64,000 nt of DNA from a virus, in IMG/VR virus record IMGVR_UViG_3300042259_000159. One strand, 5' to 3'. The notes beneath the pieces are model-generated. The model made no database searches. It was not told the origin of the DNA and was given only the letters and a program-made list of their open reading frames with translations. Positions 1 through 64,000 of the stretch are shown here, piece after piece. Numbering within the stretch: position 1 is the first letter of the stretch; every line of letters starts with the position of its first letter. Both the position numbers and the translations under genes were made by a program.

Positions 1-407
1 GTATGGGTGTTAAGTATCAACTCGTTCGCGTGAACAACACCGTTGCGCTTTTTCTGGGCCAATCCGCCGTCGTCCATGTACCAAATGGCGATGTGGATTG
101 CAGACAGCCTGTTCAGGAGTTTCCGGTTGTAGATGTTTTTATAGCCATCTTTGTATAATATCCTTCTCAGTGTTTTACCCCATTTAGTTGTGCTTATATA
201 AGTTCGGTAGCTATCAAATCCGTTATTATTTTTGTAGGTGATGTCAGAGCACTTCACCCCTTCGGAACGTAGATACGCGATTTTCCACAGCAAGTAATCT
301 TTTTGAGCTGCGCAGTGCAGTATCGATCCGCTCCCAGTTTTACCTAAGTGTCCGTCGCCCAAGATGACACTTAGTAATGCAGTTCGTGAACTTCTGTTAA
401 ACTTCAT
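1..407 (-). CDS. LAGLIDADG homing endonuclease (N-terminal part; ORF runs off left edge)
   Basis: Minus-strand ATG at 407..405 preceded by GGAGG. My translation is MKFNRSSRTALLSVILGDGHLGKTG...IHIAIWYMDDGGL, which shows two LAGLIDADG-type motifs. Absent from the ORF track because it is truncated. Confidence 0.7.
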   Translation of the reverse strand, partial: MKFNRSSRTALLSVILGDGHLGKTGSGSILHCAAQKDYLLWKIAYLRSEGVKCSDITYKNNNGFDSYRTYISTTKWGKTLRRILYKDGYKNIYNRKLLNRLSAIHIAIWYMDDGGLAQKKRNGVVHANELILNTH

Positions 408-463
408 GTTAAGCCTCCAAGCACTGTTGTGCTGTTTAAGTCGACATTTAGTCGTTGCACCTT

Positions 464-955
464 CTACCATAAGTAGTTACGGGAGATGTCCTTATAAGAT
501 CTCCGACTACGGATGTCGTCGTAGATATGCTTAGGTATCCCCATAAGGTCTCGAATTTCCTTTGCAGAGTGTCTGCCATCGGCAATCATCTGGCAAATTC
601 TATGCACCTTGTCATCAGGGAGTGTGCTATGTGGACGCTTGCACAACTTGTTCTTGAATGCGTGCTTCCGATTTTCAGATGGCGTCACCCACTCAAGATT
701 GTTCTTGTGGTTATCAATCTTAATCCCATTCTTATGATTGACAACTTTGCCTTCTTCGTAGCCTTGCACATATGTGTAAGCCACAAGTTTATGCACAAAG
801 ATACGAAGAGTCTTTCCTTCAGAGGAGAGGGTTACTCGCTTGTAACCTGTTCTATTAAGGTCAGTGCGCAACACTCTTCCTGTTTCTGAATTTAAGACAA
901 CACCCTCTTCATTAACGAGGTACTTTTCAAAACCTTTTATTGCGACTGGTCTCAC
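464..955 (-). CDS. HNH homing endonuclease
   Basis: Motif NHKNGIKIDNHKNNLEWVTPSENRKHA (HNH_3-like) with a NUMOD4-like N-terminus. GTG start preceded by AAGGAG. Lies inside the putative intron. Confidence 0.8.
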   Translation of the reverse strand: MRPVAIKGFEKYLVNEEGVVLNSETGRVLRTDLNRTGYKRVTLSSEGKTLRIFVHKLVAYTYVQGYEEGKVVNHKNGIKIDNHKNNLEWVTPSENRKHAFKNKLCKRPHSTLPDDKVHRICQMIADGRHSAKEIRDLMGIPKHIYDDIRSRRSYKDISRNYLW

Positions 956-1041
956 ACCTAATCTCCTTATAGTAGCTTGGCTCAGGATTGTCTCTGAGAG
1001 AGTTCCCCTGAATTCACACAGTTTTACGCGGGCATCAATTT

Positions 1042-2010
1042 ACCCGCCCCGAAGTAGAAGGTCTCTCCTAGTCTTCGTCCTCTTGTGGCTTTTGTCAGGC
1101 CAAGCCAAGGCCACGGCCTTCCGTATTCGGGCTTAGTTCTTGCTTTTTCTTTTAAGGTAGAACCCTTGACGATACGGGTGTTCTTTGGGACTACAGTCTT
1201 CCACTTGGTGGCTTGCAGACACTCCGCTACCTTCCCTTCGAGGAGACAGTCATTAACATCCTTACACGGAAGCTCAGCAACATGCCCTCCGGGGAAGATA
1301 CGAACAAACTCTTCTGCTGCTTTCTGACCGGGTTCGTCCATGTCAGGGACGTACACTACCTTCTCAAACAGCTGACGAATCTTGTTTGCATGTTGGAGAA
1401 CAGCCTTCTGCACACTTCCTGCTCCTGAAGGAAGGCTCACAACAGCAGGAATGAGATGTTTGTATTGGGTGTTTGCTACGCTATCCCTGAGCATTTGATA
1501 CAAAGACATTGCATCAATCTCACCTTCGGTGATGTACAGAGTCTTTGCTCCAGCTGTGATAGCTTGTTTCCAACCAAAGAACGAAGCCCCTTTCAAAGAG
1601 CCTATAGCCCACATCCTCTTATCTTTCAGGATTCGTGCTTTATAAGCAGTGAGCTGCCCTCCTTCATCCGTGTAAGGAAAGAATACGATGTCAGGAGTAG
1701 AGCCATCCATAGGTGAGACACCTACTTTGACATTGAAATGCTCAAGGGTTTCTTTCCTCAGCTTTCTTGAAGGAAGAGGATGAGAGAGAAGACTAATTAT
1801 GTGTTTAATTTCTTCGTCTATCTCTTCCTTCGTCTTTTTAGCCACTACAGGAGTGTAGCCTTCAGGTTTGTCCTTATAGGGGTCAGGGACATATTTTCCA
1901 CAAGAGAAACAGTAGCCATCATAGCTGCCATCTTCTTGTAAAAACACTTGTAAACCTGAAGCTGTTCCACAAGAGTGAGGCAATTTTTCTACGCATACTC
2001 CTCGTTTCAT
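1042..2010 (-). CDS. T7 gp4-like DNA primase-helicase, exon 1 (Zn-ribbon plus TOPRIM; helicase domain cut off)
   Basis: Cys cluster HSCG...CFSCGKY, TOPRIM motifs YITEGEIDAMSLYQ and VPDMDEPGQKAA, and the start of a helicase domain (GLTKATRGRRLGETFYFGAG). The track ORF is 1024..2010; the exon end is inferred. Confidence 0.7.
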
Positions 2011-2093
2011 ACCTCCTCCATGTTAGAAGTTAAAGGGGGAATTAACTTCCCCCTATTTATATATACGTCACAGACGAGAGAATGTGACAATTT

Positions 2094-2879
2094 TTATTGC
2101 ATATAATTCCGAATTGCTCTAGCGTATGCTTCAAGAGCAGTGCCCATAATGCCCGGAGCAGTGTTCACTTCCAAGACGTAAGCCATATTCGCCCGCTGGT
2201 TGTAGATAACATCCACTGCTCCGAAGTCAAGCCCAAGAGCTTTAACAGCGAGGAGAGCCTGATTCTGAACTTGGAAGGGGCAGGTGTCATTTACGTCAGC
2301 TCCGTCTTTGTCAGTCCGAACAAAGATGAATCCCTTCTCATGGTTGCGGATACGCCAATCCACATTCTTAATATTCATTTCGGGATTGAGGGCTTTCCTC
2401 GTGATGTCGATGATTCTCCCGTTAAAGACATGGACACGATACTCCTGCTTTTTCTTGATGTAAGCAGTGTAGAGAGGAGCCTCAGGAACTTTGCCATGAG
2501 GCTCCACCAATTCAATTCCCTTTCCGCCATACCCAACGAGAGTGTGACGAACGACTACACAACCTCCGTTTTCCGCCCACAACTGAGCTCTGTCTCGGTC
2601 GATAGTGAAGGCGGGAAAATTGACATACTCTTCATCTTCAAACACTTCAAAAGTACGAAGCTTGTTGGAAGCAATTGCCACTGCCTCAAAGTCGTTAAGC
2701 ACACGACAATCCTCAGGGATGTGCTTAGGACGGGTAGAGCAGCCCCAGTTGAGCACCATTTTATCGGGGGTCCATTTCCACTTGCTGCGTTCAGCTCGAA
2801 TGCGGAGAACACCCAATTCAGTAGCAAGGGCTTTAGCGGACGTAGACTCCATTTTGTAAGGCAGAATAAACAGTTTCAT
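2094..2879 (-). CDS. ATP-grasp family ligase
   Basis: VVVRHTLVGYGGKGIELV, EYRVHVFNGRIID, GLDFGAVDVIY...VLEVNTAPG are typical ATP-grasp (RimK-like) motifs. Confidence 0.7.
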   Translation of the reverse strand: MKLFILPYKMESTSAKALATELGVLRIRAERSKWKWTPDKMVLNWGCSTRPKHIPEDCRVLNDFEAVAIASNKLRTFEVFEDEEYVNFPAFTIDRDRAQLWAENGGCVVVRHTLVGYGGKGIELVEPHGKVPEAPLYTAYIKKKQEYRVHVFNGRIIDITRKALNPEMNIKNVDWRIRNHEKGFIFVRTDKDGADVNDTCPFQVQNQALLAVKALGLDFGAVDVIYNQRANMAYVLEVNTAPGIMGTALEAYARAIRNYMQ

Positions 2880-2889
2880 TTTTTGTCTC

Positions 2890-3714
2890 CTAGATGTCTA
2901 TTAAAGGTTCGTCGATAAACACTGCGTTCATAAAGTCAATGCCATTGACAATAGAGTAGCAGCGATAAAGCTGTCTTTTGAACGAAGCGTTAAAGTCTTC
3001 GTAGGCAAGAGCGAAGGGAAACACTTCCCTCGTAAAGGCTATTGCGTCTTTAGACGCTTCTTTCAGGAGGGCATGAGGGTCTTCAAAAGTACAAGCTTTC
3101 TCCCGAAGAGAGAGGAGAAGGCGGAGCCACTGCTCAATCACTGCGATGTCCACAGTCCCACGCATAGCTCTGAACTCAATCGAACCATACTGAGGCGTAG
3201 CCTTGATGTTCATGCTTGCATAACGAATGTCGTTGTCATCCAAGGCATTAAAGTTCATGCTTTTTGCAAGACCCTCCAGTTTGAAGATGAGTCCTTCCGC
3301 ATCAAAGGAAGAGAGGCAGAAGAGATTGCCTTTACGCGTTTCTCCACAAAACTCCAGAAGAGCGTCTTCATAAAGCAAGTAGAGTATAACAAAGTTGAAC
3401 CACTGGCCCACTGTCAATTTTTGAACGTTAATATGAACATGAACAGATGTTCTGTCCGAGAGGACAACATCCGCTCTCCTGAGATGTTCTCTCAGCATAC
3501 GGAGCCGACGACAAGCCCCCGGGAAGCTGATGGGTTGAGGAAGGACGTATTCCTTCGGGTCATGCCCCCCAATAGGACGAAGAGAAGGTTCGATATGTAC
3601 CTGCCACCCATTCACCTGACGGGGGAGGTCACGACCTTCCACCTCTATTTCAATGCCAATGTCCCCATTCTTAGGGACCAACCCCAGCATATCGGCAATA
3701 GTTATTTCAGCCAT
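2890..3714 (-). CDS. Amidoligase (Amidoligase_2 / GCS2-like COOH-NH2 ligase)
   Basis: IGIEIEVEG, TSVHVHINV, YGSIEFRAMRGT match the pattern I recall for the Amidoligase_2 family. Confidence 0.6.
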   Translation of the reverse strand: MAEITIADMLGLVPKNGDIGIEIEVEGRDLPRQVNGWQVHIEPSLRPIGGHDPKEYVLPQPISFPGACRRLRMLREHLRRADVVLSDRTSVHVHINVQKLTVGQWFNFVILYLLYEDALLEFCGETRKGNLFCLSSFDAEGLIFKLEGLAKSMNFNALDDNDIRYASMNIKATPQYGSIEFRAMRGTVDIAVIEQWLRLLLSLREKACTFEDPHALLKEASKDAIAFTREVFPFALAYEDFNASFKRQLYRCYSIVNGIDFMNAVFIDEPLIDI

Positions 3715-4268
3715 TCTTCTCCCACCACCTCTTTGATGTAGTTAGCATAGAAGTTGTCTGCCACAATAAACTTTTCTTCATCAATATCTGCCACAGGCAT
3801 AGTCCGATAGAAAAGACTCCGCTCCCCAATAGCGAATTCCCTATGGAAGGCTATGCTTCTTCTTCGAGAACGGTCTTTCTCAAAGCATTCTTCCACCGTA
3901 GGGTAGTCGGCTATAATGGTCTTTGCCAAGTCTCTTACATTGGGTTGAGCACTTATCCCTACATAGTTGGAACGAAGGTCCAGACGGTCAAGAACCAATC
4001 CTTGCTTCTGCTTCCGATGGGGCCAGCGAGCCACATACATTGAGACCCCAACTAGGGTGTTCACATAGCCCAAAGGAGGAGAGGCAAAGTCCCATCCCTC
4101 ATCCCTAATGTGGATGCGAGCATCTTCTCCTTCTTCATCAAGAATGTCATACCCATTAGCAAATCCATCTTCCACATGCCGGATGTAGAAGGGGCTGCCA
4201 TTATACCTCACTACCGTTCCTGCCAGACGCATATTAGCGTCATGGTCGTTATTAAATTTCAACAGCAT
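3702..4268 (-). CDS. hypothetical protein within the amidoligase cluster
   Basis: 188-aa ORF overlapping both neighbours by a few nt; no motif recognised. Confidence 0.5.
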   Translation of the reverse strand: MLLKFNNDHDANMRLAGTVVRYNGSPFYIRHVEDGFANGYDILDEEGEDARIHIRDEGWDFASPPLGYVNTLVGVSMYVARWPHRKQKQGLVLDRLDLRSNYVGISAQPNVRDLAKTIIADYPTVEECFEKDRSRRRSIAFHREFAIGERSLFYRTMPVADIDEEKFIVADNFYANYIKEVVGEEWLK

Positions 4269-5043
4269 GGGGCACTCCCAGATTGTACTTCTTAATAAGA
4301 GCGACTGCCGAATCTACATCCGAAGTGTTGATGATGTTGGTGATGTCTCCCTCTTCCTCAGCCAAGTCTCTTCCTGCAAGCAAGTCAACAACAGCTTGTC
4401 GGGAAGCGGAGAACACCCAACGCATCAGACGCTCTTCTTTAAGCCAAGCATTGGACAGAGTGCGATATTCCATGCCGTAAGGCTTAACACGAAAAGCCCC
4501 TGCCTTCCCGTAGAGTTCTCTCCTTTTGGTGTCCTTGTCGAACAGAAGAGAAGGCAATCCAAGGTAGAAATCCAGCTGCCGTGCAAGCTGACACGAAGCA
4601 AGGAAAGCTCCGAAGTCGTTCACATCATGCTCCATATAGCCGATATGAACATGCCCAGCAGCAGTGCGGAAGTCTCGATTACCGTCAGGAGAAGGGTTGA
4701 TGTCCTGCGTCCACCCATTGTAGTCGGGGTCACACCCCAATTCAAGAGCGGCAGGAGGCTGAGTAGCCATATACTCCTTGCCAAAATGAGCCACAGGCTC
4801 AATGACAATTTCCTCCTTCACCATACGACGAAGCTGAGCGAATACATGCTCAATGTTGCTGACGAAGGTGTTTTCATCAGCTGCCGGCTCAATGTTAAAC
4901 TCAAGAGCCATACCATCCACCTGTACAGCCCCCTTCTCAACAGGGAAAGGGGCTTCCTTAGTCCCGGGAATGAGGCCGTAGCCGGAGATGAACTTCCCAT
5001 TGTCCTTCACAAACAGTTCGGGGTCGGTGCCAATGTATATCAT
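4252..5043 (-). CDS. phiEco32-like COOH-NH2 ligase type 2
   Basis: N-terminus MIYIGTDPELFV, then DGMALEFNIEP and AAGHVHIGY, resembling the phage COOH-NH2 ligase type 2 family. Confidence 0.55.
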   Translation of the reverse strand: MIYIGTDPELFVKDNGKFISGYGLIPGTKEAPFPVEKGAVQVDGMALEFNIEPAADENTFVSNIEHVFAQLRRMVKEEIVIEPVAHFGKEYMATQPPAALELGCDPDYNGWTQDINPSPDGNRDFRTAAGHVHIGYMEHDVNDFGAFLASCQLARQLDFYLGLPSLLFDKDTKRRELYGKAGAFRVKPYGMEYRTLSNAWLKEERLMRWVFSASRQAVVDLLAGRDLAEEEGDITNIINTSDVDSAVALIKKYNLGVPHAVEI

Positions 5044-5054
5044 GTTATTCCTCC

Positions 5055-6266
5055 TTAAAAGGGTATATTAGAGTCATACAGGGAGACAAAGTCTTTGTCT
5101 TTCAGGCATTCCAAACAAACAGAATCGTATTCCGAGATGATTGCGATTTTCTCATTCCTCTCATAGAACTTCCCGCACCAGTCGCAGGAGTGGTAAGGGT
5201 GATGCGGGTAGCTTATCTTATACTCAATCTTAGGGGCTTCTTCCTCCTTCTGATTGATGGGAATGATGGAACCCACAGTGAAATACGTCTTCTTGTCGAG
5301 CGTTTGCCCGATGAACAATATCTTTGCCCGAAGGGGGACGCCCACAGGAACATCCGAGTTGCCATATGCGAAGTGACGAGCTTCAATATCCTCTCCAATC
5401 ACCTCACCGAAGTAGTCGACATTCTTCCCATATGTGCTTTCCCTTTTGTGGAACTTCACAGTGGCATACTCATCTTCTCGATAGGTGCGAAGATTCCCCA
5501 CTGCTTTTCGTGTTGCCCTCTCCCAATTATTCCACCCTTGGTGGATGTACGTTGTCTTGACAGGAGGCGTGTACGAGCAAGGAGTGAGCTTCTTGGTAGT
5601 GAGTTTAAGGCCGTTGCTCAAGTTCCACGAGTAGAGAACATTTTCTTTCACTTCGCAAGCTTTCATGCAGGGTATTTTGTTTCTCCAACATGCCGCATGA
5701 ATGAAGAAAGGCTCAGAAGCCCAGAACACCACCTTCTTTTCTTTGTCAAGCATATAGTAGAGAGGCCGCTTATCGTTCCGCAGCATGTTGAGCGTGTCTT
5801 CGTTTTCGTCATACCAGACAAGAGCAGCTGCCCCGCAAAGATTCTGCCAAGTGTCTTCCACACCATGTATGGACATATGGTGGTAGATGTTGGAAGAATC
5901 AACATCGAATTTCTTGTAATCCGCCAGAAGATGTTGGGCTGTAAGTGTTCCGTTATGCACTCCTGTAATGTGCCCATGCTGAAACGGATGAGCGTTTTCC
6001 TCGATAATAGTTCCTTTCGTTGCTGCTCTATTATGCCCTATAAGGCATTTCAACACTTGTGAAAAGATAGGCTGTACTTTACCAATGGTGACAAAGTCAT
6101 AGGCTGCCAGAAGAGATTTTTCGATAGTGACTTTCTTCGTATGGCGATTTACTCCAGCGAGACCCACGGAATCAACTCCGCGTATTTCGTCAAAGATGAG
6201 CATATCCTTGACTGCCTTCTCCTCTTTCGTTGTAATCAGTCCAGCTGCTCCAATAATACCACACAT
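5055..6266 (-). CDS. Class II (Ntn) glutamine amidotransferase with C-terminal Zn-ribbon region
   Basis: N-terminal MCGIIG (catalytic Cys2), GHNRAATKG, and C-terminal CDWCG...CLEC. Confidence 0.7.
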   Translation of the reverse strand: MCGIIGAAGLITTKEEKAVKDMLIFDEIRGVDSVGLAGVNRHTKKVTIEKSLLAAYDFVTIGKVQPIFSQVLKCLIGHNRAATKGTIIEENAHPFQHGHITGVHNGTLTAQHLLADYKKFDVDSSNIYHHMSIHGVEDTWQNLCGAAALVWYDENEDTLNMLRNDKRPLYYMLDKEKKVVFWASEPFFIHAACWRNKIPCMKACEVKENVLYSWNLSNGLKLTTKKLTPCSYTPPVKTTYIHQGWNNWERATRKAVGNLRTYREDEYATVKFHKRESTYGKNVDYFGEVIGEDIEARHFAYGNSDVPVGVPLRAKILFIGQTLDKKTYFTVGSIIPINQKEEEAPKIEYKISYPHHPYHSCDWCGKFYERNEKIAIISEYDSVCLECLKDKDFVSLYDSNIPF

Positions 6267-6391
6267 AGAATACTCCTTTTTCGCACAGAAAAGGGGTTTT
6301 AAGCCCCGTTTATTTGTTTTGTGGACAATGAGATGTCATTGCATCTACCATCGCTTAGAACCAATTCTCGAAAGAATTGGCTCCAAGAGGG

Positions 6392-7006
6392 TTAGATGCC
6401 GAATACATCCTTCAGTACAGTGAAGAACAGCGTTCGAGTGTCATCCTTCCCACCATATTCAGGATGGGGTTGGAAGCACAGGCTCTTAGTCTTCGGGTAG
6501 ACGACAATTTCAGCTTGGTCGTCACGAAGAACAGAGCGCACCCTTCTTTCAGCCGAGAGAAGAGTGTTGTCGATGCAGTCTTCCACTTCTCCGAATCCTT
6601 CAAGACGACCATGACGGGCAGGAATCATCATCTGGTGGTGAGTGGAGGTGACTTTGTACTTTTCTCCCCTCCAATCGAGAGTGTGTGTGCCTCTGATGGC
6701 ATGACCCGTGACATCCTGCCGCATACTTCCACCATTCATCACATTGAGGAATTGCCCCCCACGGCATATTCCCACCAATGCTGCGTTGTGTTGTGTGGCA
6801 AAGAGGTAGTTGGTTATGTCAGCAATGTCTCGCTGAATACAATTATGGGAAGCCCTGTTGAGTTCACCATACAGAGAAGGGGTGACATCATATCCGCCAG
6901 AGAACACAAAGAGGTCAGCTTCCTCCATCTGTGTTGTCATCTGGTAGCCTGCATTGAGGAACATGGTGGACACAGCAATGTCTTGCGTAGACATAAAGAA
7001 TTTCAT
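6392..7006 (-). CDS. Class I glutamine amidotransferase-like / peptidase C26 (gamma-glutamyl hydrolase type)
   Basis: Nucleophile elbow GICRGGQFLNV and THHQMM motif. Confidence 0.65.
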   Translation of the reverse strand: MKFFMSTQDIAVSTMFLNAGYQMTTQMEEADLFVFSGGYDVTPSLYGELNRASHNCIQRDIADITNYLFATQHNAALVGICRGGQFLNVMNGGSMRQDVTGHAIRGTHTLDWRGEKYKVTSTHHQMMIPARHGRLEGFGEVEDCIDNTLLSAERRVRSVLRDDQAEIVVYPKTKSLCFQPHPEYGGKDDTRTLFFTVLKDVFGI

Positions 7007-7815
7007 CGAAATCTCCTCAGGTTGTCTATTGTGTTGACGACAATTTCATCAGTGCCGGGAATATCTTTGTCGTATTCCAGCATGAGAGTATTGCCATTCC
7101 GTGTCACTCTTTTCCCGCTCTCTTTGAGAGCAGATTCAATAAGGTCTATGACAAGAGGCCGATTGGTGTAACGGTTCAGAGTTTTTTCTACTCCTCTGCC
7201 CCAGTCACCCCCATTAAACGGGTCATCCAAGTGCCTTTTTTCCAACTGCTCCCCGTATATGAAGGCGGACGCAGACCTCACCGTAAGACCAGTATCGAAG
7301 AGGGAATGAGGTCCTCTTCTCGACGCAATATATTTCTCCCCACGATAGAAGTAGGCACTAAGCAACGCCACGGGTGGAGACACTTCAAACTTCTTCATAT
7401 ACTCCACCATCTTTTCTATACGGAAATCCTCATGGACGTCCCACGGAAGACGAGCAAGAGTAGCTGCCGTCAGCAAGATGTTTCTGGGAGCGTCCAGAGA
7501 AATGTACACCCCTCCTTTCTTCTTGTTTGTGTTGTTCTCATAATAGCCCTTGAAGCCGCTTTTCTTGAACAGCCAAGGCCAGTAGTGTTCTTTCAAGAAC
7601 TCACCTTCAGACCTAATACCTCCTGCCGGCCCGGGGACACAGCAGAGGTGAGTATATCCATTTTTGAGGGTGTGCGAATTCTTGAGCCATGCAAGGCACA
7701 CTTCGTTCGGAAAAGATTCACACTCTCTCGTTTTTTCGTTCACGAGAAGGTAGGGTTGAGACCTTACGTTATCATCCTCCTGACATTTCTTCACTTCCTT
7801 AAAGAAACTCCTCAT
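7003..7815 (-). CDS. hypothetical protein (first gene of the amidoligase cluster)
   Basis: 270-aa ORF, ATGA-type overlap with 6392..7006, RBS AAAGGAG upstream. Confidence 0.5.
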   Translation of the reverse strand: MRSFFKEVKKCQEDDNVRSQPYLLVNEKTRECESFPNEVCLAWLKNSHTLKNGYTHLCCVPGPAGGIRSEGEFLKEHYWPWLFKKSGFKGYYENNTNKKKGGVYISLDAPRNILLTAATLARLPWDVHEDFRIEKMVEYMKKFEVSPPVALLSAYFYRGEKYIASRRGPHSLFDTGLTVRSASAFIYGEQLEKRHLDDPFNGGDWGRGVEKTLNRYTNRPLVIDLIESALKESGKRVTRNGNTLMLEYDKDIPGTDEIVVNTIDNLRRFR

Positions 7816-7835
7816 GTTTCTCTCCTTTCTTCTCT

Positions 7836-7882
7836 CTGTATAATATATATATATATATTATATAATAATATATATTATACAG
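7836..7882. repeat. AT-only palindrome (14-bp perfect arms CTGTATAATATATA / TATATATTATACAG)
   Basis: Read directly; sits immediately upstream of the RBS of 7003..7815. Confidence 0.8.
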
Positions 7883-8077
7883 AAGTTAATAGTTTAGTTA
7901 AGAGCAGGAAATCCTGCCCTCTCTAAAGTATTAACAGTAAGGGTCTTCGTCCTCTATCGACCAGTCAATCGGCTCCTCAGGCATAATCGTCACCATTTAT
8001 TTGCGAGTAATCTATTCCTTGTTATTGAAAGTTTCTTGTCACATTTTCCATTTTCCAACGTATAATATATTAAGAGA

Positions 8078-8479
8078 CTAGTTCTTGCGACACCAGATTC
8101 CGTCACAAGACGGAGGCTTATTCATCTGGTCAACGTGGAGAGACACACTCTCAATAGGGTATACAATCATGTTATCGTCCCCTTCTTCTTCCACATTGAG
8201 GTAGTAGGACGACTGTTTTTCAAAGTCAAAGTACCTCACTGATGTAACTTTCAGACAAACATGAGCGTTCTCTTTGTAGAAGAAGTCCCCAACATCAAGG
8301 TCGGTGAAAGCCCTCTTCAGGCTAGTATGTCGGCTAACAACTGCAACTCTGGTCATACTCTCTTCTCCTTCGTTTTCTTCCTTACCTTTCAGATAGGGAA
8401 TTTTCAATATTGCAAACACGCTGATACCCATAGCCGCTACCAGAAAGAAAGCTTCACTCCATAACATAGGAGGCTCCAT
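8078..8479 (-). CDS. hypothetical protein (N-terminal TM segment)
   Basis: ORF track. Hydrophobic FFLVAAMGISVFAIL. The start may be the second ATG at 8467 (GGAG upstream). Confidence 0.4.
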   Translation of the reverse strand: MEPPMLWSEAFFLVAAMGISVFAILKIPYLKGKEENEGEESMTRVAVVSRHTSLKRAFTDLDVGDFFYKENAHVCLKVTSVRYFDFEKQSSYYLNVEEEGDDNMIVYPIESVSLHVDQMNKPPSCDGIWCRKN

Positions 8480-8481
8480 GA

Positions 8482-8691
8482 TTAGCGTTCAAGCCAAGAA
8501 TACTCTTCAGTAATACGGAAAAGTGAACAAAGTGGGTATTTATATACGACACGCTTCTTATCTTCCTCAACCAAAATACAGAAAAGACCGCCTTTTGTAT
8601 ATGTGTTGACGACATTCTCAAGCGTAATTGGTTGGCTGGATTCATTTCTATGTATTGAAATTTTCATACCTTTCTCAATAGCGTCAGTCAT
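8482..8691 (-). CDS. hypothetical protein
   Basis: ATG at 8691 preceded by AAAGGAG (MTDAIEKGMK...). Confidence 0.4.
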   Translation of the reverse strand: MTDAIEKGMKISIHRNESSQPITLENVVNTYTKGGLFCILVEEDKKRVVYKYPLCSLFRITEEYSWLER

Positions 8692-8963
8692 TGTACTACT
8701 CCTTTTAAGTATGCGCACCCTACGTATATAGAGCCGATGTGGAATTTCGTACCCTTAAGTTCAGGCTGTTTCCTTCCAACTTTCTTCAGAAATCTTCTGA
8801 AAGCACGGAGGGTACGACAGGGAGGCCCATGACTGGAGAAGCCTTTCTCTGTCGTACACTCTTCAAGCGGAAGCCAGATGCCATCACAATACCAGAGACC
8901 ATCGGACGCAGGTCTCCAGAAGTAACGTCGCAAACGGGCACCTCGCGAGCTAAAAAGTTTCAT
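8688..8963 (-). CDS. hypothetical protein
   Basis: ORF track; overlaps the start of the downstream gene by 4 nt. Confidence 0.4.
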   Translation of the reverse strand: MKLFSSRGARLRRYFWRPASDGLWYCDGIWLPLEECTTEKGFSSHGPPCRTLRAFRRFLKKVGRKQPELKGTKFHIGSIYVGCAYLKGVVQ

Positions 8964-9028
8964 CAGTCTCCCCTACCTTGTAAATGGCACTATTTTTCAA
9001 AACCCTGTCTAGGCTTTTTGCAGACATC

Positions 9029-9274
9029 TTACTTCCTCCTCTCCATCCATATCTGACGTATCTCTTGGAAGAGACTAAGACCTTCATGAAGAATAAGTGC
9101 AAGCACCCCTACCCAAGACAACACCGCAACAATAGCACAAACGATGAGTGCCTCACCAAATGTGTTGACATAACATCCATACGTCCTTTGTAGGCCAATA
9201 AGGACTAGGCAGCCTATATATGCAACAACTACCCCGCTCAGGTAAGTGGAAACGACAAGCTCTATTCCCGTCAT
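9029..9274 (-). CDS. small membrane protein
   Basis: 81 aa, with two or three hydrophobic segments. Confidence 0.4.
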   Translation of the reverse strand: MTGIELVVSTYLSGVVVAYIGCLVLIGLQRTYGCYVNTFGEALIVCAIVAVLSWVGVLALILHEGLSLFQEIRQIWMERRK

Positions 9275-9427
9275 TTTACTTCCTCCGTGCTTTGTCCAGC
9301 ATCATCCTCTGGTTTTCAGACAGTTGTCCCCAATACACTTGGGGATTGTACAAGGCTTTCCACGAGGGCAGACGCAGTTCCTTAGCCAGTGACTTTTCTA
9401 TTGCGTTAGGCATAACCTTCATCCTTG

Positions 9428-9766
9428 TTAATATTCATAGTATTCGCGTAAAGCGTCGTTGTTCCATGCCGGCTCATACACAGGCTTGTCATGTGCTTCT
9501 GCGAGCTTGTGAAGCACGTCGACAATGAAGGAAACGCCATTCTTTGCTTTCTTCGGATTGTTCTTCAGCTGGGCTTCAGCCGCAAGTCTCCCTACCCACT
9601 TCACATATCGGTCAGAGTTGGAACACTTCGCCACACCATACTCCACCTCTCCACTAGGGAGAGAACGGTATGCCACCGTAGCTCCACCGAAAGGATGATA
9701 AGGGTAGAAGTCACCGTTACGGTTGATGTAGCTGCGGCGGTAGTGAAAGAACGACACTTTATCCAT
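9428..9766 (-). CDS. hypothetical protein, PFGGATV paralog family member 1
   Basis: Motif HPFGGATVAYR...YGVAKCSNSDRYVKWVGRLAA, shared with 9784..10050 and 28094..28573. Confidence 0.55.
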   Translation of the reverse strand: MDKVSFFHYRRSYINRNGDFYPYHPFGGATVAYRSLPSGEVEYGVAKCSNSDRYVKWVGRLAAEAQLKNNPKKAKNGVSFIVDVLHKLAEAHDKPVYEPAWNNDALREYYEY

Positions 9767-9783
9767 TTCTATTCTCCTTTGTC

Positions 9784-10050
9784 CTATTCCCAGCGACCAC
9801 GGTAGTCAGGTGTATTGTATGCTGCTCTTATGTACGCTACTATTCCATCGAACACGTCTTTTTTCATTGTTAAAGGGGCAGACAGAGCGTCTATGTATGC
9901 GAGGTTACGCCCGATGCGTTTCACATACTGTTCAGAGTTACAGCATCGGGCAAGGCCAAATGCTACAGCATCCCCTACCTTGCGGTAGAAAACAGTAGCG
10001 CCACCAAACGGATGAAGACGCAATTCACCTTTACGGCTTATGTAGGGCAT
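9784..10050 (-). CDS. hypothetical protein, PFGGATV paralog family member 2
   Basis: HPFGGATVFYR...FGLARCCNSEQYVKRIGRNLA. Confidence 0.55.
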   Translation of the reverse strand: MPYISRKGELRLHPFGGATVFYRKVGDAVAFGLARCCNSEQYVKRIGRNLAYIDALSAPLTMKKDVFDGIVAYIRAAYNTPDYRGRWE

Positions 10051-10069
10051 TGCTCCCTTCTCTTAATTG

Positions 10070-10312
10070 CTACAACACATCACACACACGAGTCCCATTG
10101 TTATAGTAGTATCGGTATTCCCGCACCTTAACAAGTTGTCCTTCCTTGTTAGGTGACATTACACCAATGGAAATGGAAGGAAATATTCCTAGCTCCAATT
10201 CATGCAATGCTACCTTATAAGCGGCGTCGAATGTTGAAAACAATTGGTATCGGTAGGTGTATACGGACATTACACTGTCTTCCAGAATAATTTCATTCCG
10301 CAGACTTTTCAT
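10070..10312 (-). CDS. hypothetical protein
   Basis: ORF track; GAGGAA RBS upstream of the ATG. Confidence 0.4.
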   Translation of the reverse strand: MKSLRNEIILEDSVMSVYTYRYQLFSTFDAAYKVALHELELGIFPSISIGVMSPNKEGQLVKVREYRYYYNNGTRVCDVL

Positions 10313-10428
10313 ATTATTTCCTCACTTTCTTTCATCAATCGATTTGCAATCCCACCGAATGATGATAGTAGCTTATGCTACCAACAAGGGAAGGGGCGAC
10401 GCATAGACGCATCACCCCTTCCCTTGCT

Positions 10429-10797
10429 TTAGAACACCATATCGAGAACCGCCGACACGGCTTTGTTTAGTGTATGGAATCTTGCTTCTTCTTCCATCCT
10501 ATCGCCCGTGATATTCACGAGCACAATGCTATCGAGGTGCGGAAGGAGGGTATAGTCCTCCTCGTTGATAGAAAAGAAAAGCCCTTCCTCGCTTTCATAT
10601 GCGGCGATAAGGCGCTTGGCTACGTCCTGTTTATCCTTCTCCAGCCGGAGACGCTTTACGGCCTCGCTGTTTTCAACGTAGTCATGGCAATCCGTTCCAC
10701 CTTTACGGGCAACGAACGCACCACCGCCACAAGTCAGGGGCTTTCCTTCACCCCACCGGCAAGTCTGGCAATATTGTGTGTTTTGCATAGCAGTCAC
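10429..10797 (-). CDS. hypothetical protein
   Basis: ORF track; Cys pair YCQTCRW near the N-terminus. Confidence 0.4.
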   Translation of the reverse strand: MTAMQNTQYCQTCRWGEGKPLTCGGGAFVARKGGTDCHDYVENSEAVKRLRLEKDKQDVAKRLIAAYESEEGLFFSINEEDYTLLPHLDSIVLVNITGDRMEEEARFHTLNKAVSAVLDMVF

Positions 10798-10866
10798 TAC
10801 TCCATTGGTTATGGTTCATCACATAATTGCAAGCCCTATTGCTAGGGCCTGCTATATGGGACGAAG

Positions 10867-11532
10867 CTAATCAAGGGAAATGCCGCAATCAAATGCGAGG
10901 CTTTTCACACGGTCGAGAAATTCTTTCATATTGTCCTCGGGAATGTATTGTCCCTCGGCCAGTTTTTTCAAGTCAGACTTGATTGCATTGACTGCTTTTC
11001 CCTTGTACGGTTTTTCAGGCTTGGCAGGATTAAAATCATACCATGACTGAGCCGCGAGGCGGGCTTTCACGCTCATGACATTAAAAGACTTGGCGATAAG
11101 CTTCCCTTTTTTGTACGGTTCGCCGTTCGGATCGAGAAGCGTTTCACCGTCCGCTTTCTCCTTCGCCGTTTCGAATTTCCCCTTTTTCATATTCCAGCGT
11201 ATAGCGGACGCGCTTGCGTCCAGAACCGGCTTGTTGTCCTTATCGTATTGTATGGGACCGTCGCAGAATACCCATAACATATAGTTTTGTACTGCCGTGA
11301 TGTTAATTGCCCGTGTGCCGCCGATACGTGTCATGAATTCGCTCATAAGGCGGCAACCTACTTCGCCGTCAGTATCTTCCGCCTTCGCCATTACAGCGTC
11401 GACGATAACCGCCTGGACGGCTTCGCGGAAGGACAATGCCATTGCCTCGATATCCGGCATGGCGGCTGCGAACCTTTCAGCATGCTGGCGGACAACAGGA
11501 TTACTAATCTTGCTTGCGTCGAAGTTGCTCAT
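10867..11532 (-). CDS. hypothetical protein
   Basis: ATG at 11532 preceded by GAGGT (MSNFDASK...); the track ORF extends to 11592. Confidence 0.5.
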   Translation of the reverse strand: MSNFDASKISNPVVRQHAERFAAAMPDIEAMALSFREAVQAVIVDAVMAKAEDTDGEVGCRLMSEFMTRIGGTRAINITAVQNYMLWVFCDGPIQYDKDNKPVLDASASAIRWNMKKGKFETAKEKADGETLLDPNGEPYKKGKLIAKSFNVMSVKARLAAQSWYDFNPAKPEKPYKGKAVNAIKSDLKKLAEGQYIPEDNMKEFLDRVKSLAFDCGISLD

Positions 11533-11868
11533 GGTCTTTACCTCACTTACGTTATTTGTTTGTGGTATGAATGAACAAGCCACCTTGCGCATTCAAGCCC
11601 ACAAACAAACAAAACCTTGCTAGGGCTTGTTTGTCTATGGCGCACAAAGCGTCTATCCTACTTTTCGCCATAGTCCATGATGCGCGTTCCCCGATAGCCT
11701 AGGAATAATTTGTCCTTTCTAAGCGAAGAAATACGCGGAACCATGCTACTTTTCGAATATCCGCTTTGCTTTTCGGAGCGGTGGCCCGCTGCAACCACTT
11801 AAGGAGTCTAGACCACGTCACGCCGCTGAATTCTATCAACGGTCTGCGATGTAAGACGGTACGGAACC

Positions 11869-11897
11869 TATATAGGACGGTTACCTATCGGTGTCAA
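11869..11897 (-). promoter_or_regulatory. sigma70-type promoter (TTGACA-N17-TATATA)
   Basis: Minus strand reads ccggTTGACAccgataggtaaccgtccTATATAgg, about 330 nt upstream of 10867..11532. Confidence 0.5.
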
Positions 11898-12502
11898 CCG
11901 GTTTTTTCGTCCGCTTGCCGTACCGTGCCGGTATGCCGCTGATATAGCATACGCCGTGCCAACGTGTGCAACATGTTGAAATATCAGCACTATTTTTTGT
12001 GCCCTGAAACGCTATGCCCTAACCGCTTTATGTAAACCGTTGAAATGACTAGCTTTTCATATAATGCCGGTTAAAAATTTTGTACCGCTTTTCTGCTAGT
12101 GAATGAAAACTATGGCAATGCCGTAATGTAAGCGCCTGATATAATTGGCGGTTTAAAAAATTATACCATTTCAGGCAAAAGTATAAAAAATTGAACCGAC
12201 CATTTTCTTGTATAATGAGACGCGATTGCAATTATTATGCCAAACTGAATGGAACGCCTTGTGCTTATGCAATTGCCATGCCAATTGATATGGCACAATA
12301 AGTGCATAAGCAAGCATTGTGCCAACAAAGTTATCAGCCAGTTTAGCATGAAGCGTGCCATAATGTCATAAGTGAATGATAGCAGCATGATAGCATGGTT
12401 CAGCAATCTGAATATAGAATGTTATGTCTCGTTTATTGATCATTGCATATAAGCAAAATGATCAATAAGAGAGACAATATTATATAATAAGTATATACTT
12501 GT

Positions 12503-12527
12503 GTCGAGCGTAAGCGAGACGATATAA
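12503..12527 (+). repeat. direct repeat GTCGAGCGTA(A)GCGAGACGATATAA, copy 1
   Basis: Second copy at 12821..12844 differs by a 1-nt indel. Confidence 0.8.
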
Positions 12528-12618
12528 TACTATATAGAATACACGTAAGTGCCCATAATGATTGGACTATAGGTGAATGAGTAGTTGAAACATGATAGCA
12601 GTAGGGTAATGACCTATA

Positions 12619-12668
12619 TATGCCGTAGGCGATATAGGATACCAGATAAATATGCCGTAGGCGATATA
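12619..12668 (+). repeat. tandem pair of TATGCCGTAGGCGATATA (18 bp, 14-bp spacer)
   Basis: Identical 18-mers at 12619..12636 and 12651..12668. Confidence 0.85.
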
Positions 12669-12820
12669 ATATTCCCTAACCGATATAGATTTACAGGGGG
12701 GTAGTAGGGGGTGAGGGGGTGTCCTTTTGGATGCACTACCCCTTAAAAATTTCTCATAGAAATTATCGCCCCAGCCAAAAATATTTTCTCCAATTCCCCC
12801 GCACATTTACACACAAATAT

Positions 12821-12844
12821 GTCGAGCGTAGCGAGACGATATAA
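12821..12844 (+). repeat. direct repeat GTCGAGCGTAGCGAGACGATATAA, copy 2
   Basis: See 12503..12527. Confidence 0.8.
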
Positions 12845-13057
12845 AAATATTTTGTCACACTTTTGATTTTCTTACGTATATACATATAGGGGGATAAGGG
12901 GGGAAGAGGAATAAGTATTATAACGAAAGAAGAAGAAGAAGAAATAAGATGGTAGATATATAAAGGGGAGGGCTCTGCTAAGAAAGCAGCCCTCCCCTTA
13001 TAAGAAATAGATGAGGAAGAGAGAGGCTAACATAACAAAGGAAAAGTAGGAGAGAAG

Positions 13058-14956
13058 ATGGCTAAGATAAACATTCCTAATATTTCTTCTCCTTATGCGT
13101 CTCAGAATGCTTTGAATGAAAGATTCAAGATGATTGAGGACGTATTGAATGACAAGGTGTTGTGGAGAGACAACCCTATCGGAGAAGTGAACACGTTAAA
13201 GAATGACATAGACCTAGGCAACAACGACCTGCTTAATGTAGGCTTAGTTAGTGCTTCGTCTATTATGGTGCAGGGGCAGGGGCTAGAAGAAGGCATTACA
13301 GAAGCCTTGTCTCGTTGTACTGAAAAGGCTGACGAGGCTGAGGCTTCTGCTAATGCAGCTGCTGCTAATGCAGCCAGTGCTGAGGCTTCTGCTATTAGGG
13401 CGGAGGCTGCTGCGTCTCAAGTTGACCTGCCTGCCGTCTCCCCCGGAGATGAGGGGAAAGTTCTTACAGTTTCTCCTTCGTTAGAGAAGGAGTGGGCAGA
13501 GGTGCCTGAGGAGCTCCCTCCTTACAGCGTTGCAGACGAAGGGAAGGTTCTTAAGGTTTCTTCGTTGGGGGAGACAGAGTGGGGGATGGAAGAGAAAGAG
13601 CTTCCTTCCTACACACCGTTGGATGCTGGAAAGACCCTGTCTGTTAACGAAACAGGAAACGCAGTAGAGTGGACAGAGCCTCCTAAAGGGAGTGTTAATA
13701 TTGCTCCACAAACGATAGTGAGGGCTCAAGTGGGTCCTCGTCCCGACGGCTGGACGGCTGCTGACTGTGACGCCCCCGTGCAGAGTATGTCTGCGGAAAG
13801 CGCAGTCATCGTGAATAACGATGTACTCCCGGTGTTCTCTAGCTCTAACAGCAGCGGTGGGATGACGGTGTCAGCGCAGTCCATTTACAGTAGCACCTAC
13901 CCTGTATGGAAAGCGTTCAACAAGCAGGCCGTGAATTATACGGATAGTTGGCAATCAGGAAATGACTTCGCAAGTGACACCGGAGTTGGTAGCAGTTGGA
14001 TTCAAGTTGACATGGGCAGTCAGTTCAATGTGGCGCGTATCGTCCTGTATCCTCGAAATGAAGACGGGACGTTCAACACAAATTTCCCGTATGACTTCGA
14101 TATTGTCATAGACGGCGTGAAGGTGAAAGAGGTCAGAAATGCTATCCCGCCAAGCAGCACTGCGCGAATGGAGTTCGACCTAGATTCTCCGGTAACTGGG
14201 CAGATAGTCCGGTTGGACATTACGAGGACAGGCGGGGCCAGTGTGACTTCACTAGGCCAGTTTTATGTCTATGATGCGGAGGTAGTAAGTGGGAGCGCTC
14301 TTGTACAGATAGCCGCAGGGCTTCAAGTCGCTTACGCAGATGAGGGCAGGGTACAGTTGTCTGATGTTTTAGATTCAGCACATGCAGTTGACCTGTCGGC
14401 AGCGGCGGACGGGACGAGCTACATTTACGCGGATCTCTCGGAGGATGGGGCTTTCTCCGGTTTCGGTGCGACTGCCGTTGCGCCTGAGGTCGGGGCGGAA
14501 AAGGCCGACACATTGGCCGACCACTTCAACCCCGCAGAGGTTGTAATGTACAACGTCGCGGGTTCACCAGTCCGCCGCGTCTACATCGGCACGGCTGAAA
14601 AAGCGTCCGGAGCGATTACGAGTGTTCACTGCTATAGCCTTGGAACAGTAGTCACTATGCCCATAAACAGCGGCAACCCTGTGGCTACGCAGTCCCTTGT
14701 TCTTGATGAACTTCCTTATGCCTACAGCAGGATGATGCAGGTTGAACCGCAGTTGTACGGTGAAGGCATATGGGGCAAAGCTGGATGGATTTATACGTCT
14801 GCTGGCCTCGGTGTGTCGGCCACCGTGCGAAAAGAGGCAATCCGTGTTGTGACAGGCACTGGTCTTACTGCACAGTATGCGTCTATTGGTGGTGACTTTA
14901 ATGCAAACATACCGAGTCCGGCAAAAATCCGCGTCACGGTGCACAGGGGGTACTAA
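13058..14956 (+). CDS. tail fibre / receptor-binding protein with discoidin (F5/8 type C)-like domain
   Basis: The N-terminus (NERFKMIEDVLNDKVLWRD...DIDLGNNDLLNVG) is typical of tail fibre or spike adaptors. Three tandem (D/A)EGKVL.VS...EW repeats. SWIQVDMGSQFNVARIVLYPR resembles a carbohydrate-binding discoidin fold. Confidence 0.6.
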   Translation: MAKINIPNISSPYASQNALNERFKMIEDVLNDKVLWRDNPIGEVNTLKNDIDLGNNDLLNVGLVSASSIMVQGQGLEEGITEALSRCTEKADEAEASANAAAANAASAEASAIRAEAAASQVDLPAVSPGDEGKVLTVSPSLEKEWAEVPEELPPYSVADEGKVLKVSSLGETEWGMEEKELPSYTPLDAGKTLSVNETGNAVEWTEPPKGSVNIAPQTIVRAQVGPRPDGWTAADCDAPVQSMSAESAVIVNNDVLPVFSSSNSSGGMTVSAQSIYSSTYPVWKAFNKQAVNYTDSWQSGNDFASDTGVGSSWIQVDMGSQFNVARIVLYPRNEDGTFNTNFPYDFDIVIDGVKVKEVRNAIPPSSTARMEFDLDSPVTGQIVRLDITRTGGASVTSLGQFYVYDAEVVSGSALVQIAAGLQVAYADEGRVQLSDVLDSAHAVDLSAAADGTSYIYADLSEDGAFSGFGATAVAPEVGAEKADTLADHFNPAEVVMYNVAGSPVRRVYIGTAEKASGAITSVHCYSLGTVVTMPINSGNPVATQSLVLDELPYAYSRMMQVEPQLYGEGIWGKAGWIYTSAGLGVSATVRKEAIRVVTGTGLTAQYASIGGDFNANIPSPAKIRVTVHRGY

Positions 14957-15306
14957 TGGCAATTTACGCAAAAGTAGGCGAGAGCGTGCAATATGTAATG
15001 ACAGAGGCTCAGGCACGGAAAATGCCTGACTTGGTTTTGATGTCAGGGGAGAGACCCTCCCTAGGACATATTGCTCAAGCAGATGGAACATGGTTGGGTC
15101 CAGACAGCATACAAAAACAAATAGAAGCCATCGAAAAAAAGTATAAGACAAAAGAAGATGCTATAAAAGAACGCCTCCTGAATATACGATTATCTGATGG
15201 AACTTCAGAAGAGGCAAGAACCCTTGAAATACAAACGGCGTGGGCAGGAATACAGGCTGCAAAAACACAGGAAATAGAAACAATTTTACTAGGAGGTTTA
15301 GAGTAG
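14956..15306 (+). CDS. hypothetical protein (possible tail-fibre chaperone)
   Basis: Start overlaps the tail-fibre stop (TAATG). The function is inferred from position only. Confidence 0.4.
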   Translation: MAIYAKVGESVQYVMTEAQARKMPDLVLMSGERPSLGHIAQADGTWLGPDSIQKQIEAIEKKYKTKEDAIKERLLNIRLSDGTSEEARTLEIQTAWAGIQAAKTQEIETILLGGLE

Positions 15307-15461
15307 TGCCTACACTTCATTGTTCGGCTTGTGATAGTAAGAATCTTACACAGGAAGGCTTACCAGCTTCAGCCATCAAGTATGGCTATTATAGGTGTTT
15401 AGATTGCGGAAACCTCGTAAGACCTATTGTTATGCCAGACCTTGTAAACGAACCACTATAG
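15306..15461 (+). CDS. small Zn-ribbon protein
   Basis: GTG start overlapping the upstream stop; CSAC...CLDC pairs. Confidence 0.35.
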   Translation: MPTLHCSACDSKNLTQEGLPASAIKYGYYRCLDCGNLVRPIVMPDLVNEPL

Positions 15462-15470
15462 GGGGTAATT

Positions 15471-15752
15471 ATGTCTCTTGGTTACGTTCCACTACGTGCA
15501 GGAGACAGCAGTGATTGGTTGGGGAGAGATATTGTTATTAATATCTCTTCCTCATTAGACCTCACTGGCTGGTCTGCAAAGTTCAAATTGCAAGAAGTCA
15601 CTAAAGACTTCCCTGATATTTCTTCTAAACAAATATCTATTGCACTAACAAAGGAGGATACCTCCGGCCTTACTAAGGGCTTCCATTACGGGTATCTTAA
15701 AATATATGACAATGATGGTGGAAGCATAAAATCAGTTGGAGGGTTTATCTAG
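15471..15752 (+). CDS. hypothetical protein
   Basis: ORF track. Confidence 0.45.
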   Translation: MSLGYVPLRAGDSSDWLGRDIVINISSSLDLTGWSAKFKLQEVTKDFPDISSKQISIALTKEDTSGLTKGFHYGYLKIYDNDGGSIKSVGGFI

Positions 15753-15964
15753 TGTTAGATTCTATTTTGAGGCTCTTGCTGCTTCTTGTCGATTTAATTA
15801 AAACATCTGTGAGGAAGCAGGAGGTAGAGAATGTTAAAAAAGAATATAAGGATATTAGTTCTGATAGTAGTGATGAGTGGTCTTCTTGTTTCGGGGTGTC
15901 TATCGACAGGAAGCCAACAAAGCATGATAAAGAGCCTGCCTCCAAAACCAGTTCTGGAAAATAG
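15752..15964 (+). CDS. putative i-spanin (Rz-like)
   Basis: GTG start, N-terminal hydrophobic ILRLLLLLVDLI, charged remainder. Overlaps the lipoprotein ORF in another frame. Confidence 0.4.
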   Translation: MLDSILRLLLLLVDLIKTSVRKQEVENVKKEYKDISSDSSDEWSSCFGVSIDRKPTKHDKEPASKTSSGK

Positions 15965-16064
15965 TTGGATAGATGAAGAGGGAACGCTTCATATCCCAAA
16001 AGGAGATAAAGAAGAACTAATGCTCTATATAAAACAACTTGAAAATATATGTTCAGGATATTGA
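15831..16064 (+). CDS. putative o-spanin (Rz1-like lipoprotein)
   Basis: Signal peptide plus lipobox LLVSGC. Starts inside 15752..15964 in the +1 frame and extends beyond it (overlapped spanin architecture). Confidence 0.55.
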   Translation: MLKKNIRILVLIVVMSGLLVSGCLSTGSQQSMIKSLPPKPVLENSWIDEEGTLHIPKGDKEELMLYIKQLENICSGY

Positions 16065-16069
16065 CTTTC

Positions 16070-16240
16070 GGTGGTAAAATGATTATCTTATAGGTAACAC
16101 ACCATAAGCCGGTCTATTTAACATAGAAACAAAAACTCTTGGAACAAGAGGGTTAGCTCGGTCCGTTTTCGTTGGCTAGTAAAAGCAACGATAAGCCGAG
16201 AAGCCCCCCACTTCAATTAGACCGCAAGGTCAATAAGTGG
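16070..16240 (+). ncRNA. candidate structured RNA (unclassified)
   Basis: Nested hairpins: CTCTTggaacAAGAG; GCTCGG...[CGTTGgctagtaaaaGCAACG]...CCGAG; CCACTTcaattaGACCgcaaGGTCaataAGTGG with a GNRA loop. No convincing ORF. Confidence 0.3.
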
Positions 16241-16489
16241 TGGGCAGTTCACAAAATTCCTATACAACACGTCACAACCCTACAACACACCATACAAGAG
16301 AATGCTTGCAAGACATGGCAAACTTCTGTCATGTAAACATGTATACATATGACAGGAATTTGAACCAGTGGCGAAGCATGGGTTTTCAGGAAATGCAGCA
16401 AATAATGATGGGGAATGGTATACCACAAAGTATGATACAATCCCTTATGTACGGAACAAGAATTTAAAACCCCCTAGGAGGACAACACA

Positions 16490-16711
16490 ATGGAAGCAAT
16501 TATTACATATCTGGTAGCTAATGGAGGAACAATCCTCGCTGCCCTATCCGCCATTATTGGTGGATTTTCTATTATAGCAACGCTAACACCGAACCAAACA
16601 GATAACAAGGTTATTAATGCTTTATTGAAGGTTATTAACTTTCTTGCTGCTAACTTCGGTAATGCTAAAAATGACCCGAATGTTGGAGTTATAAAAAAGA
16701 GCGAAAAATGA
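16490..16711 (+). CDS. small membrane protein (holin candidate)
   Basis: 73 aa; hydrophobic AIITYLVANGGTILAALSAIIGGFSIIATL with a charged C-terminus; followed by a hairpin terminator. Confidence 0.4.
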   Translation: MEAIITYLVANGGTILAALSAIIGGFSIIATLTPNQTDNKVINALLKVINFLAANFGNAKNDPNVGVIKKSEK

Positions 16712-16737
16712 CGCTCATATTTAGGCTGTGAGCGTTT
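16712..16737 (+). terminator. rho-independent terminator
   Basis: CGCTCAtatttaggctgTGAGCG followed by TTT. Confidence 0.5.
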
Positions 16738-16953
16738 CTAATATCAACACAACCCTTACATCATAATACTGGAAAAAGTGTCTGATAAGGCATGTTCTGT
16801 TAAAAAGAGCCTGCATACGGCCCATAGTGTGTGGGCATACACATAGTGTATATGCACACATTTGTGTGCACATCTTTCCGGTTGTGTTGTATGGGTGTTG
16901 CTATTTCTTGGTAGAAACGGCGAGAGGCGGTAAGGTTTCCCTACCGCCTCTTT

Positions 16954-17502
16954 TCATATCATGCTTGTATCTTTTATAAACCGCCAAGTATATCCAGCAC
17001 TTTTACCCTTTTTGTTTTTGCAGCACTTGGTTATACCCGACCCACTCTTAAGCCCTACCGCTTTTGCAGCCTCCTTATCATCACTAAATATTTTTCCTGT
17101 CTCTAGACATACAATAAACTCCCCCCTTCTCCTCCTTCCATGTATGGTTCTCTGTCTGCGTTGTTCAGCGGTAACAGATTTATGACACGCTTTGCAAAGA
17201 ACCCTTAATTTGCTCTCATCACAAAACATCCTCTCCATTACCTCAGACCAATCCATTTCATAAATAGTCTTCTCAAGAGGTATTACAGGGACAATATGGT
17301 CTACCTCAACACCGGATGCTCCATAGGGCTTTCCACATATACTGCAAATAAAGACCCTCCCCCCTCTCGGTCCACGAAGTGTTGGATGTGTGGCCTTATT
17401 CAGCACATTGCGTACAATGGGCGAGCGCGAAAAAGTTCTCCGCATACAAGACATGATGGCATTGTGTGGTTTCCATGTTTTTTTATCCTTCTTCGTTTTC
17501 AT
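16954..17502 (-). CDS. HNH homing endonuclease with C-terminal NUMOD-like DNA-binding module
   Basis: CSICG...VEVDHIVPV...LRVLCKACH (HNH), and C-terminal GKIFSDDKEAAKAVGLKSGSGITKCCKNKKGKSAGYTWRF. Confidence 0.8.
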   Translation of the reverse strand: MKTKKDKKTWKPHNAIMSCMRRTFSRSPIVRNVLNKATHPTLRGPRGGRVFICSICGKPYGASGVEVDHIVPVIPLEKTIYEMDWSEVMERMFCDESKLRVLCKACHKSVTAEQRRQRTIHGRRRRGEFIVCLETGKIFSDDKEAAKAVGLKSGSGITKCCKNKKGKSAGYTWRFIKDTSMI

Positions 17503-18064
17503 ATATCTCCATAAAACTCTTTACCACCTCCAAACTGTCATAAGGGTAGAAGTTTCTACCAAACATTTTTACAGAGATGTTATACGGTTTTCTAGGCATC
17601 ATTATTCTTATCCTAGAATCATCAAACATCTGAACTGTGTGTGGATGGTCATCAACAAAGACAAGGACATTATTCTCTTCACAAAAAGGGTGTTTCTCAT
17701 CCCAGTCACGGTTGAATATTCTAAAAACAATATCATCGCCGTATATCTGGTGTAACATACCCTGTGTGTCTGCGTTTGTTTCTCTTTTACGTGCAGTGAG
17801 AATATCAACACTACCAAAAAGTTTCATGCTTTTACCAACCACATTAACAGAATAATCAACAGGTTTGCTGTGTTCCGCATACTTAAAAACATAGTCACAA
17901 AGAAGAGAATGTGTCTCCTTCTCACTCATATTTCCAACAGTTTTAATATACTCATTTCCTGTAGTATGAATACCATGCTCCATCTTTAGTCCATAAACAA
18001 TACATGGAAAGGTTTCAACAAGGGTATTATCAAGATCAAAAACAAAAGGGTTTAGTGCCTTCAT
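17483..18064 (-). CDS. HAD-family 5'(3')-deoxyribonucleotidase-like phosphatase
   Basis: Motif I FVFDLDNTLVET; later VLVFVDDHPH. Confidence 0.55.
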   Translation of the reverse strand: MKALNPFVFDLDNTLVETFPCIVYGLKMEHGIHTTGNEYIKTVGNMSEKETHSLLCDYVFKYAEHSKPVDYSVNVVGKSMKLFGSVDILTARKRETNADTQGMLHQIYGDDIVFRIFNRDWDEKHPFCEENNVLVFVDDHPHTVQMFDDSRIRIMMPRKPYNISVKMFGRNFYPYDSLEVVKSFMEIYENEEG

Positions 18065-19104
18065 TAGAACCGCTCCTCATACTCATAAAGGGTTGTTATA
18101 TGGCCTCTCTTCTCAAGCATTCGCAGAAGAATGAAATTTTCATTCATCATCTCTTTCCAGTTACGGGTTATCTCATCACCTCTCCAACCGGTGTATGTGT
18201 AATTATCTCCATAATAATCTTTGTAAGCTTCTGACACGGCTACATACATATCCCTTTCAGTGTTACATCCTTCGAGGTACTTCTCTGCGCCTTTGGGACC
18301 AACGCCTTTGGATTTTCTAATTCCAAACTCTTTCCTTATTTCATCTGTGAAATTATGCAGGCCAAGGATGTTGTCGGTAGCATCTCCTGTCAACATCTGT
18401 GTCCAAAACCGTCTTGCAGCAATATCAATACCAACCCACTCTGGAATAATCTCTTTGTCTAGATAATTAAGGTGATAGCCTGCAACCTGATAAAGATCCT
18501 TATCACAGGCACATATAGTGATGGGTGATGCATCCATATTTCCAGCCTTAACGGCCTTATGATATCCCCACCAACCAAGGACGGAAACAACATCATCAGC
18601 TTCAAATCCGTCTTCCCACACAACCTTGTCTTTGTATGCATCTTTAACAAAATCTTTAACAGCATCAAATCTAAGCGGTTTATCTATCCTGTTCCCTTTG
18701 TATTTCTGTATTGTAGCAATGTCATCACGAAAATTACCACAGCCGCCTATAACTATTTTATAATCTTTGCATAAGGGGTGCTTAATAATCCTCTCAAGGC
18801 TTGCTTCAAATCTGCCGAAGGCGACAAAATCTTCATTTGTTATTTCCACAAGAGGTTCTATCTCAAAGCACTCCGGTGTGAAGGGTGGTTTTCCGTTAGC
18901 CTCCCGTTCTGCATTTAAGTCCGCTAGCCACCCCCCGTCTTTTTTTGAGAAGTTACCTCCCCAGAAGGCTGTTCTGTTTTTAAATATTTTTTTCTTATCA
19001 CTACCTTTGTGCTTCACAACAACACGTTCTTCTTGGCAAGCCAGTGCAGATCTAACAAGGAGTGTATCGGCATCAATAGCAAAAAGCTTTTTATTTTTCT
19101 TCAC
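18064..19104 (-). CDS. 5'-3' exonuclease / flap endonuclease (FEN, T7 gp6 / T5 D15 class)
   Basis: FAIDADTLLVR, YKGNR, GFEADD, LTGDATDNILGL. Confidence 0.75.
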   Translation of the reverse strand: MKKNKKLFAIDADTLLVRSALACQEERVVVKHKGSDKKKIFKNRTAFWGGNFSKKDGGWLADLNAEREANGKPPFTPECFEIEPLVEITNEDFVAFGRFEASLERIIKHPLCKDYKIVIGGCGNFRDDIATIQKYKGNRIDKPLRFDAVKDFVKDAYKDKVVWEDGFEADDVVSVLGWWGYHKAVKAGNMDASPITICACDKDLYQVAGYHLNYLDKEIIPEWVGIDIAARRFWTQMLTGDATDNILGLHNFTDEIRKEFGIRKSKGVGPKGAEKYLEGCNTERDMYVAVSEAYKDYYGDNYTYTGWRGDEITRNWKEMMNENFILLRMLEKRGHITTLYEYEERF

Positions 19105-19158
19105 TATCCCTCCACAAGTGAAAGGGGTTACATTGTAACCCCTTGGAATATAACAGAA

Positions 19159-19986
19159 CTAGAACGGAATATCATCCATTTCGAAGTCTTCTTCACCGCC
19201 ACCAACACTGTCGTCATTAACATATTCATCAGGTTCAAAAGGAGGTTCATCAGGGAGTACAGGTGTTTCAGGTTCTTTTGTCTTCTCCTCCGCTACAGGG
19301 ATTTTACCCTCTTTGACATATTCTGTAACCGGCTTAACCAGTTGAAGAACCCAGATAGCTTTTTCCTGAATCTCATCCTCTTTCTTAGCAATATCACAAG
19401 CATTAAGAATGGCGTGACCCACGGCAGCACCAACATCATAGTCACTCATATCGGGGTGCTTCTTTGCATAAGCGGCCTTAAGCTTGGTTGTCAGGTCATG
19501 AATGAAGCAAGCCGTCTTAATGACAACGCTGTCATCTGCAACCTTTCCACCCTTAAGGAAACGGAATGCTCCGTTGAGTGCGTGACCGACACTAACCCCT
19601 GTCATATCTTTTTTGAAAGACTGCTTTTGCTGCCCACCGCCGGTCTGCTTGCTTTTTGCAGCAGCCTGCTTAAGCTTTATGCTTTTGCCGTTGTAGTAGG
19701 TAACACCGTTGGCACCTGTGTTTGTGGTTAGCGTGAAAGTAATTTCATCTCCTTCTTTCAGATCATGAAATCCTGCACCAAGCTTGATGGCAAACCTCTT
19801 ATCTTTTCTTCCTCCAATATTTACTTTAATACCATCAAAGGATACAGTCTCCATTTTATCCATATCCATACCCTTGACTTCACCATCAAACTGTGCCACC
19901 ACTCTTACCGTGTTTCCATAGTTATCAGGTTGCTTAAGCTCATTAAACCAAAGCTTGCTAATAACACCATTTACAACCATACTCAT
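19159..19986 (-). CDS. single-stranded DNA-binding protein (T7 gp2.5-like)
   Basis: Acidic C-terminal tail EEDFEMDDIPF. ATG at 19986 preceded by AAAGGAGG. Lies in the replication module. Confidence 0.55.
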   Translation of the reverse strand: MSMVVNGVISKLWFNELKQPDNYGNTVRVVAQFDGEVKGMDMDKMETVSFDGIKVNIGGRKDKRFAIKLGAGFHDLKEGDEITFTLTTNTGANGVTYYNGKSIKLKQAAAKSKQTGGGQQKQSFKKDMTGVSVGHALNGAFRFLKGGKVADDSVVIKTACFIHDLTTKLKAAYAKKHPDMSDYDVGAAVGHAILNACDIAKKEDEIQEKAIWVLQLVKPVTEYVKEGKIPVAEEKTKEPETPVLPDEPPFEPDEYVNDDSVGGGEEDFEMDDIPF

Positions 19987-20607
19987 ATCTTTCCTCCTTT
20001 TATCTAAAGCTTTAATATTTAAACTAACCAACTTAAAAATAGACTATACATATTTTCTAAGTATAAGTCAAGAGTTTATTTATTTTATTATTATTTATCT
20101 TAATATTTCATATCTCTACACCTGAAAGGGATTCGATGGGTTTGAAGAGGTTTGGATAGACCACCCCCTATATACCAAGTATTAATACTTAGCTAGAGGG
20201 TCTTTCTATCCATTGATTCGATTGGGAATCAGATGGTCATATCCACAGACTTGATTGCAATCCTTGATTATAATCAGTCGTACCTTTCTCAGTACGGGAT
20301 ATGGGGAGTATATACACGTTGTGCTAGACATATATACCCTACTGGAATCATAACGAAGGATAGCTCCTCCGGCAGCACCCACACCAGTATTAGACCTAGG
20401 CTCTTGCTTCGCTGCGTCCCTCAAGTAACAAGTTCACCACATTTTGCGGCTTATACCCTGCTGGCCCTTGTTGGGGGTCGTCACAACCAACAGGCAGGAG
20501 TCTTGACAAAAGACCTCCTGTCACATACAGTATATGAAAGTGGGCGAACCAAAATCTTTTTGCATGTGAAAAATAAATATACAACAGAGTTTTCAAAAAG
20601 TCAAGAC

Positions 20608-20635
20608 TTGACTTAAACAAAAAATAGTGTATAGT
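20608..20635 (+). promoter_or_regulatory. sigma70-type promoter (TTGACT-N16-TATAGT) embedded in inverted repeat AGTCAAGaCTTGACT
   Basis: Read directly; 30 nt upstream of the RBS of 20668..21051. Confidence 0.5.
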
Positions 20636-20667
20636 CTTAAGATAATCAAAAGGGAGGTAAAATATAC

Positions 20668-21051
20668 ATGAGAACACTGGATAAACAAATAGGCGGGAGT
20701 CATTATACAAAACAAAAAATACAACCAATACAGGGGTATGCGCTCATTGGAATTGAAAAGCAAGCCTTTATGTCAAACATTATCAAGTACATTACGAGGT
20801 TTAAAGACAAGAACGGTCTTCAGGATATCCAAAAAGCAGACGACTATCTTGACCTTATGAAGCTGGGATTTGAAGGTGGTCTTGAGACAGATATGCTAAG
20901 CCTTAGAGAGTATTGTGAAGCAAATAAATTTACAGAAGATCAAACCTCTGTGGTATGCCTCTCTTGGCTCTACATGTTGACAGGAAGAGATGAATACTAC
21001 ACCTATGCAAAGCAGAAGATAGCGAATATACTCAAGGGGTTGGAAGATTAA
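20668..21051 (+). CDS. DUF3310-like protein
   Basis: QIGGSHYTKQKIQPI...NIIKYITRFKDKNGLQDIQKADDYL resembles the DUF3310 signature. Confidence 0.5.
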   Translation: MRTLDKQIGGSHYTKQKIQPIQGYALIGIEKQAFMSNIIKYITRFKDKNGLQDIQKADDYLDLMKLGFEGGLETDMLSLREYCEANKFTEDQTSVVCLSWLYMLTGRDEYYTYAKQKIANILKGLED

Positions 21052-22685
21052 TGGCAATAGGAGGTTATACAAATATGCGGAAAAGGTCTTTTGAGTATAC
21101 CCCGACAGAGACGGTTGAAGAGGTTAATAAGTACCCTTTTGCCATATGGGATGAGAGAGGAATTAGACCAGAAACATTCAAACGTTTTGGTGTAAGAATG
21201 GCCCGTTCCAGCGACGGTCTTTCTGTTTCAGCTATATATTACCCCTTTTATTCTCAGGACAAGAAGGTTTGTGGATATAAGAAGCGCGACCTGACAAAAG
21301 ACAAGCATGAGAGAGGCCACTTCACTGTGATAGGGCATGTCGGGGTAGATTGCATGCTGTTCGGGCAGAACCTTGCAAAAAAATCAAAGAAGGTTTTTAT
21401 TGTTGAGGGAGAAAACGATGTACTGGCTTCATATCAGGCCATGAAGGACTTCATCCTTAAAGGCAAGCCAGAATACAGAAACATGGAACCACCTGTGGTA
21501 GGCTTGTCATGTGGAACAGCAAATGCAGCAGCTGCTGTTGCAACAAACATAAGTTTTATAAACAGTTTTGATGAGGTCGTTCTTGGTCTTGACAATGATG
21601 AAGCAAACCTTGTCGAAAAAAGAAAAGGGGTGAAGAAGGGGAAAGAGGCTACGGAGGATGTTGCAGGCATCCTTATGCGCGACAATATCTTTGTGGCGCA
21701 CTACGAGGATGGATTTAAAGATCCAAACGATTATCTCATGCAAGGTAAGAGCACTCTTCTTGCAAACACGCTCATGTTTACAAAAAACAGGTATGTTGCA
21801 GAGAAGGTGGTGGGTGCCTCAAGCTTTTCTTTTGAGGAGATTATTGCTGAAAAAGAAAAAGGTGTTTATGTAGAGTCTTTCCCGAAAGTTATGGACATGA
21901 TATATGGGATAAGAAAAAGGGAGATGATTGTTATTACCTCAATGTCCGGTGTTGGTAAAAGCTATTTTACATCAGAAATAGGTTACAGTCTTCTGGAGAA
22001 AGGTGCCACAGTGGGAGCAATTTTCCTTGAAGAAGAGGGTAAAGAGACAGTGCAGAGGATTGTGGCAAGAAAGGCCAAGATAAACTTCAACAAGTTCAGA
22101 TTTGCTTGCAAGAGCCTTGCCTCTATTGAGCAGTTGAGGCAGGCATACGATTGGACAACGGGGAAAGATATAGGGAAAGAAAGGCTTTATACCCTTAACC
22201 ATTTTGGTTCCTTGCGTATTAATGACTTGATGAATAAGATAAAGTATTTGACATATGTTTGTAAATGTGACTATATCCTTCTTGACCATTTAAGTGCTGT
22301 TTTGTCTGGACAAGATAGTAAAGATGAACGCAAGGAATTTGATATCCTTATGACCGAGCTTGCTGCTTTTGTATCCTCAAACGATGTTGGCATCATTGCC
22401 GTGTCACATCTTAATAGAAATGCAGCAGAGGAGATTAGAGGTCTTTCAAACCTTAAAGAACCTAAATGGATATGCACCAAGAAGGAAGACCTCAGGGGTT
22501 CAGCGAGCCTTGAGCAGTTCTCATGGATAATTCTTGGGATTGACTTTGAGGTTAGACCTGATAGAACCAGAGGAAGAGCACGGATTACCGTTCTTAAAAA
22601 TAGACCTCTGGGAACAATCGGTGTTGGTGATGTTTTTATATTGGACAATGATACTGGCCTCTTTATTAACGCAGATATTGTATAG
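21051..22685 (+). CDS. DNA primase-helicase (TOPRIM plus DnaB/gp4-type helicase), no Zn-ribbon
   Basis: VFIVEGENDVLASYQ and LGLDNDEAN (TOPRIM), Walker A SMSGVGKSY, Walker B YILLDHLS, then SHLNR. Confidence 0.8.
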   Translation: MAIGGYTNMRKRSFEYTPTETVEEVNKYPFAIWDERGIRPETFKRFGVRMARSSDGLSVSAIYYPFYSQDKKVCGYKKRDLTKDKHERGHFTVIGHVGVDCMLFGQNLAKKSKKVFIVEGENDVLASYQAMKDFILKGKPEYRNMEPPVVGLSCGTANAAAAVATNISFINSFDEVVLGLDNDEANLVEKRKGVKKGKEATEDVAGILMRDNIFVAHYEDGFKDPNDYLMQGKSTLLANTLMFTKNRYVAEKVVGASSFSFEEIIAEKEKGVYVESFPKVMDMIYGIRKREMIVITSMSGVGKSYFTSEIGYSLLEKGATVGAIFLEEEGKETVQRIVARKAKINFNKFRFACKSLASIEQLRQAYDWTTGKDIGKERLYTLNHFGSLRINDLMNKIKYLTYVCKCDYILLDHLSAVLSGQDSKDERKEFDILMTELAAFVSSNDVGIIAVSHLNRNAAEEIRGLSNLKEPKWICTKKEDLRGSASLEQFSWIILGIDFEVRPDRTRGRARITVLKNRPLGTIGVGDVFILDNDTGLFINADIV

Positions 22686-22698
22686 AAGGAGTAGTGAA

Positions 22699-25119
22699 AT
22701 GAGATTCTTTACAATGGACTCTGAAGGAGATGGACTTGTAGATGAAATAACTAAGTTCCACTGTATTGTCTTCAAGGAGTATAAAAAGGAAAACATTTTT
22801 GTGTTTGTCGACAAAGAAAGAATGACAAAAGACATCTCAAAAGGTATAGAAAATGTATTCTCTAAATACCGTTTTACTTGGGGGTATATAGAGGATTTTC
22901 CCAGATTCCTTAAGAGTGATATTGTTGACGGATTTCATTGTCATAACTTCTTCGGATTTGATCAGAAGGCCATTGAGAAACTGATACCGGAAATAAAGTT
23001 TAACCCCTTCATCAGACGTGAGGGGGTTCCGAGTACTGTTAATGTTGGTGGTTTTGAAAGAGACATACACATTTATGACACCCTTCCAATGAGCAGAACG
23101 CTGCACCCAGACAGACCCCTACCTTCTGGGTGTCCTGCTAGGATTAAGAACCCTATAACAGGGAAGATGCAAAATGTTGGCCCCCACGGTTTTCAGGCTT
23201 GGGGATACCGTGTTGCAAGAGCAAAGCCGCAGATCGATGATTGGATAAATGACACACTTTTTAACTATATACAACGGTGTGTTGCAGATACTGAAATCGG
23301 TGAAAAGGTTTGGGATGCCCTAAGGGTGGAGGCTCAAGACATAGCCACGGGTGGGGATTGGAAAAAACCGCTTAAGACATCAATGATAGATTTTTTTCTG
23401 TTTTGTGGTCAAGAGCAGGAAGGTGCCTTGTTGGATAAAGAGAAAGCGAAGACCCTTTGGGAAAGTATAAATAAAATGATGAAGGAGATAGCAGATGATG
23501 TAAATGCCTATCTTCTTGAGAAGAATGTTAGAAGGCCCCTTCCAAAAACAAAACAACCTAAATATCCTGCACAAACGTTTAAAAAAGACGGCACTCTAAC
23601 AAATAATGCACTCAAGTGGTGTGATAGGGTTGGTATACCAGAAAAAGACGCTGAGAAGGCCATTCTGTGCATAAATAAGGCACTTAAAGAAGGGGATGAG
23701 AGTGTCCTTGAAAGGTATGTTTTGACGGAACAAGTCACTATTGCACACGATGCAGCCATTAAGGAGTATCTTGTGGAAGAGGGTTGGGTTCCTACTCTTT
23801 GGAATATAAAAAACGCTTTTGTGAATCAGAAGAAAAAGGACTACACTCCTGAAGAGGTAGATGCAAACATTGCAAAGTATATCAGTGAACTGAAGACAAG
23901 CCCTTATAAAAGATTTATTCTTAAAGAGTTGGATTGGGAAGGCATGGACACTGATAGAGCTTTAAGTACCGAATCCTTCAGGAAGCATGTAAAAAGTAAA
24001 GGTAGGCAGCTTCCCACAACACCTAAAATAAAGGATGCCGCCACGGGTCGTATATGTCACAACCTTGAAGAGATGGATGGTGATTTTGCAAAGAAGGTTG
24101 TGAAATATGGTAGTTTGGAAAACAGACGTAATGTAATTCTTAGTGATAATGGAACTGGTTGGCTAACACACCCTAGACTTGAAAGGGACGGAAGAATACC
24201 TGCCAGCCATACAGGAACCACAAATACACACAGAGTTAAGCATTCAAACATCGTTAATATACCCAAGCCCGATCCTAAGGTTCTTTTGGGGTATGAGATG
24301 CGTGATCTTTTTGTTGCTCCTGAAGGGTGGATGTGTGTTGGGTGGGATAGTGCCGCTCTTGAAAACAGGGTTGCGGGGAGTGCTGCATACCCCTATGATG
24401 GGGGCAGATATGCAGATATTCTTCTCTTAGCGGACAGCCATACCCTTAATGCCCAAGCTTATTCTAAAGCAGCGGGGAAGGAAATCACAAGAAATAATGG
24501 CAAGTCTGTGACGTATGGAATTTTATACGGAGCACAGGCAAAAAAGGTTGCAAAAATGCTTGACATTTCCGTGGAAAAAGCACAAGATGTTATCAATGCT
24601 TTTTGGGATTCCAACGATGGTTTGAAGAAGTTTAAAGAGCATCTTGAGGCTTATTGGGAGAGCACAGGGAAAAAATACATCCTCGGACTAGATGGTAGGA
24701 AGGTTTATACAAGAAGTAAGCACAGCCTTGTAAATGCAGCCTTCCAATCCTGCGGTGCCATTCTTATGTCGCACACTATGGTGGAGATTGAGTATAGAAG
24801 GAGAGAGCAGGGTCTTATTGCTCCTCGTTGGGGATTTTATCATGATGAGGGGCAGTATTATATTCCTTTTACAAAAGATAAAAGTCTTTTTGATTTTGTG
24901 ATTCAGGATGAAAAGGATACCCCAAAACCAGATGACAGGATGTGGACAAAAGCAAGAGAGATAAAAGAAGGCAAGGCGGCAGGCAAGTTTGTGAGGTATT
25001 ACAGCCGTTTTGGAGAGTTGTGTGTTGAAACCCATAGGGATGTAGGTGTAATGCTTGGTATGAATATTCCTCTTGACGGGGAATACATGGTTGGTAAGAG
25101 TTGGGCACAAACACATTAA
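22699..25119 (+). CDS. Family A DNA polymerase with 3'-5' exonuclease domain
   Basis: ATG at 22699 after AAGGAG. Exo I FTMDSEGDGL, motif A GWDSAALENRV, motif B KSVTYGILYGAQ, motif C YHDEGQY. Confidence 0.85.
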   Translation: MRFFTMDSEGDGLVDEITKFHCIVFKEYKKENIFVFVDKERMTKDISKGIENVFSKYRFTWGYIEDFPRFLKSDIVDGFHCHNFFGFDQKAIEKLIPEIKFNPFIRREGVPSTVNVGGFERDIHIYDTLPMSRTLHPDRPLPSGCPARIKNPITGKMQNVGPHGFQAWGYRVARAKPQIDDWINDTLFNYIQRCVADTEIGEKVWDALRVEAQDIATGGDWKKPLKTSMIDFFLFCGQEQEGALLDKEKAKTLWESINKMMKEIADDVNAYLLEKNVRRPLPKTKQPKYPAQTFKKDGTLTNNALKWCDRVGIPEKDAEKAILCINKALKEGDESVLERYVLTEQVTIAHDAAIKEYLVEEGWVPTLWNIKNAFVNQKKKDYTPEEVDANIAKYISELKTSPYKRFILKELDWEGMDTDRALSTESFRKHVKSKGRQLPTTPKIKDAATGRICHNLEEMDGDFAKKVVKYGSLENRRNVILSDNGTGWLTHPRLERDGRIPASHTGTTNTHRVKHSNIVNIPKPDPKVLLGYEMRDLFVAPEGWMCVGWDSAALENRVAGSAAYPYDGGRYADILLLADSHTLNAQAYSKAAGKEITRNNGKSVTYGILYGAQAKKVAKMLDISVEKAQDVINAFWDSNDGLKKFKEHLEAYWESTGKKYILGLDGRKVYTRSKHSLVNAAFQSCGAILMSHTMVEIEYRRREQGLIAPRWGFYHDEGQYYIPFTKDKSLFDFVIQDEKDTPKPDDRMWTKAREIKEGKAAGKFVRYYSRFGELCVETHRDVGVMLGMNIPLDGEYMVGKSWAQTH

Positions 25120-25145
25120 AAACTTTTAGTAAAGAAGGAGAATGT

Positions 25146-25394
25146 ATGAATCTTTATGTAGTAGAAACACCTGTTATGCCTAAGAATGATTGGGATACCT
25201 ATCACAGAGCCTTTACGAGGGTAGAGGCTGTTGATCCCCTCCATGCGGTTAAGATAATTCTGTCTCAGCTTGACGATAAGGAAAAATACCGTGATTACAT
25301 TGTGAGCTGTGATGGTATGTGTGATGACAAGGGTGTTTCTTGTCAAACCCTTATTAGGGTTGATACAGCAGGAATTTCAACATATTATATTTAG
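25146..25394 (+). CDS. hypothetical protein
   Basis: ATG after AAGGAG. Confidence 0.45.
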   Translation: MNLYVVETPVMPKNDWDTYHRAFTRVEAVDPLHAVKIILSQLDDKEKYRDYIVSCDGMCDDKGVSCQTLIRVDTAGISTYYI

Positions 25395-25402
25395 GAAACA
25401 AT

Positions 25403-25753
25403 ATGAACATCTTTAACAAAACAGATAAAGAAACGGCAGACGACCCAGAAAACGAAGGCATGTTCTTTACCCTAGCCAAAAACTTTGATGATGACTTTGA
25501 TTCACAAGAACAAAAAGAAAAACATAGTGGGTGGGTAAAAATTGCGGTAGGGGAATTGGGGTGTAATGCCGTTCTTGATTATGAAAAAGGCATTTCAGAC
25601 TTTGCACTTGAAATGCTCAAAGAAGATATAAAGGATCAGAATGTTGATCTTGGAGAGGTTGGTGTGTACACGTTTAACATAAATGTGGACTGTGAATCAG
25701 ATTACTATGGTGACTATGATTGTTACCTTGAATATGAGAAAATTGAAGACTAA
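25403..25753 (+). CDS. hypothetical acidic protein
   Basis: ORF track; D/E-rich by eye. Confidence 0.45.
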   Translation: MNIFNKTDKETADDPENEGMFFTLAKNFDDDFDSQEQKEKHSGWVKIAVGELGCNAVLDYEKGISDFALEMLKEDIKDQNVDLGEVGVYTFNINVDCESDYYGDYDCYLEYEKIED

Positions 25754-25793
25754 ACACTACTGACCGAATTAAACAAAAAGGAGAGTTGATCAT

Positions 25794-26186
25794 ATGAATT
25801 ATAAAGAACACCTTATTGCAAACATGAAAGTTGCTGCCAACTCATTTAAAATGATGGTATTTCATGCCTTGCACGGTATCATTCCTTGCAAATACACAAG
25901 TCATGATTATTGGGCTGTCAACGACAATTCAAAGGATATCAAAACATCGGAGTTTATTCCCTGCAAAGAGCGATTGCCGGAAAACAAAGGATATTATTGG
26001 GCTACTGTTAAAGAATCGGGTAGCCCGTATAGTGAAACCGGCACTAGTTACTATATAGAAACAGTTTGGTACAGCCCTGAAAATGGAAATGGCTGGTACA
26101 TTGCGAATTGCCGCAAAGATAATCCTGATTGGACATTTGAAGTTACTGCGTGGATGGAACGCGCCAAGCCTTATAAAGGAGATTGA
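25794..26186 (+). CDS. DUF551-like protein
   Basis: The C-terminus WYIANCRKDNPDWTFEVTAWMERAKPYK resembles DUF551. The N-terminal HALHGIIPCKYTSH is shared with 58444..58596. Confidence 0.4.
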   Translation: MNYKEHLIANMKVAANSFKMMVFHALHGIIPCKYTSHDYWAVNDNSKDIKTSEFIPCKERLPENKGYYWATVKESGSPYSETGTSYYIETVWYSPENGNGWYIANCRKDNPDWTFEVTAWMERAKPYKGD

Positions 26187-26288
26187 TAGTGCCCAAGAAC
26201 TACATACCTGTTTGGACGGGTTGGGGAGGGCAAGCCCTACTTGTAGATAAAGCGTGAAACGCTTTGTTTCTAAAACCTATATTTTCTA

Positions 26289-26317
26289 TTGACAAAAGTG
26301 TTCGGTCTTGATAGGTT
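26289..26317 (+). promoter_or_regulatory. sigma70-type promoter (TTGACA-N17-TAGGTT, then GTATTTAAC)
   Basis: Same architecture at 32237 (+) and 56322 (-). Confidence 0.5.
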
Positions 26318-26357
26318 GTATTTAACGAAACAACATAAACAAACAAAAGGTTCAGAC

Positions 26358-26768
26358 ATGCGTAAAACTCTTTTTATTATTCGGGGTGCTTCCGGTTCCG
26401 GTAAAAGCACTCTTGCTGATGAGATTGATAACATTTTGCAGGTTTGGGAAGCAGATATGTATTTTACAGATGCCATTACTCAGGAATATAACTTCATCCC
26501 TAAACTCCTCCCGCTGGCTCATAAGTGGTGTCAAAATCAGATCCGTAAGTGTATGGAGCGCGGTGACAAGAGAATTGCTGTGGCAAATACCTTTACAAAA
26601 AACTGGGAAATGAAACCATATCTTGACATGTGTGAAGATTTTGGTTACACTCCTTTCGTAATTCGCTGTGAGAATGCTTTTGACAATATCCACGATGTAC
26701 CTGAAGATGTTGTCAAGAAACAACGCGAACGTTTTGAAGATTATGGAGTAACTAAAGATGTCTCGTAG
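26358..26768 (+). CDS. P-loop kinase-like protein (AAA_33-like)
   Basis: Walker A GASGSGKST at the N-terminus. Confidence 0.5.
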   Translation: MRKTLFIIRGASGSGKSTLADEIDNILQVWEADMYFTDAITQEYNFIPKLLPLAHKWCQNQIRKCMERGDKRIAVANTFTKNWEMKPYLDMCEDFGYTPFVIRCENAFDNIHDVPEDVVKKQRERFEDYGVTKDVS

Positions 26769-26988
26769 GGTATACACAAAAACTATCAAGACAGAAAAGG
26801 AAGTCGCATTTACCGAATTAACATGTGACGAGTGTGGCAGAAAAGAAGAAACAAGCGCAGACGAATTGTTCGGATGGGATGCTATGACGTATGGTGGTAA
26901 GGTATACGATATATGCCCCTCGTGTGCTGAGGCTTTGGCTACTATTGTACAATCTATGAAAATAGAAAAGCAAGAAAATCTATACTAA
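26758..26988 (+). CDS. Zn-ribbon protein
   Basis: CDECG...CPSC. Confidence 0.45.
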   Translation: MSRRVYTKTIKTEKEVAFTELTCDECGRKEETSADELFGWDAMTYGGKVYDICPSCAEALATIVQSMKIEKQENLY

Positions 26989-27011
26989 CCTGTTATAAGA
27001 AAAGGCTAACT

Positions 27012-27545
27012 TTGGACATCTTCTTTATAACTTTTATTCTGTGGTTTGGAGGGGAGACTATTCCCGATGATCTCCTGCACGATACAATCAGTGAGGTTGT
27101 CGATATTGTATGTTCTCAGCACCACATACCGGACAAGGAAAGTTTTAAAAGGCTTTTATATGAGACTGCTCAATATGAAAGTGAGGGTGGAATATATATA
27201 GAACAGCTTTCCGGAGGAGGAGCAAAAGGTATCTATCAGATAGAGCCTTTCACAGCGGAGTGCATAAAAAGCAATTGGATGAAATATAACGCTTCCAGCG
27301 GTGTTGAGACACTTTATAAAAATGCCTATGAAAGCGGCATGGGCTTGGAGTGGAATCTAGAGGTTAATCTGGGGTTTCAAACACTTATAGCCTCTTTGAT
27401 TTACATTTCAAGAATGAATAAAAAAGACCATGCCCTAATAAAAACCTTGACAGGAAGGGCAAAAGTGTATAAGAAGTATTTTAATACACCACTTGGAAAA
27501 GGAACAGTTCAAGGGTATATAACCAAAAACAAAAAGGAGAAATGA
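27012..27545 (+). CDS. lytic transglycosylase (SLT-like) with N-terminal hydrophobic segment
   Basis: YETAQYESEGG ... GAKGIYQIEP. TTG start as in the ORF track. Confidence 0.45.
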   Translation: MDIFFITFILWFGGETIPDDLLHDTISEVVDIVCSQHHIPDKESFKRLLYETAQYESEGGIYIEQLSGGGAKGIYQIEPFTAECIKSNWMKYNASSGVETLYKNAYESGMGLEWNLEVNLGFQTLIASLIYISRMNKKDHALIKTLTGRAKVYKKYFNTPLGKGTVQGYITKNKKEK

Positions 27546-27802
27546 TGAGTATTTACACACCGAAAGAGGTAGCAAATGTAGCAATGGATATCGTTCTGAA
27601 GGAGGGCATTGCACGTCTTGAGTATGATAAAGATTTTATCCGAAAGATTGAAAACACCCTTCAAGAAGCAGGGTACTTTAAGGTAAACATTACCGATGCA
27701 CAGAAGCGTCACATTGCAAAAGCAATGCTTAAGGATGTGACACGATGGCATGAAAGTCGCCGTAAATATATGGCAGAAAGCCGTGGACATAAGAACTGGT
27801 AA
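27542..27802 (+). CDS. hypothetical protein
   Basis: ORF track; ATGA overlap with the upstream gene. Confidence 0.45.
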   Translation: MMSIYTPKEVANVAMDIVLKEGIARLEYDKDFIRKIENTLQEAGYFKVNITDAQKRHIAKAMLKDVTRWHESRRKYMAESRGHKNW

Positions 27803-27852
27803 GTCTTAATTCCTCGACTGGCCAGTCCCATTCAGACGTTTAAGGAGTACAA

Positions 27853-28041
27853 ATGCTTGCTTTTTGTTCGCAAGACGAGTTTGATTTTTCAGAGGAAAAA
27901 CAGGAAAGACGTGTAAACCGTATGAAGAAGGGAAGTAAACGGCTTACTAAAGAAGATCGTAAGAAGATAGTTAAACAAAGGCGTATACTTAAGAACAAAG
28001 AGGGCTTCAGGGATGAAGAGCATGATGGTGAGTATATCTAG
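27853..28041 (+). CDS. hypothetical basic protein
   Basis: ORF track. Confidence 0.35.
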   Translation: MLAFCSQDEFDFSEEKQERRVNRMKKGSKRLTKEDRKKIVKQRRILKNKEGFRDEEHDGEYI

Positions 28042-28093
28042 CGCACCACACTCAAAATGCCTGAGAAAAAATAAGGAGAACACTGTGGAAAAG

Positions 28094-28573
28094 ATGAGTG
28101 AAAATATGAGCCTCTATGATTTTATTCTTGAGGATCTTGCAAAACTTAAAGGTACTACGAAATACGGGCACTACCGTCACAAAATGTTAAAGCTGCTTCC
28201 ACGTATAGGCTTTTTGGGTGATGCCGGTTACTACCCCTTTGGAGGATGTACTGTAGCACTTGAGTTCACTAATGTAGGTGTTGCTATAAAATACGGAGTA
28301 TGCAACGAGGTCGATCGCTTTGTTAAAAGCCTCGGAAGGGCTTGTGCAAGATCAAAAAAGCCCTCACAATTTTATCCGTATGAGAAACTTCTAGAAGACA
28401 TCCTTCAGGATGAAGAATGCCTTACGGATGACAGCCTTGCATGTAAGCTTGATATCGCACTGACAACCCTAGATACCTTTAGACGCATGATCATACAAAG
28501 AGCCTACCAGAAAGCCGAGGAAGGTCTTAAGAAGGCAGGATTTAAAGAGAAAACATTCTACATTCTGAAATAG
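28094..28573 (+). CDS. hypothetical protein, PFGGATV paralog family member 3
   Basis: YYPFGGCTVALEF...YGVCNEVDRFVKSLGRACA; start uncertain (28013-28106). Confidence 0.5.
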   Translation: MSENMSLYDFILEDLAKLKGTTKYGHYRHKMLKLLPRIGFLGDAGYYPFGGCTVALEFTNVGVAIKYGVCNEVDRFVKSLGRACARSKKPSQFYPYEKLLEDILQDEECLTDDSLACKLDIALTTLDTFRRMIIQRAYQKAEEGLKKAGFKEKTFYILK

Positions 28574-28647
28574 GCATTTATCACCTTGACAAGCATCTTA
28601 TCTTAGGATAGGGTGCTTTTATTATTTTCAATTACAAGGAGGATGCT

Positions 28648-30024
28648 ATGGAGATGTTTTTTAGCAACAAAGAGGTTATCAGGGCTTGGGAAAATGTTGT
28701 GAAAAAACTTAACGCCAGCGGTTTTAAAGGTGCCATTGTTGGCGGTGCAGTTAGGGATGTTTTTATGGGAAAGACTCCCACAGATATAGACATTGCTACA
28801 AATGCAACACCAGAGGAGGTTTGTAGCATCTTTAAAGGTGCTAAACTTGTTGGTGAAAGCTTTGGTGTTTGCCGTTGGAATGGCTATGAAATTGCTACTT
28901 ATCGAAACGATGTCCACAACGGTATTGGTGATACTTGTTGCACCGTGAGGTATACAGACGATCTCATTGAAGACCTTAGGCGTAGAGACTTCACAATGAA
29001 TGCTTGTGCATATGAGAGGCATCCTGACGGGACAACGCATTTTGTTATGGCACAGGCAGGTTGTCTGGATGACATCGAGAATAAGCGTCTTGATTTTGTA
29101 GGCAATGCTGAAGATAGAATCAGGGAAGATCCCAACCGCAGCTTCAGAGCATACCGCATGATTTGCAAAACAGGCTTTCTGCCGTCATATGCTACAGCAA
29201 AGATAATATACAACAGAGGTATTGTTGAAAAATATCTTCCGTACATTGCACCTGAGAGGATAGGTAAAGAGCTTATAAAATCTATGGAGGAGCCTTTCTC
29301 TTGGAATTTTTTTAGGTGTCTTTACAGGTCTGGTATTATGTACACTCTCATCCCTGAGATGGCACAGGCTTGGAATATTTGGGGAGGAAAATACCATGCA
29401 GAGTACGTTGGTGAACACCTTATGGCTGTTGGTATGGGTATCTCTGCAAAATTCCCCTTGCTGAGGCTTGCAGGGTATCTGCATGATGTTGGTAAGGGGG
29501 TAACACACGAGGATGGCAGCTTCATCCGGCATGAAAAAGAGGGCGTGCATATTGCGCGGAGGTTTCTTAAAAGCCTTAAGTTCTCTACAAAAGATACAGA
29601 GAAGGTTTGCAATATAATTCGTTGCCATATGCGTAGATTTGGTGAGAATGAAACGCCTGCTACAAACAGGCGAACCCTTGCATATCTTGCAAAACACAAT
29701 GTCTGCACATACGATTTCATCCGTTTGCGGATTGCGGATCACAACGGCAACTTTGCATGCAAGAAGATGAAATTCAGAGATATTAAGTCCCTTGTCAGAT
29801 GTTGGGACACCTATCAGTTTGAAAAACAAGCTGCCCATAGTAGGAAAATGCTTGCCATTAATGGCAGGGATATTATGAAAGAGTTTAATATCCCTCCGTC
29901 AAGACTTGTTGGGGAGATGATTGAATTTGCCCATAATATTGTTCTTGACAATGTTGATAAAAACGAATATAGTATCCTTATCAATGAAATTAAAAAGCGG
30001 TTCGGAGGTAGCAATGGCGAATGA
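28648..30024 (+). CDS. cca: tRNA nucleotidyltransferase (CCA-adding enzyme) with HD domain
   Basis: GAIVGGAVRDVFMGKTPTDIDIAT and GYLHDVGK; AAGGAGG RBS. Confidence 0.8.
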   Translation: MEMFFSNKEVIRAWENVVKKLNASGFKGAIVGGAVRDVFMGKTPTDIDIATNATPEEVCSIFKGAKLVGESFGVCRWNGYEIATYRNDVHNGIGDTCCTVRYTDDLIEDLRRRDFTMNACAYERHPDGTTHFVMAQAGCLDDIENKRLDFVGNAEDRIREDPNRSFRAYRMICKTGFLPSYATAKIIYNRGIVEKYLPYIAPERIGKELIKSMEEPFSWNFFRCLYRSGIMYTLIPEMAQAWNIWGGKYHAEYVGEHLMAVGMGISAKFPLLRLAGYLHDVGKGVTHEDGSFIRHEKEGVHIARRFLKSLKFSTKDTEKVCNIIRCHMRRFGENETPATNRRTLAYLAKHNVCTYDFIRLRIADHNGNFACKKMKFRDIKSLVRCWDTYQFEKQAAHSRKMLAINGRDIMKEFNIPPSRLVGEMIEFAHNIVLDNVDKNEYSILINEIKKRFGGSNGE

Positions 30025-30202
30025 ACTTAATCTAAGGCTTAAGCTTAACGATGTGGAGAGGGAGGCAGCCACCTACAGGGCGGTATGCAAGATGTTGTTT
30101 AATAGAATGTCTTCAGCAGGAGACCTTGCATTCATCCACAAAAAGGATCTTCAAAAAGCACTTGACAAATATAAGGAGGTATCACAAGATGCAAATATAT
30201 AA
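30014..30202 (+). CDS. hypothetical protein
   Basis: ATG at 30014 overlapping the cca 3' end. Confidence 0.4.
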   Translation: MANELNLRLKLNDVEREAATYRAVCKMLFNRMSSAGDLAFIHKKDLQKALDKYKEVSQDANI

Positions 30203-30608
30203 ACCGAGCCACTTCAGGATTGAAGAACTTGTTGACAAAAAAACTTTCAACGACAGAGGCGAGAAGGCTTGGCAACTTTTGGATGACAGGGCTTTGTTTG
30301 TTCTTCAGCTTCTCAGAAAGCGTTATGGACCCATTACAGTTAACAACTGGCTGTGGGGAGGGGACAGACAGTGGAGCGGCCTTAGAACAAAAGAGTGCAG
30401 TATTGGTGCAACATATTCTCAGCACAGGTTCGGAAGAGCCTTTGACTGTCTTATTAAAAACGCCACTGCCGAAGAAGTTAGAAAAGATATGCTTGACTTC
30501 TGGCCAAAACAGATGTATAACTTCCCTATCACGATGGAAGACGATGTAAGCTGGTTCCATTTTGATACGCGGCAACAGGAAAATCCAGTAACCATTTTTA
30601 AACCGTAA
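30189..30608 (+). CDS. peptidase M15 family cell-wall hydrolase (endolysin candidate)
   Basis: SQHRFGRAFD and WFHFD (H..D...H zinc ligand pattern); AAGGAGG RBS. Confidence 0.7.
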   Translation: MQIYKPSHFRIEELVDKKTFNDRGEKAWQLLDDRALFVLQLLRKRYGPITVNNWLWGGDRQWSGLRTKECSIGATYSQHRFGRAFDCLIKNATAEEVRKDMLDFWPKQMYNFPITMEDDVSWFHFDTRQQENPVTIFKP

Positions 30609-30874
30609 AGGCGAATATCTGCCTAGCGTAACTCATAGGATACATGGACTTCGCAAGTACAAGAATCAAATTAAAAAGGAACTTTAACTATGGATATAGC
30701 GGTATCACACAAGATACGACTGCCGTGGTTCCCCTCCAAATCCTTCTGTGCTAAATCTTAACGCCTGTGGACAGAATGACCTCTGTATCTACCAACCAAT
30801 GGAAGATATAAGTCAGCTGGTTGAAGCAGGAATTAAGTCCGGATTAATAGAAATTAATAGGAATTAAGGAGCAG

Positions 30875-31042
30875 ATGAATATGTTGATTACGAACAATAA
30901 AGAACACCTTCGCTCATACCATGATATCATGCGTCTTTGGAAGATTGGTATCTTCACAGACAAGGCAAAGGATAAGTATTTGAATAAGCTTTATATTCGT
31001 GCTATGCACGACGGTAGGGTTCTTACAGAAAAAGAACATTGA
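30875..31042 (+). CDS. hypothetical protein (55 aa)
   Basis: ATG after AAGGAG; below the ORF-track size cut-off. Confidence 0.35.
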   Translation: MNMLITNNKEHLRSYHDIMRLWKIGIFTDKAKDKYLNKLYIRAMHDGRVLTEKEH

Positions 31043-31051
31043 GGGATAGCA

Positions 31052-31393
31052 GTGGACAATGTACCTTTTCTTGACCTTAATAGGGTCTCTGTAAATATGC
31101 TTATCAAAGCACCTGAATTACTTGTTAAAACAGATGCACAGATACATTCCGTAAAACACATTATAGAGGATCTGAATCTAGATGCTGTTAAACTTGTAAA
31201 GATGGCCGTCCTTCTACGTACTCTTTTGAGGCAGAGGAGGTATTATAAAGAGATCACGGCCTTGCATAATTCAATGTGTGTTGATAGTGAAAGGGTACTG
31301 AACTGGAAAAAGAAAAGCGATAGGCGGTTGATGGGGTATAAAGATCAATCCGAGCAACAGCTTGAATACTATGAGAAGAAATACAATCTCTGA
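31052..31393 (+). CDS. hypothetical protein
   Basis: ORF track (GTG start). Confidence 0.4.
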   Translation: MDNVPFLDLNRVSVNMLIKAPELLVKTDAQIHSVKHIIEDLNLDAVKLVKMAVLLRTLLRQRRYYKEITALHNSMCVDSERVLNWKKKSDRRLMGYKDQSEQQLEYYEKKYNL

Positions 31394-31408
31394 TACAGGA
31401 GGAGAAAG

Positions 31409-31600
31409 ATGAAGATGGGTTTTATGACTATTCTGGGTCTTATCTTTATTACGCTGAAACTTACAGGGCATATCCTGTGGTCTTGGTGGTGGGTATTGGC
31501 ACCTTTCTGGGGTCCAGCAGTAATTGCACTGATTTGCTTGATTTGTTTTGTAGCAAGCAACCTGCTGTTTAATACGAACAAAGGCAAAAATAGACTTTAA
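31409..31600 (+). CDS. small membrane protein
   Basis: Two hydrophobic segments; W-rich WSWWWVLAPFW. Confidence 0.45.
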   Translation: MKMGFMTILGLIFITLKLTGHILWSWWWVLAPFWGPAVIALICLICFVASNLLFNTNKGKNRL

Positions 31601-31609
31601 GATTAATTT

Positions 31610-31647
31610 AAAAACCGCTTGACAAAATCAGGCGGTTTTTCTATTGT
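31610..31647 (+). promoter_or_regulatory. composite terminator hairpin / sigma70 promoter (AAAAACCGCttgacaaaatcagGCGGTTTTT; TTGACA-N17-TATTGT)
   Basis: The -35 hexamer lies in the loop of a U-tailed hairpin. Near-identical copy at 38080..38116. Confidence 0.55.
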
Positions 31648-31706
31648 GTTCCTACGGCAACGAGGAAAAGAACACAAATACGCAACAAACAAAAGGGGAA
31701 ATAAAG

Positions 31707-32058
31707 ATGAAATGGTTGGAACAGTTTGAACCTATCAGTAACACCACAAATGTAAAAGCAATTTATGAAGTTGCAGGTATCGTAGATGGTCTTGGGGGAT
31801 CTTTCTGACGAAACATTCAGTAGCTGGCAGGATGTTTTCAAGAAGTGCACGCCTCTTTATGCAGACTGCGTAGGAAGGAGTACATATCAGGTTGTCACCT
31901 ATCTTAGAGAAATTAATGAAATGACCTACCAAGAAGCTGTTTCCTACATGTTACAGGAGATGCTCCCTTTATTTGGAAAGCCCATCTTCTGGCACAGTAA
32001 ACATATACAGCTTTGGGATTATCTCTCAAAGCACGGTGTTAGTAAGAAGAAGGCGTAA
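31707..32058 (+). pseudogene. hypothetical gene split by a frameshift at a G5 run (31707..31805 plus 31786..32058)
   Basis: MKWLEQFEPISNTTNVKAIYEVAGIVDGLGGSF* and MVLGDLSDETF... become one ORF if the GGGGG at approx 31793-31797 changes length by 1 nt. Confidence 0.4.
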
Positions 32059-32236
32059 GGCTCCTATAGACTTTTCAAAGAACTAGTTGGGGCATCAACT
32101 AGTGGAGTAGGGCATGTCAGACTGGAGAAATCTAGCAATGCCTGTTGATACCAGAATCCCAAGAACTTTAGCCTTGGGAGTATGTCAAGGACAAGTTGTG
32201 AATCGATTTGTTTTTTACAAAAAACACAAATTTCTA

Positions 32237-32265
32237 TTGACAAAACTTCTTAGCTTGGATATGTT
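32237..32265 (+). promoter_or_regulatory. sigma70-type promoter (TTGACA-N17-TATGTT, then GTATTTAAC)
   Basis: Read directly. Confidence 0.5.
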
Positions 32266-32310
32266 GTATTTAACAAAAACATTTTTTACATCAGAAAAAG
32301 AGAGAAGATC

Positions 32311-32466
32311 ATGATGTATAAAGAAATGACAATCATGCAGTTTTTGGCAAAACTGGCAAATGCCTCTGGAGATGAGGCACTTGACCTTGTTGGGGAATGG
32401 CAATGTGGAGGTCTTGTTGTTGGTGGAATCAGTCTTGATGATGCTGAAGAATTTGAAGCTAAATAA
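32311..32466 (+). CDS. hypothetical protein (51 aa)
   Basis: ATG after AGAGAAG; below the ORF-track cut-off. Confidence 0.35.
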   Translation: MMYKEMTIMQFLAKLANASGDEALDLVGEWQCGGLVVGGISLDDAEEFEAK

Positions 32467-32493
32467 AACACATTTAATAAAAAAGGATTGACA

Positions 32494-32928
32494 ATGACCG
32501 AAAACAATTGTACAAAGTTTCTTGCACGTGAGAAGTACGAGGAAGCATGGATTTGCATGATAACAGCACTGGAACATATTGAGAGTGCAAAATACCTTAT
32601 CGGGCTTTGTAACAGTGTGCATGTCGGCGATGCAACCTATAACCTGAATCGTGCCACCGATGATATGCAAACGGCACACAGTTTCTACAAAGAATTCTTC
32701 GATACTCTGACGATTGGTTGTGATGACGAGGATGAACAAAATGTTTATCAAAGTGAGGAAGAAATTAACGAGGCACTGTGTGACCTAGACATAATGGGGA
32801 TAGACAGTAAAACTGTATGCATTTCTTGTTTTTATTGTGGGGGTATTTGCCCCAAAGACCCCGTTAGTTGCAATCAAGCAACACATTTTTATAAGTTCCT
32901 TCACAAGGATACAGGAGAGCGAGCATGA
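32494..32928 (+). CDS. hypothetical protein
   Basis: ATG at 32494 (the track begins at a TTG at 32488). Confidence 0.45.
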   Translation: MTENNCTKFLAREKYEEAWICMITALEHIESAKYLIGLCNSVHVGDATYNLNRATDDMQTAHSFYKEFFDTLTIGCDDEDEQNVYQSEEEINEALCDLDIMGIDSKTVCISCFYCGGICPKDPVSCNQATHFYKFLHKDTGERA

Positions 32929-33263
32929 ACAAGTGTCAAGAAGAAATCCTTACTTTTGTTGTTGGGGTGGTTGCGGAGATGGAGCGTGAAACAGGAGCGG
33001 ATATTTTTGTAAGTTACTCTCCCCACGTGTCTTGCATCAATGTTAATTTCCACGCTAATAAGTGGATAAGTGGACATGGATCAGATTTTGATGTGGTGTT
33101 TTATCTTGATTCTGAAGAGTATGATGATATAGCTGAAAGTTTCCTGTCTCTGGAGAATGCTAGGGATTTGATTGAAAAGCATCAACAAGATACCCTGCTT
33201 AGAAAGCAAAAAGCCATTAAGGAACTTGAAGAGCAGCTTAAACGCCTGAAAGAAGAGCAGTAA
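32925..33263 (+). CDS. hypothetical protein
   Basis: ATGA overlap with the upstream gene; followed by a strong terminator. Confidence 0.45.
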   Translation: MNKCQEEILTFVVGVVAEMERETGADIFVSYSPHVSCINVNFHANKWISGHGSDFDVVFYLDSEEYDDIAESFLSLENARDLIEKHQQDTLLRKQKAIKELEEQLKRLKEEQ

Positions 33264-33270
33264 GTATTGA

Positions 33271-33295
33271 GGCCGGAAATAATCCGGCCTTTTTT
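33271..33295 (+). terminator. rho-independent terminator
   Basis: GGCCGGAaataaTCCGGCC followed by TTTTTT. Confidence 0.75.
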
Positions 33296-33377
33296 ACGTC
33301 TAAATCCAGAGGACTTTTTCATTTTAAAAGGTCTAGAGAGGTTTTTCATTTTGGGAGGTCTAAAGAACATTTTCAAT
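33288..33377 (+). repeat. 90-bp direct repeat, copy 1 (identical copy at 37862..37951)
   Basis: CCTTTTTTACGTCTAAATCCAGAGGACTTTTTCATTTTAAAAGGTCTAGAGAGGTTTTTCATTTTGGGAGGTCTAAAGAACATTTTCAAT is present at both sites. Confidence 0.9.
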
Positions 33378-33443
33378 TTACAACCAAAAGTAAAAAGTCT
33401 AGAGAACATTTTTAATTTGAGGTCTAAAGAGGATTTTCATTTT
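33297..33443 (+). repeat. array of five approx 23-bp iterons (G)GTCTA(A/G)AGA-N4-6-TTTT(C/A)ATTT
   Basis: Units start at approx 33297, 33330, 33357, 33397 and 33421. Confidence 0.7.
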
Positions 33444-33456
33444 CAGATTTTTGTAT

Positions 33457-33558
33457 GAAAATGATACTCATTATCACCGATAATGGTCGTTGAAAACGAC
33501 ATTCATTATCAACGATATTGATAATCATTTTCAATGATATTGAGTTTCATTATCAATC
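33457..33558. promoter_or_regulatory. cluster of Fur-box-like sites
   Basis: GAAAATGATACTCATTATC (33457-33475) matches GATAATGATAATCATTATC at 17/19. TGATAATCATTTTCA (33519-33533) matches the 7-1-7 TGATAATNATTATCA at 14/15. Additional CATTATCAA half-sites are present. Confidence 0.4.
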
Positions 33559-33828
33559 TAAATAGTAACTATTACTAATAATAAAAATTGTGCAGGGGCG
33601 GTTTATAATGGATCTTAACCATGTGCCGGAATGCCTTTGATTTTTTCCTCGCTGGCAAAGACAGAATATTAAAAATGCAAACGGCGGTCAAGCGGAAAAT
33701 GAAAAAATATTAAAAATATTTTTTCGGCTTGCCATATCATTATATAGACGCTATATCCATCCCATACCACAGACAATGAATGGAACGCGGAGGAATGGAG
33801 TTTTTATTAAAAATCGTCTGAAAAACAC

Positions 33829-33857
33829 TTGACAGTGATTCCGCTTTGTGTTTAGTT
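33829..33857 (+). promoter_or_regulatory. sigma70-type promoter (TTGACA-N17-TTAGTT)
   Basis: Read directly; precedes 33894..34043. Confidence 0.4.
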
Positions 33858-33893
33858 TTTCACCTACAAGAACACAAAAAAGAGGTAAAGAAA

Positions 33894-34043
33894 ATGCCAA
33901 CCATGTATCAATTTGCTAGTGCAACGCCCTACATCATTATTATTGTATCCATGCTGATCTGTGTCGGGATCGGATCAACCCTTTCCAGTAAAAAAGATAG
34001 TAAGCACGCTTGGAACACAACATACAACGGTAAAAATATCTAG
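33894..34043 (+). CDS. small membrane protein (49 aa)
   Basis: ATG after AGAGGT; hydrophobic YIIIIVSMLICVGIG. Confidence 0.4.
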   Translation: MPTMYQFASATPYIIIIVSMLICVGIGSTLSSKKDSKHAWNTTYNGKNI

Positions 34044-34053
34044 GAGGCTAAAA

Positions 34054-34236
34054 ATGTCTGATTTTCTTACTCTTTTCAAGAGCATTGCGGCGGAGGTACT
34101 GGCCGAAGAGGAAACATCCCGCGCAGCTGCTACTACACTTGACGCTTGGCAATGGGCAACGGATGAAACGGACGGATTGCCCGAACAGGTATGCAAACAT
34201 ATAGGTCTGTGGGAGGAACAGGAAAATGAAAGATAA
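34054..34236 (+). CDS. hypothetical acidic protein
   Basis: ATG after TAGGAGG. Confidence 0.45.
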   Translation: MSDFLTLFKSIAAEVLAEEETSRAAATTLDAWQWATDETDGLPEQVCKHIGLWEEQENER

Positions 34237-34327
34237 GCAGGTTTTGATTGATCTTGTCACGGCTTGCGGATACATTTGCATTCTTTTTGCTATCCTTTAT
34301 ATATGCCTTTTTATACATGCAGCCTAG
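34226..34327 (+). CDS. small membrane peptide (33 aa)
   Basis: ATG after GGAGGAACAGG; CGYICILFAILYICLFI. Confidence 0.3.
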   Translation: MKDKQVLIDLVTACGYICILFAILYICLFIHAA

Positions 34328-34341
34328 TCGGGAGGTGTGAA

Positions 34342-34572
34342 ATGCTTTTTTCAGATTTTTGTAGGGCGCTCCAGTGCACGCCGCTTGCCGGTATCCGGAT
34401 TATTGAGGAGTGGGCAGAAAAGCACAGTACAGTCACCTGTAAAAATATTGTACCGTTCCGGCCTTGGCGGGCTGGACAAATATATGTTAATGAATTGTGC
34501 CCTGAAATATTTGACACCGTATATAAATGGTTTATCGGCAGGGGGGTAGTAAATAATGAAGACAAAGAGTGA
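34342..34572 (+). CDS. hypothetical protein
   Basis: ATG after GGGAGG. Confidence 0.45.
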   Translation: MLFSDFCRALQCTPLAGIRIIEEWAEKHSTVTCKNIVPFRPWRAGQIYVNELCPEIFDTVYKWFIGRGVVNNEDKE

Positions 34573-34843
34573 AAAAGATTTTTTCATGAAAAACTTTTGT
34601 TCCTATGGTTTTACACGCAAAAGCGTTTTGGCACTATATGACGCTGTACAGGAGTGGGAAGGCAAAGAACAGGATACATACAATTTAGACGGTATACACG
34701 GCTACATACAGGAATGGCTTGCAATTAATCCGCCGGAGGTATTAGCATGCAAAATAACGTTACGCCGTGCCCGTGCCGATGATATTAACGCCGATCCAGA
34801 ACAAATAACACTGTGGAGGAGGAATGCCGGTAAAAATACTTAA
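34556..34843 (+). CDS. hypothetical protein
   Basis: ORF track. Confidence 0.45.
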   Translation: MKTKSEKDFFMKNFCSYGFTRKSVLALYDAVQEWEGKEQDTYNLDGIHGYIQEWLAINPPEVLACKITLRRARADDINADPEQITLWRRNAGKNT

Positions 34844-35174
34844 AAATTGCATGGATGGATATAAAGATGCTATATTTTTTACCGAGGAGGATAAAAACGG
34901 CTGGACAGGAAACGAAACATTTAGTATGGAAGCGGAGGAGGTGATTTTCAAAGACTGCTCGCACTTTGTGGATACCATTATAGGCTATTTACCTATTGAT
35001 TTTTGTGAATATGATCAACTAGGCTTTGATTTTTGGCTTACACGCAACGGGCAAAACGCTTTTGCAAAGCGTATAATGCTTTACAATGGTGCAGCAAAAA
35101 TACTAACACAGGTATCTGAAGTTTTTGGCACTGTTTATGCCTACGCTGAAAATGATGAAATATTTTTGAAATAA
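34824..35174 (+). CDS. hypothetical protein
   Basis: ORF track. Confidence 0.45.
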   Translation: MPVKILKNCMDGYKDAIFFTEEDKNGWTGNETFSMEAEEVIFKDCSHFVDTIIGYLPIDFCEYDQLGFDFWLTRNGQNAFAKRIMLYNGAAKILTQVSEVFGTVYAYAENDEIFLK

Positions 35175-35177
35175 CGC

Positions 35178-35206
35178 TTGACAATGCTAAAAGTACAGAT
35201 TAGAAC
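35178..35206 (+). promoter_or_regulatory. sigma70-type promoter (TTGACA-N17-TAGAAC)
   Basis: Read directly. Confidence 0.4.
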
Positions 35207-35232
35207 AAGACAAACAACAGCAAAAAAGGAGC

Positions 35233-35829
35233 ATGGAAATGAAAATTATCGAAGCTTTTGAAATGTGGGAAAATGAAGTGCAGCCCTTCATCGTTGAAAA
35301 ATACGGTGAAAATGACTTTCCGGCACTTGCGGAAAGCTGGAATGACTTCACAGACATTCTTTGCAAGGACGGAGAATTGACGTCCTTGCAGTATCACTAT
35401 GCACCGGCATATGATGAAGGTATGCCCGACGATGATCTGGAGTACATCCTTGACCAGCTTGGCATTGAGTTCCATTGCGAGACCATACCTGCACGTACAG
35501 ACGGGCTTATGTCTGATATGCCTGCCGGTACGCGGCACTTTGAGTGCACATTCTATCAGGGCAACACTCCGGCTCTTGTTGTGCAGTACTCGCAAGGTCC
35601 TGCACACATGGGCATGCCCACTCGCGAGGAGGTTTTGCAAAGCATCATGCAAGATATCGCCTATGCCGATTACGATTTTGAGGAGTTTTGCAACGAAATG
35701 GGCTACGATACTGACAGCAGGACGGCAGAAAGTATCTATAATGCAGTAGTGGAACAAAACGAAATTGTCCAAGCCATGTTTACGGCGGATGAAATTGCCG
35801 ATCTTCAGCAGCTTTTTTACGATTTTTAA
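35233..35829 (+). CDS. hypothetical strongly acidic protein
   Basis: 198 aa, D/E-rich by eye; own promoter. Confidence 0.5.
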   Translation: MEMKIIEAFEMWENEVQPFIVEKYGENDFPALAESWNDFTDILCKDGELTSLQYHYAPAYDEGMPDDDLEYILDQLGIEFHCETIPARTDGLMSDMPAGTRHFECTFYQGNTPALVVQYSQGPAHMGMPTREEVLQSIMQDIAYADYDFEEFCNEMGYDTDSRTAESIYNAVVEQNEIVQAMFTADEIADLQQLFYDF

Positions 35830-35839
35830 CGAATAGTGC

Positions 35840-35868
35840 TTGACAGGTGCTGTATTAACCTATAATAC
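35840..35868 (+). promoter_or_regulatory. sigma70-type promoter (TTGACA ... TATAAT) overlapping inverted repeat CTGTATTAacctaTAATACAG
   Basis: Read directly. Confidence 0.55.
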
Positions 35869-35907
35869 AGTACCTACTCAACCACTATTAAAAACGGAGT
35901 AAAAGCC

Positions 35908-36492
35908 ATGCGTGAAATTATTACGAAAATTTACCGCTTTGAGGAATTGTCTGAAAAATCCCAAGCCCGTGCACTTGAAAAATATCGTGACATTTTTGTG
36001 TCTGATAGCCTTTGGTATGAGGATTTGCTTGAGGAATACAAGGCATGCCTCGAAAAATGTGGGTTCTATGATGCAGAAATACTTTTTTCTGGCTTTTTCT
36101 CGCAAGGGGATGGAGCCTGTTTTGACGCACAACACATTGACGTTGCGGAAGTGCTCAATGCAATAATTATGACTGATCAGGCATGCATTGACCGCGAATT
36201 TATCCGCTTTTACACACTGGCGAATCATGATGCAATCGAGTGCGACATTCTTCAGCGGTCATCCCTTTATGTTCATGAGCATACCAGATACATAGGCGCG
36301 GATAGCCCGTTTTTGACTGAAATGGAAACAAAACGCCTTGAGGAAATTATTGAAAATTTTCGCCTTGATCTGTGCTATACCATATACAACCGCCTTGAGG
36401 CGGAGTATCAATATCAGACCAGTGATGAAGTTTTGCGTGAGTTTTTCATTGATATGGAATGCGAGTTCTATGAAAGCGGGAAGATGGTATAA
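35908..36492 (+). CDS. hypothetical acidic protein
   Basis: ORF track; FSGFFSQGDGACFD motif, family not identified. Confidence 0.5.
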   Translation: MREIITKIYRFEELSEKSQARALEKYRDIFVSDSLWYEDLLEEYKACLEKCGFYDAEILFSGFFSQGDGACFDAQHIDVAEVLNAIIMTDQACIDREFIRFYTLANHDAIECDILQRSSLYVHEHTRYIGADSPFLTEMETKRLEEIIENFRLDLCYTIYNRLEAEYQYQTSDEVLREFFIDMECEFYESGKMV

Positions 36493-36552
36493 CTATCAAA
36501 AATAGTTAGCAATGTTTGAGAGGAAAGAAAAATAATTTTTTATAAAAACCGC

Positions 36553-36581
36553 TTGACAGGTGTAGGGCATATTTGTATGGT
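36553..36581 (+). promoter_or_regulatory. sigma70-type promoter (TTGACA-N17-TATGGT) overlapping inverted repeat GTAGGGCA...TGCCCTAC
   Basis: Read directly. Confidence 0.5.
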
Positions 36582-36614
36582 TGCCCTACAGACAACAAAA
36601 AAGGACGGTTAAAA

Positions 36615-36890
36615 ATGACAAAGCTTGAAAAACAGAACGCTAAAAAATGGGATGAAATTTGCAACCTCCTCCGCGCCCACGGCTATGAAATGGACCGTTA
36701 TGGCAATATGGTCAAGGGCGAAAAGGGTAGTGCCGTGAGATATAAGAAGATGGCTCGCAATGTGCGCAAAGAGCGTGATTTTTATACGGAAGGGTATGAC
36801 GGGAAAATGGAAAGGCTTTGGCGTAAAGTGTGGTCCATACCGCTTAAGCAGCTTGCCATTGTGGATGGAAAAATAACAAAAAATAAGTGA
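36615..36890 (+). CDS. hypothetical basic protein
   Basis: ATG after AAGGACGG. Confidence 0.45.
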   Translation: MTKLEKQNAKKWDEICNLLRAHGYEMDRYGNMVKGEKGSAVRYKKMARNVRKERDFYTEGYDGKMERLWRKVWSIPLKQLAIVDGKITKNK

Positions 36891-36978
36891 TTTGGTGCAT
36901 TGCGGGGAATCCTGAAAATAATCCTGACAGGATTCCCTGCCCCAGCGTGTCAAAAAACAAAACAGATTGGAGGATACA

Positions 36979-37206
36979 ATGATAGATGAAAATATCCGCT
37001 TCATTAGCATAGAACACGATTATCAGAATAGTGCGGTTCGAAGCTGGTTTAATGTTGACGGTCAGGATTGGTGTATTCACCTTTCCACTATGACAGGGGA
37101 GCGAACTATGCTTGACAGTGAGGGCTATCCAGTTTATCCGCGCAATAGACGTGAAGATGCTATCTGGCGTAGGCTTTTGCAACACGTATATAGGGAGCAG
37201 GTATGA
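36979..37206 (+). CDS. hypothetical protein
   Basis: ATG after GGAGGA. Confidence 0.45.
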   Translation: MIDENIRFISIEHDYQNSAVRSWFNVDGQDWCIHLSTMTGERTMLDSEGYPVYPRNRREDAIWRRLLQHVYREQV

Positions 37207-37460
37207 AAAATATAAAAGCAGTGGATAGAAAAAAGGACCTTTCCACAGGAACCATTGAGTTGATTCATTGGTTTCAGGATCAAGCGCACTGGCAAAAGGA
37301 TCCGTGTTTCAATAGGATGTGCATTCATGTCGCTGATTGCCTTGAGTGTGGGACAATTACACCGATGGAGGGTTATGATATACAGGCATATGTACATCTA
37401 TACGGATTATTCCCGGAGTGGCCGAAGGCGCGGGCGTCAAACTACTCACATACCATCTAG
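37203..37460 (+). CDS. hypothetical protein
   Basis: ATGA overlap with the upstream gene. Confidence 0.45.
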   Translation: MKNIKAVDRKKDLSTGTIELIHWFQDQAHWQKDPCFNRMCIHVADCLECGTITPMEGYDIQAYVHLYGLFPEWPKARASNYSHTI

Positions 37461-37478
37461 TACACCAAGGAGCATATT

Positions 37479-37808
37479 ATGACCACAGTGAAAAGATTAC
37501 AGAAGCTGGTTGAAGACATTGCAAGAGACATTGAAAACGGCGTAATTGATTGCGAACCCGTGGACGGTGAAGAGCCTACGGCATTTGATTACCTACAAAA
37601 CGCACTTGCTATTGAGTACATTGTCAGCAGCAGGAAAGAATATCTTGGCGCACGCATCATGGTTGCATGTGGCGGACCTGATATCTGGATTAATACACGC
37701 ACAAACACTGTGGAAGGCTACTGGGGCTCTAATGCAGCCGTGGCCATGGCCTCGGCATTGTTCCGCCGTCACGGAAAAGCGCTGGAGGAATTATACTTGT
37801 GTAGTTAG
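37479..37808 (+). CDS. hypothetical protein
   Basis: ATG after AAGGAG. Confidence 0.45.
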   Translation: MTTVKRLQKLVEDIARDIENGVIDCEPVDGEEPTAFDYLQNALAIEYIVSSRKEYLGARIMVACGGPDIWINTRTNTVEGYWGSNAAVAMASALFRRHGKALEELYLCS

Positions 37809-37861
37809 GGGCTACGTTAAAATTAGCAAAAACTTCAAAAAAGGCGTTGACAAGGTTGACG

Positions 37862-37951
37862 CCTTTTTTACGTCTAAATCCAGAGGACTTTTTCATTTTA
37901 AAAGGTCTAGAGAGGTTTTTCATTTTGGGAGGTCTAAAGAACATTTTCAAT
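37862..37951 (+). repeat. 90-bp direct repeat, copy 2
   Basis: See 33288..33377; it also follows a terminator hairpin. Confidence 0.9.
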
Positions 37952-38087
37952 CCGATGCAGCCTTTGCCGCGTATAGCCGTGACCGCATTGGTTTGGATGG
38001 AGAACTGGAGGGATTGTATGCGTGTAAGCCTCCGCTAACACACATAAGGCTGCTTACAGTAAAAATAGAAAAACTATTCAAAACCGC

Positions 38088-38116
38088 TTGACAAAACCGG
38101 GCGGTTCTTCTATTGT
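38088..38116 (+). promoter_or_regulatory. composite hairpin / sigma70 promoter, second copy (AAACCGCttgacaaaaccgGGCGGTT; TTGACA-N17-TATTGT)
   Basis: About 45 nt near-identical to 31610..31655. Confidence 0.55.
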
Positions 38117-38157
38117 GTTCCTAACGAACACAAACACTCAACAAAGAGAGGTAAAGA

Positions 38158-38502
38158 ATGTTTCCTATCAAGATGAATGTCAAGCATTTTTATGCCGCCA
38201 GAAAAGCGTTCCTGCATGCATTTATGCGCCACAACAACCCCGACAGTATATTCGACGAGACAGATTGCGCGATCAATGCCGTAAATCGTGAAAGAATCTA
38301 TAAAAAAAGAGAAAAGGACGCGTTTGTTGTTGGATTTCTTGCGTTTTTGTCTGATATTGACAATATCAAAGAGCTGTACAGACAGCACGGGGAAGATGCT
38401 GTTATGAAGACTTGGCTAGTAGACAAAAAACTGGTGCTTACCGGTGACGAAGATATGATAGACGATGTTCTGTATAGGGTAGGGCTCAAGGTAGCTAAAT
38501 AA
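38158..38502 (+). CDS. hypothetical protein
   Basis: ATG after AGAGAGG. Confidence 0.45.
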   Translation: MFPIKMNVKHFYAARKAFLHAFMRHNNPDSIFDETDCAINAVNRERIYKKREKDAFVVGFLAFLSDIDNIKELYRQHGEDAVMKTWLVDKKLVLTGDEDMIDDVLYRVGLKVAK

Positions 38503-38742
38503 TCAAAAAACCTCAAAACAACATAAATAACAGGAGCACACTATAACTGACCGCACATTCTTTATCCACCTTATATCCGGCCACGTTGCTACGCTCGAAG
38601 AGTGGAGGGCAGACTATAAGTCAATGGATGCAGAACTATGGCACGGCAAGCCCGCTGAAGAGTGCAACCCTGATGAATGGCTTAAAGACGGCCTCCTTGA
38701 GGAATATGAAGCGGATCCCAACGAATAAAGCAGTTACACCAC

Positions 38743-38768
38743 AGAGGCACCTATGAGGTGCCTCTTCT
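38743..38768 (+). terminator. rho-independent terminator
   Basis: AGAGGCACCtatgAGGTGCCTCT followed by a T-rich tail. Confidence 0.6.
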
Positions 38769-39136
38769 TATGCCTACTAGCGCCGTTATCAGGGTAACGG
38801 CAGGAATCAGCGGGAAACATGTATATAAGGAAAGAAAAACTAAAAGATAACCTAGGACATACGTAAGAGGTAAAAAGCATTAGAAGGCGCATAAGGGGCA
38901 CTAAATATGCCCCTTATTTGTTTGTGTGTCTAATAGGCTTTGTGTGTGCAAAAAGGCTTGTATAGCGGCTTTATCATGGAAGCCGCGCATACAGGCAAGG
39001 CTTTTAGCACTATATATGCACAGATACGGTGTATCCGTGAATATGGTTAATAATCTCTAAATACCTGCCCGAAAGATATGAAATATCTTGAGGGGGGAAA
39101 CACACAATAATCCTCCTGTCAAGTGTTACTGATTTT

Positions 39137-39273
39137 GAATATCATTATCAATGGAGATATTGTCATTGAACAGCATAACGCTGTTATACACACGGATCAA
39201 TTAATTCCCATCGATCAGCATTTCGCTGGTGCTGCTGGAATCAACACTTGTTGAGATAATGACATCCATTATC
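39137..39273. promoter_or_regulatory. Fur-box-like sites in the non-coding region
   Basis: GATAATGACATCCATTATC (39255-39273) matches the 19-mer at 16/19. GAATATCATTATCAAT lies at 39137-39152. Confidence 0.35.
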
Positions 39274-39302
39274 AATGCTGTTCAATGGCCGTTTTCAACG
39301 GC

Positions 39303-39322
39303 AATGTTTCACGTGAAACATT
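39303..39322. repeat. perfect 20-bp palindrome AATGTTTCACGTGAAACATT
   Basis: Self-complementary by inspection; flanked by hairpin GCCGTTttcAACGGC (39288-39302). Confidence 0.9.
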
Positions 39323-39526
39323 CCTGATCAGAATACTGGCAAGAAACATTGATAACGACAATCTTTATCAACGTATCTGGCGATCCTTTCAGGTTAACAC
39401 AAATCTGGAAGAAAGTAAAGTAATATAAATTTTAATAAGGGGTTGACATCTTCCTGATATTTTGATATTATAGAAAGAGAGGCGTATGGGGAGGGGGGAG
39501 GCCTTAAGCACCGGTATACTTATATA

Positions 39527-39576
39527 CCAAGTACCCCTATAGGTTCATGCCGGATATTTGCCCAAGTACCCCTATA
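39527..39576 (+). repeat. direct repeat CCAAGTACCCCTATA x2
   Basis: Copies at 39527-39541 and 39562-39576. A related TATACCAAGTA occurs at approx 20171. Confidence 0.8.
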
Positions 39577-39967
39577 ATGGTATACCGATATACTTATACA
39601 CACCATATCTGCACACAGAAGGTATAGGGGGATATTTCCTGCTAGGATATTTCCACACAAAAAGGGGGAGTATATGGGAGGGATATTCCTGAAGGGAATA
39701 GATATTTTAGACAGGTATATATATATTATCTCTATGCTATATATACTCTATATATGTATATTCCATATATACATATTTCTTCTTATTCTATTCTTCTATT
39801 TCTACTAATGAGATATATACATATTAGGACAGCATATGCATGTGTCTACATCACATGTAGACACATATATACACATTCCCTTTCCTAACGGACAGCCGTA
39901 TTATAACATATTTTTTGGATTTTGTCAAGAACTTTTTTGTATTTCACATGGAAAATATTTCATACCG

Positions 39968-40085
39968 GCTATTCCTTTTGGGAATAGCCTATTCCATTTT
40001 GGAATAACCATTCCTAGGGGAATAGCCTGTTCCCAGAGGGAACAGACATACCCGAAGGGAATAGATATGCCCATTGGAAATAGCA
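39968..40085. repeat. array of inverted repeats built on GGAATAGC / GCTATTCC
   Basis: GCTATTCCttttgGGAATAGC, CTATTCCattttGGAATAA, CATTCCtaggGGAATAG, CCTGTTCCCagagGGAACAG, GGGAATAGA, GGAAATAGC. Confidence 0.8.
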
Positions 40086-40187
40086 AAAGCCCACACACCT
40101 GTAAAGATATGTGGGCTGATAACATTAACAGTGTTAATAACATTAGCGAAGCTAATAATATTTTATCCTATCAATCAATACCTGTAG

Positions 40188-40418
40188 CTACGTGATCGAG
40201 GCAGAGCACCTGTGGTCGAGGTAGAACACCTTGCCAATGCAGAAGGTATGCCCTTCCTTCATAATGCGGAATGTTGCTTGCATGGGCACATTTACCTCCA
40301 CTACCCACTGGATGCCTTGTTCAGGCCAGAAACTCAAGCTGCCGTTAAACTCAAAAGGCTTTGCTTCACAACCCTTCACAGCGGTATTTATCTCTTCCAT
40401 ACCATCTTCACCAGTCAT
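40188..40418 (-). CDS. hypothetical protein
   Basis: ATGA overlap with the methyltransferase stop. Confidence 0.4.
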   Translation of the reverse strand: MTGEDGMEEINTAVKGCEAKPFEFNGSLSFWPEQGIQWVVEVNVPMQATFRIMKEGHTFCIGKVFYLDHRCSASIT

Positions 40419-41269
40419 GACTCCACGGAATCAAGCAAACTTGGCTGCTTATTTCTACGGCTAATAGCCTCGGCGTCTAGCCGCTTAGCGATTATCTCGC
40501 AGTACTTTTCTTCGCGCTCTATCAGGATCCAGCGGCGGCTAGCACGCTCGGCTGCAACTGCTGTTGTGCCGCTGCCCGCGCAGAAATCAAGCACTGTTTC
40601 ACCTTCGTTGGTGTAGGTTTTGATGAGGTATTCCATTAGGGCAACAGGTTTTTGGGTTGGATGGAGTGCTTCAGAGTCTTGGCTAAATTTAATAACACCG
40701 CGAGGGTAGTTTGTAAATTCTTGTTTATAGCTTTCAGATTTGGTCAGATCATTATGTACACTTGTCCTATCCCCATTCTCTTTTAGAGAATCCTTCCGTG
40801 TCTTTGTCCCCGTGTTTTTTACCACCTTGTCCACCTTTACAAGCCCCTGCGCGTTATAAGTTGGCTGCTTGCGGTAGAATACAAGCACGTCCTCAAATCC
40901 TTTTAGCGGCATCCTTTTGGCATTGGGGAAATTTGTTGGACGACCTTTCTCCCAGACCCATGTGTATTTAAGCATTTTGAGATTACTAGCCCCCAAAAGA
41001 CTTGTAAACGGCTGGCTAGCAGTCATAACAACAGCCCCACTAGGCTTGATAGCCCGCTTCAACTGCTCCCACATTGGCTCTAGCGGAATAATGCTATCCC
41101 ACTTACACGCCGTCATTCCAATTCAGCCGTAGGGTGGATCGCATAACACCAGGTCTATAGAGCCGTCTGGGATATATTTCATAACCTCAAGACAATCTCC
41201 ATGAACCAACGTGTTAGGCAATACGCACCCTACGTGCTGTATCTCCTTTTCGTTAGTTATAGTAAACAT
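40415..41269 (-). pseudogene. N6/N4 DNA methyltransferase (beta class) with an in-frame TGA after DPPYG
   Basis: ATG 41269 ... VLCDPPYG-TGA(41125..41123)-IGMTACKWD ... HPTQKP ... FCAGSGTT, all in one frame. The track ORF 40415..41116 is the downstream part. Confidence 0.7.
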
Positions 41270-41811
41270 TAAATAAAATACTCCTGTATGTTTAGTTTCA
41301 AATTATTCCAATCTGTTTGTGTCATATCATTTTTGCACCTATTTTCAAACCACGACAAAAACTGCAAGTTTTCTATGTCATTAGTTCCTCCTTTTGCTTT
41401 TGGTGTTATGTGGTCTATTGATGGCTTTTTGTATTTTTCTTTACCGCCGCTAACCCATCTTTCATAAATCCTATTAAATTGATCGTCATAGTAAAACCTA
41501 CTTATATAACTTTTGTACCATTCAGTTGATATGTCCCATCTGCCTGAACGATTCGTAATTACATCATTTAACAGCTTTAATTTATCAAAATCCTTAAACT
41601 GCATTAACCAATCAGTCGTTACGTCAAACCTCAAGTGTGTTGCCATGTTGTTATAATTGCGCTCAATATCACAATTAAATTTTTTAACACCTCTTAGATT
41701 CTTGGGCTTTCTGGTCTGTACCCCATTTCTCTTCAGGATTCTTGATATTAGTTTGTGATTAGTACCTAGCTTATCCGCTATAGAGCGCATTGAATCGCCA
41801 CTTTTGTACAA
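41269..41811 (-). CDS. HNH endonuclease with N-terminal HTH
   Basis: SIDHITPKAKGGTNDIENLQFLSWFENRCKND. Its stop overlaps the methyltransferase ATG (TAATG). Confidence 0.75.
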   Translation of the reverse strand: MYKSGDSMRSIADKLGTNHKLISRILKRNGVQTRKPKNLRGVKKFNCDIERNYNNMATHLRFDVTTDWLMQFKDFDKLKLLNDVITNRSGRWDISTEWYKSYISRFYYDDQFNRIYERWVSGGKEKYKKPSIDHITPKAKGGTNDIENLQFLSWFENRCKNDMTQTDWNNLKLNIQEYFI

Positions 41812-41816
41812 TTCAA

Positions 41817-42218
41817 CTAATGGATAAATAGGTAATCCCCAATCTCCTCGGGGCGTTTAGCATTTTTTACCTGCTCATTATAAGGAAGAACCAAGAGTTC
41901 ACCAACAGCATCCCTTTTGGATACAGGCAGTTTTTCTTCCAGCCGTTTTTGCATAGACTCGGAGTCCATTCCCATCAACAGCTCAAAAATCTCCAAATCT
42001 TTTAGACGATTATCGGTGGCAGGTAGAAGCGATCCAAGTATACAGGCTTTATTGAGTATCAGGGGTTTGCGCCCTTTCCAGTAACTGCCAAGAGCGGTCA
42101 ATGTTTTGCTCTGAACAGCGCTCTGTTCTTTAAAACTTTCAGCGGATATTTTTTGCACTGGAAAGAGATGTTCAATCAGTGCCGGTTTATCTTTCCATTC
42201 GAACGGTTTCAGTGCCAT
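41817..42218 (-). CDS. DUF1156-like N-terminal fragment (domain normally at the N-terminus of large DNA methylases)
   Basis: From MALKPFEWKDK: LIEHLFPVQKISAESFKEQ...YWKGRKPLILNKACILGSLLP resembles DUF1156. Only about 133 aa; it ends 5 nt before the HNH gene. Confidence 0.4.
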   Translation of the reverse strand: MALKPFEWKDKPALIEHLFPVQKISAESFKEQSAVQSKTLTALGSYWKGRKPLILNKACILGSLLPATDNRLKDLEIFELLMGMDSESMQKRLEEKLPVSKRDAVGELLVLPYNEQVKNAKRPEEIGDYLFIH

Positions 42219-42448
42219 CAGATATCTCCCTTTTCTATAAATCCAACAAGAGGAAGGACTTCTTGTTTTGCTTGTATATTGTACATCTGGCAAAGATCAG
42301 TAAGATTGTCAGAAGATGTAACCCACTTACCAACCTGATTTTTGACATCGAAAAAGGTAACACCCTTATTGTGATTGCATGGTAAGAGGTTTTCAAAAAG
42401 ATTATGGCACCCCCTTAAGGAGGGCTTTTGTATCATAACACCTTCCAC
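42218..42448 (-). CDS. hypothetical protein
   Basis: ORF track. Confidence 0.3.
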   Translation of the reverse strand: MEGVMIQKPSLRGCHNLFENLLPCNHNKGVTFFDVKNQVGKWVTSSDNLTDLCQMYNIQAKQEVLPLVGFIEKGDI

Positions 42449-42592
42449 AGGTGGGACAAAATATTAAACTGGTTAGTTCTGTTTGGTGTATAGTCATCAA
42501 CACACCCTCCCATCACTTGTCATTTGCTTGCTCCTCTGTGTTTTTTGTATGGTTTTATAGCCTCGGCATCGCCCCTGCTTTCTGCCCATTGC

Positions 42593-43417
42593 TTAGATGA
42601 TTGCTTTATTCTCATGTGCACTCTCAATGCGCCGCTTGGCAATGTTGAAATAGCCTTGGTCTAGCTCAATACCGATAAAGCAGCGGTTCAGCAGCTTGGC
42701 CATCTTGCCAGTCGTACCGCTGCCCATGAAGGGGTCGAAAATCGTATCGCCTTCGTTTGACCAGCTTGATATATGTCTTTGCGCTAATTTTTCAGGAAAA
42801 ATTGCAGGGTGCTTAAACGCCTCACTATCCATTGTTGAGTGACCTTTACCTGTCGTTATGTACCATATATTTCCATCTATCTTATCTAATCCAACTGGTT
42901 TCCTTTTCTTGCCACTTCTGGCACTGCGCATTTTTTCAGTTGTAGATGAAAAATAACTGTTCTGACGTGAAGTTTCTTTTTCCGGATATTTTGTCGGAAC
43001 TCGAATGGCGTTAAAGGTTTTAGGTCTACCCTTACTAAAAACAAACATATACTCAAAATCTTGTTCGTATCTGTTGTGGTTTTTCGGTAGTGCGTTTTTA
43101 TGGTATATCATCGTATCATGCAGCCGGAAGCCGCACTCCATAGCCCACAATGCTTGCTTAAAGCTAGTACCTGTCTCACTACCCTTAATCGTGGCGTCAC
43201 CAACAACCCAAACAACAACCCCACCATCTTTAGTAACACGGTATAGGTCTTTAATAACCGCCTTCCAAACATGCTCTCCCCACAACGCATTATTGCCGTT
43301 ATAAGTGCGCAGATTATCGTATGGTGGGCTTGTTACCGTTAAATCAACAATACCATCAGGTATTTCTTTCATCCGCTCAAGGCAATCGCCTAGCATCAGC
43401 TTAATCATCATCACCAC
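42593..43417 (-). CDS. N6/N4 DNA methyltransferase (SPPY type)
   Basis: LTVTSPPYDN, HPAIFPEKL, FDPFMGSGTTG. Confidence 0.8.
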   Translation of the reverse strand: MVMMIKLMLGDCLERMKEIPDGIVDLTVTSPPYDNLRTYNGNNALWGEHVWKAVIKDLYRVTKDGGVVVWVVGDATIKGSETGTSFKQALWAMECGFRLHDTMIYHKNALPKNHNRYEQDFEYMFVFSKGRPKTFNAIRVPTKYPEKETSRQNSYFSSTTEKMRSARSGKKRKPVGLDKIDGNIWYITTGKGHSTMDSEAFKHPAIFPEKLAQRHISSWSNEGDTIFDPFMGSGTTGKMAKLLNRCFIGIELDQGYFNIAKRRIESAHENKAII

Positions 43418-43613
43418 CCATCAGCCCGTCAAACAAATCATCGGTATATCCTTCAATTTTCCCTTCAATATGCCCATCAATCCATGCCCCACCGTATGTT
43501 TTAGGGTAGGGGCTAGTAACACCTTCTAGCTTGTTACGGCTATCCTGTTCACAACACAAGGGGATGTACTTGTTCTGTTCATTTTCACAATCCACCTCAA
43601 TCACATATCTCAT
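43401..43613 (-). CDS. hypothetical protein
   Basis: ORF track. Confidence 0.4.
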   Translation of the reverse strand: MRYVIEVDCENEQNKYIPLCCEQDSRNKLEGVTSPYPKTYGGAWIDGHIEGKIEGYTDDLFDGLMGGDDD

Positions 43614-43634
43614 GATTTCTCCTTTTATTCGCTC

Positions 43635-44351
43635 TTATATTTCCGAAAGACGCTTGTTTCCCCTGAACCTTTTACCTTCCGAGTAATTTATTCTCTCCTC
43701 AAGATCAAGCATCCTCGCCCACAATTCCGGCTTATTATTTTTAACAGCCAAAAGGCTGTCCAAGGGTTGAAGGGGGCAGCAATAGCAGGATACCCTATTC
43801 ATGTGTTTGTAGAGGCCCCCCCAATCAAAGCCCCTATCATAGCAGTATTCAAGGGCTGATTTTTCGTCCATATCCCACTCTATCAAAGGAAAACGAAGAA
43901 TCCATCCATGTTTTTCAGCATTAGCATTCATTGTTCTAGAGAGCGCCCTCTCTGATTCATCTTTTGCAAAGCCAATACACTTAACAATGTTACCATCTAT
44001 TTTTTTATAGCTCATCCCCCTCAAATAGTAATCAAAAGCTTTTATCTTTTCTCTTGTACACCACCTTCTAGACGGTGATGGCCATCCAACACCACGGCAC
44101 CTTACTTCTTTAGTCCCCCTAGAGACCACTTCGTGCTCCGTAAGCCAATAATCAAAGGGTTTGTTTGGTTTGAGTATGGTGATTTTGCGAGAAATATAGT
44201 CTTCAACCTTTTTGATATGATCATACATCTCGGGAAATTCCCAACCTGTGTCAAACATAACAATGTCTTCAATCTTTTCTCCACATTCAATGGCCTTCAA
44301 AAGCATTGCTGTAGAATCCTTTCCCCCGCTAAAACTAAAAAATTGTCGCAT
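43635..44351 (-). CDS. PAPS reductase-like PP-loop ATPase
   Basis: N-terminal FSFSGGKDSTAMLL (SGGKDS PP-loop). Confidence 0.65.
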   Translation of the reverse strand: MRQFFSFSGGKDSTAMLLKAIECGEKIEDIVMFDTGWEFPEMYDHIKKVEDYISRKITILKPNKPFDYWLTEHEVVSRGTKEVRCRGVGWPSPSRRWCTREKIKAFDYYLRGMSYKKIDGNIVKCIGFAKDESERALSRTMNANAEKHGWILRFPLIEWDMDEKSALEYCYDRGFDWGGLYKHMNRVSCYCCPLQPLDSLLAVKNNKPELWARMLDLEERINYSEGKRFRGNKRLSEI

Positions 44352-44371
44352 ATACTACTCCTTTTTGCAAT

Positions 44372-44599
44372 CTAACGTTTATTAACATATTTTCCTCTGA
44401 CAGGTACTCCCCTGTAAAGCACAGGTGTATCAAAATAGTACTCTTCTGTCAACCTGTTTAGAGGAGTATAATGCCAAGTTTGGTTTTTATTTGATGTCCA
44501 TGAAAAATGAGGAAAGGGGAATATCTTTTCACAATTAACCCTCCCTCCACATGTAATTTGTTTCCAGATTGCCCAGATAAGACAGTTACCGTACCGCAT
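44372..44599 (-). CDS. hypothetical protein
   Basis: ORF track. Confidence 0.4.
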   Translation of the reverse strand: MRYGNCLIWAIWKQITCGGRVNCEKIFPFPHFSWTSNKNQTWHYTPLNRLTEEYYFDTPVLYRGVPVRGKYVNKR

Positions 44600-44631
44600 A
44601 AACTTACCACGTATAAAAGAGGATATAAAAG

Positions 44632-44943
44632 TTAAAGTTTGTCATCCAACCCCTTTATCCACCGACTATACTCTGTATCTGAGAGGCCAAAATATTCTTG
44701 AAGGGTAACACCTTCACATTCATCGCCACCATACCGCTTATCGATCATGTTGTCAACAATTTTCCTGTTTATCTTTTGAGGCTTATTTAATGTTGATGCC
44801 ACATACTTAACATCTAGAACGTGGTATACATACAGGAGAACAATCCAAATAAACGGAGTCATCCCACTAAAGGTGGCATAAAGGGTCGCTACAAACAAGG
44901 TAGCAATAGTGGCAAAGTAAGAAACAATAAAAACAGGGTACAC
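44632..44943 (-). CDS. membrane protein
   Basis: Two N-terminal TM segments. Confidence 0.4.
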   Translation of the reverse strand: MYPVFIVSYFATIATLFVATLYATFSGMTPFIWIVLLYVYHVLDVKYVASTLNKPQKINRKIVDNMIDKRYGGDECEGVTLQEYFGLSDTEYSRWIKGLDDKL

Positions 44944-44954
44944 GGCAACACCTC

Positions 44955-45152
44955 CTAAATATGTTCTTCTATAAGATTCTTTGTACTTATAACACAGAAC
45001 CTGATGGAGCTATACAGCCCAAGGAGCAAACCTGTGGTAATGAAGCCGCTAACAACTATGCTTCCTGACAAAGCCATAACCAGAAGATAGGCAAAGAAGA
45101 GACAACCACACAACGATCCTGCAAAATCAAGCAGTGTTTTAAAGCCTTTCAT
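44955..45152 (-). CDS. small membrane protein
   Basis: ATG at 45152 after GGAG (MKGFKTLLDF...). Confidence 0.4.
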   Translation of the reverse strand: MKGFKTLLDFAGSLCGCLFFAYLLVMALSGSIVVSGFITTGLLLGLYSSIRFCVISTKNLIEEHI

Positions 45153-45693
45153 GTTGTTCTTTCTCCATAATATATTGACAAATAACTTTTGCTGCTTTTT
45201 CGTCACTTACTAGGTTTATAAAAGGTATATTATACTCTATAAGAAAGTTTTTTATCTTAATATCTACCTCTTCAGCCTCTTTTACATCCTTTTGGGTGCG
45301 TCCCTTTGAATCATAGGGGAACTTTTTATTTCTTTCCAAGAGGATGTTAACGTTGTCATATGCATTGAAAGTTTCAACAACAAGGTGTTGAAATGCGTTT
45401 TTAGGAACAAAACCATCAACCTTGCAATAGATGGCTGATAGGAGTATAGGGCTGTCTGTAACCACGAAGTCTGCCTGCCCATAGATACTTTTCTGTTGCA
45501 GTAGCTGTTTTGCGAAAATGTAGAGTTGCTCTTCTTGGAGAATCTTCTCTCTGCCCTGATATACCAAGCTTTTAGCATACTCTGTTACCAGTTCAGTGCT
45601 CAGATGTCTCCTTTTCATTACTGAGAAAAGATCCGCAGCGACAGTGCTTTTACCGGCACAAGGCCCACCAAAGATGTTGATTATTTTAGTCAT
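45139..45693 (-). CDS. P-loop NTPase (AAA_28-like)
   Basis: Walker A GGPCAGKST; later VVTDSP. Confidence 0.5.
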   Translation of the reverse strand: MTKIINIFGGPCAGKSTVAADLFSVMKRRHLSTELVTEYAKSLVYQGREKILQEEQLYIFAKQLLQQKSIYGQADFVVTDSPILLSAIYCKVDGFVPKNAFQHLVVETFNAYDNVNILLERNKKFPYDSKGRTQKDVKEAEEVDIKIKNFLIEYNIPFINLVSDEKAAKVICQYIMEKEQHERL

Positions 45694-46076
45694 TATCCCT
45701 CCAAACCTTCTTCAACAATCCACCAATTCTTTACAAGGAGTGTGTGGTATACACTCCCGTCCTCCAAAGACACCACACACGCAAGAGGGATTCCATCATA
45801 TATACCAATAACCTCTTGAATAATAAAAACACACCCCTCCTCTACCTGACACGGCTCATACTCCTCAACAAAATAATCATAGAGATTACCATCCTTGAGA
45901 ACAATAACGGCAAGCATCCCCACCAAAACCTCTTTAGTTTGTGTAACAACGGCTGTACCGTTTGAGGTGGCCTTGCTACCAATCAGAGAAGCTGCGCTAC
46001 TATCTCTTACAAGGCTCAGGAGAAATACCATCCCCACAAGCAGATAAATTATTAGTAAAGTCTTCTTCTTCAACAA
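45693..46076 (-). CDS. membrane-anchored hypothetical protein
   Basis: TTG start after AAGGAG inferred; TM LLIIYLLVGMVFLLSL. Confidence 0.3.
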   Translation of the reverse strand: MLKKKTLLIIYLLVGMVFLLSLVRDSSAASLIGSKATSNGTAVVTQTKEVLVGMLAVIVLKDGNLYDYFVEEYEPCQVEEGCVFIIQEVIGIYDGIPLACVVSLEDGSVYHTLLVKNWWIVEEGLEG

Positions 46077-46215
46077 AATACTCCTTTTTTTGTATTCTTG
46101 CTTTATATTCTTCCCCACAATCCAAACAAACAACGGATCCCGCTGTGTAGACACCGTCCGGTTGTTCTTCAAACTGAAAAACACATCTCCCTGAGCACTT
46201 CGGGCAAACCATCAT
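46000..46215 (-). CDS. Zn-ribbon protein
   Basis: CPKCSG...CLDCG. Confidence 0.35.
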   Translation of the reverse strand: MMVCPKCSGRCVFQFEEQPDGVYTAGSVVCLDCGEEYKARIQKKEYFVEEEDFTNNLSACGDGISPEPCKR

Positions 46216-46388
46216 ACCGAATCCTCCTTTTCATTCATCTCTTTTAGGCATTGTAAACAGATATGCTCCCAATCTTCATCAAACTTAACCTTCTTTGATT
46301 CCACGATGGAAGCGATGGGGTATATGACCTCGTAATCATCTGTTACCCCGCAGCAGTCACAAAGGAAAGCCTCTTTCAAATACTTCAT
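46212..46388 (-). CDS. Zn-ribbon protein
   Basis: ATG at 46388 after GGAGG; CDCC...CLQC. Confidence 0.4.
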   Translation of the reverse strand: MKYLKEAFLCDCCGVTDDYEVIYPIASIVESKKVKFDEDWEHICLQCLKEMNEKEDSV

Positions 46389-46471
46389 AACAACCTCCAT
46401 GAAAAGAATATACACATAACAAAGAAGAAAGTCAAGCAAAAAAAAAAGGAGAGCCGAAGCTCTCCGTAAAT

Positions 46472-46870
46472 CTACCCTTTCTGACTTCTCTCAATGTAGT
46501 CATCAATGAGGGCATCTTTCTTTTTAATCCTTCCATCCAGATCGACACCTTCTTTGAAGGCTTTTGACTTAATCTCCTCAATGGAGAGATTCTCAAGCTC
46601 CTCCCGCAAGGTGTTTTCCGCTCCTGTGGCAACCTCCTGCATCTTCTCTTCCTCTTTTACCGTTGTCTCAACCACAACACTCTCTGGGTCATTGATAGCC
46701 TCTCCCGCACTTTTAGGTACGGTTACAGAATATTGACTGCCAAAACGGTTCATTTTTACACCCGCAAGAGACACACCAGCAACGCCAAGACAGTAGGCAA
46801 TACGTGCATAATCACGATGGTTGAACGCACTGTAAACATAAAAATCAATAAGCTCTTTTGTATAAAACAC
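46472..46870 (-). CDS. hypothetical protein
   Basis: ORF track (GTG start adjacent to the ligase stop). Confidence 0.4.
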   Translation of the reverse strand: MFYTKELIDFYVYSAFNHRDYARIAYCLGVAGVSLAGVKMNRFGSQYSVTVPKSAGEAINDPESVVVETTVKEEEKMQEVATGAENTLREELENLSIEEIKSKAFKEGVDLDGRIKKKDALIDDYIERSQKG

Positions 46871-46871
46871 C

Positions 46872-47999
46872 TTAATCCTCCCTGATATATTGTCCTACAG
46901 TATTCCCTTGCGGAATACCATCTTTCGAAAACTCCTGAAACTTAACATTAAGCCACTTGCCAATATAGCTGTCTTTGTACTTTATAATTTGCTCTCTATA
47001 GGCATCCTCCCCCATAGGTCTAACTTCAAAAATCTTTTTATTCTGGGTTTCACAGACAAACATACCTTGGCGGTATGCAACACACCCGTCTGTATTATAG
47101 ATTGGTTTTGTTTCCACCACATCTACAATTTTAAACTCATTATCCATAAAGCTTTTATATTTCCACAGGTGAGGAGACCTAGTACATTCATAGGGGGCAT
47201 CTATTCTTATTATTATGCCCTCAAATCCTTGCTGAACACGTTCGTTACATATCTTCTCCAAGGAATCACAGGAAGGCAGTCTCATATCCTTCTGCTGGAG
47301 GAGGGTGTTTGGGGTAAGAAAGGCAGTTCTTTCCCTATAAGTAAGATGCTCCATCCCCTTAATATAAACATCAAATACTACAAAGTCAATATCATATATT
47401 TCAGCATTACCTGTCTTTACAAATGAGTTGATATCTTGTAAGGGCATCCCGTGCTTATAAAACTCCCCATCAAGTATTACATTCTCCTCCTTGGCCTTCA
47501 TCCCTCTTGCAATCCTTGATATAAGAGCCTCTGACTGGTAATACGCACGGCATTGTAAAGGCACCTTGGAATATTCTACATTTTTACGTGAGAAAAACAG
47601 CCTTCTCCTGTCAACTTCTTGGAAGGTGGCTCGTAACCCGTTTAACTTATTTTGAAGCACCACAGACCCGCCCACGGCCATTTTTTCCATACGTCTATAG
47701 TTTTTCCTTCCGTCCTGCGCCTTCATAGGGTAGAAGGTGGAACCCCACTGTTCAATATCTTCGACATACCCTTTACGCTCTATCTGCTTCCTGTGCAGGG
47801 CGGCAGCTTCAAGACGTGCCTGTTCCTCTGCTGTTGTCTCATTTGCTTTCCCTATATTCTTACCGTTGCAAACCGTTTTTCTTTTTGTTTGTTTACCGCC
47901 CTGTGTTCCGTGGATAACAGTGAAGGAATCTCCCTCAACAAAGATCCTCCACTCCCTGATTTTGCCTTTTCTATCTTTAGCATATAGTGTGGAAAACAC
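46872..47999 (-). CDS. ATP-dependent DNA ligase
   Basis: Motif I QNKLNGLR (adenylation Lys), ILDGEFY, FEGIIIR, LWKYK. Confidence 0.7.
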   Translation of the reverse strand: MFSTLYAKDRKGKIREWRIFVEGDSFTVIHGTQGGKQTKRKTVCNGKNIGKANETTAEEQARLEAAALHRKQIERKGYVEDIEQWGSTFYPMKAQDGRKNYRRMEKMAVGGSVVLQNKLNGLRATFQEVDRRRLFFSRKNVEYSKVPLQCRAYYQSEALISRIARGMKAKEENVILDGEFYKHGMPLQDINSFVKTGNAEIYDIDFVVFDVYIKGMEHLTYRERTAFLTPNTLLQQKDMRLPSCDSLEKICNERVQQGFEGIIIRIDAPYECTRSPHLWKYKSFMDNEFKIVDVVETKPIYNTDGCVAYRQGMFVCETQNKKIFEVRPMGEDAYREQIIKYKDSYIGKWLNVKFQEFSKDGIPQGNTVGQYIRED

Positions 48000-48053
48000 A
48001 AAGAACCCCTGTACATAAAAAGTTTTCTGGAATAAAACAAAGGAAATACATAA

Positions 48054-48287
48054 TTAACCTTTATTCAGAAGAGATGTTAGCATTTCTGTAAAAGCCGCTA
48101 CCTCGTCCATCTCGTCTGAGAAGTTTTGTTTGTGAACAACCTTAACCACCCTATTGAACAAAGCAGGCTTGATATCAAACTCCTCTTTGGCAGTTTTTGC
48201 CAACTCTTTGCGCTGCTCTTTTATTTGATTTTCTTCTTCCATAAGTACTGCTGCCGATTCAATCATGTTCTTAAGCTTCTGTTCCAT
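48054..48287 (-). CDS. hypothetical protein
   Basis: ORF track. Confidence 0.4.
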   Translation of the reverse strand: MEQKLKNMIESAAVLMEEENQIKEQRKELAKTAKEEFDIKPALFNRVVKVVHKQNFSDEMDEVAAFTEMLTSLLNKG

Positions 48288-48296
48288 AATTCCTCC

Positions 48297-48848
48297 TTAT
48301 TTAACTCCTGTGCTTCCGTGACCACCACGATTTTTACCACTGAGGCTATCAACCTGTTTCAAAACAAAACCCTCACTGCGCATCGTGGATGTTACCCTGA
48401 ATTGGCAAACCCTATCATTTTTTGCTACTCTCCCATCACGCATAGCTATGACAGGGAAAAGCCACTCATCCCCCTCACCGCAGTAGGTGTTATCAATAAT
48501 GCCCATACTATTAGTGAGAAGAAATCCATAGTTTTTAAAGGTGGAAGATCGGGGAACAACATGTGCCTCGCTTCCCTCTGGTAGCTGCACTGCTATGCCA
48601 AGGCGGATTCTTAAATAATCGTTAGGATAATAATACCAATATTGTCCAGTATTTACCAAGGGCTTAAAAATAATCTCCCCTGTGCTTTTACACATATACC
48701 CTTTCTCAATGCTAGAAACACGAAGGTCAATCCAATCCCCGATATCAATTACCTCCGGCGGGATAAGGTCTTTATCCAAAACCTTAAAACAAATCTCCTT
48801 TCTCAAAACTACCTCCTTTTTAGGGGGTCGTAACCCCCTTTTTTTCAA
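48297..48848 (-). CDS. dut: dUTPase
   Basis: GIIDNTYCGEGDEW (motif 3) and NRGGHGSTG (motif 5). Confidence 0.8.
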   Translation of the reverse strand: MKKRGLRPPKKEVVLRKEICFKVLDKDLIPPEVIDIGDWIDLRVSSIEKGYMCKSTGEIIFKPLVNTGQYWYYYPNDYLRIRLGIAVQLPEGSEAHVVPRSSTFKNYGFLLTNSMGIIDNTYCGEGDEWLFPVIAMRDGRVAKNDRVCQFRVTSTMRSEGFVLKQVDSLSGKNRGGHGSTGVK

Positions 48849-51800
48849 CTAAATGCTTTTATCTACAAACTTTCTCTGTGGAAAATCAAATTCCCGCCTT
48901 GTTTTATTCCAAGCTTTTACGGGTGTAAAAAACCCAACAACCCTTGTCAGCTGTGTACTTATATCTTCCGAACATATGGGGCATGTACTGAAGGAACCCA
49001 TAGAGACATGGGAGTTGATACACTCAGAGTATACGGTATTAATGGCAAAATGTTCACATCCACAACCCAAAGCAAAACAGATAATTTTCTTGGCCTGCTC
49101 TCTTGTCAGCCTCTGCCCGACAGTGGCATGAACAATCCCCCCGCCTGTTAGGTTTTTAGTATATTCTCCGTCAATTCTGAGCCTGTCCCACAGAGATGCC
49201 TCTTCCCACAAAGGAACAAACTGGTTTGCATAGAGAGGGTATTCTATAAAAGTATCGCCGTGAATGATCTTATCTGCGCTGCAAACTTTTACAGCCATAC
49301 TCTCTGCTGGGATTTGCTCAATGTTGAAGACATATCCTGCGTTCTTCTTGGTATACAATCTAGCTTTTCTGTTAAGAAATGTCAAGATCTTTTTCTTCAA
49401 ATCCCCCTCAACACCGAACCTTTGTTTAAGAACCTTTTCACACTCGTAAAGACCAAGAATACCAAACGTTGAAAAGAGCCTGTTGAGGTCTATCCACCCA
49501 CGCGTTATAAAAGGCTGAAGACCTATTTGTTCAAGGACATGAATCAAGACCTTATGAGCAATCAGAATATCTTTAGCAGCCTCTACACGGTACGTGTATA
49601 TTTTCCAAAAATCATCAATACTCTCGGCCTCAATTGCCATCTTGTTGAAATTAAGAGTAACAACTCTATGGCTCCCGATGCTGGAAAGAACACCGGCACC
49701 GAAAGAATTGGAGGTGGATGCCACATCTAACATCTCTTCATCATTGATCAATCGGCAACAGCTAGCGATCTTTGTGCTCTCAGATGTGAAAATATTGTAG
49801 CGCGAAATGTCTCTATTAAGAAATATTTCCAAACTCTCTTCGTCTGCAAGGATGTAATCATCGCCGTCCTTAGTTTTTGAAATGTTCATCGTGCAAACAG
49901 GGAACCTGTAAGGCATCCCGTTATTTGAGGGATCTCCTTTATCAAAGATGTCTAGGAATATTTCCTGCAATTCAAAAACATAGTCAACACACTCTTCTAT
50001 ATCTACAACACCACCATCTGAAAACATCCACAAAAGATGTTCCTTTATGATGTACCTGAGTTTGTGTTTATCAAACACCGATACATTGGTAAAGGGACTC
50101 TCAACTCCGTCACGACTCAAATGGTTTACGCTGTGAATAAGCTGTTGAAACTCGTTTTCTATCTCTTTCCTCACAGCCTTATCGTTTTTAAGCACATCAA
50201 GGGGAACCTTATTCTTTATCATGAGAAGGTGAGCAACATCTATAAATACAGTACCTATGGCTAGAGCACCAGCAACATGCGATGACATTTGGTGGATTGT
50301 CTCACACAGGGCGGCAATATAACTATTAACTCTTTTTGCCGGTTTAGAGGGCAATACTCCAAAAGTTCTTCCTTCTGTAATGAGATTTGTTGCGTTTAAA
50401 GAATAACAATTATGTTGCACCATTCCGTTTGCATAAAAACGGCCCGTTGCTGTTGTCAAATCATATACGTCTTGAAGCTCCTCTCTAAGCTTTCTTGTAC
50501 TAGGAATGTCTTCAAGATTAAACCTGATGATTTTTACAACCCTGTTGCTTTCGCCCTTGGTGTTTGCTTTTTCATTATACTTATCATAGTCTTCTTTATG
50601 CATCTTCATCTTATCAGAAAGATCAACCATCTTATTCGTACTTGACGGGACAAAGGAAAGGGCATAAATCGAATTAGAAATATCACTCCCTTTTATCCTT
50701 TTTCTAAGGCATCGAATACCTTCAATGCCTCTAAGGACGTCATAAAGTGTGTTTATTACTGCCATAGACTGCAAACAAATCTCCACCCTGCCATTCTTTT
50801 TGTAGGTATATCCGTCCGCGTCTACAAGCCCCGCAACAAGTGCCTCTACAGAATCATTTGTCCAAGAGAGGATGTTCTTAGGAAGAACCTTTGTGAAGCT
50901 ATTTTCTTTGTTCCCGAAACCAAAAAAGGCACTTACAAGAAAATTCATATCATAAGAAGACCAATTAATCTGTCTCTCGACTTTATCACTGGGCTTAAAA
51001 AGATTCGCATCAGGAAACAAGTCTTTTATGATACTATAAATTCTTGAGTTATCAATATCGTTTTGATAAACACTGCAAAGCGTTCCCCCTCTTGTAAATC
51101 TGAAAGAGCCTTTTATGTCCTTACCGTTCATTACGCCATCATCAACACAATACCCTTCAAAGTTCCCATCACCAAGCATAAAGCCAAGAAGGTAGGCCAG
51201 CTTTTCTGGAACAATTATTGTTTTTTCCACGGAGGGCAAACAAGTCTCTGTCAAAACAGCATCCCCAACAGAAAGTTCTGAGGCTATTTTTTCAGTTCCA
51301 TCTTCCATATAGATTGGGTGGTTGTCTGTTACCAAAGCAAAGTGCCCTGCCTCTGTCTGATACAAAGAGAATCCTGTATCCGTTTTATGCTTGATAATAC
51401 GTTGTACAGCAACCCATCCATTGTTTGTATCCCAAACCTCTATATTAACTTTTTCACTCACATTGCAGGCCAACTTACCGGAACGACCTTTTGCGGTGTT
51501 CTTGTTAGTGATGTTCGCACTCACATTATTACGCAGCATTGCTGTTGTAATCTCTAGATCTCTTGTAAGGCCTTTTGTGTTAATTTCCTCATGCGTACCC
51601 CTATTTTCGGAGTGTATTGCAAACATATTGAAAAGCTTTTTAAGAGGAATACAAATAATCTCTCCGTTAATTCTGACAAAAACAGGCGTGTTTCCATAAT
51701 ACGAATATGGAAGGTTTAGCTTCGTGCTGTCGGAGATGGGAAGACTGAAATCCAACATTTCTCCTATAAGCCTTTTAGCCCTCTTCTTGCCGTAGAGTTC

Positions 51801-52184
51801 CTTCATAACACGGTAGAGGAAATCGTACCCTGCAATTTTTTTCTGGGGGGCACTTGCCTCACTCTGTATTCCGGCAATTGTCTTCTCATTCTTATTAGCA
51901 TTGTCATCAATAGAGACATCATTAATGTTTGCATTTAATTGTTTTTGAAACATCTTGAGAAAGTCTGTATTGTCCTGCGAAAGACCATGCAGACGCATAA
52001 GTTTTTCAGCTTTTGTATCAATCTCTTCTTGAGAAAGGGTTGTTTTACGAGAAAGATTCCTTTTCAAAGCCTTAAGCATCTGTTTCCGTGTGTATTCAAT
52101 CTCAGCATCATTTGTAAAAGATGAAGAAAAACCTTTAGCTATGCTATTCAAAGCAGTAAACTCCTTCTTTTGTAAGTTTAACAT
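48849..52184 (-). CDS. nrdD: anaerobic ribonucleoside-triphosphate reductase (class III), intein-containing
   Basis: C-terminal CPICS Zn site and glycyl-radical region TRVVGFFTPVKAWN. Likely start MLNLQKKEF at 52184, overlapping the nrdG 3' end. A 432-aa insert carries intein blocks. Confidence 0.8.
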   Translation of the reverse strand: MLNLQKKEFTALNSIAKGFSSSFTNDAEIEYTRKQMLKALKRNLSRKTTLSQEEIDTKAEKLMRLHGLSQDNTDFLKMFQKQLNANINDVSIDDNANKNEKTIAGIQSEASAPQKKIAGYDFLYRVMKELYGKKRAKRLIGEMLDFSLPISDSTKLNLPYSYYGNTPVFVRINGEIICIPLKKLFNMFAIHSENRGTHEEINTKGLTRDLEITTAMLRNNVSANITNKNTAKGRSGKLACNVSEKVNIEVWDTNNGWVAVQRIIKHKTDTGFSLYQTEAGHFALVTDNHPIYMEDGTEKIASELSVGDAVLTETCLPSVEKTIIVPEKLAYLLGFMLGDGNFEGYCVDDGVMNGKDIKGSFRFTRGGTLCSVYQNDIDNSRIYSIIKDLFPDANLFKPSDKVERQINWSSYDMNFLVSAFFGFGNKENSFTKVLPKNILSWTNDSVEALVAGLVDADGYTYKKNGRVEICLQSMAVINTLYDVLRGIEGIRCLRKRIKGSDISNSIYALSFVPSSTNKMVDLSDKMKMHKEDYDKYNEKANTKGESNRVVKIIRFNLEDIPSTRKLREELQDVYDLTTATGRFYANGMVQHNCYSLNATNLITEGRTFGVLPSKPAKRVNSYIAALCETIHQMSSHVAGALAIGTVFIDVAHLLMIKNKVPLDVLKNDKAVRKEIENEFQQLIHSVNHLSRDGVESPFTNVSVFDKHKLRYIIKEHLLWMFSDGGVVDIEECVDYVFELQEIFLDIFDKGDPSNNGMPYRFPVCTMNISKTKDGDDYILADEESLEIFLNRDISRYNIFTSESTKIASCCRLINDEEMLDVASTSNSFGAGVLSSIGSHRVVTLNFNKMAIEAESIDDFWKIYTYRVEAAKDILIAHKVLIHVLEQIGLQPFITRGWIDLNRLFSTFGILGLYECEKVLKQRFGVEGDLKKKILTFLNRKARLYTKKNAGYVFNIEQIPAESMAVKVCSADKIIHGDTFIEYPLYANQFVPLWEEASLWDRLRIDGEYTKNLTGGGIVHATVGQRLTREQAKKIICFALGCGCEHFAINTVYSECINSHVSMGSFSTCPICSEDISTQLTRVVGFFTPVKAWNKTRREFDFPQRKFVDKSI
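50409..51704 (-). mobile_element. intein with LAGLIDADG homing endonuclease domain inside NrdD
   Basis: Block A SYYGNTPVFV (Ser1), block B LVTDNHPIY, LAGLIDADG motifs LAYLLGFMLGDGNF and LVAGLVDADGYTY, C-terminal FYANGMVQHN followed by extein Cys (CYSLN). Confidence 0.8.
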
Positions 52185-52659
52185 AATTATTATTATAAAG
52201 TTCTTGGTTAGACGAACCAAGTACGAGTTTTGTCCTTTGCCCTTTTGTTGTATCTGACTGGTGCAGTTCTTTTATATACTCTCCTGTTTTTATAAATTTG
52301 AAACCGTTAAGATTAAGGTATTTAACAGTGTCAATATCGTATCCAGTATAAATACATATGTTAAAACACCCACCGTATTGTTCTAAGAACTGTGCTGTAA
52401 ACCCTCTGTTGCAGGAGGCTAGCGGATCTCCACCAAGAAGTACAATATTATTTGTGCGGTATTTTAAGGTCTCCTGTTTACAATGGTTGTAGAAGTCTTC
52501 AATGGAAAATTCCACACCACCCTGATATTCAGGGTTTTGCAGGGAGGGGTTATGACACCCCTTACAGGAAAAATCACACCCACACATAAAAAGACTTACT
52601 GCCCACCCATCCTTTGAGGGGTAGTCTGTAAATGTCATCTCAGAACCTGCAAATCTCAT
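52144..52659 (-). CDS. nrdG: anaerobic RNR activating enzyme (radical SAM)
   Basis: CGCDFSCKGCHNP (CxxxCxxC cluster). Confidence 0.8.
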   Translation of the reverse strand: MRFAGSEMTFTDYPSKDGWAVSLFMCGCDFSCKGCHNPSLQNPEYQGGVEFSIEDFYNHCKQETLKYRTNNIVLLGGDPLASCNRGFTAQFLEQYGGCFNICIYTGYDIDTVKYLNLNGFKFIKTGEYIKELHQSDTTKGQRTKLVLGSSNQELYNNNYVKLTKEGVYCFE

Positions 52660-52661
52660 TT

Positions 52662-53258
52662 TTATCCTTCTCTTTCCAGAGCAACATCTATAAGGGATTG
52701 GAACTCCGGCGGGAGGCTGTTATACATTTTTTGTGCCATTTCCCTTATTTCCCACTGTGCGTCTTTTGCCATACGGAGTTTTAGAAAATTGATTAATGCT
52801 CTTAGATTCATTGTTACCATAATTTTTGTGGTAGTTGCGTTCGGGAACACAAAACGTGCATCCTCTTTTTTAACCCCAGCATCAAGCAGGCGATTGTATG
52901 TGTCCCATATAACCTCCATTGTATCTTCATAAAGATCACGAATATAGCCATCCTCGTGCTCTGATATGCTTGGTGGAGTGACATAAGAAGGCTCTTCTGT
53001 CTTTACATACCTTTGACTTGCCTGTGTATATGATGCAATACGGTGTCTTACCTGTTGATGTGTTAGTGCGCGGGATACCCCTGTAATTTCAAAACAAAAA
53101 GCAGAATGCTCCACAACACTTTCGTGTCCTTTCTTAATACACTTTTTAACAAGCGCTGTATCACTCGCACCCCCATTGTCAGAAACACTTTCATAGGGTA
53201 TTCTGGCAGCACGACAAATAGTTGTGTATTTCAAACAATCAACAAGTTCTACTTTCAT
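52662..53258 (-). CDS. thyX: flavin-dependent thymidylate synthase
   Basis: ThyX motif QVRHRIASYTQASQRY. ATG at 53258 after AAAGGAGG. Confidence 0.8.
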   Translation of the reverse strand: MKVELVDCLKYTTICRAARIPYESVSDNGGASDTALVKKCIKKGHESVVEHSAFCFEITGVSRALTHQQVRHRIASYTQASQRYVKTEEPSYVTPPSISEHEDGYIRDLYEDTMEVIWDTYNRLLDAGVKKEDARFVFPNATTTKIMVTMNLRALINFLKLRMAKDAQWEIREMAQKMYNSLPPEFQSLIDVALEREG

Positions 53259-53422
53259 TACGCCTCCTTTTTTACCCAAGATGTGGGCTTATAATCATTG
53301 CCTATTCGGCAGTTTTTACACTCTACCTTCCTGTGGTGTCTATAGGGGCCACTTGCACAGCTTATGCATGTAAGATTTGTCTCAACATGCCCACGGTTTT
53401 TCCTCTCTACAAAGACATTCAT
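53258..53422 (-). CDS. Zn-ribbon protein (54 aa)
   Basis: ATG after AAGGAG; CISC...CKNC. Its stop overlaps the thyX ATG (TAATG). Below the track cut-off. Confidence 0.4.
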   Translation of the reverse strand: MNVFVERKNRGHVETNLTCISCASGPYRHHRKVECKNCRIGNDYKPTSWVKKEA

Positions 53423-53604
53423 CGTTTCTCCTTTTTGCGTTGATAGGTGAATTTAATATTCCCAACCCTTGCAGGTATAACACTCTTTTCAATAACACGC
53501 CCACATGCCTTTTCAGGAATGGAGAAGGTATCTATAATTTCCCCATTACTATTAAACACCACTATAGTATCCACAAAACCCCCTAAAGGCTGAAAAAGCC
53601 GCTT

Positions 53605-54579
53605 TTAGCGGCAAAAATAAATGTCTGGTGAGAAGGTTAGAAGATCTTTTGTATGCACTGAGTATGAGATATCGTTCAAATCCTGTGCTTCGTGTAAAAT
53701 ATCAAACACAAGGAACCCGAAATCTACTGTTCCAGAACATTTCCTCTCTCCGAAAATTGTCTTTGGACCTTGAAGAGATGGACAAGACATCGCCATATAT
53801 TTTGTTGTACTGTTTGCAATGTGGTAGTGAACATGCCCACGGAGAATTACATCGCTTTTAGGCTGCATCTTTTTCTCTTCCCATAGGCGATTCCAGACAT
53901 ATTCTTTCGAAAGCTGTGTTGCCCTCCCGTGAGGGATTCCACTACTTCCAATGGCATGTCTGAGGTCAAAAAGAATCCCATTAATATCTACCCACAACCT
54001 ACCATCAAAAATAGCACCTATCTCTTTAGCTAGAACCTCTTCAAAATCCTCACCACCGGCATATGTATGGTAACCTGTCCCACCAACTAGAAAAATATTC
54101 TTACACGGGATTGAATCGAAGACTTGAACAGCTATATCTACTTGCTCGTTGAGGGATGAGGTTATCAGTCCATTTCCACCATCCTTAGATGCCTTGCCAT
54201 CAATTGCATCGCCTATGTGAAAAAGTGCATCGATATGGCCTAAGGATGAAACCCCTGTAGAGAAAAAGTCCCACATCTCTTCTTGCATAGAGGCAATCTT
54301 CTTTCTTTCCTCTTTGCTTCCTCCTTGAACGTTAAACATCCAGTCTGGAGGTGTCAAACCAACCTTACTTCCGCAGTGGGTATCCGAGATAACCAAAACC
54401 CTTGAGAAATCCCTTTTACACCTTTCCTCCTCTTTTTCCCACTTTGTGAGACCCTTATACTTATCCTTAAGAAAGTCGTGAACAGAAGATTTTGGAACCC
54501 CTGTTGCGGCAGAAATCTGCCTTATAGACTTCCCAGCCTTTTGCATTATAAGAGCAACCTCTTTCTGATATTCCTCCAT
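53605..54579 (-). CDS. calcineurin-like metallophosphoesterase with N-terminal HTH
   Basis: VISDTHCG, IGDAIDG, RGHVHYH. N-terminal GKSIRQISAATGVPKSSVHDFL. Confidence 0.6.
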   Translation of the reverse strand: MEEYQKEVALIMQKAGKSIRQISAATGVPKSSVHDFLKDKYKGLTKWEKEEERCKRDFSRVLVISDTHCGSKVGLTPPDWMFNVQGGSKEERKKIASMQEEMWDFFSTGVSSLGHIDALFHIGDAIDGKASKDGGNGLITSSLNEQVDIAVQVFDSIPCKNIFLVGGTGYHTYAGGEDFEEVLAKEIGAIFDGRLWVDINGILFDLRHAIGSSGIPHGRATQLSKEYVWNRLWEEKKMQPKSDVILRGHVHYHIANSTTKYMAMSCPSLQGPKTIFGERKCSGTVDFGFLVFDILHEAQDLNDISYSVHTKDLLTFSPDIYFCR

Positions 54580-54616
54580 CTAACCTCCTTTACTCCTGTT
54601 TTTGGGAATAGAAATA

Positions 54617-54646
54617 TGGTACTGGCAGCGGGATTCGAACCCACAC
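54617..54646 (-). tRNA. orphan tRNA 3' fragment (T-arm, acceptor 3' strand, CCA)
   Basis: Minus strand reads GTGGGTTCGAATCCCGCTGCCAGTACCA with no upstream D or anticodon arms. Its acceptor strand complements the 5' acceptor ACTGGTA at 55323..55317. Confidence 0.6.
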
Positions 54647-54658
54647 TGAAGGGGGGAT

Positions 54659-55108
54659 TTACTTATCTCTCTGGTAGTAGTGCTTTGATATTGCACTTCT
54701 TTCCATTTTTTGAATTTTTTTATTCTGAACGTCGGACCCATAACGTCCAGAACACGTTCTGGAACAAAAGGGCCCAGCTTTATTTTTAATGTTTCTCTGT
54801 GTCACCGTTGGCGTAAAAAGAGAATCGCAATATGGACACTTTACTTCTTCCACTCTCACCCTTACCACATCAAGCGAAGCATGGGAGGATCTACACAAAA
54901 CTTGTAAATTTTCAATTTTGTTGTTCAGTGGATTTCTATCAATGTGGTCAACTGTCTCAGATGGATCTAAAACTCTGCCCAGATGCACTTCCATTATAAT
55001 TCTGGAAGCCTGTTTAGCAGTTCTTTTAATTCCATCATATAAAACAATGACCAGTCTACCGTCTTTCCTTAAATATGGCCCATAAATTTTTTTACACTCT
55101 GGGTACAA
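54659..55108 (-). CDS. HNH homing endonuclease
   Basis: VDHIDRNPLNNKIENLQVLCRSSHA plus C-terminal CPYC...CSRTC. The track ORF extends to 55192 but overlaps tRNA-Leu; a TTG at 55108 is proposed as the start. Confidence 0.65.
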   Translation of the reverse strand: MYPECKKIYGPYLRKDGRLVIVLYDGIKRTAKQASRIIMEVHLGRVLDPSETVDHIDRNPLNNKIENLQVLCRSSHASLDVVRVRVEEVKCPYCDSLFTPTVTQRNIKNKAGPFCSRTCSGRYGSDVQNKKIQKMERSAISKHYYQRDK

Positions 55109-55122
55109 TTTTTGAATGTGTT

Positions 55123-55206
55123 TGGTAGGAGAAGAGAGATTCGAACTCTCAAGGAATAATCCGTCGAGGCTTAAACTCGATGTGTTTACCATTTCACCAT
55201 TCTCCC
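55123..55206 (-). tRNA. tRNA-Leu (anticodon UAA), type II with long variable arm, CCA encoded
   Basis: GGGAGAA/TTCTCCT acceptor, anticodon arm TCGAG-TTTAAGC-CTCGA, T-arm GAGAG-TTCGAAT-CTCTC. Confidence 0.75.
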
Positions 55207-55245
55207 GTATTTTTTATCTACCATTCCGCCATTCCCGCATTTATT

Positions 55246-55323
55246 TGGTACCCACTGTGAGATTCGAACCCACACTAATCAGTTTCTAAGACTGATGCCT
55301 CTGCCAAGTTGGGCTATACCAGT
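55246..55323 (-). tRNA. chimeric / possibly defective tRNA (anticodon UAG, short variable loop)
   Basis: Good D, anticodon (TCAGT-CTTAGAA-ACTGA) and T arms. However, 5' acceptor ACTGGTA pairs poorly with the local 3' strand AGTGGGT and well with TGCCAGT at 54617..54646. Confidence 0.45.
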
Positions 55324-55581
55324 ATTATGCTTATTATTTTATTTTGAAAGGCCATATGTATACACATATATATATATACATATATATATGTATAGAGCAA
55401 CCAAAATGGTTAAATAAAAAGGTGTTTTGTGGAGACACCAAACTCCTCCAGTTTTAGTGATCTGGAAACAATAAGCGGCGCAGGTGCTCTTTAAAACACG
55501 TGCTACCAAGCGTATAAATTGTCTAGGGGATTTCACCAAACACATTATGTTATTGGAGGGATCTTTCCCTAGACTCAGTAA

Positions 55582-55654
55582 AGCTCCTGACAGGACTTGA
55601 ACCCGCAACCGGCTGATTACAAATCAGCTGCTCTGCCAGTTGAGCTACAGGAGC
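55582..55654 (-). tRNA. tRNA-Thr (anticodon UGU), no encoded CCA
   Basis: GCTCCTG/CAGGAGC acceptor, GCTGA-TTTGTAA-TCAGC. Confidence 0.8.
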
Positions 55655-55658
55655 AGAA

Positions 55659-55730
55659 CAGAGGGAGAAGGATTCGAACCTTCGAATGACGGGACCAAAA
55701 CCCGTTGCCTTACCGCTTGGCTACCCCTCT
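55659..55730 (-). tRNA. tRNA-Gln (anticodon UUG), no encoded CCA
   Basis: ACGGG-TTTTGGT-CCCGT anticodon arm, T-arm GAAGG-TTCGAAT-CCTTC. Confidence 0.75.
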
Positions 55731-55738
55731 AAATTTTT

Positions 55739-55815
55739 TGGCTCCGGCGGCAGGATTTGAACCTACATTCGCAATGGTTAACAGCCATTTGCCTTACCAA
55801 TTCGGCGACACCGGA
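55739..55815 (-). tRNA. tRNA-Asn (anticodon GUU), CCA encoded
   Basis: AATGG-CTGTTAA-CCATT, TTCAAAT T-loop, acceptor TCCGGTG/CGCCGGA. Confidence 0.75.
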
Positions 55816-55860
55816 ATGAACTTTTTATTTGTTATCAGCATTGTTTTGCTTTATTTTAAA

Positions 55861-55939
55861 TGGTCTCGGTGATTAGATTTGAACTAATGATTATTCCTGC
55901 TCCCAAAGCAGGTGCCATACCAAGCTAGGCGACACCGAG
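55861..55939 (-). tRNA. tRNA-Pro (anticodon UGG), CCA encoded
   Basis: CCTGC-TTTGGGA-GCAGG, T-arm ATTAG-TTCAAAT-CTAAT, acceptor CTCGGTG/CACCGAG. The variable region is slightly long. Confidence 0.65.
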
Positions 55940-56293
55940 ATCAGGTGTGGTACCAAACTCCACTATGGGCAGAGGTTATAAGAAGGTCCGTACATGATAT
56001 AGACAGATATTCTTCCATAACAGCGGTACGGACGCTGTCTCATTTTTATATCTTTCAGTGTGCTATTACGCCAAAGGGAAATTAAGCCTTACCAGTTACG
56101 GGGTGCCCTTTTACTATCCACAAAGAATTTCAAATCGCGTGCATTCTAAGTATCGGAAAATTCTACAACCACTTAAAGTACACCTCGTTTAAGAGATAGC
56201 GACCTGTGCTTCGTCCCACTCTTTAAAGGATGGCTGCCTCAAAGCCCACCTCCTGAAAAATGCATGAAGGATTATCCCTCCTTCGCTAAATAC

Positions 56294-56322
56294 AACCTAT
56301 CAATTTTAAGGGTTCTTGTCAA
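56294..56322 (-). promoter_or_regulatory. sigma70-type promoter (TTGACA-N17-TAGGTT, then GTATTTAGC) facing the tRNA cluster
   Basis: The minus strand has the same architecture as the promoters at 26289 and 32237. Confidence 0.5.
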
Positions 56323-56423
56323 GAACATTTTAAGGTTTTTGAAATTTTTGTTGAACGCTGATTTGCTACGCGGGTACAGCGTTCGAAACCTCGATAGCAT
56401 CCTTGCCGTTGGCAAAGCTGTCA

Positions 56424-56505
56424 GGAGCCGCAGGAGGAGAATTGAACTCCTCTGGCATCAACACGCAGTCACCACAACTACATCTACCGTTACGGGTATG
56501 GCTCC
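56424..56505 (-). ncRNA. degenerate tRNA-like element
   Basis: GGAGCC/GGCTCC acceptor-like helix, hairpin GTAGT-TGTGGTG-ACTGC, perfect T-arm AGGAG-TTCAATT-CTCCT. It has extra nucleotides and a non-canonical anticodon loop. Confidence 0.3.
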
Positions 56506-56519
56506 CCATCCTAGTCACC

Positions 56520-56790
56520 TGTTGATACCTTATAGGTTCAGCCCTACCAAGGGCACTGCGGCTTAAGTGGGTTGGTTGGTGCAGATTGTGAACGTACCCC
56601 CGCCTATAGAGGCGGAAGCTTCCTGCTTCAGCGAGAACAGCACCAGTAACTCCGAAGAGTTGTGGCGAATTACACTCTCTCCACAGGCGTAAATTCCCGT
56701 GCGACCCACGGTACTTTATGAGTTACGCTAGGCAGATATTCGCCCAGCTTCTTCTCTAATATTTATTGCAGCGTTCTTGTCACGGTTATG
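56520..56790 (-). ncRNA. expected TnpB omega-RNA (reRNA) region
   Basis: Located by position at the 3' end of tnpB plus downstream sequence. Hairpins CCGTGGGTCGCACGG, ACTCttcgGAGT and CCGCCtctataGGCGGGGG are present; the exact ends are unknown. Confidence 0.3.
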
Positions 56791-57976
56791 ATGACTGCCA
56801 CACTTAAGGCAATCCCATTCCCGCACAGACAAGTCTTTGGTATCCTTGTTCTGGTAGCCACAGACATGGCATAGCTGACTGCTTGGATACCATTTGTCTA
56901 TCTTGATAAGTTGCTTACCCTGCCATGCAAGTTTGTATTTCAGCATACTTGTGAACATGCTCCAGCCGTTGTCGGATATGGATTTACCAAAGTTGAACTT
57001 GCCACCCTTCTTTCGCTTCGCCATGTCCTTTACGCTAATGTCCTCTATGCCAATCACATCATAGCGGTCTGCAAGATAACGAGCTTTCTTATGCAGGAAG
57101 TCGCGGCGTTGATTAGCAATTTTCTCATGGAGTACAGCCAAACGTAGTCTTTGTTTATTCCTATTACGGCTCCCTTTTTGTCTCTTGGAGAGTTTTCTTT
57201 GTGCCTTGATCAATCTCTTTTCGGCTTCCCGTAAGAAATTTGGATAATCGGCGTTGTCCTCATCGGAAGCAACATACATCCCGTGCATAGCAAAATCCAA
57301 TCCAAGAAAATTCTTCGGTATGATGGGAAGTATTTGGTTTTCATACTCCACCAAAATACTAATATAGTATTTTCCTGACGGTGTTTTACTTATGGTTACA
57401 GTCTTTATGGTGCTATTCTCCATCAATGGACGATGCAGACACAGCTTTACCCAACCTATTTTCGGCAGCTTGACTTTGTTTCCCTCGATTCTTACAGAGC
57501 CATGTTGGTTGTTCGTAGAATATGAAGCATGACCCGCTTTCTTCGACTTGAAGCGTGGCTTGCAAAAATGCTTCCTATTGCTCCAAAAGTTGTTATACGC
57601 CTTGTTCAGGTTTATTTGGGCATTGGCGAGAGCAAGGCTGTCAACCTCTTTCAGCCAAGGAAACTCTTTCTTGTACTGTGCAGGTGTGTTGTTCAGCCTC
57701 TCTCCTGTTTCCTTATAGTGATCAAGACGATCTCCAAGCATCTTGTTATAGATGAATCTGGCACTGCCGAAAGTCTTGGCAAACATAATCTTCTGTTCAA
57801 TTGTCGGGTAGAGTCTATATCGGTATGCCTTATTCACTATAATCACCTGCCTTGATTTTCTATGTATTTACGAATTGTCTCAAACGGAGCAATTATCTGG
57901 CTCAACTACTTACGTAAATTCGCTAGACACACCTTCATCCCCCACCTTAGAGGTGGAGGGCTTCTGGCGGGTTAGG
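56560..57976 (-). mobile_element. IS200/IS605-family TnpB-only element (boundaries approximate)
   Basis: tnpB is flanked by similar subterminal hairpins: LE CCCTCCACCtctaaGGTGGGGG (57939-57960) and RE CCGCCtctataGGCGGGGG (56597-56614). No tnpA is present. Confidence 0.55.
56728..57846 (-). CDS. tnpB: TnpB (OrfB_IS605) RNA-guided nuclease
   Basis: N-terminus AYRYRLYPTIEQKIMFAKTFGSARFIYN. RuvC-like GLDFAM / IGIEDISVKDM / RDKNAAINI. Zn-ribbon CHVCGY...CLKCGSHHNRD. Confidence 0.9.
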   Translation of the reverse strand: MIIVNKAYRYRLYPTIEQKIMFAKTFGSARFIYNKMLGDRLDHYKETGERLNNTPAQYKKEFPWLKEVDSLALANAQINLNKAYNNFWSNRKHFCKPRFKSKKAGHASYSTNNQHGSVRIEGNKVKLPKIGWVKLCLHRPLMENSTIKTVTISKTPSGKYYISILVEYENQILPIIPKNFLGLDFAMHGMYVASDEDNADYPNFLREAEKRLIKAQRKLSKRQKGSRNRNKQRLRLAVLHEKIANQRRDFLHKKARYLADRYDVIGIEDISVKDMAKRKKGGKFNFGKSISDNGWSMFTSMLKYKLAWQGKQLIKIDKWYPSSQLCHVCGYQNKDTKDLSVREWDCLKCGSHHNRDKNAAINIREEAGRISA

Positions 57977-58013
57977 TTAAATCCCTTGTGTCTACTAATT
58001 CCACCAATCGGGC
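57977..58013 (-). pseudogene. truncated tRNA-Leu(UAA) 5' half ending at the anticodon (..AAGGGATTTAA)
   Basis: GCCCGATTGGTGGAATTAGTAGACACAAGGGATTTAA, then unrelated sequence (the IS left end). It duplicates the 5' half and upstream spacer of the tRNA at 58023..58109. Confidence 0.7.
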
Positions 58014-58022
58014 TAAAATCTT

Positions 58023-58109
58023 TGGTGCCCAATGCAGGACTCGAACCTGCACGCCATTTCAGGCAGGAGGGCTTAAACCTCGTGTGTCTACCAATTCCAC
58101 CAATCGGGC
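58023..58109 (-). tRNA. tRNA-Leu (anticodon UAA), type II, CCA encoded
   Basis: Close to E. coli leuZ-type layout: GCCCGAT..GTGGAATTGGTAGACAC..TTTAAGC..TGCAGGTTCGAGTCCTGCATTGGGCACCA. Confidence 0.8.
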
Positions 58110-58118
58110 TAAAATCTT

Positions 58119-58202
58119 TGGTGCCTCAGACAGGATTCGAACCTGCACGGATCTCTCCACTTGGTCCTAAGCCAAGCGTGTCTGCCATTCCACCACTGAG
58201 GC
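58119..58202 (-). tRNA. tRNA-Leu (anticodon UAG), type II, CCA encoded
   Basis: GCCTCAG acceptor, CTTGG-CTTAGGA-CCAAG, long variable arm, GCAGGTTCGAATCCTGT. Confidence 0.8.
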
Positions 58203-58260
58203 TGAAATTTTAATTAAAGTTTGACATACTCCCCACGGATAAATCCGGGGGATTCTGGAT

Positions 58261-58413
58261 TCAAACAGCAACGGCGGGTGCAAGCACCCTTCTGTCTGTC
58301 ATTGAGGCAGTCGCCTTAGAACCAGCCGCTGCACCGAACTCGCTACCGCTGGGCGCTCTGCAAGAACACACTCCCAGATATGTATGCCAATAGCAATTTT
58401 TGTCATGTTTCAT
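58261..58413 (-). CDS. small Cys-rich protein (50 aa)
   Basis: ATG after GGAGGTAAAC; below the track cut-off. Confidence 0.35.
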   Translation of the reverse strand: MKHDKNCYWHTYLGVCSCRAPSGSEFGAAAGSKATASMTDRRVLAPAVAV

Positions 58414-58443
58414 GTTTACCTCCGCTCGCAGGTGAGCTATTCG

Positions 58444-58596
58444 TTATATGTCGTAAAATTCATGGCTCGTGTATTTGCACGGGATTACCCCATGCAAAAC
58501 GTGCAGGAAGGCAAGCACAGCCTGACGCACGGCCTCCCTTAATGCCTTTTTTGCTACGGCAAAATTCGCCATCATGTGCTTAAAATAGATCATCAT
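58444..58596 (-). CDS. small protein homologous to the N-terminus of 25794..26186
   Basis: HVLHGVIPCKYTSHEFY compared with HALHGIIPCKYTSHDYW; weak RBS. Confidence 0.3.
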   Translation of the reverse strand: MMIYFKHMMANFAVAKKALREAVRQAVLAFLHVLHGVIPCKYTSHEFYDI

Positions 58597-58646
58597 ATAA
58601 CCAGTCAATCAACCGGATTTGCTATGCTCTCCGGTTATTTCGGTCG

Positions 58647-59057
58647 TTAGCCTTCCATCGCCAGCTTGATTGCCCGGCGAACTTTCCCAAAATCGTGAAT
58701 CGAAAACAGGCATCCGCCGAAATTATACCGGCAGACCATCTCCGCATCCAGCCAGCGCAACACCTCCAGCATTTCAGGGGCGGCTGCAATAAGTTTGGCG
58801 TTGGCCTCCATGATTGGCACGCGTCCTTGCACGCCACGGGCAGAGGTTGCACATACCGGGTTGCCGTTGCAATCCTCTACTATCAACCGGCCTTTTCGGT
58901 CCGGCACAACTCCGGCAGTAACCGACCACGGGCCGGGACTATGCACAGGATAATCTTCCCTGTTGTAGGCTGTTTTCCCATCCGTTATAATTGTCGGCGT
59001 TTCGCTATCTTTGCAAACCTTTCCCCGATATGTATTTCCGTCACCGTAGCTATTCAT
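58647..59057 (-). CDS. hypothetical protein
   Basis: Contains EANAKLIAAAPEMLEVL, a motif I recall from many phage and prophage hypothetical proteins. Confidence 0.5.
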   Translation of the reverse strand: MNSYGDGNTYRGKVCKDSETPTIITDGKTAYNREDYPVHSPGPWSVTAGVVPDRKGRLIVEDCNGNPVCATSARGVQGRVPIMEANAKLIAAAPEMLEVLRWLDAEMVCRYNFGGCLFSIHDFGKVRRAIKLAMEG

Positions 59058-59107
59058 TGGTGTTATCTCCTTCTTCGGCCATTATTCTTAAAAATTCTTC
59101 AAAGTTG

Positions 59108-59281
59108 TATGCGGCCTTATTCGTCATCTCTATACACCTCCACTTGCTCATGTGATTGTCGGAAACTTTCGGCAACTTTTTCGGCGACATCTTTTGTCAT
59201 TAGGCCAGTCCTATACCACTCTCCGGCTTGTTCGTTAATCCATCTCCAGTATTTCACTCGATAATTAACATTTTTTGGCAT
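59108..59281 (-). CDS. hypothetical protein (57 aa)
   Basis: ATG after GGAGGAG; below the track cut-off. Confidence 0.35.
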
Positions 59282-59284
59282 TGT

Positions 59285-59551
59285 CTATCTCCTCCGCAAG
59301 TTGCGCTCTCTGGTCAAGCCACCATTTTTTTCTGACACGTCTTTGTCTCTTTCAATCGTGTAGAGAAGGTTTTCGGATTTGTCTATCAATTCCTGTAATT
59401 GATGATATATTTTCCGGTATTCGTCGTGCGAAATATCCAAAAGTTCCCGCATTCCGTCTCTGGTATTCTTAAACAACAAGCAATCTGCATCACCACGAGA
59501 AAGGCCAAGGTTTGCTTCCATATAATTAAACGGGCAAACAGGCTTTTTCAT
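59285..59551 (-). CDS. hypothetical protein
   Basis: ORF track; ATGA overlap with the upstream gene. Confidence 0.45.
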   Translation of the reverse strand: MKKPVCPFNYMEANLGLSRGDADCLLFKNTRDGMRELLDISHDEYRKIYHQLQELIDKSENLLYTIERDKDVSEKNGGLTRERNLRRR

Positions 59552-59808
59552 GTTGTCTCCTTTATTTCTTCAATAAGTGTTTCCAGGTCTGAACACTCCT
59601 GCTCAAGTGCCTTGTGCAGTGCTTTATTCTCATGAGCACCTTGCATTTCCGAGTACAGCCGCCCGAGCAACGATGCTTCCAAGTATGGCAAAACCCTTTT
59701 CAACAGTTCACCTCGCAACAAATTTTCAGTAACCTGCTTTTCTTGGTGGTTCTTCATCAGGCAAGAACCGCAAATAATATTCTCGCTGTGGTTACAGGAC
59801 GTTATCAT
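59548..59808 (-). CDS. hypothetical protein
   Basis: ORF track; overlap-coupled. Confidence 0.45.
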   Translation of the reverse strand: MITSCNHSENIICGSCLMKNHQEKQVTENLLRGELLKRVLPYLEASLLGRLYSEMQGAHENKALHKALEQECSDLETLIEEIKETT

Positions 59809-60047
59809 ACAAACCCCTCAAAATAGCATAACGGCAGCCAACCCCGAATAAGGTGCGTGTCGTGACCATCTATCAAGAACCTATCTTCACAACATATCCA
59901 ATCATACTCGCCGTCGTCTTTCGCGTCGTTCTCCGGAGCAACATTAGAAAACCACGCACTACAAACTGTTCCGTCATGCAAAAACAACAATATCTGCTGA
60001 CCGTTTGTCGGTAGTGTTTCCGGGCCATTCAATCGTATTTGATTCAT
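59805..60047 (-). CDS. hypothetical protein
   Basis: ORF track; overlap-coupled. Confidence 0.45.
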   Translation of the reverse strand: MNQIRLNGPETLPTNGQQILLFLHDGTVCSAWFSNVAPENDAKDDGEYDWICCEDRFLIDGHDTHLIRGWLPLCYFEGFV

Positions 60048-60257
60048 TTACAGTCCTCCAAATGTATTTTCCATTGCCGTAAACCCGCAGCCTTTTCCAT
60101 CTGCAAGCGTTTCAACTGCGGCATTAAAACCACGGACGAACGCCGGTGGCGGGTCCGGTATGTCGTCATCGTCAGTACCCCAATACTTACGCCAGCTATC
60201 CATCATCGTTTTGTTAATCATTTCACTCATCTTCAAAGCCCTCCACGTGCAAATCAT
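60048..60257 (-). CDS. hypothetical protein
   Basis: ORF track. Confidence 0.4.
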   Translation of the reverse strand: MICTWRALKMSEMINKTMMDSWRKYWGTDDDDIPDPPPAFVRGFNAAVETLADGKGCGFTAMENTFGGL

Positions 60258-60432
60258 TGCTCAGATCCAAGTCAACAAACACCTGCGCCGGTTCCTCTTC
60301 CTCGCCGTAATTACCCGATTGCCTGACGGGGCCGGTGAGTATTCTGATGTCTCTTATCATGCATAACAACTGTGATCCGTCGAAAGAGAGATTAAACAGC
60401 TGAGACAGTTATGCAGGCGTTAACGTTCTTAT

Positions 60433-60461
60433 TATATAGCACAGGAGAAACACTTTGTCAA
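60433..60461 (-). promoter_or_regulatory. sigma70-type promoter (TTGACA-N17-TATATAAT)
   Basis: Minus strand reads gcTTGACAaagtgtttctcctgtgcTATATAATaag. Confidence 0.55.
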
Positions 60462-60611
60462 GCTTTTTATAAAACTATTTTAAAAAAGAACTGTTTCGCT
60501 GTACATAATTCTGACTTAAGGCCTAGAACAAATAGTAAAACCGGAGGAGGAGCTTCTTTTCATCTAGGATGTGACTTCCATGTCTGATAGGCTTTCCGGC
60601 GTGTTAAGAAG

Positions 60612-60640
60612 AATATAACAAACAACACAGGCCTTGTCAA
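60612..60640 (-). promoter_or_regulatory. sigma70-type promoter (TTGACA-N17-TATATT)
   Basis: Minus strand reads cTTGACAaggcctgtgttgtttgtTATATTc. Confidence 0.5.
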
Positions 60641-60713
60641 GTGTTTTCTTACATCCCTTATGAGACTCCTTATTGTTTATATCACAACACCCTGCTGTCA
60701 TTGCTTCTTCCTC

Positions 60714-61423
60714 TTAGATAGTAAACAGTTTTTCAACACCTTTCTTGCTTCCCGTGTTCTTTGTCAGGCTGCTTACAATTTCTTTTTTCCAAATGCAAGT
60801 AAAATCTTCTGGAGCATTATATTCTGAAACAAACACCTTATGTCCCTCATTAGCCTTATCTCTGCACCACTGCCAAAACAACTCATGGTCAAAATCATTA
60901 GAGTACTTTGTTGTCCCTGAATAGGGCGGATCACAGTAGATTAAGCTGTTACTGGGGATATGTAGCTCATCATAAGGACAACACAAAAATTCTACATTTT
61001 GAATTAGCGAGGACTGTTTTATTGCTGATTGCTTACTACGTTTTGTTTGTATTATCATGTTTTCAATATCACCTTTTGTTCCTGCTTTGTCCCGCCTATA
61101 CCCCCCAAAAAATTTACCACCAAAAGACATTGAAAATGCTGTAAATCCAGTTAAACCATCAATATTTTTGTGTTTTTTCATTGAATTGTACATATCTTCT
61201 GTAATAATTTCAGGAATACTTTTTGGTGCATCGCGTATAAGTTTTAATGCTTCTATTACATACGGGCTGCAATGGCGGCCCCAATACGATTCCCATCAAC
61301 CTTATCAATCATGTTTCCACCTCCAACAAACGGTTCAACCCACCACTGGTCAGGTTTTCTTTCTGCAAGCATAATTGGGAGGATATACTTTGCTATTCTG
61401 TTTTTACTTCCCATGTATTTCAT
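60714..61423 (-). pseudogene. Dam-like (D12 class) N6-adenine methyltransferase split by a frameshift
   Basis: N-part MKYMGSKNRIAKYILP...WVEPFVGGGN (61256..61423). C-part ...SPYVIEALKLIRD...LIYCDPPYSGTTKY (60714..approx 61250) lies in another frame. The switch is near 61250-61265. Confidence 0.65.
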
Positions 61424-61772
61424 ACTTACCTCCTGTTTTTGTTTTAGTTGTAAGGTGCTTTTACCTGTCAATATCAAACTACCCCTATTCCCCCTGTTTG
61501 TCAATACCTTATTCTTATCTAAACATAAGATATATATATTATATATATATTCTTTATATAATATAAATATATATACTTTATATATAGTATATTTATATAA
61601 TATATATATGTATATAATATATATACTCCTACTCACTACGAGACACATACATAATATATACATTAACCCTTCCTGCAAAGGAAGCCGTAGGATACCATAA
61701 AAAAGAGATTTTGTCAAGCATTATTTTAAGAAATGTTAAAAATAATTTCCTAACCTAATCTCTATTTTTTAC

Positions 61773-61801
61773 TTGACAAAAAGACTTTATTGTGTTATAA
61801 C
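61773..61801 (+). promoter_or_regulatory. sigma70-type promoter (TTGACA-N17-TATAAC)
   Basis: Read directly. Confidence 0.5.
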
Positions 61802-61833
61802 ATAATAGAGGCTAATTTTATATGGAGGAAAAT

Positions 61834-62016
61834 ATGATATACACATACAGGTGTTCAATCTGCAACAAGCTTTTTACCTCGCACGAGGATGTATACGATG
61901 TATACTTAGAAAGCTTTGTTTGTCCTGAATGTCTGCGTGAGGGAAATATCTCCGCTGTCTATGGCGAGGATTTCTTAGATTCGCTGGACATGTTCGACAA
62001 CCCAGAAGATCTTTAA
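61834..62016 (+). CDS. Zn-ribbon protein
   Basis: ATG after GGAGGA; CSIC...CPEC. Confidence 0.45.
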   Translation: MIYTYRCSICNKLFTSHEDVYDVYLESFVCPECLREGNISAVYGEDFLDSLDMFDNPEDL

Positions 62017-62051
62017 TAAAGTATTTTATCAAAAAATAATTAAATAAAGAC

Positions 62052-62080
62052 TTGACAAATGGTTAAAAGTGTGTTATAAT
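62052..62080 (+). promoter_or_regulatory. consensus sigma70 promoter (TTGACA-N17-TATAAT)
   Basis: Read directly; followed at 62103-62125 by the AT-rich Fur-like site AAATGATAATGAATTTCATTGTC. Confidence 0.6.
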
Positions 62081-62219
62081 AGGTTTTGAATTAATAATTA
62101 AAAATGATAATGAATTTCATTGTCTTTTGTAATCTTCTAAGATGTCTTAGATAGGCATCCGAAAAGTATAGGGGAGTTTCCCTCCTTTTCTCCCCTATAA
62201 AATATTAACAGGAGGTAAT

Positions 62220-62540
62220 ATGGCTAGGCCGAAAGGTACAACAAAAGAGGTTCTTATGAACAGGAAGCTTCTTGCACAACTAGACATTATCAAAGAGAAG
62301 GTGTCTGATGATGTTGTAGAGGCTTATGAAACACTGGCCTTCTTGATGAGGGATAAGGCATCCTCTTCAAGTGTAAGAAAGGGTTCAGCGGAACAAATCA
62401 TTGGTCTCCACAAATCTTTTTGCAAGGAAGCAAGCGGTGATGTTGAGGATGTAGAGGAGGTAATGGAAGACGGTAGGACTTCTGGCGGGGGTATGGGTAA
62501 AATACTCAGCCTGAAAATGGTAGGAGGAGGCAATGACTAA
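62220..62540 (+). CDS. putative terminase small subunit
   Basis: Inferred only from its position directly upstream of terL and overlapping it (ATGACTAA). Confidence 0.35.
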   Translation: MARPKGTTKEVLMNRKLLAQLDIIKEKVSDDVVEAYETLAFLMRDKASSSSVRKGSAEQIIGLHKSFCKEASGDVEDVEEVMEDGRTSGGGMGKILSLKMVGGGND

Positions 62541-62604
62541 ACTCGCACCTGCATCAAGAAAGCAAGAAATGATGCTGGGTGCTGATGCCCAAATGACGGT
62601 AATT
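62533..62604 (+). CDS. terL: terminase large subunit, exon 1
   Basis: MTKLAPASRKQEMMLGADAQMTVI. A stop follows 2 codons later unless the transcript is spliced. Confidence 0.55.
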
Positions 62605-63082
62605 GGTAGATAACTGCCCTGTACACAGGAAACTGTGTATGTGTATCTCATTAAAACGGGGAACCCTAAGTGTACACGCATAAGGGAATCCCGTGACTAC
62701 GCAAGCCGAAAAAGGAGTAGGCATGAAAAATTTAGGATTTATGGGTTTTGATAAGTGTGCGGATATGTTCTGACCTAGAGAAGGGTTTTTCATGCTCTTC
62801 TACTGTAAGGAGGAATAAGGTTGGAACAAGCACGGTACATAGGATCTATAGAAGAAAAACGCATACTTCCATATCTAAGAATTTTTCTTGGGAGTAGTTG
62901 TAACGACTAGTTCATAAGAACGTAAGACACAAGTAGTCCTTAAGTGCAAGGACAAGGTGTTTGAAACATGAGACACTCTAACAAGTAATGTTGAGGGTGA
63001 AGAGATAGTCTGAACTGTATAGAAATATACAGCAGGAGAACATTTTAATGTTTTTCCGGCAGATGCCTTACGAACATCTGTG
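62605..63082 (+). ncRNA. group I intron 1 in terL (ORF-less, approx 478 nt)
   Basis: Core GTAACGACTAGTTC...GAAGAGATAGTCTGA, hairpin CTGTATAgaaaTATACAG, terminal CAGATG..CATCTG hairpin, ends in G. Confidence 0.6.
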
Positions 63083-63368
63083 AACATTTTGGGTGCCGCA
63101 GGTTCGGGAAAGTCATACATAATGAATATGATACCTTTGAGGTATGTCGATTGCCCCAACTTTAGGGGGATTGTCTTCCGAAGGGAAACGACACAGCTTA
63201 CAGGTGAAGGGGGGATGTGGGATACAGCAACGGAGATATACTCTGAGCTGCCTAAAAATATCAGGCCCAAAATATTGAAACATAACCTGAGAATGATTTT
63301 TCCGAATGGGGCAAAAATTAAGTTTTCACACATGGAAAATGATAATGATTTCAGGAAACATCAAGGGT
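63083..63368 (+). CDS. terL: terminase large subunit, exon 2 (Walker A)
   Basis: NILGAAGSGKSYIMN...GIVFRRETTQL...KFSHMENDNDFRKHQG. Confidence 0.7.
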
Positions 63369-63622
63369 TAATTAGTAGCCCCTTGTGTTGGTGACAGCGC
63401 AAGCAAACTAACCTAATTCGGTGGAAGCCCAAACATGTAGGATGTGGGTGATACCGAGCAAGCCACGGCGTGTGTAACGACTAGTTCTTAGGAACGTAGG
63501 CCCAAGCGGGTCGAAACGGTTAGCATCTTATTAAGATGAAGATATAGTCTACTCTGCATGGAAACATGCAGCGGACACTTTATGTGTCGGGCAGATGTTA
63601 GCGCCATCTGTTGAATATTATG
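63369..63622 (+). ncRNA. group I intron 2 in terL (ORF-less, approx 254 nt)
   Basis: GTAACGACTAGTTC...GAAGATATAGTCTAC (compare canonical AGATATAGTC), CTGCATGgaaaCATGCAG, CAGATG..CATCTG. U before the 5' junction and G before the 3' junction. Confidence 0.65.
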
Positions 63623-63739
63623 TACAATATACCCTGATATGCTTTGATGAGGCAACACATTTCACTTTCCAACAAGTTGAATACTTAATGTCACGTATGA
63701 GAAGTAAAAGTAAGTATGCTTCTCGTATGGTTCTGTCGT
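63623..63739 (+). CDS. terL: terminase large subunit, exon 3 (Walker B)
   Basis: (L)QYTLICFDEATHFTFQQVEYLMSRMRSKSKYASRMVLS; the 3' end is approximate. Confidence 0.65.
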
Positions 63740-64000
63740 GGATTACGCGACATGTATGGCGAAAGCTGTACTGGCAACTGTGTGAACTCAGGGAAACCTT
63801 AGCTGCTGCAATTGGGCAGAGGAAGAAGGCAATCCTGAGCGAAGCCTTCCCACCGGGAAGGAACGTGCAACGACCATCGAAAGCGTAACACCTGTTACAG
63901 TGAGTAGAGTACACCACACATGTGTGGTGGAAGCGCACAGCCCCTAACATGTAACGATGAGGGTGAAGATATGGTCTGAACCTACAGAAATGTAGAAAAA
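63740..64000 (+). ncRNA. group I intron 3 in terL (runs off right edge)
   Basis: CAACGACCATCG...GAAGATATGGTCTGA, with GACCA/TGGTC replacing the GACTA/TAGTC of introns 1 and 2. Hairpin CCTACAgaaaTGTAG(G). Confidence 0.55.

Follow-up and report, generated by a model that had tools for sequence, protein, structure and literature searches.

A tRNA-Leu(UAA) gene in the tRNA cluster of a phage stops at its anticodon, and a gene for the nuclease TnpB lies beside it. But how did the gene come to break there? Is the nuclease aimed at tRNA genes, as the preliminary description of this DNA supposed? What became of the other half? The window, a stretch of 64,000 nucleotides of viral DNA (IMG/VR record IMGVR_UViG_3300042259_000159), is probably best explained overall by a host-derived, non-autonomous insertion sequence (IS) that inserted into a phage tRNA-Leu(UAA) gene, the window being a rearranged descendant of that insertion. 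The tRNA genes concerned, and the motif at the break, are the following.

58119 to 58202, minus strand: tRNA-Leu(UAG), first of the local Leu tRNA tandem (ARAGORN; Rfam tRNA model, 58.4 bits)
58023 to 58109, minus strand: intact tRNA-Leu(UAA), copy a, an unoccupied target (ARAGORN; Rfam, 48.2 bits)
57977 to 58013, minus strand: orphan 5' half of a second tRNA-Leu(UAA), copy b, 37 nt, GCCCGATTGGTGGAATTAGTAGACACAAGGGATTTAA
57977 to 57981, minus strand: TTTAA, the IS insertion target and presumed TnpB TAM (found in 40-42 of 44 left flanks)

Copies a and b are both preceded by the same spacer, AAAGATTTTAG, and copy a ends 9 nt upstream of the orphan half. The half, whose extent had been described correctly, departs from copy a at 4 of its 37 positions: G18A, which alters the conserved GG of the D-loop, and an anticodon stem changed from CGAGG to AGGGA. 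Its last 19 nt, GTAGACACAAGGGATTTAA, are those of a canonical bacterial tRNA-Leu(UAA), with at least 120 matches in each of two collections. TTTAA forms bases 33-37 of the half and the anticodon TAA bases 35-37; the anticodon loop of a tRNA-Leu(UAA) with U32 always contains this motif. Could the arrangement be an assembly chimera? The locus is 100% identical across the whole region in four independent JGI assemblies (L001-L004), and the four differences from copy a show that the b half did not come from wrongly joining occupied and empty reads; a chimera is rejected. An HNH_3 gene also lies inside the tRNA cluster of the window.

What is the insert, and where exactly does it end? Its parts are given here.

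56588 to 57976, minus strand: whole IS200/IS605-family element, 1389 bp, tnpA deleted, non-autonomous (ends from 44 copies)
57939 to 57960, minus strand: subterminal left-end hairpin CCCTCCACCtctaaGGTGGGGG, fold z = -2.0, conserved in all copies
56728 to 57846, minus strand: tnpB, 372 aa from the GTG at 57846
56588 to 56760, minus strand: candidate omega-RNA scaffold region, 5' limit uncertain, holding the right-end hairpin and the terminal GTTCAC
56618 to 56597, minus strand: right-end hairpin CCGCCtctataGGCGG, 112 nt past the tnpB stop, fold z = -3.8

The element is a TnpB-only, tnpA-deleted member of the IS200/IS605 family, as had been proposed, of the IS1341-like non-autonomous type. Comparison of 44 copies places its start at CCTAAYCCGCC, directly after unrelated flank, and its right-end stop at GTTCAC in about 40 of them; the tRNA break and the left end of the element coincide to the base, and the element is co-oriented with the tRNA cluster. 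Just before the conserved left end, the 44 distinct insertions have T in 41, T in 42, T in 40, A in 42 and A in 42. TTTAA is the target motif of the IS, and by the rule of the family it is presumed to be the TAM of TnpB as well. Both hairpins are subterminal and terminal inverted repeats are absent. The left-end hairpin starts 16 nt beyond the tRNA half; the right-end one is conserved with compensatory changes in the 44 copies, and none of 200 shuffles folds equally well. The preliminary description had recognised these two hairpins as the subterminal structures of the family (placing the second about 115 nt past the tnpB stop), had named TTTAA as the possible target and had advised defining the ends by alignment to other copies; the alignment agrees with it on all of this.

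Where does the element come from? In a blastn alignment with the autonomous copy L005 of Phascolarctobacterium, about 406 bp comprising tnpA (L005 2555-2960) are missing from the window element. The Y1 (HuH) transposase TnpA, present in close bacterial relatives, is absent here, which makes the window element a non-autonomous member, as are many TnpB-only copies. The element of a sister phage, L074, has the same deletion, which all 29 other copies compared lack (28 of these came from the genome scan and one from a metagenome contig). The two phage elements are 98.1% identical and probably go back to a single acquisition. The closest copy in a bacterial genome, again from Phascolarctobacterium, is 95.7% identical, and both ends of L005 (P. 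succinatutens, with a Y1 TnpA, PF01797) are 94-96% identical to those of the window. Over the shared 1389 bp, the autonomous IS of P. succinatutens (L005, DMNY01000023; L006-L011, L036, L044) has 93-96% nucleotide identity and shares both the ends and the TTTAA target; it differs in keeping tnpA and in occupying chromosomal, non-tRNA sites. This IS has about 44 insertions in bacteria and about 10 in other viruses at TTTAA sites outside tRNAs, so being wired to tRNA genes, as had been suggested, is not a property of the element. Two TnpB relatives on long contigs, P0115 and P0055, were set aside as bacterial chromosomal insertions, and a third, P0068 (L362), as an unclassified contig of 2.7 kb that carries tnpA and small ORFs. 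Another relative, P0007, has a phage-like setting outside any tRNA.

Is the nuclease still intact? All three Pfam domains of TnpB are present (HTH_OrfB_IS605, OrfB_IS605 and Cas12f1-like_TNB), and its best natural PDB relative is the TnpB of ISDra2 (8h1j/8exa, E 2e-79). A check for inactivating changes found the RuvC motifs GLD(184)F, GIE(268)DI and NRD(356)KNAA intact (triad D184, E268, D356), and likewise the CxxC pairs of the zinc-ribbon, C326/C329 and C346/C349; the full-length TnpB first described is upheld. Relatives of 369 aa begin at the GTG that corresponds to 57837. The ORF is full-length in both the window and L074, with the catalytic and zinc-binding residues all retained. Between the two, 12 codons differ nonsynonymously vs 5 synonymously (dN/dS near neutral), which suggests relaxed constraint and thus that the nuclease may be decaying. 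RNAalifold applied to the omega-RNA region of the 44 copies (alignment A1) gives 36 pairs, 18 of them with compensatory changes, a covariation signal explained in part by the right-end DNA hairpin too; the stems are intact in the window copy. The only Rfam match to this region is a weak one, RAGATH-18 at 27 bits, below the cut-off of 44.9, and a promoter and terminator scan gave nothing exceeding chance. To judge from these sequence features, TnpB and its omega-RNA may be active.

Was the tRNA gene whole before the element arrived? The sister L074 carries a simple insertion, 5' half, IS and 3' half: it reads ...CGAGGTTTAA, then the IS, then GCCCTCCTGCC...GGGCACCA, with no target duplication, and its halves joined are exactly the intact window tRNA at 58109-58023 (copy a). 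The same IS derivative adjoins allele a in L074 and allele b in the window. The proposed targeting of the anticodon loop stands for L074, where an intact tRNA-Leu(UAA) loop was entered, and falls for the copies in bacteria and other viruses, which sit at non-tRNA TTTAA. Walking along neighbouring genes led to more sisters: a 324-aa gene has relatives above 90% identity in one small cluster only (L088-L093), in which L088 is occupied (IS followed by the 3' half) and L089 is empty (uninterrupted tRNA), and downstream the two differ at 1 of 9000 bases. L089 is the empty site that the preliminary description had advised looking for in related phages. Both the halves of L074 and the empty site rejoin without any duplicated base, in line with its view that the element inserts 3' of a short motif without duplicating it. 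The occupied/empty polymorphism is observed directly and is recent. The second tRNA-Leu pair is wholly missing from L088 and L089; L088 therefore has no intact tRNA-Leu(UAA) within its 12.4-kb contig, which suggests that the gene is dispensable. The walk from a 136-aa gene gave relatives without a tRNA cluster at that place. INPHARED returned no close phage relatives, with only a 45-56 nt rRNA-like piece matched, and exact-pattern scans of IMG/VR (right flank, spacer, long b half, intact a junction) returned this phage and L074 only; the spacer-pattern scan of the JGI metagenome set returned nothing. No collection scanned contained an ancestor with copies a and b in tandem or with a second IS, and a search of the window itself for another IS copy or solo ends, which might have been left by an intermediate with two copies, found neither.

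What would the omega-RNA recognise? Its guide is expected from the sequence right of the element.

56568 to 56587, minus strand: omega-RNA guide position in the window, AATCTGCACCAACCAACCCA, native phage DNA, no tRNA
Joint without the element in the window (excision joint): GGGATTTAA followed by AATCTGCACC
Candidate guides for the TnpB and scaffold of the window and of L074: GCCCTCCTGCCTGAAA and AATCTGCACCAACCAA

At the guide position L074 and L088 have the 3' half of the tRNA, GCCCTCCTGCCTGAAATGGC, which also follows TTTAA in L089 and in copy a of the window (TTTAA at 58077-58073, then GCCCTCCTGCCTGAAATGGC at 58072-58053); this sister-type target has one match in the window, within copy a. 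The guide sequence of the window matches no tRNA and is phage intergenic DNA. The expected correspondence between guide and tRNA holds for the two sisters and not for the window. In L074, L088 and L089, AATCTGCACCAACCAACCCA is 0.37-0.6 kb away from the tRNA on its downstream side, after CTCAA or CTTAA, and the right-end junction of the window falls exactly after CTTAA as seen in L088/L089 and after CTCAA as seen in L074. What the window lacks, precisely at the right end, is the 3' half of copy b together with 0.3-0.5 kb beyond it: after TTTAA a canonical b-type tRNA continues with AATCCCT, and after the right end the window reads AATC and then TGCACC. A search for the lost half downstream of the right end (56587-55940) gave no T-arm or acceptor complement. 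Two supposed remnants, a degenerate tRNA-like element (56424-56505) and an anticodon-stem piece, AATTTCCCTTT (56085-56075, minus strand), are present but do not come from the split tRNA; the homologous places in L088, which has its own 3' half, and in L089, which is uninterrupted, carry the same, and both are conserved phage sequence. A narrow Rfam rescan of 55930-56600 found nothing, although a wider scan had reported an LSU fragment.

How, then, may the window have arisen? The source is probably an autonomous IS of Phascolarctobacterium-type Negativicutes, the likely hosts. With tnpA deleted, transposition needs a helper; TnpA of the host, acting in trans, would have placed the derivative directly after TTTAA, within the anticodon loop of a phage tRNA-Leu(UAA) gene that the phage can do without, and the window is probably a rearranged descendant of such a simple-insertion state. 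A deletion exactly at the right end then removed the 3' half of copy b and the adjoining 0.3-0.5 kb. It most likely arose at a downstream (C/T)TTAA, through a transposase-type event or because two IS copies recombined; microhomology over 4 nt (AATC) would explain it equally well. By analogy with ISDra2 and its relatives, TnpB and omega-RNA would be expected to cleave the element-free joint next to the TAM, and this would preserve or spread the IS via recombination. In the sister phages that joint would be an intact tRNA gene. In the window it is TTTAA followed by AATCTGCACC, so the window copy would guard only its own site. Taken alone, the window is an ordinary result, an IS insertion followed by a deletion.

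Does the nuclease instead serve the phage? TnpB and its omega-RNA might be kept to cut the tRNA-Leu(UAA) of co-infecting relatives, by homing or exclusion, which is possible but rather unlikely. The tRNA guide of L074 and L088, the perfect TTTAA plus target in L089 and in copy a, and occupied and empty genomes 1 in 9000 nt apart all favour such a role; non-restorative transposon homing into co-infecting phages has been discussed, and among proteins T4 SegB, from a tRNA cluster, is a precedent (PMC13565253). However, the guide position of the window is without a match to any tRNA, the corresponding sister sequences are preceded by CTTAA or CTCAA instead of the required TTTAA, dN/dS is near neutral, and the same IS occurs at unrelated sites in other phages and in bacteria; one recent TnpA-mediated insertion, or a precise excision, equally explains the polymorphism. 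For the sisters, with a tRNA 3' half at the guide position, homing or competition is plausible. More broadly, and only tentatively, the TnpB/omega-RNA of this lineage may be a natural RNA-guided gene drive against phage tRNA-Leu(UAA), with the window as the evolved outcome of a conflict: its phage would have regained an intact tRNA-Leu(UAA), and the right-end deletion would have re-set the guide to non-tRNA DNA. If true, the re-setting would also end self-targeting of the restored tRNA. Or is the element a dead passenger, a decaying, inactive IS tolerated in a redundant tRNA gene, its TnpB and omega-RNA idle? The 12 nonsynonymous vs 5 synonymous differences between the two phage copies, the loss of tnpA and the G18A change in the adjacent tRNA half point that way, but the full-length ORF in both phages, the retained catalytic and zinc-binding residues and the intact omega-RNA stems of the window make it unlikely, and the very recent polymorphism argues for current mobility of the lineage.

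Two further accounts concern the break itself. Partial tRNA genes can be att duplications left by integrase recombination, the IS adjoining by coincidence, and among the matches listed many viral contigs end in or near a canonical tRNA-Leu(UAA). Yet att duplications keep the 3' part of the tRNA and here it is the 5' half, no integrase lies nearby, and this account, scarcely credible, is contradicted by the break falling on the base where 44 IS copies begin and by L074, which has both halves around the IS. Could the insert be spliced out, as an IStron or a group I intron, leaving a functional tRNA? The classic cyanobacterial group I intron sits in the same gene and the same loop. The phage lineage is itself rich in group I introns; the Intron_gpI model finds them elsewhere in the window and in L074. 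IStrons, moreover, join IS605 ends with a ribozyme (PMC13565253). However, Intron_gpI matches nowhere in 54500-59000, even at E up to 1, and the insert is 96% identical (aligned segments) to an ordinary, ribozyme-free bacterial IS. With neither a ribozyme core nor a 3' exon, the window contradicts splicing, which has almost no probability. The cyanobacterial and plastid intron interrupts the same gene and loop, but it is a self-splicing ribozyme within the anticodon, whereas this insert follows the anticodon, is ribozyme-free and inactivates the gene.

The preferred reading, a host-derived IS in a phage tRNA gene, can be set beside better-known systems. ISDra2 has TTGAT as its target and TAM, and IS608 of Helicobacter pylori targets TTAC. 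With ISDra2 (TnpB structures 8H1J and 8EXA) the element shares the domain order of TnpB, with strong homology, subterminal hairpins at both ends, insertion on the 3' side of a five-nucleotide motif that also serves (here presumably) as the TAM, and a predicted omega-RNA that extends from the tnpB 3' end across the right end and draws its guide from the flank; it differs in its TTTAA, in the deleted tnpA and in residing inside a tRNA gene of a virulent-type phage genome. The Y1 single-strand transposition model of IS608 likewise does without terminal inverted repeats, leaves the target unduplicated (as in L074, whose halves join up exactly) and fixes the orientation relative to the target motif, although IS608 carries its own TnpA; precise excision of the IS608 type is possible and would yield the empty allele of L089. 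Free-standing homing endonucleases of the T4 SegB type are comparable in being selfish nucleases in a phage tRNA cluster that cut the tRNA gene of relatives without the nuclease (PMC13565253). SegB recognises DNA by protein contacts, whereas here a guide RNA copied from the flank would specify it, and the window guide is not tRNA sequence. In cyanophage A-1(L), a tnpB identical to that of the host is found in one phage and missing from close relatives (bioRxiv 10.64898/2026.02.14.705889); it differs in not being in a tRNA gene, and ends, TAM and empty site are not reported there.

The event is of a known kind, ordinary transposon behaviour, and its interest rests on the occupied/empty polymorphism. 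Laboratory experiments have demonstrated TnpB-assisted homing on bacterial chromosomes; any part it plays in nature, or from one virus to another, is to our knowledge largely conjecture. Near-identical sisters with and without the element give a rare chance, supplied by nature, to test RNA-guided homing from virus to virus, and the lineage offers what an experiment needs: a defined TAM (TTTAA, presumed), exact ends, a guide in the sisters that is the tRNA 3' half, an empty-site allele 1 in 9000 bases apart and, in the window, a rearranged variant with its guide re-set. Phage tRNA genes make good landing pads, with TTTAA in the anticodon loop of a gene dispensable to the phage. For this gut phage of about 117 kb, otherwise unclassified, the element also indicates a host among Phascolarctobacterium-type Negativicutes.

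What interrupts the tRNA-Leu gene of the window phage? The preliminary description had reported a TnpB element beside a tRNA-Leu broken at its anticodon, and this is confirmed: the last base of the tRNA fragment directly adjoins the left end of a 1389-bp element of the IS200/IS605 family (hereafter IS). The region, all on the minus strand, is organised as follows.

58202-58119 (-): tRNA-Leu(UAG), the first gene of the region
between tRNA-Leu(UAG) and copy a (-): 9-nt spacer; the same spacer recurs between copies a and b
58109-58023 (-): intact tRNA-Leu(UAA), copy a
58013-57977 (-): 37-nt 5' half of a tRNA-Leu(UAA), copy b, ending in GGGATTTAA
directly after copy b (-): the 1389-bp insert (IS)
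56728-57846 (-): tnpB within the IS, encoding a 372-aa TnpB with three Pfam domains of the TnpB family
after the insert (-): about 650 nt without a convincing ORF
past this stretch (-): tRNA-Pro, Asn, Gln and Thr, then two more Leu tRNAs

The region reads identically in four independent JGI assemblies and is therefore not an assembly artefact. TTTAA occurs 212 times in the window; only two of these sites lie within tRNA genes, both in tRNA-Leu(UAA) anticodon loops.

TnpB is full length, and the intact RuvC triad (D184, E268 and D356) and Zn-ribbon (two CxxC pairs) that were first described are indeed retained; homology to the ISDra2 TnpB structures is strong (E 2e-79). Its relatives number in the thousands, the closest (94-96% amino-acid identity) being from Phascolarctobacterium, with Megasphaera, Mitsuokella, Selenomonas and Pectinatus at 83-87%. 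The IS of P. succinatutens (L005) carries a Y1 TnpA gene immediately upstream of tnpB and is autonomous; by blastn the window IS is this element minus about 406 bp containing tnpA. Where does the element begin and end? Its ends were taken from 66 genome loci, which provided 44 distinct left flanks. These mutually unrelated flanks end in T/T/T/A/A (41, 42, 40, 42 and 42 of 44), followed by CCTAAYCCGCCAGAAG, while the right ends of the genome loci compared all stop at ...GGCGGGGGTACGTTCAC, beyond which the flanks diverge. The element is thus window 57976-56588, its left end coinciding exactly with the tRNA break. With the ends defined across copies, the two hairpins noted earlier are the subterminal left-end and right-end structures of the IS. 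TTTAA (57981-57977), already proposed as the target, is by the evidence of the flanks the insertion target and, by the rule established for the IS family, the predicted TAM of the window TnpB. In every testable respect, except for the absent tnpA, the IS is an ordinary member of IS200/IS605.

The insertion event itself is best seen in sister phages. Contig L074 (IMGVR_UViG_3300036466_000329), reached by walking from a neighbouring gene, carries the same 1389-bp IS, 98.1% identical to the window copy. The tnpA deletion is common to these two and absent from the 29 other copies compared (28 from a genome scan, one from a metagenome contig). In L074 the IS sits between ...ACACGAGGTTTAA and GCCCTCCTGCCTGAAATGGCGTGCAGGTTCGAGTCCTGCATTGGGCACCA, and the rejoined flanks give window copy a, the intact tRNA-Leu(UAA), base for base; L074 has a simple insertion into the anticodon loop of this tRNA, without target duplication. 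Two other sisters, L088 and L089, were obtained from the 90%-identity cluster of a 324-aa neighbour protein. L088 begins inside the IS right end and runs on into the tRNA 3' half, and is occupied; the empty site sought in related phages was found in L089, where the tRNA is uninterrupted. Downstream, L088 and L089 differ at 1 of 9000 positions, so that a single phage type is polymorphic, and very recently so, for the IS in this tRNA.

How did the window arrangement arise? Right after GTTCAC the window reads AATCTGCACCAACCAACCCA..., not the tRNA 3' half. In the sisters its counterpart is found further downstream, by 371 nt in L074, where CTCAA precedes it, and by about 600 nt in L088/L089, where it follows CTTAA. 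The window phage has lost the tRNA 3' half together with the DNA between it and this sequence, and the break falls exactly at the IS right end. A second insertion at a (C/T)TTAA site could have been followed by recombination between two co-oriented IS copies, or TnpA-type joining could have linked the IS right end to such a site. Alternatively, the deletion may have used the 4-nt microhomology AATC, which fits the canonical tRNA-Leu(UAA) reading AATCCCT after TTTAA. There is no second IS copy or solo IS end in the window and no ancestor of the arrangement in the collections searched, so the deletion route is one that we infer. The segment missing from the window varies between sisters (L074 5357-5677; L088 137-676): L088/L089 have a 71-aa ORF that is absent from L074, and the junction just before (A/G)TCTGCACC has a 13-nt indel between sisters. 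Recombination or insertion may be frequent at this spot.

The origin of copy b is a separate matter. It differs from copy a at 4 of 37 positions, three of which turn the anticodon stem CGAGG into AGGGA, and its last 19 nt are those of canonical bacterial tRNA-Leu(UAA), with at least 120 exact matches in each of two collections; together these rule out a drifting duplicate of copy a. The G18A change in the conserved GG of its D-loop is what a dead fragment would be expected to show. In L074 the phage-borne derivative of the IS abuts the copy a allele, and in the window the same derivative abuts the copy b allele; homologous exchange outside the 5-nt TTTAA cannot produce both. This implies either two separate transpositions into this loop or a recombinant history that went unsampled.

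What would such a TnpB be guided to? In IS200/IS605 elements the omega-RNA scaffold extends from the tnpB 3' end as far as the right end, and the adjoining flank serves as guide. Across 44 copies the putative scaffold region is conserved, and 18 of its 36 predicted pairs show compensatory changes. Its only Rfam match, which is sub-threshold, is to RAGATH-18, the guide RNA motif of IS607 TnpBs (PMC11061315). At the guide position L074 and L088 have GCCCTCCTGCCTGAAATGGC, i.e. the tRNA 3' half, whose TTTAA-flanked target is present in L089 and once in the window, in copy a (58077-58053). At the window guide position the sequence corresponds to no tRNA; a TTTAA-flanked target for it would arise only after IS excision, and at the homologous sites in sisters CTTAA or CTCAA stands in place of TTTAA and the guide has 1-3 mismatches. 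Thus, the idea that the nuclease is directed at tRNA genes agrees with the sister phages, but not with the window copy. One may speculate that a tRNA-directed guide in a phage that also has an intact copy a would lead to self-targeting, a conflict that the right-end deletion would remove. Is the nuclease maintained at all? That it is a decaying passenger, no longer under selection in the phage IS, is a live rival. The window and L074 IS differ at 27 positions, and the tnpB codon changes (12 nonsynonymous and 5 synonymous, small numbers) suggest evolution close to neutral between the two phages, as the passenger explanation would have it. Against it, tnpB is full length in both, with every catalytic and zinc-binding residue kept.

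Nor is the IS specific for tRNA genes. None of its 44 bacterial left flanks is a tRNA, and other viral contigs carry it at different TTTAA sites with no tRNA nearby. One identical TTTAA site is occupied in four IMG/VR contigs from different samples (L344, L359, L360 and L361; three of 147-235 kb, one of 15.8 kb), tnpA again being absent, and the same IS family is found in another phage-like contig (L363/L364, Logan) beside a GP88-family gene; Negativicutes phages are thus invaded by this IS recurrently. The best explanation for the insertion in a tRNA gene in this lineage is the TTTAA that any tRNA-Leu(UAA) with U32 contains, together with dispensability of the gene, as indicated by L088 and L089, from which the second Leu tRNA pair is wholly missing. 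Phage TnpB genes have been noted before, e.g. in cyanophage A-1(L) (bioRxiv 10.64898/2026.02.14.705889); a 2026 review discusses transposon homing into co-infecting phages as a category and cites T4 SegB, a protein nuclease that acts on a phage tRNA cluster (PMC13565253). The open-access text searched yielded neither a description of an IS605/TnpB element inserted in the anticodon loop of a phage tRNA nor one of phage alleles, occupied and empty, that go with a tRNA-derived guide. The interest rests on the natural occupied/empty polymorphism and the re-set guide, not on the IS itself.

Two further items had been listed downstream, a degenerate tRNA-like element and a possible anticodon-stem remnant; neither belongs to the IS or to the split tRNA. 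The cloverleaf-like element at 56505-56424 (-) combines an acceptor stem of 7 bp and a T-arm (loop UUCAAUU) with a very small D-arm and an 'anticodon' loop of 5 nt, and folds well (z = -3.0). ARAGORN does not recognise it as a tRNA, nor does the Rfam tRNA model with E up to 1. It comes after a conserved non-coding stretch of about 300 nt with no Rfam match and is identical in L074, L088 and L089, whatever their IS state. The supposed anticodon-stem remnant, AATTTCCCTTT, also occurs in L088, L089 and a further sister contig, L090. The preliminary interpretation is thus partly supported: the IS ends and target at the tRNA held, while the downstream remnants and a tRNA-directed guide in the window did not.

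Helices 43-44 of 23S rRNA form the L11/thiostrepton site, and a look-alike of this GTPase-associated centre (about 50 nt; GGCTTTGAGGCAGCCATCCTTTAAAGAGTGGGACGAAGCA) lies at window 56252-56205 (-), with a counterpart at L088 1010-1057. It matches positions 1097-1144 of Rfam LSU_rRNA_bacteria at 26.7 bits (gathering score 50, E 2e-5) and is present, unannotated and 82-96% identical, in about eight unrelated phages of Pseudomonas, Xanthomonas, Aeromonas and Paenibacillus. Among four phage contexts viewed, it lies within the tRNA cluster in UNO-G1W1 (L333) and pf16 (L334), adjoins a 2'-5' RNA ligase gene in XacN1 (L335) and is about 260 nt from tRNA-Met in Aeromonas phage 4_4572 (L336). Its helix 43 half hardly varies, and in the helix 44 half the phage sequences are conserved but differ from rRNA. 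Possibly the phages encode it as a mimic or decoy of rRNA; the searchable literature gave no description of it.

With its inteins, IS, group I introns and HNH gene, the lineage is unusually rich in selfish elements. A cassette at window 54645-55489 (-) looks like a free-standing homing endonuclease with tRNA cargo:

54659-55108/55192 (-): HNH_3 endonuclease gene
55123-55206 (-): tRNA-Leu(UAA)
55246-55314 (-): weak 69-nt 'UAG' Leu tRNA

It is absent from L088, L089, L090, L091 and L093 and partial in L074. Two group I introns lie at the window end (63359-63571 and 63728-63997, +; 76 and 77 bits); the homologous part of L074, 246-2101 (-), has three above threshold (71-93 bits) and a borderline fourth (49.0 bits, gathering score 50). 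Intein polymorphisms among sisters involve window 48849-52220 (-), L088 and L093. The anaerobic ribonucleotide reductase NrdD has 1123 aa in the window, with a weak, sub-threshold intein-splicing match (30.3 bits, cut-off 35.8), and 1449 aa in L088/L089, with weak intein-splicing and faint LAGLIDADG matches; ThyX has 205 aa in the window and 457 aa, with an intein, in L093.

Follow-up and report, generated by a model that had tools for sequence, protein, structure and literature searches.

A large terminase (TerL) gene reaches the right edge of the 64,000-nt viral stretch analyzed here (the window) and is cut off there in mid-gene, with its signature motifs on separate short reading frames. 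The question raised by this locus is whether these frames belong to one gene interrupted by at least three group I introns, as originally predicted, or to something else. We put the probability at roughly 93% that the TerL gene of this large tailed phage consists, as its sequence indicates, of five exons and four phage-typical, IA-type group I introns. These are denoted T1 (484 nt), T2 (254 nt), T3 (284 nt), and T4 (282 nt), with T4, the fourth TerL intron, located beyond the window and read from downstream sequence in contig L002, which is 100% identical to the last 4.9 kb of the window (4,863 nt). The window was also considered as a circular permutation of a 70-kb JGI contig and this was rejected, as the overlap is 4,863 nt only; judging from the assemblies, the genome size is ∼129 kb or more.

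All three TerL pieces that had been predicted in the window are present on the plus strand. Exon 1 (62533–62607) comprises 25 codons (MTKLAPASRKQEMMLGADAQMTVIG), with an ATG that overlaps the stop codon of an upstream 106-aa ORF (62220–62540), and is supported by the ORF list, by tblastn with residues 3 to 26 of Raoultella phage Ro1 TerL, and by alignment A1, in which G25 is invariant. Exon 2 (63092–63368; tblastn, spliced translation, and alignment A1) extends from Walker A to FRKHQG and the first base of the Leu118 codon, and exon 3 (63623–63739, 117 nt; tblastn and spliced translation) extends from QYTLICFDE, through Walker B, to SRMVLS and the first base of the Cys157 codon. When joined, the three pieces match PHROG 9526 (E = 1.7e-61, residues 3–158 on profile positions 7–162) and Pfam Terminase_6N, both in colinear fashion. 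A tblastn search with the joined query returned 1,037 phage records with at least 80% coverage, and among the matches listed, each homolog is a single piece with 98 to 99% coverage and ∼53% identity. The closest cultured TerL relatives are found in the Vequintavirinae (∼50% identity), and a megablast search of the region against cultured phages recovered no close relative.

Removal of all four introns yields an open frame of 499 residues, identical in length to Ro1 TerL, which contains both the GAAGSGKS (Walker A) and LICFDE motifs and matches Terminase_6N in one stretch (E = 1.7e-30, profile 2–215 of 215) as well as Terminase_6C (E = 4.2e-10). This spliced protein aligns with uninterrupted TerL homologs colinearly and without gaps, and no homolog residue aligns to intron sequence in an alignment of 12 sequences. 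The four joints (VIG|GAAGSGKS, HQG-L|QYT, MVLS-C|NPDPD, and LLRG|NWY) each fall within an invariant motif, and two of them lie inside a codon (T2 in Leu118, T3 in Cys157). Residues invariant at the joints in this same alignment are G25, G26, Q116, G117, L118, N158, P159, D160, G259, N260, and W261, with S156 and C157 conserved in at least 90% of the sequences.

We evaluated group I membership with the Rfam covariance model RF00028 (Intron_gpI; gathering score of 50 bits). All three segments of the original prediction match. For T2, T3, and T4, E-values range from 1e-17 to 1e-24: T2 scores 76.1 bits (63359–63571, E = 1.6e-17), T3 scores 77.5 bits (63728–63997, E = 5.9e-18), and T4 scores 95.9 bits. 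The weak match is T1, with 39.2 bits for its 3′ half (62875–63032; E = 4e-8 locally), which is below the gathering score; it is rescued by a 301-nt allele in a 98%-identical strain (L006) that lacks a 193-nt insert and scores 59.7 bits. Over window positions 1 to 62500, the model finds no other Intron_gpI match and misses an endonuclease-split intron at the left edge, described below; given this miss, the rest of the genome is likely to contain additional introns. Motifs of the GAKATRGTCT type occur four times in the window versus 0.45 expected, three of the four inside the TerL introns; a motif scan of the window for further split introns found only the one at the left edge, and a match at 58733 and other single-motif matches are isolated and were taken as chance.

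The RNA structure points in the same direction. Helices P2, P3, P4, P6, P7, P7.1, P7.2, P8, and P9 are complementary and in the right order in each of the four introns. Pairing and compensatory changes were checked by hand and by script with explicit strands; a MAFFT alignment of eight introns was set aside, since the 5′ half of one intron was misaligned, and automatic "longest helix" picks for P3 were discarded as spurious helices. Among nine related introns, each has a P3 sequence of its own, and P3 nevertheless pairs in every one; P7 reads, as predicted, GACUA/UAGUC in T1 and T2 and GACCA/UGGUC in T3, a U-A to C-G double change. The predicted arrangement of a 5′ junction following U and an intron ending at G holds for all four introns, each of which has a U·G wobble in P1 at the 5′ splice site, a terminal G, and a P10 of 3 to 4 bp that can be drawn, reading from the sequence, at the 3′ splice site. 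The core motif previously proposed is common to the first three introns, with the correction that T3 carries GCAACGACCA rather than GTAACGAC, and the CAGATG/CATCTG hairpin (P9.2) attributed to all three is found in T1 and T2 but is absent from T3. The presence of P7.1 and P7.2 between P7 and P3′ (GUUC/GAAC and GGCCC/GGGUC in T2, GUAACA/UGUUAC and CACCACACA/UGUGUGGUG in T3) places the TerL introns in subgroup IA of the phage type.

T1 (62608–63091) is inserted between two Gly codons of the Walker A motif and is defined by the Rfam match to its 3′ half, the 301-nt allele, helices P2 to P9.2, all of which were located and all of which pair, and its junctions. P1 is GGU·AG/CUGCC, in which U62607 forms the U·G wobble, and the intron ends at G63091; with any other U/G junction pair, the invariant GGAAGSGKS is not restored. 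The boundaries differ from the predicted 62605–63082 by 3 nt on the 5′ side and 9 nt on the 3′ side; because exon 1 ends in VIG and exon 2 begins with GAAGSGKS, the residues NIL formerly assigned to the protein are intron sequence. The junction originally proposed (62604|63083) was rejected: it inserts NI, converts the first Gly of the invariant GG to Leu, and leaves P1 without a U·G wobble. The P6 loop of T1 harbors a strain-variable insert of 193 nt (62701–62893), delineated by nested deletions among strains that give alleles of 484 nt (L002), 376 nt (L009), and 301 nt (L006). Within this insert, AGGAG precedes an ATG (62723) and an ORF stub of 16 codons, and because Pfam gives only a faint match to HTH_23 (E = 0.1), we can only infer that the stub is probably the remains of a homing endonuclease gene. 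The stub aside, T1 to T4 contain no endonuclease ORF of at least 60 aa, and the expectation that homing endonuclease genes are lacking holds in the sense that none of the four has an intact one.

T2 (63369–63622) has no ORF and interrupts the codon for Leu118, in the invariant QGL motif that immediately precedes Walker B; it is supported by Rfam, by helices P2 to P9.2, and by an intron at the same site in the relative L011. Its P1 wobble is U63368·G63378 and its last base is G63622, so that 63368 is joined to 63623 exactly as predicted. T3 occupies the Cys157 codon of the invariant SCNPDPD motif, with its first 261 nt in the window (63740–64000) and its end 23 nt beyond, as established from Rfam and the L002 sequence (L002 4603–4886 in full, last base G4886). 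The P1 wobble is U63739·G63747 and P10 is GUAA/UUAC, and the 3′ junction was assigned from U·G, the terminal G, P10, and the length of homologs. A second candidate pair, U63734 with L002 G4878, which would give RMVLIIGNPDPD, was rejected: U63734 is in a Watson–Crick pair, P10 does not form, and the product exceeds every homolog by one residue, the tblastn overlap "IIG" being a chance extension. Stop codons had been expected within a few codons of each set of conserved residues; the exon 3 frame instead stays open for 49 codons into T3, and translating ribosomes could for this reason disturb T3 folding. As anticipated, T3 runs past the window edge. A further intron follows: T4, at LLRG|NWY, with a P1 wobble of L002 U5194·G5203 and a terminal G5476. 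T3 and T4 share an identical 52-nt stretch.

These findings bear directly on the proposal that the interruptions are other insertions, namely, inteins, free-standing endonuclease genes, small transposons, or assembly chimeras, with the pieces expressed separately or by recoding. Gene callers do report the pieces as separate ORFs, and related TerLs do carry ∼360-aa inteins in Walker A at GK|S; however, the true inteins of these relatives are located at residues 32|33, a different site from the introns here. Moreover, the inserts are full of stop codons in the exon frame, have no long ORF and no protein-domain match, and exons 2 to 5 lack start signals of their own at the homology boundaries. 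The same architecture is found at 97 to 100% identity in independent JGI, Logan, ENA, and IMG/VR assemblies, which rules out chimeras. With the covariance model E-values and two joints inside codons, this proposal is refuted, and its residual probability is negligible.

The intron reading carries with it a mechanism taken from group I introns in general. The pre-mRNA would fold so as to pair the end of the exon with the internal guide sequence, forming P1 with a U·G wobble where cleavage occurs; P7 would bind a free guanosine, which would attack the 5′ splice site, P10 and the terminal G would align the 3′ exon, and the exons would then be ligated, with all four splicing events required for the 499-residue ATPase-nuclease. 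We infer that this guanosine-dependent process is self-splicing, with some caution over "self" because some predicted phage introns, several of them in the Bastillevirinae, splice in vivo but not in vitro (PMC11878797). The same observation fits a reading that we regard as unlikely, in which the group I introns are real but one or more, T1 above all, cannot splice unaided and would require either a protein, from phage or host, or translation of the preceding exon; TerL output would then be limited or regulated by splicing rather than splicing being constitutive. T1 in this window may splice poorly or need help, given its subthreshold score, its P6 insert, and a P1 with only three exon base pairs. 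Intron-encoded LAGLIDADG proteins are also present in this genome, and such proteins can serve as maturases in organelles. On the other hand, the cores of T2, T3, and T4 are complete and high scoring (76–96 bits), T1, apart from its insert, has an intact core that is conserved across strains, and no sequence feature demands a cofactor. Exon skipping is possible as well, given the short length of exon 1 (75 nt) and exon 3 (117 nt), and has been documented for Twort orf142 and the TerL of phage SIOphi (PMC11878797).

Another view is that the phage lineage is defective or dying and its TerL gene a pseudogene in decay, with the interruptions, whether former introns or junk, as relics that are no longer removed and no functional TerL made. 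In favor of this view, T1 is subthreshold in Rfam with a large insert, and a 91-aa junction peptide used as query returned two database proteins, neither of which crosses a joint of this phage. In contrast, the spliced coding sequence is open in two diverged strains that differ by 32 synonymous versus 8 nonsynonymous codons, every invariant TerL residue is retained, the core helices are intact with compensatory changes, and many samples contain the phage again, its head genes complete downstream of TerL. We consider a pseudogene very improbable, and the codon differences indicate that the TerL gene is under selection.

Group I introns in this genome extend to neighboring genes. The portal gene that adjoins TerL has two further introns in the L002 sequence, giving a TerL-portal block of six introns within 5 kb. 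On the minus strand at the left edge of the window (1–1048), a primase/helicase-like gene contains another group I intron, identified by sequence reading, ORF paralogy, and a complete intron in L016. The window edge cuts this intron, leaving its 5′ part, with an HNH ORF (955–464) and the start of a LAGLIDADG ORF (from 407), both paralogous to the portal-intron endonucleases; the complete primase-helicase intron in L016 has P3′, P8, GAUAUAGUC, P9, and a terminal G. The portal and primase-helicase introns encode LAGLIDADG_2 (E = 1.8e-26) and HNH_3 (E = 1.4e-11) proteins.

Comparison of strains provides insights into how these introns behave. The LAGLIDADG portal intron is missing from a 97%-identical strain, with the break precisely where the junction was predicted, and this strain has an HNH ORF in its other portal intron; there is one endonuclease-bearing portal intron per strain in a reciprocal pattern, and an exact empty portal-intron site is found in L009 and L010. 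In L011 (67% TerL identity), introns occupy portal site 1, the T2 site, and a position 3 nt away from the T1 site but are absent from the T3, T4, and portal site 2 positions, and L012 and L013 (60–65% TerL identity) have no introns. A 430-bp identical tract is centered on T2 in strains that otherwise differ by 2.5%, or about every 40 bp. T1 to T4 lack endonucleases of their own and do show presence/absence polymorphism at the same site. On these sequence comparisons, intron presence/absence, endonuclease gain and loss, and nested deletions in related strains indicate that the TerL introns are mobile IA-type phage introns, and the strains capture intron gain, loss, and decay as they proceed. 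The introns are selfish mobile elements lodged in the most conserved TerL codons (Walker A, QGL, SCNPDPD, and GNW).

Whether the ORF-less introns remain mobile, or are retained, as one block with the portal introns through endonucleases acting in trans is a more speculative matter, and we consider it quite doubtful; the T2-centered tract, the reciprocal portal endonucleases, and the T3/T4 identity are compatible with it. The endonucleases would come from neighboring introns or from co-infecting strains. In stronger versions, introns that fill the four most conserved TerL codon sites may shield the gene from the homing endonucleases and inteins of competitors, or may tie packaging to GTP supply.

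Gene callers split this TerL into four or five seemingly unrelated small ORFs, and terminase-based phage detection, phylogeny, and completeness estimates will therefore mishandle the lineage unless the introns are removed. One natural population contains an empty site, an endonuclease-bearing intron, an intron whose ORF is decaying, and ribozymes reduced to an ORF-less minimum. With several life-cycle stages side by side, it lends itself to studies of the persistence and spread of endonuclease-free introns. What is known of group I introns themselves is unchanged.

The td, nrdB, and sunY introns of phage T4 belong to subgroup IA2, and the TerL introns resemble them in P7.1/P7.2, in the GAUAUAGUC J8/7-P7 element, in GNRA-capped P2 and P9, and in the placement of any ORFs in peripheral loops; td introns of T4-like Salmonella phages are ∼82% identical to T2 over its 3′ core. 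Phage T4 introns occur one per gene, in genes of nucleotide metabolism, whereas four here share one packaging gene. Intron similarity to the split TerL of phage DSS3_VP1 is ∼73%. The nested internal deletions of T1, which drop the peripheral ORF region and leave the ribozyme core, recall those of a 2000 study, insofar as it is cited in PMC11878797, on another gene and phage; the longest T1 allele is already ORF-less.

Jug phages have terL in two to three fragments with mostly short introns (PMC12880540), and crAss-like Zeta phages have a capsid gene in five (PMC7886860). They share with this phage a metagenomic origin, many short group I introns in essential genes, and inteins in related genes (here, in TerL relatives), and differ in phage group and genome size; TerL here is in five fragments, and the introns are concentrated in the TerL-portal block and one primase-helicase gene rather than spread over the whole genome, judging from the 64-kb window. 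Bastillevirinae TerL genes have two or three group I introns, with splicing demonstrated experimentally (PMC11878797). They too combine a split TerL, introns in core DNA-metabolism and packaging genes, and a mixture of HNH- or LAGLIDADG-bearing and ORF-less introns, but their introns average 802 nt and mostly carry ORFs; in contrast, the introns described here are read from sequence, three of the four in TerL are 254 to 284 nt with no ORF, and two more reside in the adjacent portal gene. The Twort orf142 (tail tube) gene, in the account of Landthaler and Shub (1999) cited in PMC11878797, has three group I introns and offers a close parallel: multiple short introns of type IA, free of ORFs, within a single late gene (structural or packaging) of a large phage that resembles myoviruses, short internal exons prone to possible skipping, and an intron to which the core of TerL intron T4 is about 72% identical over 70% of its length. 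The present case differs in gene (TerL rather than tail tube), in number (four rather than three), and in its unrelated, metagenome-only lineage. The original prediction had called such an accumulation uncommon for a phage; multi-intron TerL genes are already published, and given the Bastillevirinae, Jug, and crAss-like multi-intron genes, four introns in TerL are at the upper end of the known range, not outside it.

The gene for the large terminase subunit (TerL) opens with an ATG at 62533, and this exon 1 frame encodes MTKLAPASRKQEMMLGADAQMTVIG before running into a stop codon; two more TerL pieces, ...GAAGSGKSY...FRKHQG and QYTLICFDEATHF...SRMVLS, are found in other frames. When joined, these pieces match PHROG 9526 (E=1.7e-61, with residues 3-158 aligned to profile positions 7-162) and Pfam Terminase_6N (E=6e-17), in both cases colinearly. 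By tblastn, at least 80% of the joined protein is covered in 1,037 records from cultured phages, and among the matches listed, each is a single uninterrupted piece with 98-99% coverage and ≈53% identity, for example that of the Vequintavirinae phage Ro1. The exon content claimed in the original prediction is real and far from chance.

To the segments between these exons, identified in that prediction as group I introns, we applied the Rfam Intron_gpI model (RF00028; gathering score of 50 bits), which supports the assignment with matches at 63359-63571 (76.1 bits, E=1.6e-17) and 63728-63997 (77.5 bits, E=5.9e-18). The 3' half of the first segment (62875-63032) scores 39.2 bits in a local search (E=4e-8), a weak result attributable to window 62701-62893, since an ENA assembly of a 98%-identical strain (L006) lacks these positions and the same intron there reaches 59.7 bits. 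No further match at E<0.01 is found with this model in window 1-62500. The 106-aa protein whose gene lies immediately upstream of TerL is encoded on several public contigs. One of these, L002 (JGI Ga0451648_000250), matches window 59138-64000 at 100% identity and extends it by 8.5 kb, revealing a fourth TerL intron (95.9 bits). We placed the junctions of these four introns (T1-T4) where a U before the 5' site engages in the P1 U·G wobble, the intron ends in G, the frame stays open, and homologues agree. T1 spans window 62608-63091 (484 nt), T2 window 63369-63622 (254 nt), T3 window 63740 to L002 4886 (284 nt, the last 23 outside the window), and T4 L002 5195-5476 (282 nt). The intron 2 junction had been predicted exactly; the one proposed for intron 1 (62604|63083) is replaced here, as it would add two residues and destroy an invariant Gly-Gly. 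An alternative T3 junction suggested by tblastn can be rejected on its U·G wobble, on its P10, and on the length of its product.

The Ro1 TerL aligns to L002 by tblastn as five colinear pieces that together account for Ro1 residues 3-482. Removal of the four introns yields an open frame of 499 codons, the length of Ro1 TerL, whose product matches the whole Terminase_6N profile in one stretch, plus Terminase_6C. Aligned with eleven uninterrupted homologues (48-65% identity), a check proposed with the original prediction, the spliced protein shows no gaps at its joints (VIG|GAAGSGKS, HQG-L|QYT, MVLS-C|NPDPD, and LLRG|NWY), and the residues flanking them are invariant or nearly so. The spliced frame is under purifying selection, since the coding sequences of two strains ≈2.5% apart differ by 32 synonymous and 8 nonsynonymous codons and are open in both. 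Independent assemblies from JGI, IMG/VR, Logan, and ENA show the five-exon architecture at 97-100% identity. On these comparative grounds, we regard the split TerL as a working gene of a circulating phage and not as an artefact.

In T1-T4 and five related introns, helices P2, P3, P4, P6, P7, P7.1, P7.2, P8, and P9 (and P9.2 where present) are complementary and in canonical order. Each intron harbors a U·G wobble in P1, and every 3' site allows a P10 of 3-4 bp to be drawn (GUAA/UUAC in T3). P3 has a different sequence in each of the nine introns, with pairing kept in every one. The covariation noted previously in P7 holds, T1 and T2 having GACUA/UAGUC and T3, like T4, having GACCA/UGGUC, a double compensatory change. 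We assign these introns to subgroup IA, the usual phage type, because P7.1 and P7.2 are present.

At the level of sequence, four IA-type group I introns are shown to occupy four catalytic-motif codons of a conserved spliced frame. By the established mechanism of group I introns, all four would have to be removed through two-step transesterification initiated by guanosine before TerL is translated. A search for database proteins spanning the exon joints found none. Stop codons follow the 5' splice site within two codons in T1 and T4 and about ten codons into T2; the exon 3 frame (window 63595-63888, plus strand) stays open for 49 codons into T3, through P2-P6. Ribosomes reading into T3 could compete with folding of the ribozyme. 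The long form of T1 may splice poorly, and a helper protein may be required. Exon skipping, reported for Twort orf142 and SIOphi TerL (PMC11878797), may also occur here.

Comparison of strains provides evidence that these introns are, or recently were, mobile. The next gene in L002, the portal gene, harbors two group I introns (51.5 and 93 bits by Rfam), the first (L002 6918-7858) encoding a 200-aa LAGLIDADG_2 protein and absent from 97%-identical strains, and the second at L002 8085-8433; the spliced portal protein (Portal_Mu family, 490 aa) matches its Pfam profile end to end. Two such strains, L009 and L010, lack the 941-nt LAGLIDADG-bearing intron exactly at the predicted junction, with four synonymous differences clustered around the empty site, and carry a 227-aa HNH endonuclease ORF in the second portal intron, which is ORF-less in the window's strain. 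T1 occurs as alleles of 484, 376, and 301 nt, which are related by nested deletions within the loop of P6. In the longest of them a 16-codon stub is preserved along with an ATG and a Shine-Dalgarno sequence, which we infer to be a decayed endonuclease gene; Pfam gives only a faint HTH match on the insert. A more distant relative, L011 (TerL 67% identical), has introns at the T2 and first portal sites and at a shifted T1 site, and none at the T3, T4, and second portal sites; L012 and L013 (TerL 60-65% identical) have none. The L011 Walker A intron (1498-1778) lies one Gly codon (3 nt) downstream of the T1 site (VIGG|AAG versus VIG|GAAG), an offset that may have arisen by sliding of the intron or by its re-insertion at the GGY GGU repeat.

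Comparison of L002 with L009 over the ≈3 kb between exon 2 and the first portal intron site gives a maximum identical run of 430 bp (L002 4147-4576; window 63284-63713); elsewhere these strains differ roughly every 40 bp. This run is centered on the ORF-less T2 (0 mismatches in 254 nt) and reaches 85-91 bp into both flanking exons, while the exons around it differ by 2.5-3.2%; it looks like a co-conversion tract, although as one case it could also be the product of ordinary recombination. T3 and T4 share a 52-nt stretch from P4' through P7 (window 63827-63878 and L002 5280-5331) that is 100% identical, compared with ≈68% over their full length (193/284 positions, global alignment). The first portal intron carries the same stretch at 92-96% identity, and in L009 the T3 and T4 copies differ at a few positions, a pattern suggestive of paralogy among the introns, accompanied by some gene conversion. 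Finally, TerL homologues P0008, P0014, P0042, P0082, P0091, and P0096 (790-870 aa) harbor a ≈360-aa LAGLIDADG_3 insertion (intein) at residues 32|33 (GSGK|S). Because these inteins sit seven codons from the T1 site, Walker A is a hot spot for selfish insertions, inteins and introns alike.

A seventh group I intron lies on the minus strand at window 1-1048 and is complete in contig L016 (1-1400), where P3', P8, GAUAUAGUC, P9, and the terminal G are all visible. Its host gene is primase/helicase-like (ORF 2010..1024, Toprim domain), and the intron looks to interrupt the helicase Walker A, FYFGAG|VKMGKS. It carries an HNH ORF (955..464) and a LAGLIDADG ORF that starts at 407 and continues beyond the window. 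The intron escapes detection by Rfam in window 1-1048 because the ORFs split the core and its 3' part falls outside the window. Upstream of the packaging module is a minus-strand array of eight tRNAs (window 55126-55939 and 58026-58202), with similar arrays at the same location in L009, L012, and L013. A Dam-like (D12 class) DNA methyltransferase is encoded on the minus strand at window 60714-61717 as two adjacent ORFs, one covering the N-terminal part, which includes FVGGG (start near 61440), and the other, 61193..60714, including DPPY. As the ≈60 nt between them could not hold an intron, a frameshift or a split gene may be the explanation; window 61389-61427 (39 nt) is 95% identical to the Cellulophaga phage phi12:1 methylase.

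The intron cores resemble those of known phage introns, with a likeness of ≈72% to a Twort orf142 intron, 73% to the split TerL of phage DSS3_VP1, and, over the 3' core, ≈82% to the td introns of T4-like phages. Phage genes with three introns have been known since Twort orf142 (cited in PMC11878797), and in Bastillevirinae some TerL genes are reported to harbor two or three group I introns, with splicing shown (PMC11878797). Genomes of Jug phages contain 18.5 short introns on average, with terL in two or three fragments (PMC12880540), and in a crAss-like Zeta phage the MCP gene is in five fragments, with up to 14 introns in Zeta genomes (PMC7886860). Given these precedents, four introns in TerL and six in the 5-kb TerL-portal block belong to a known class of arrangement, near its upper end.
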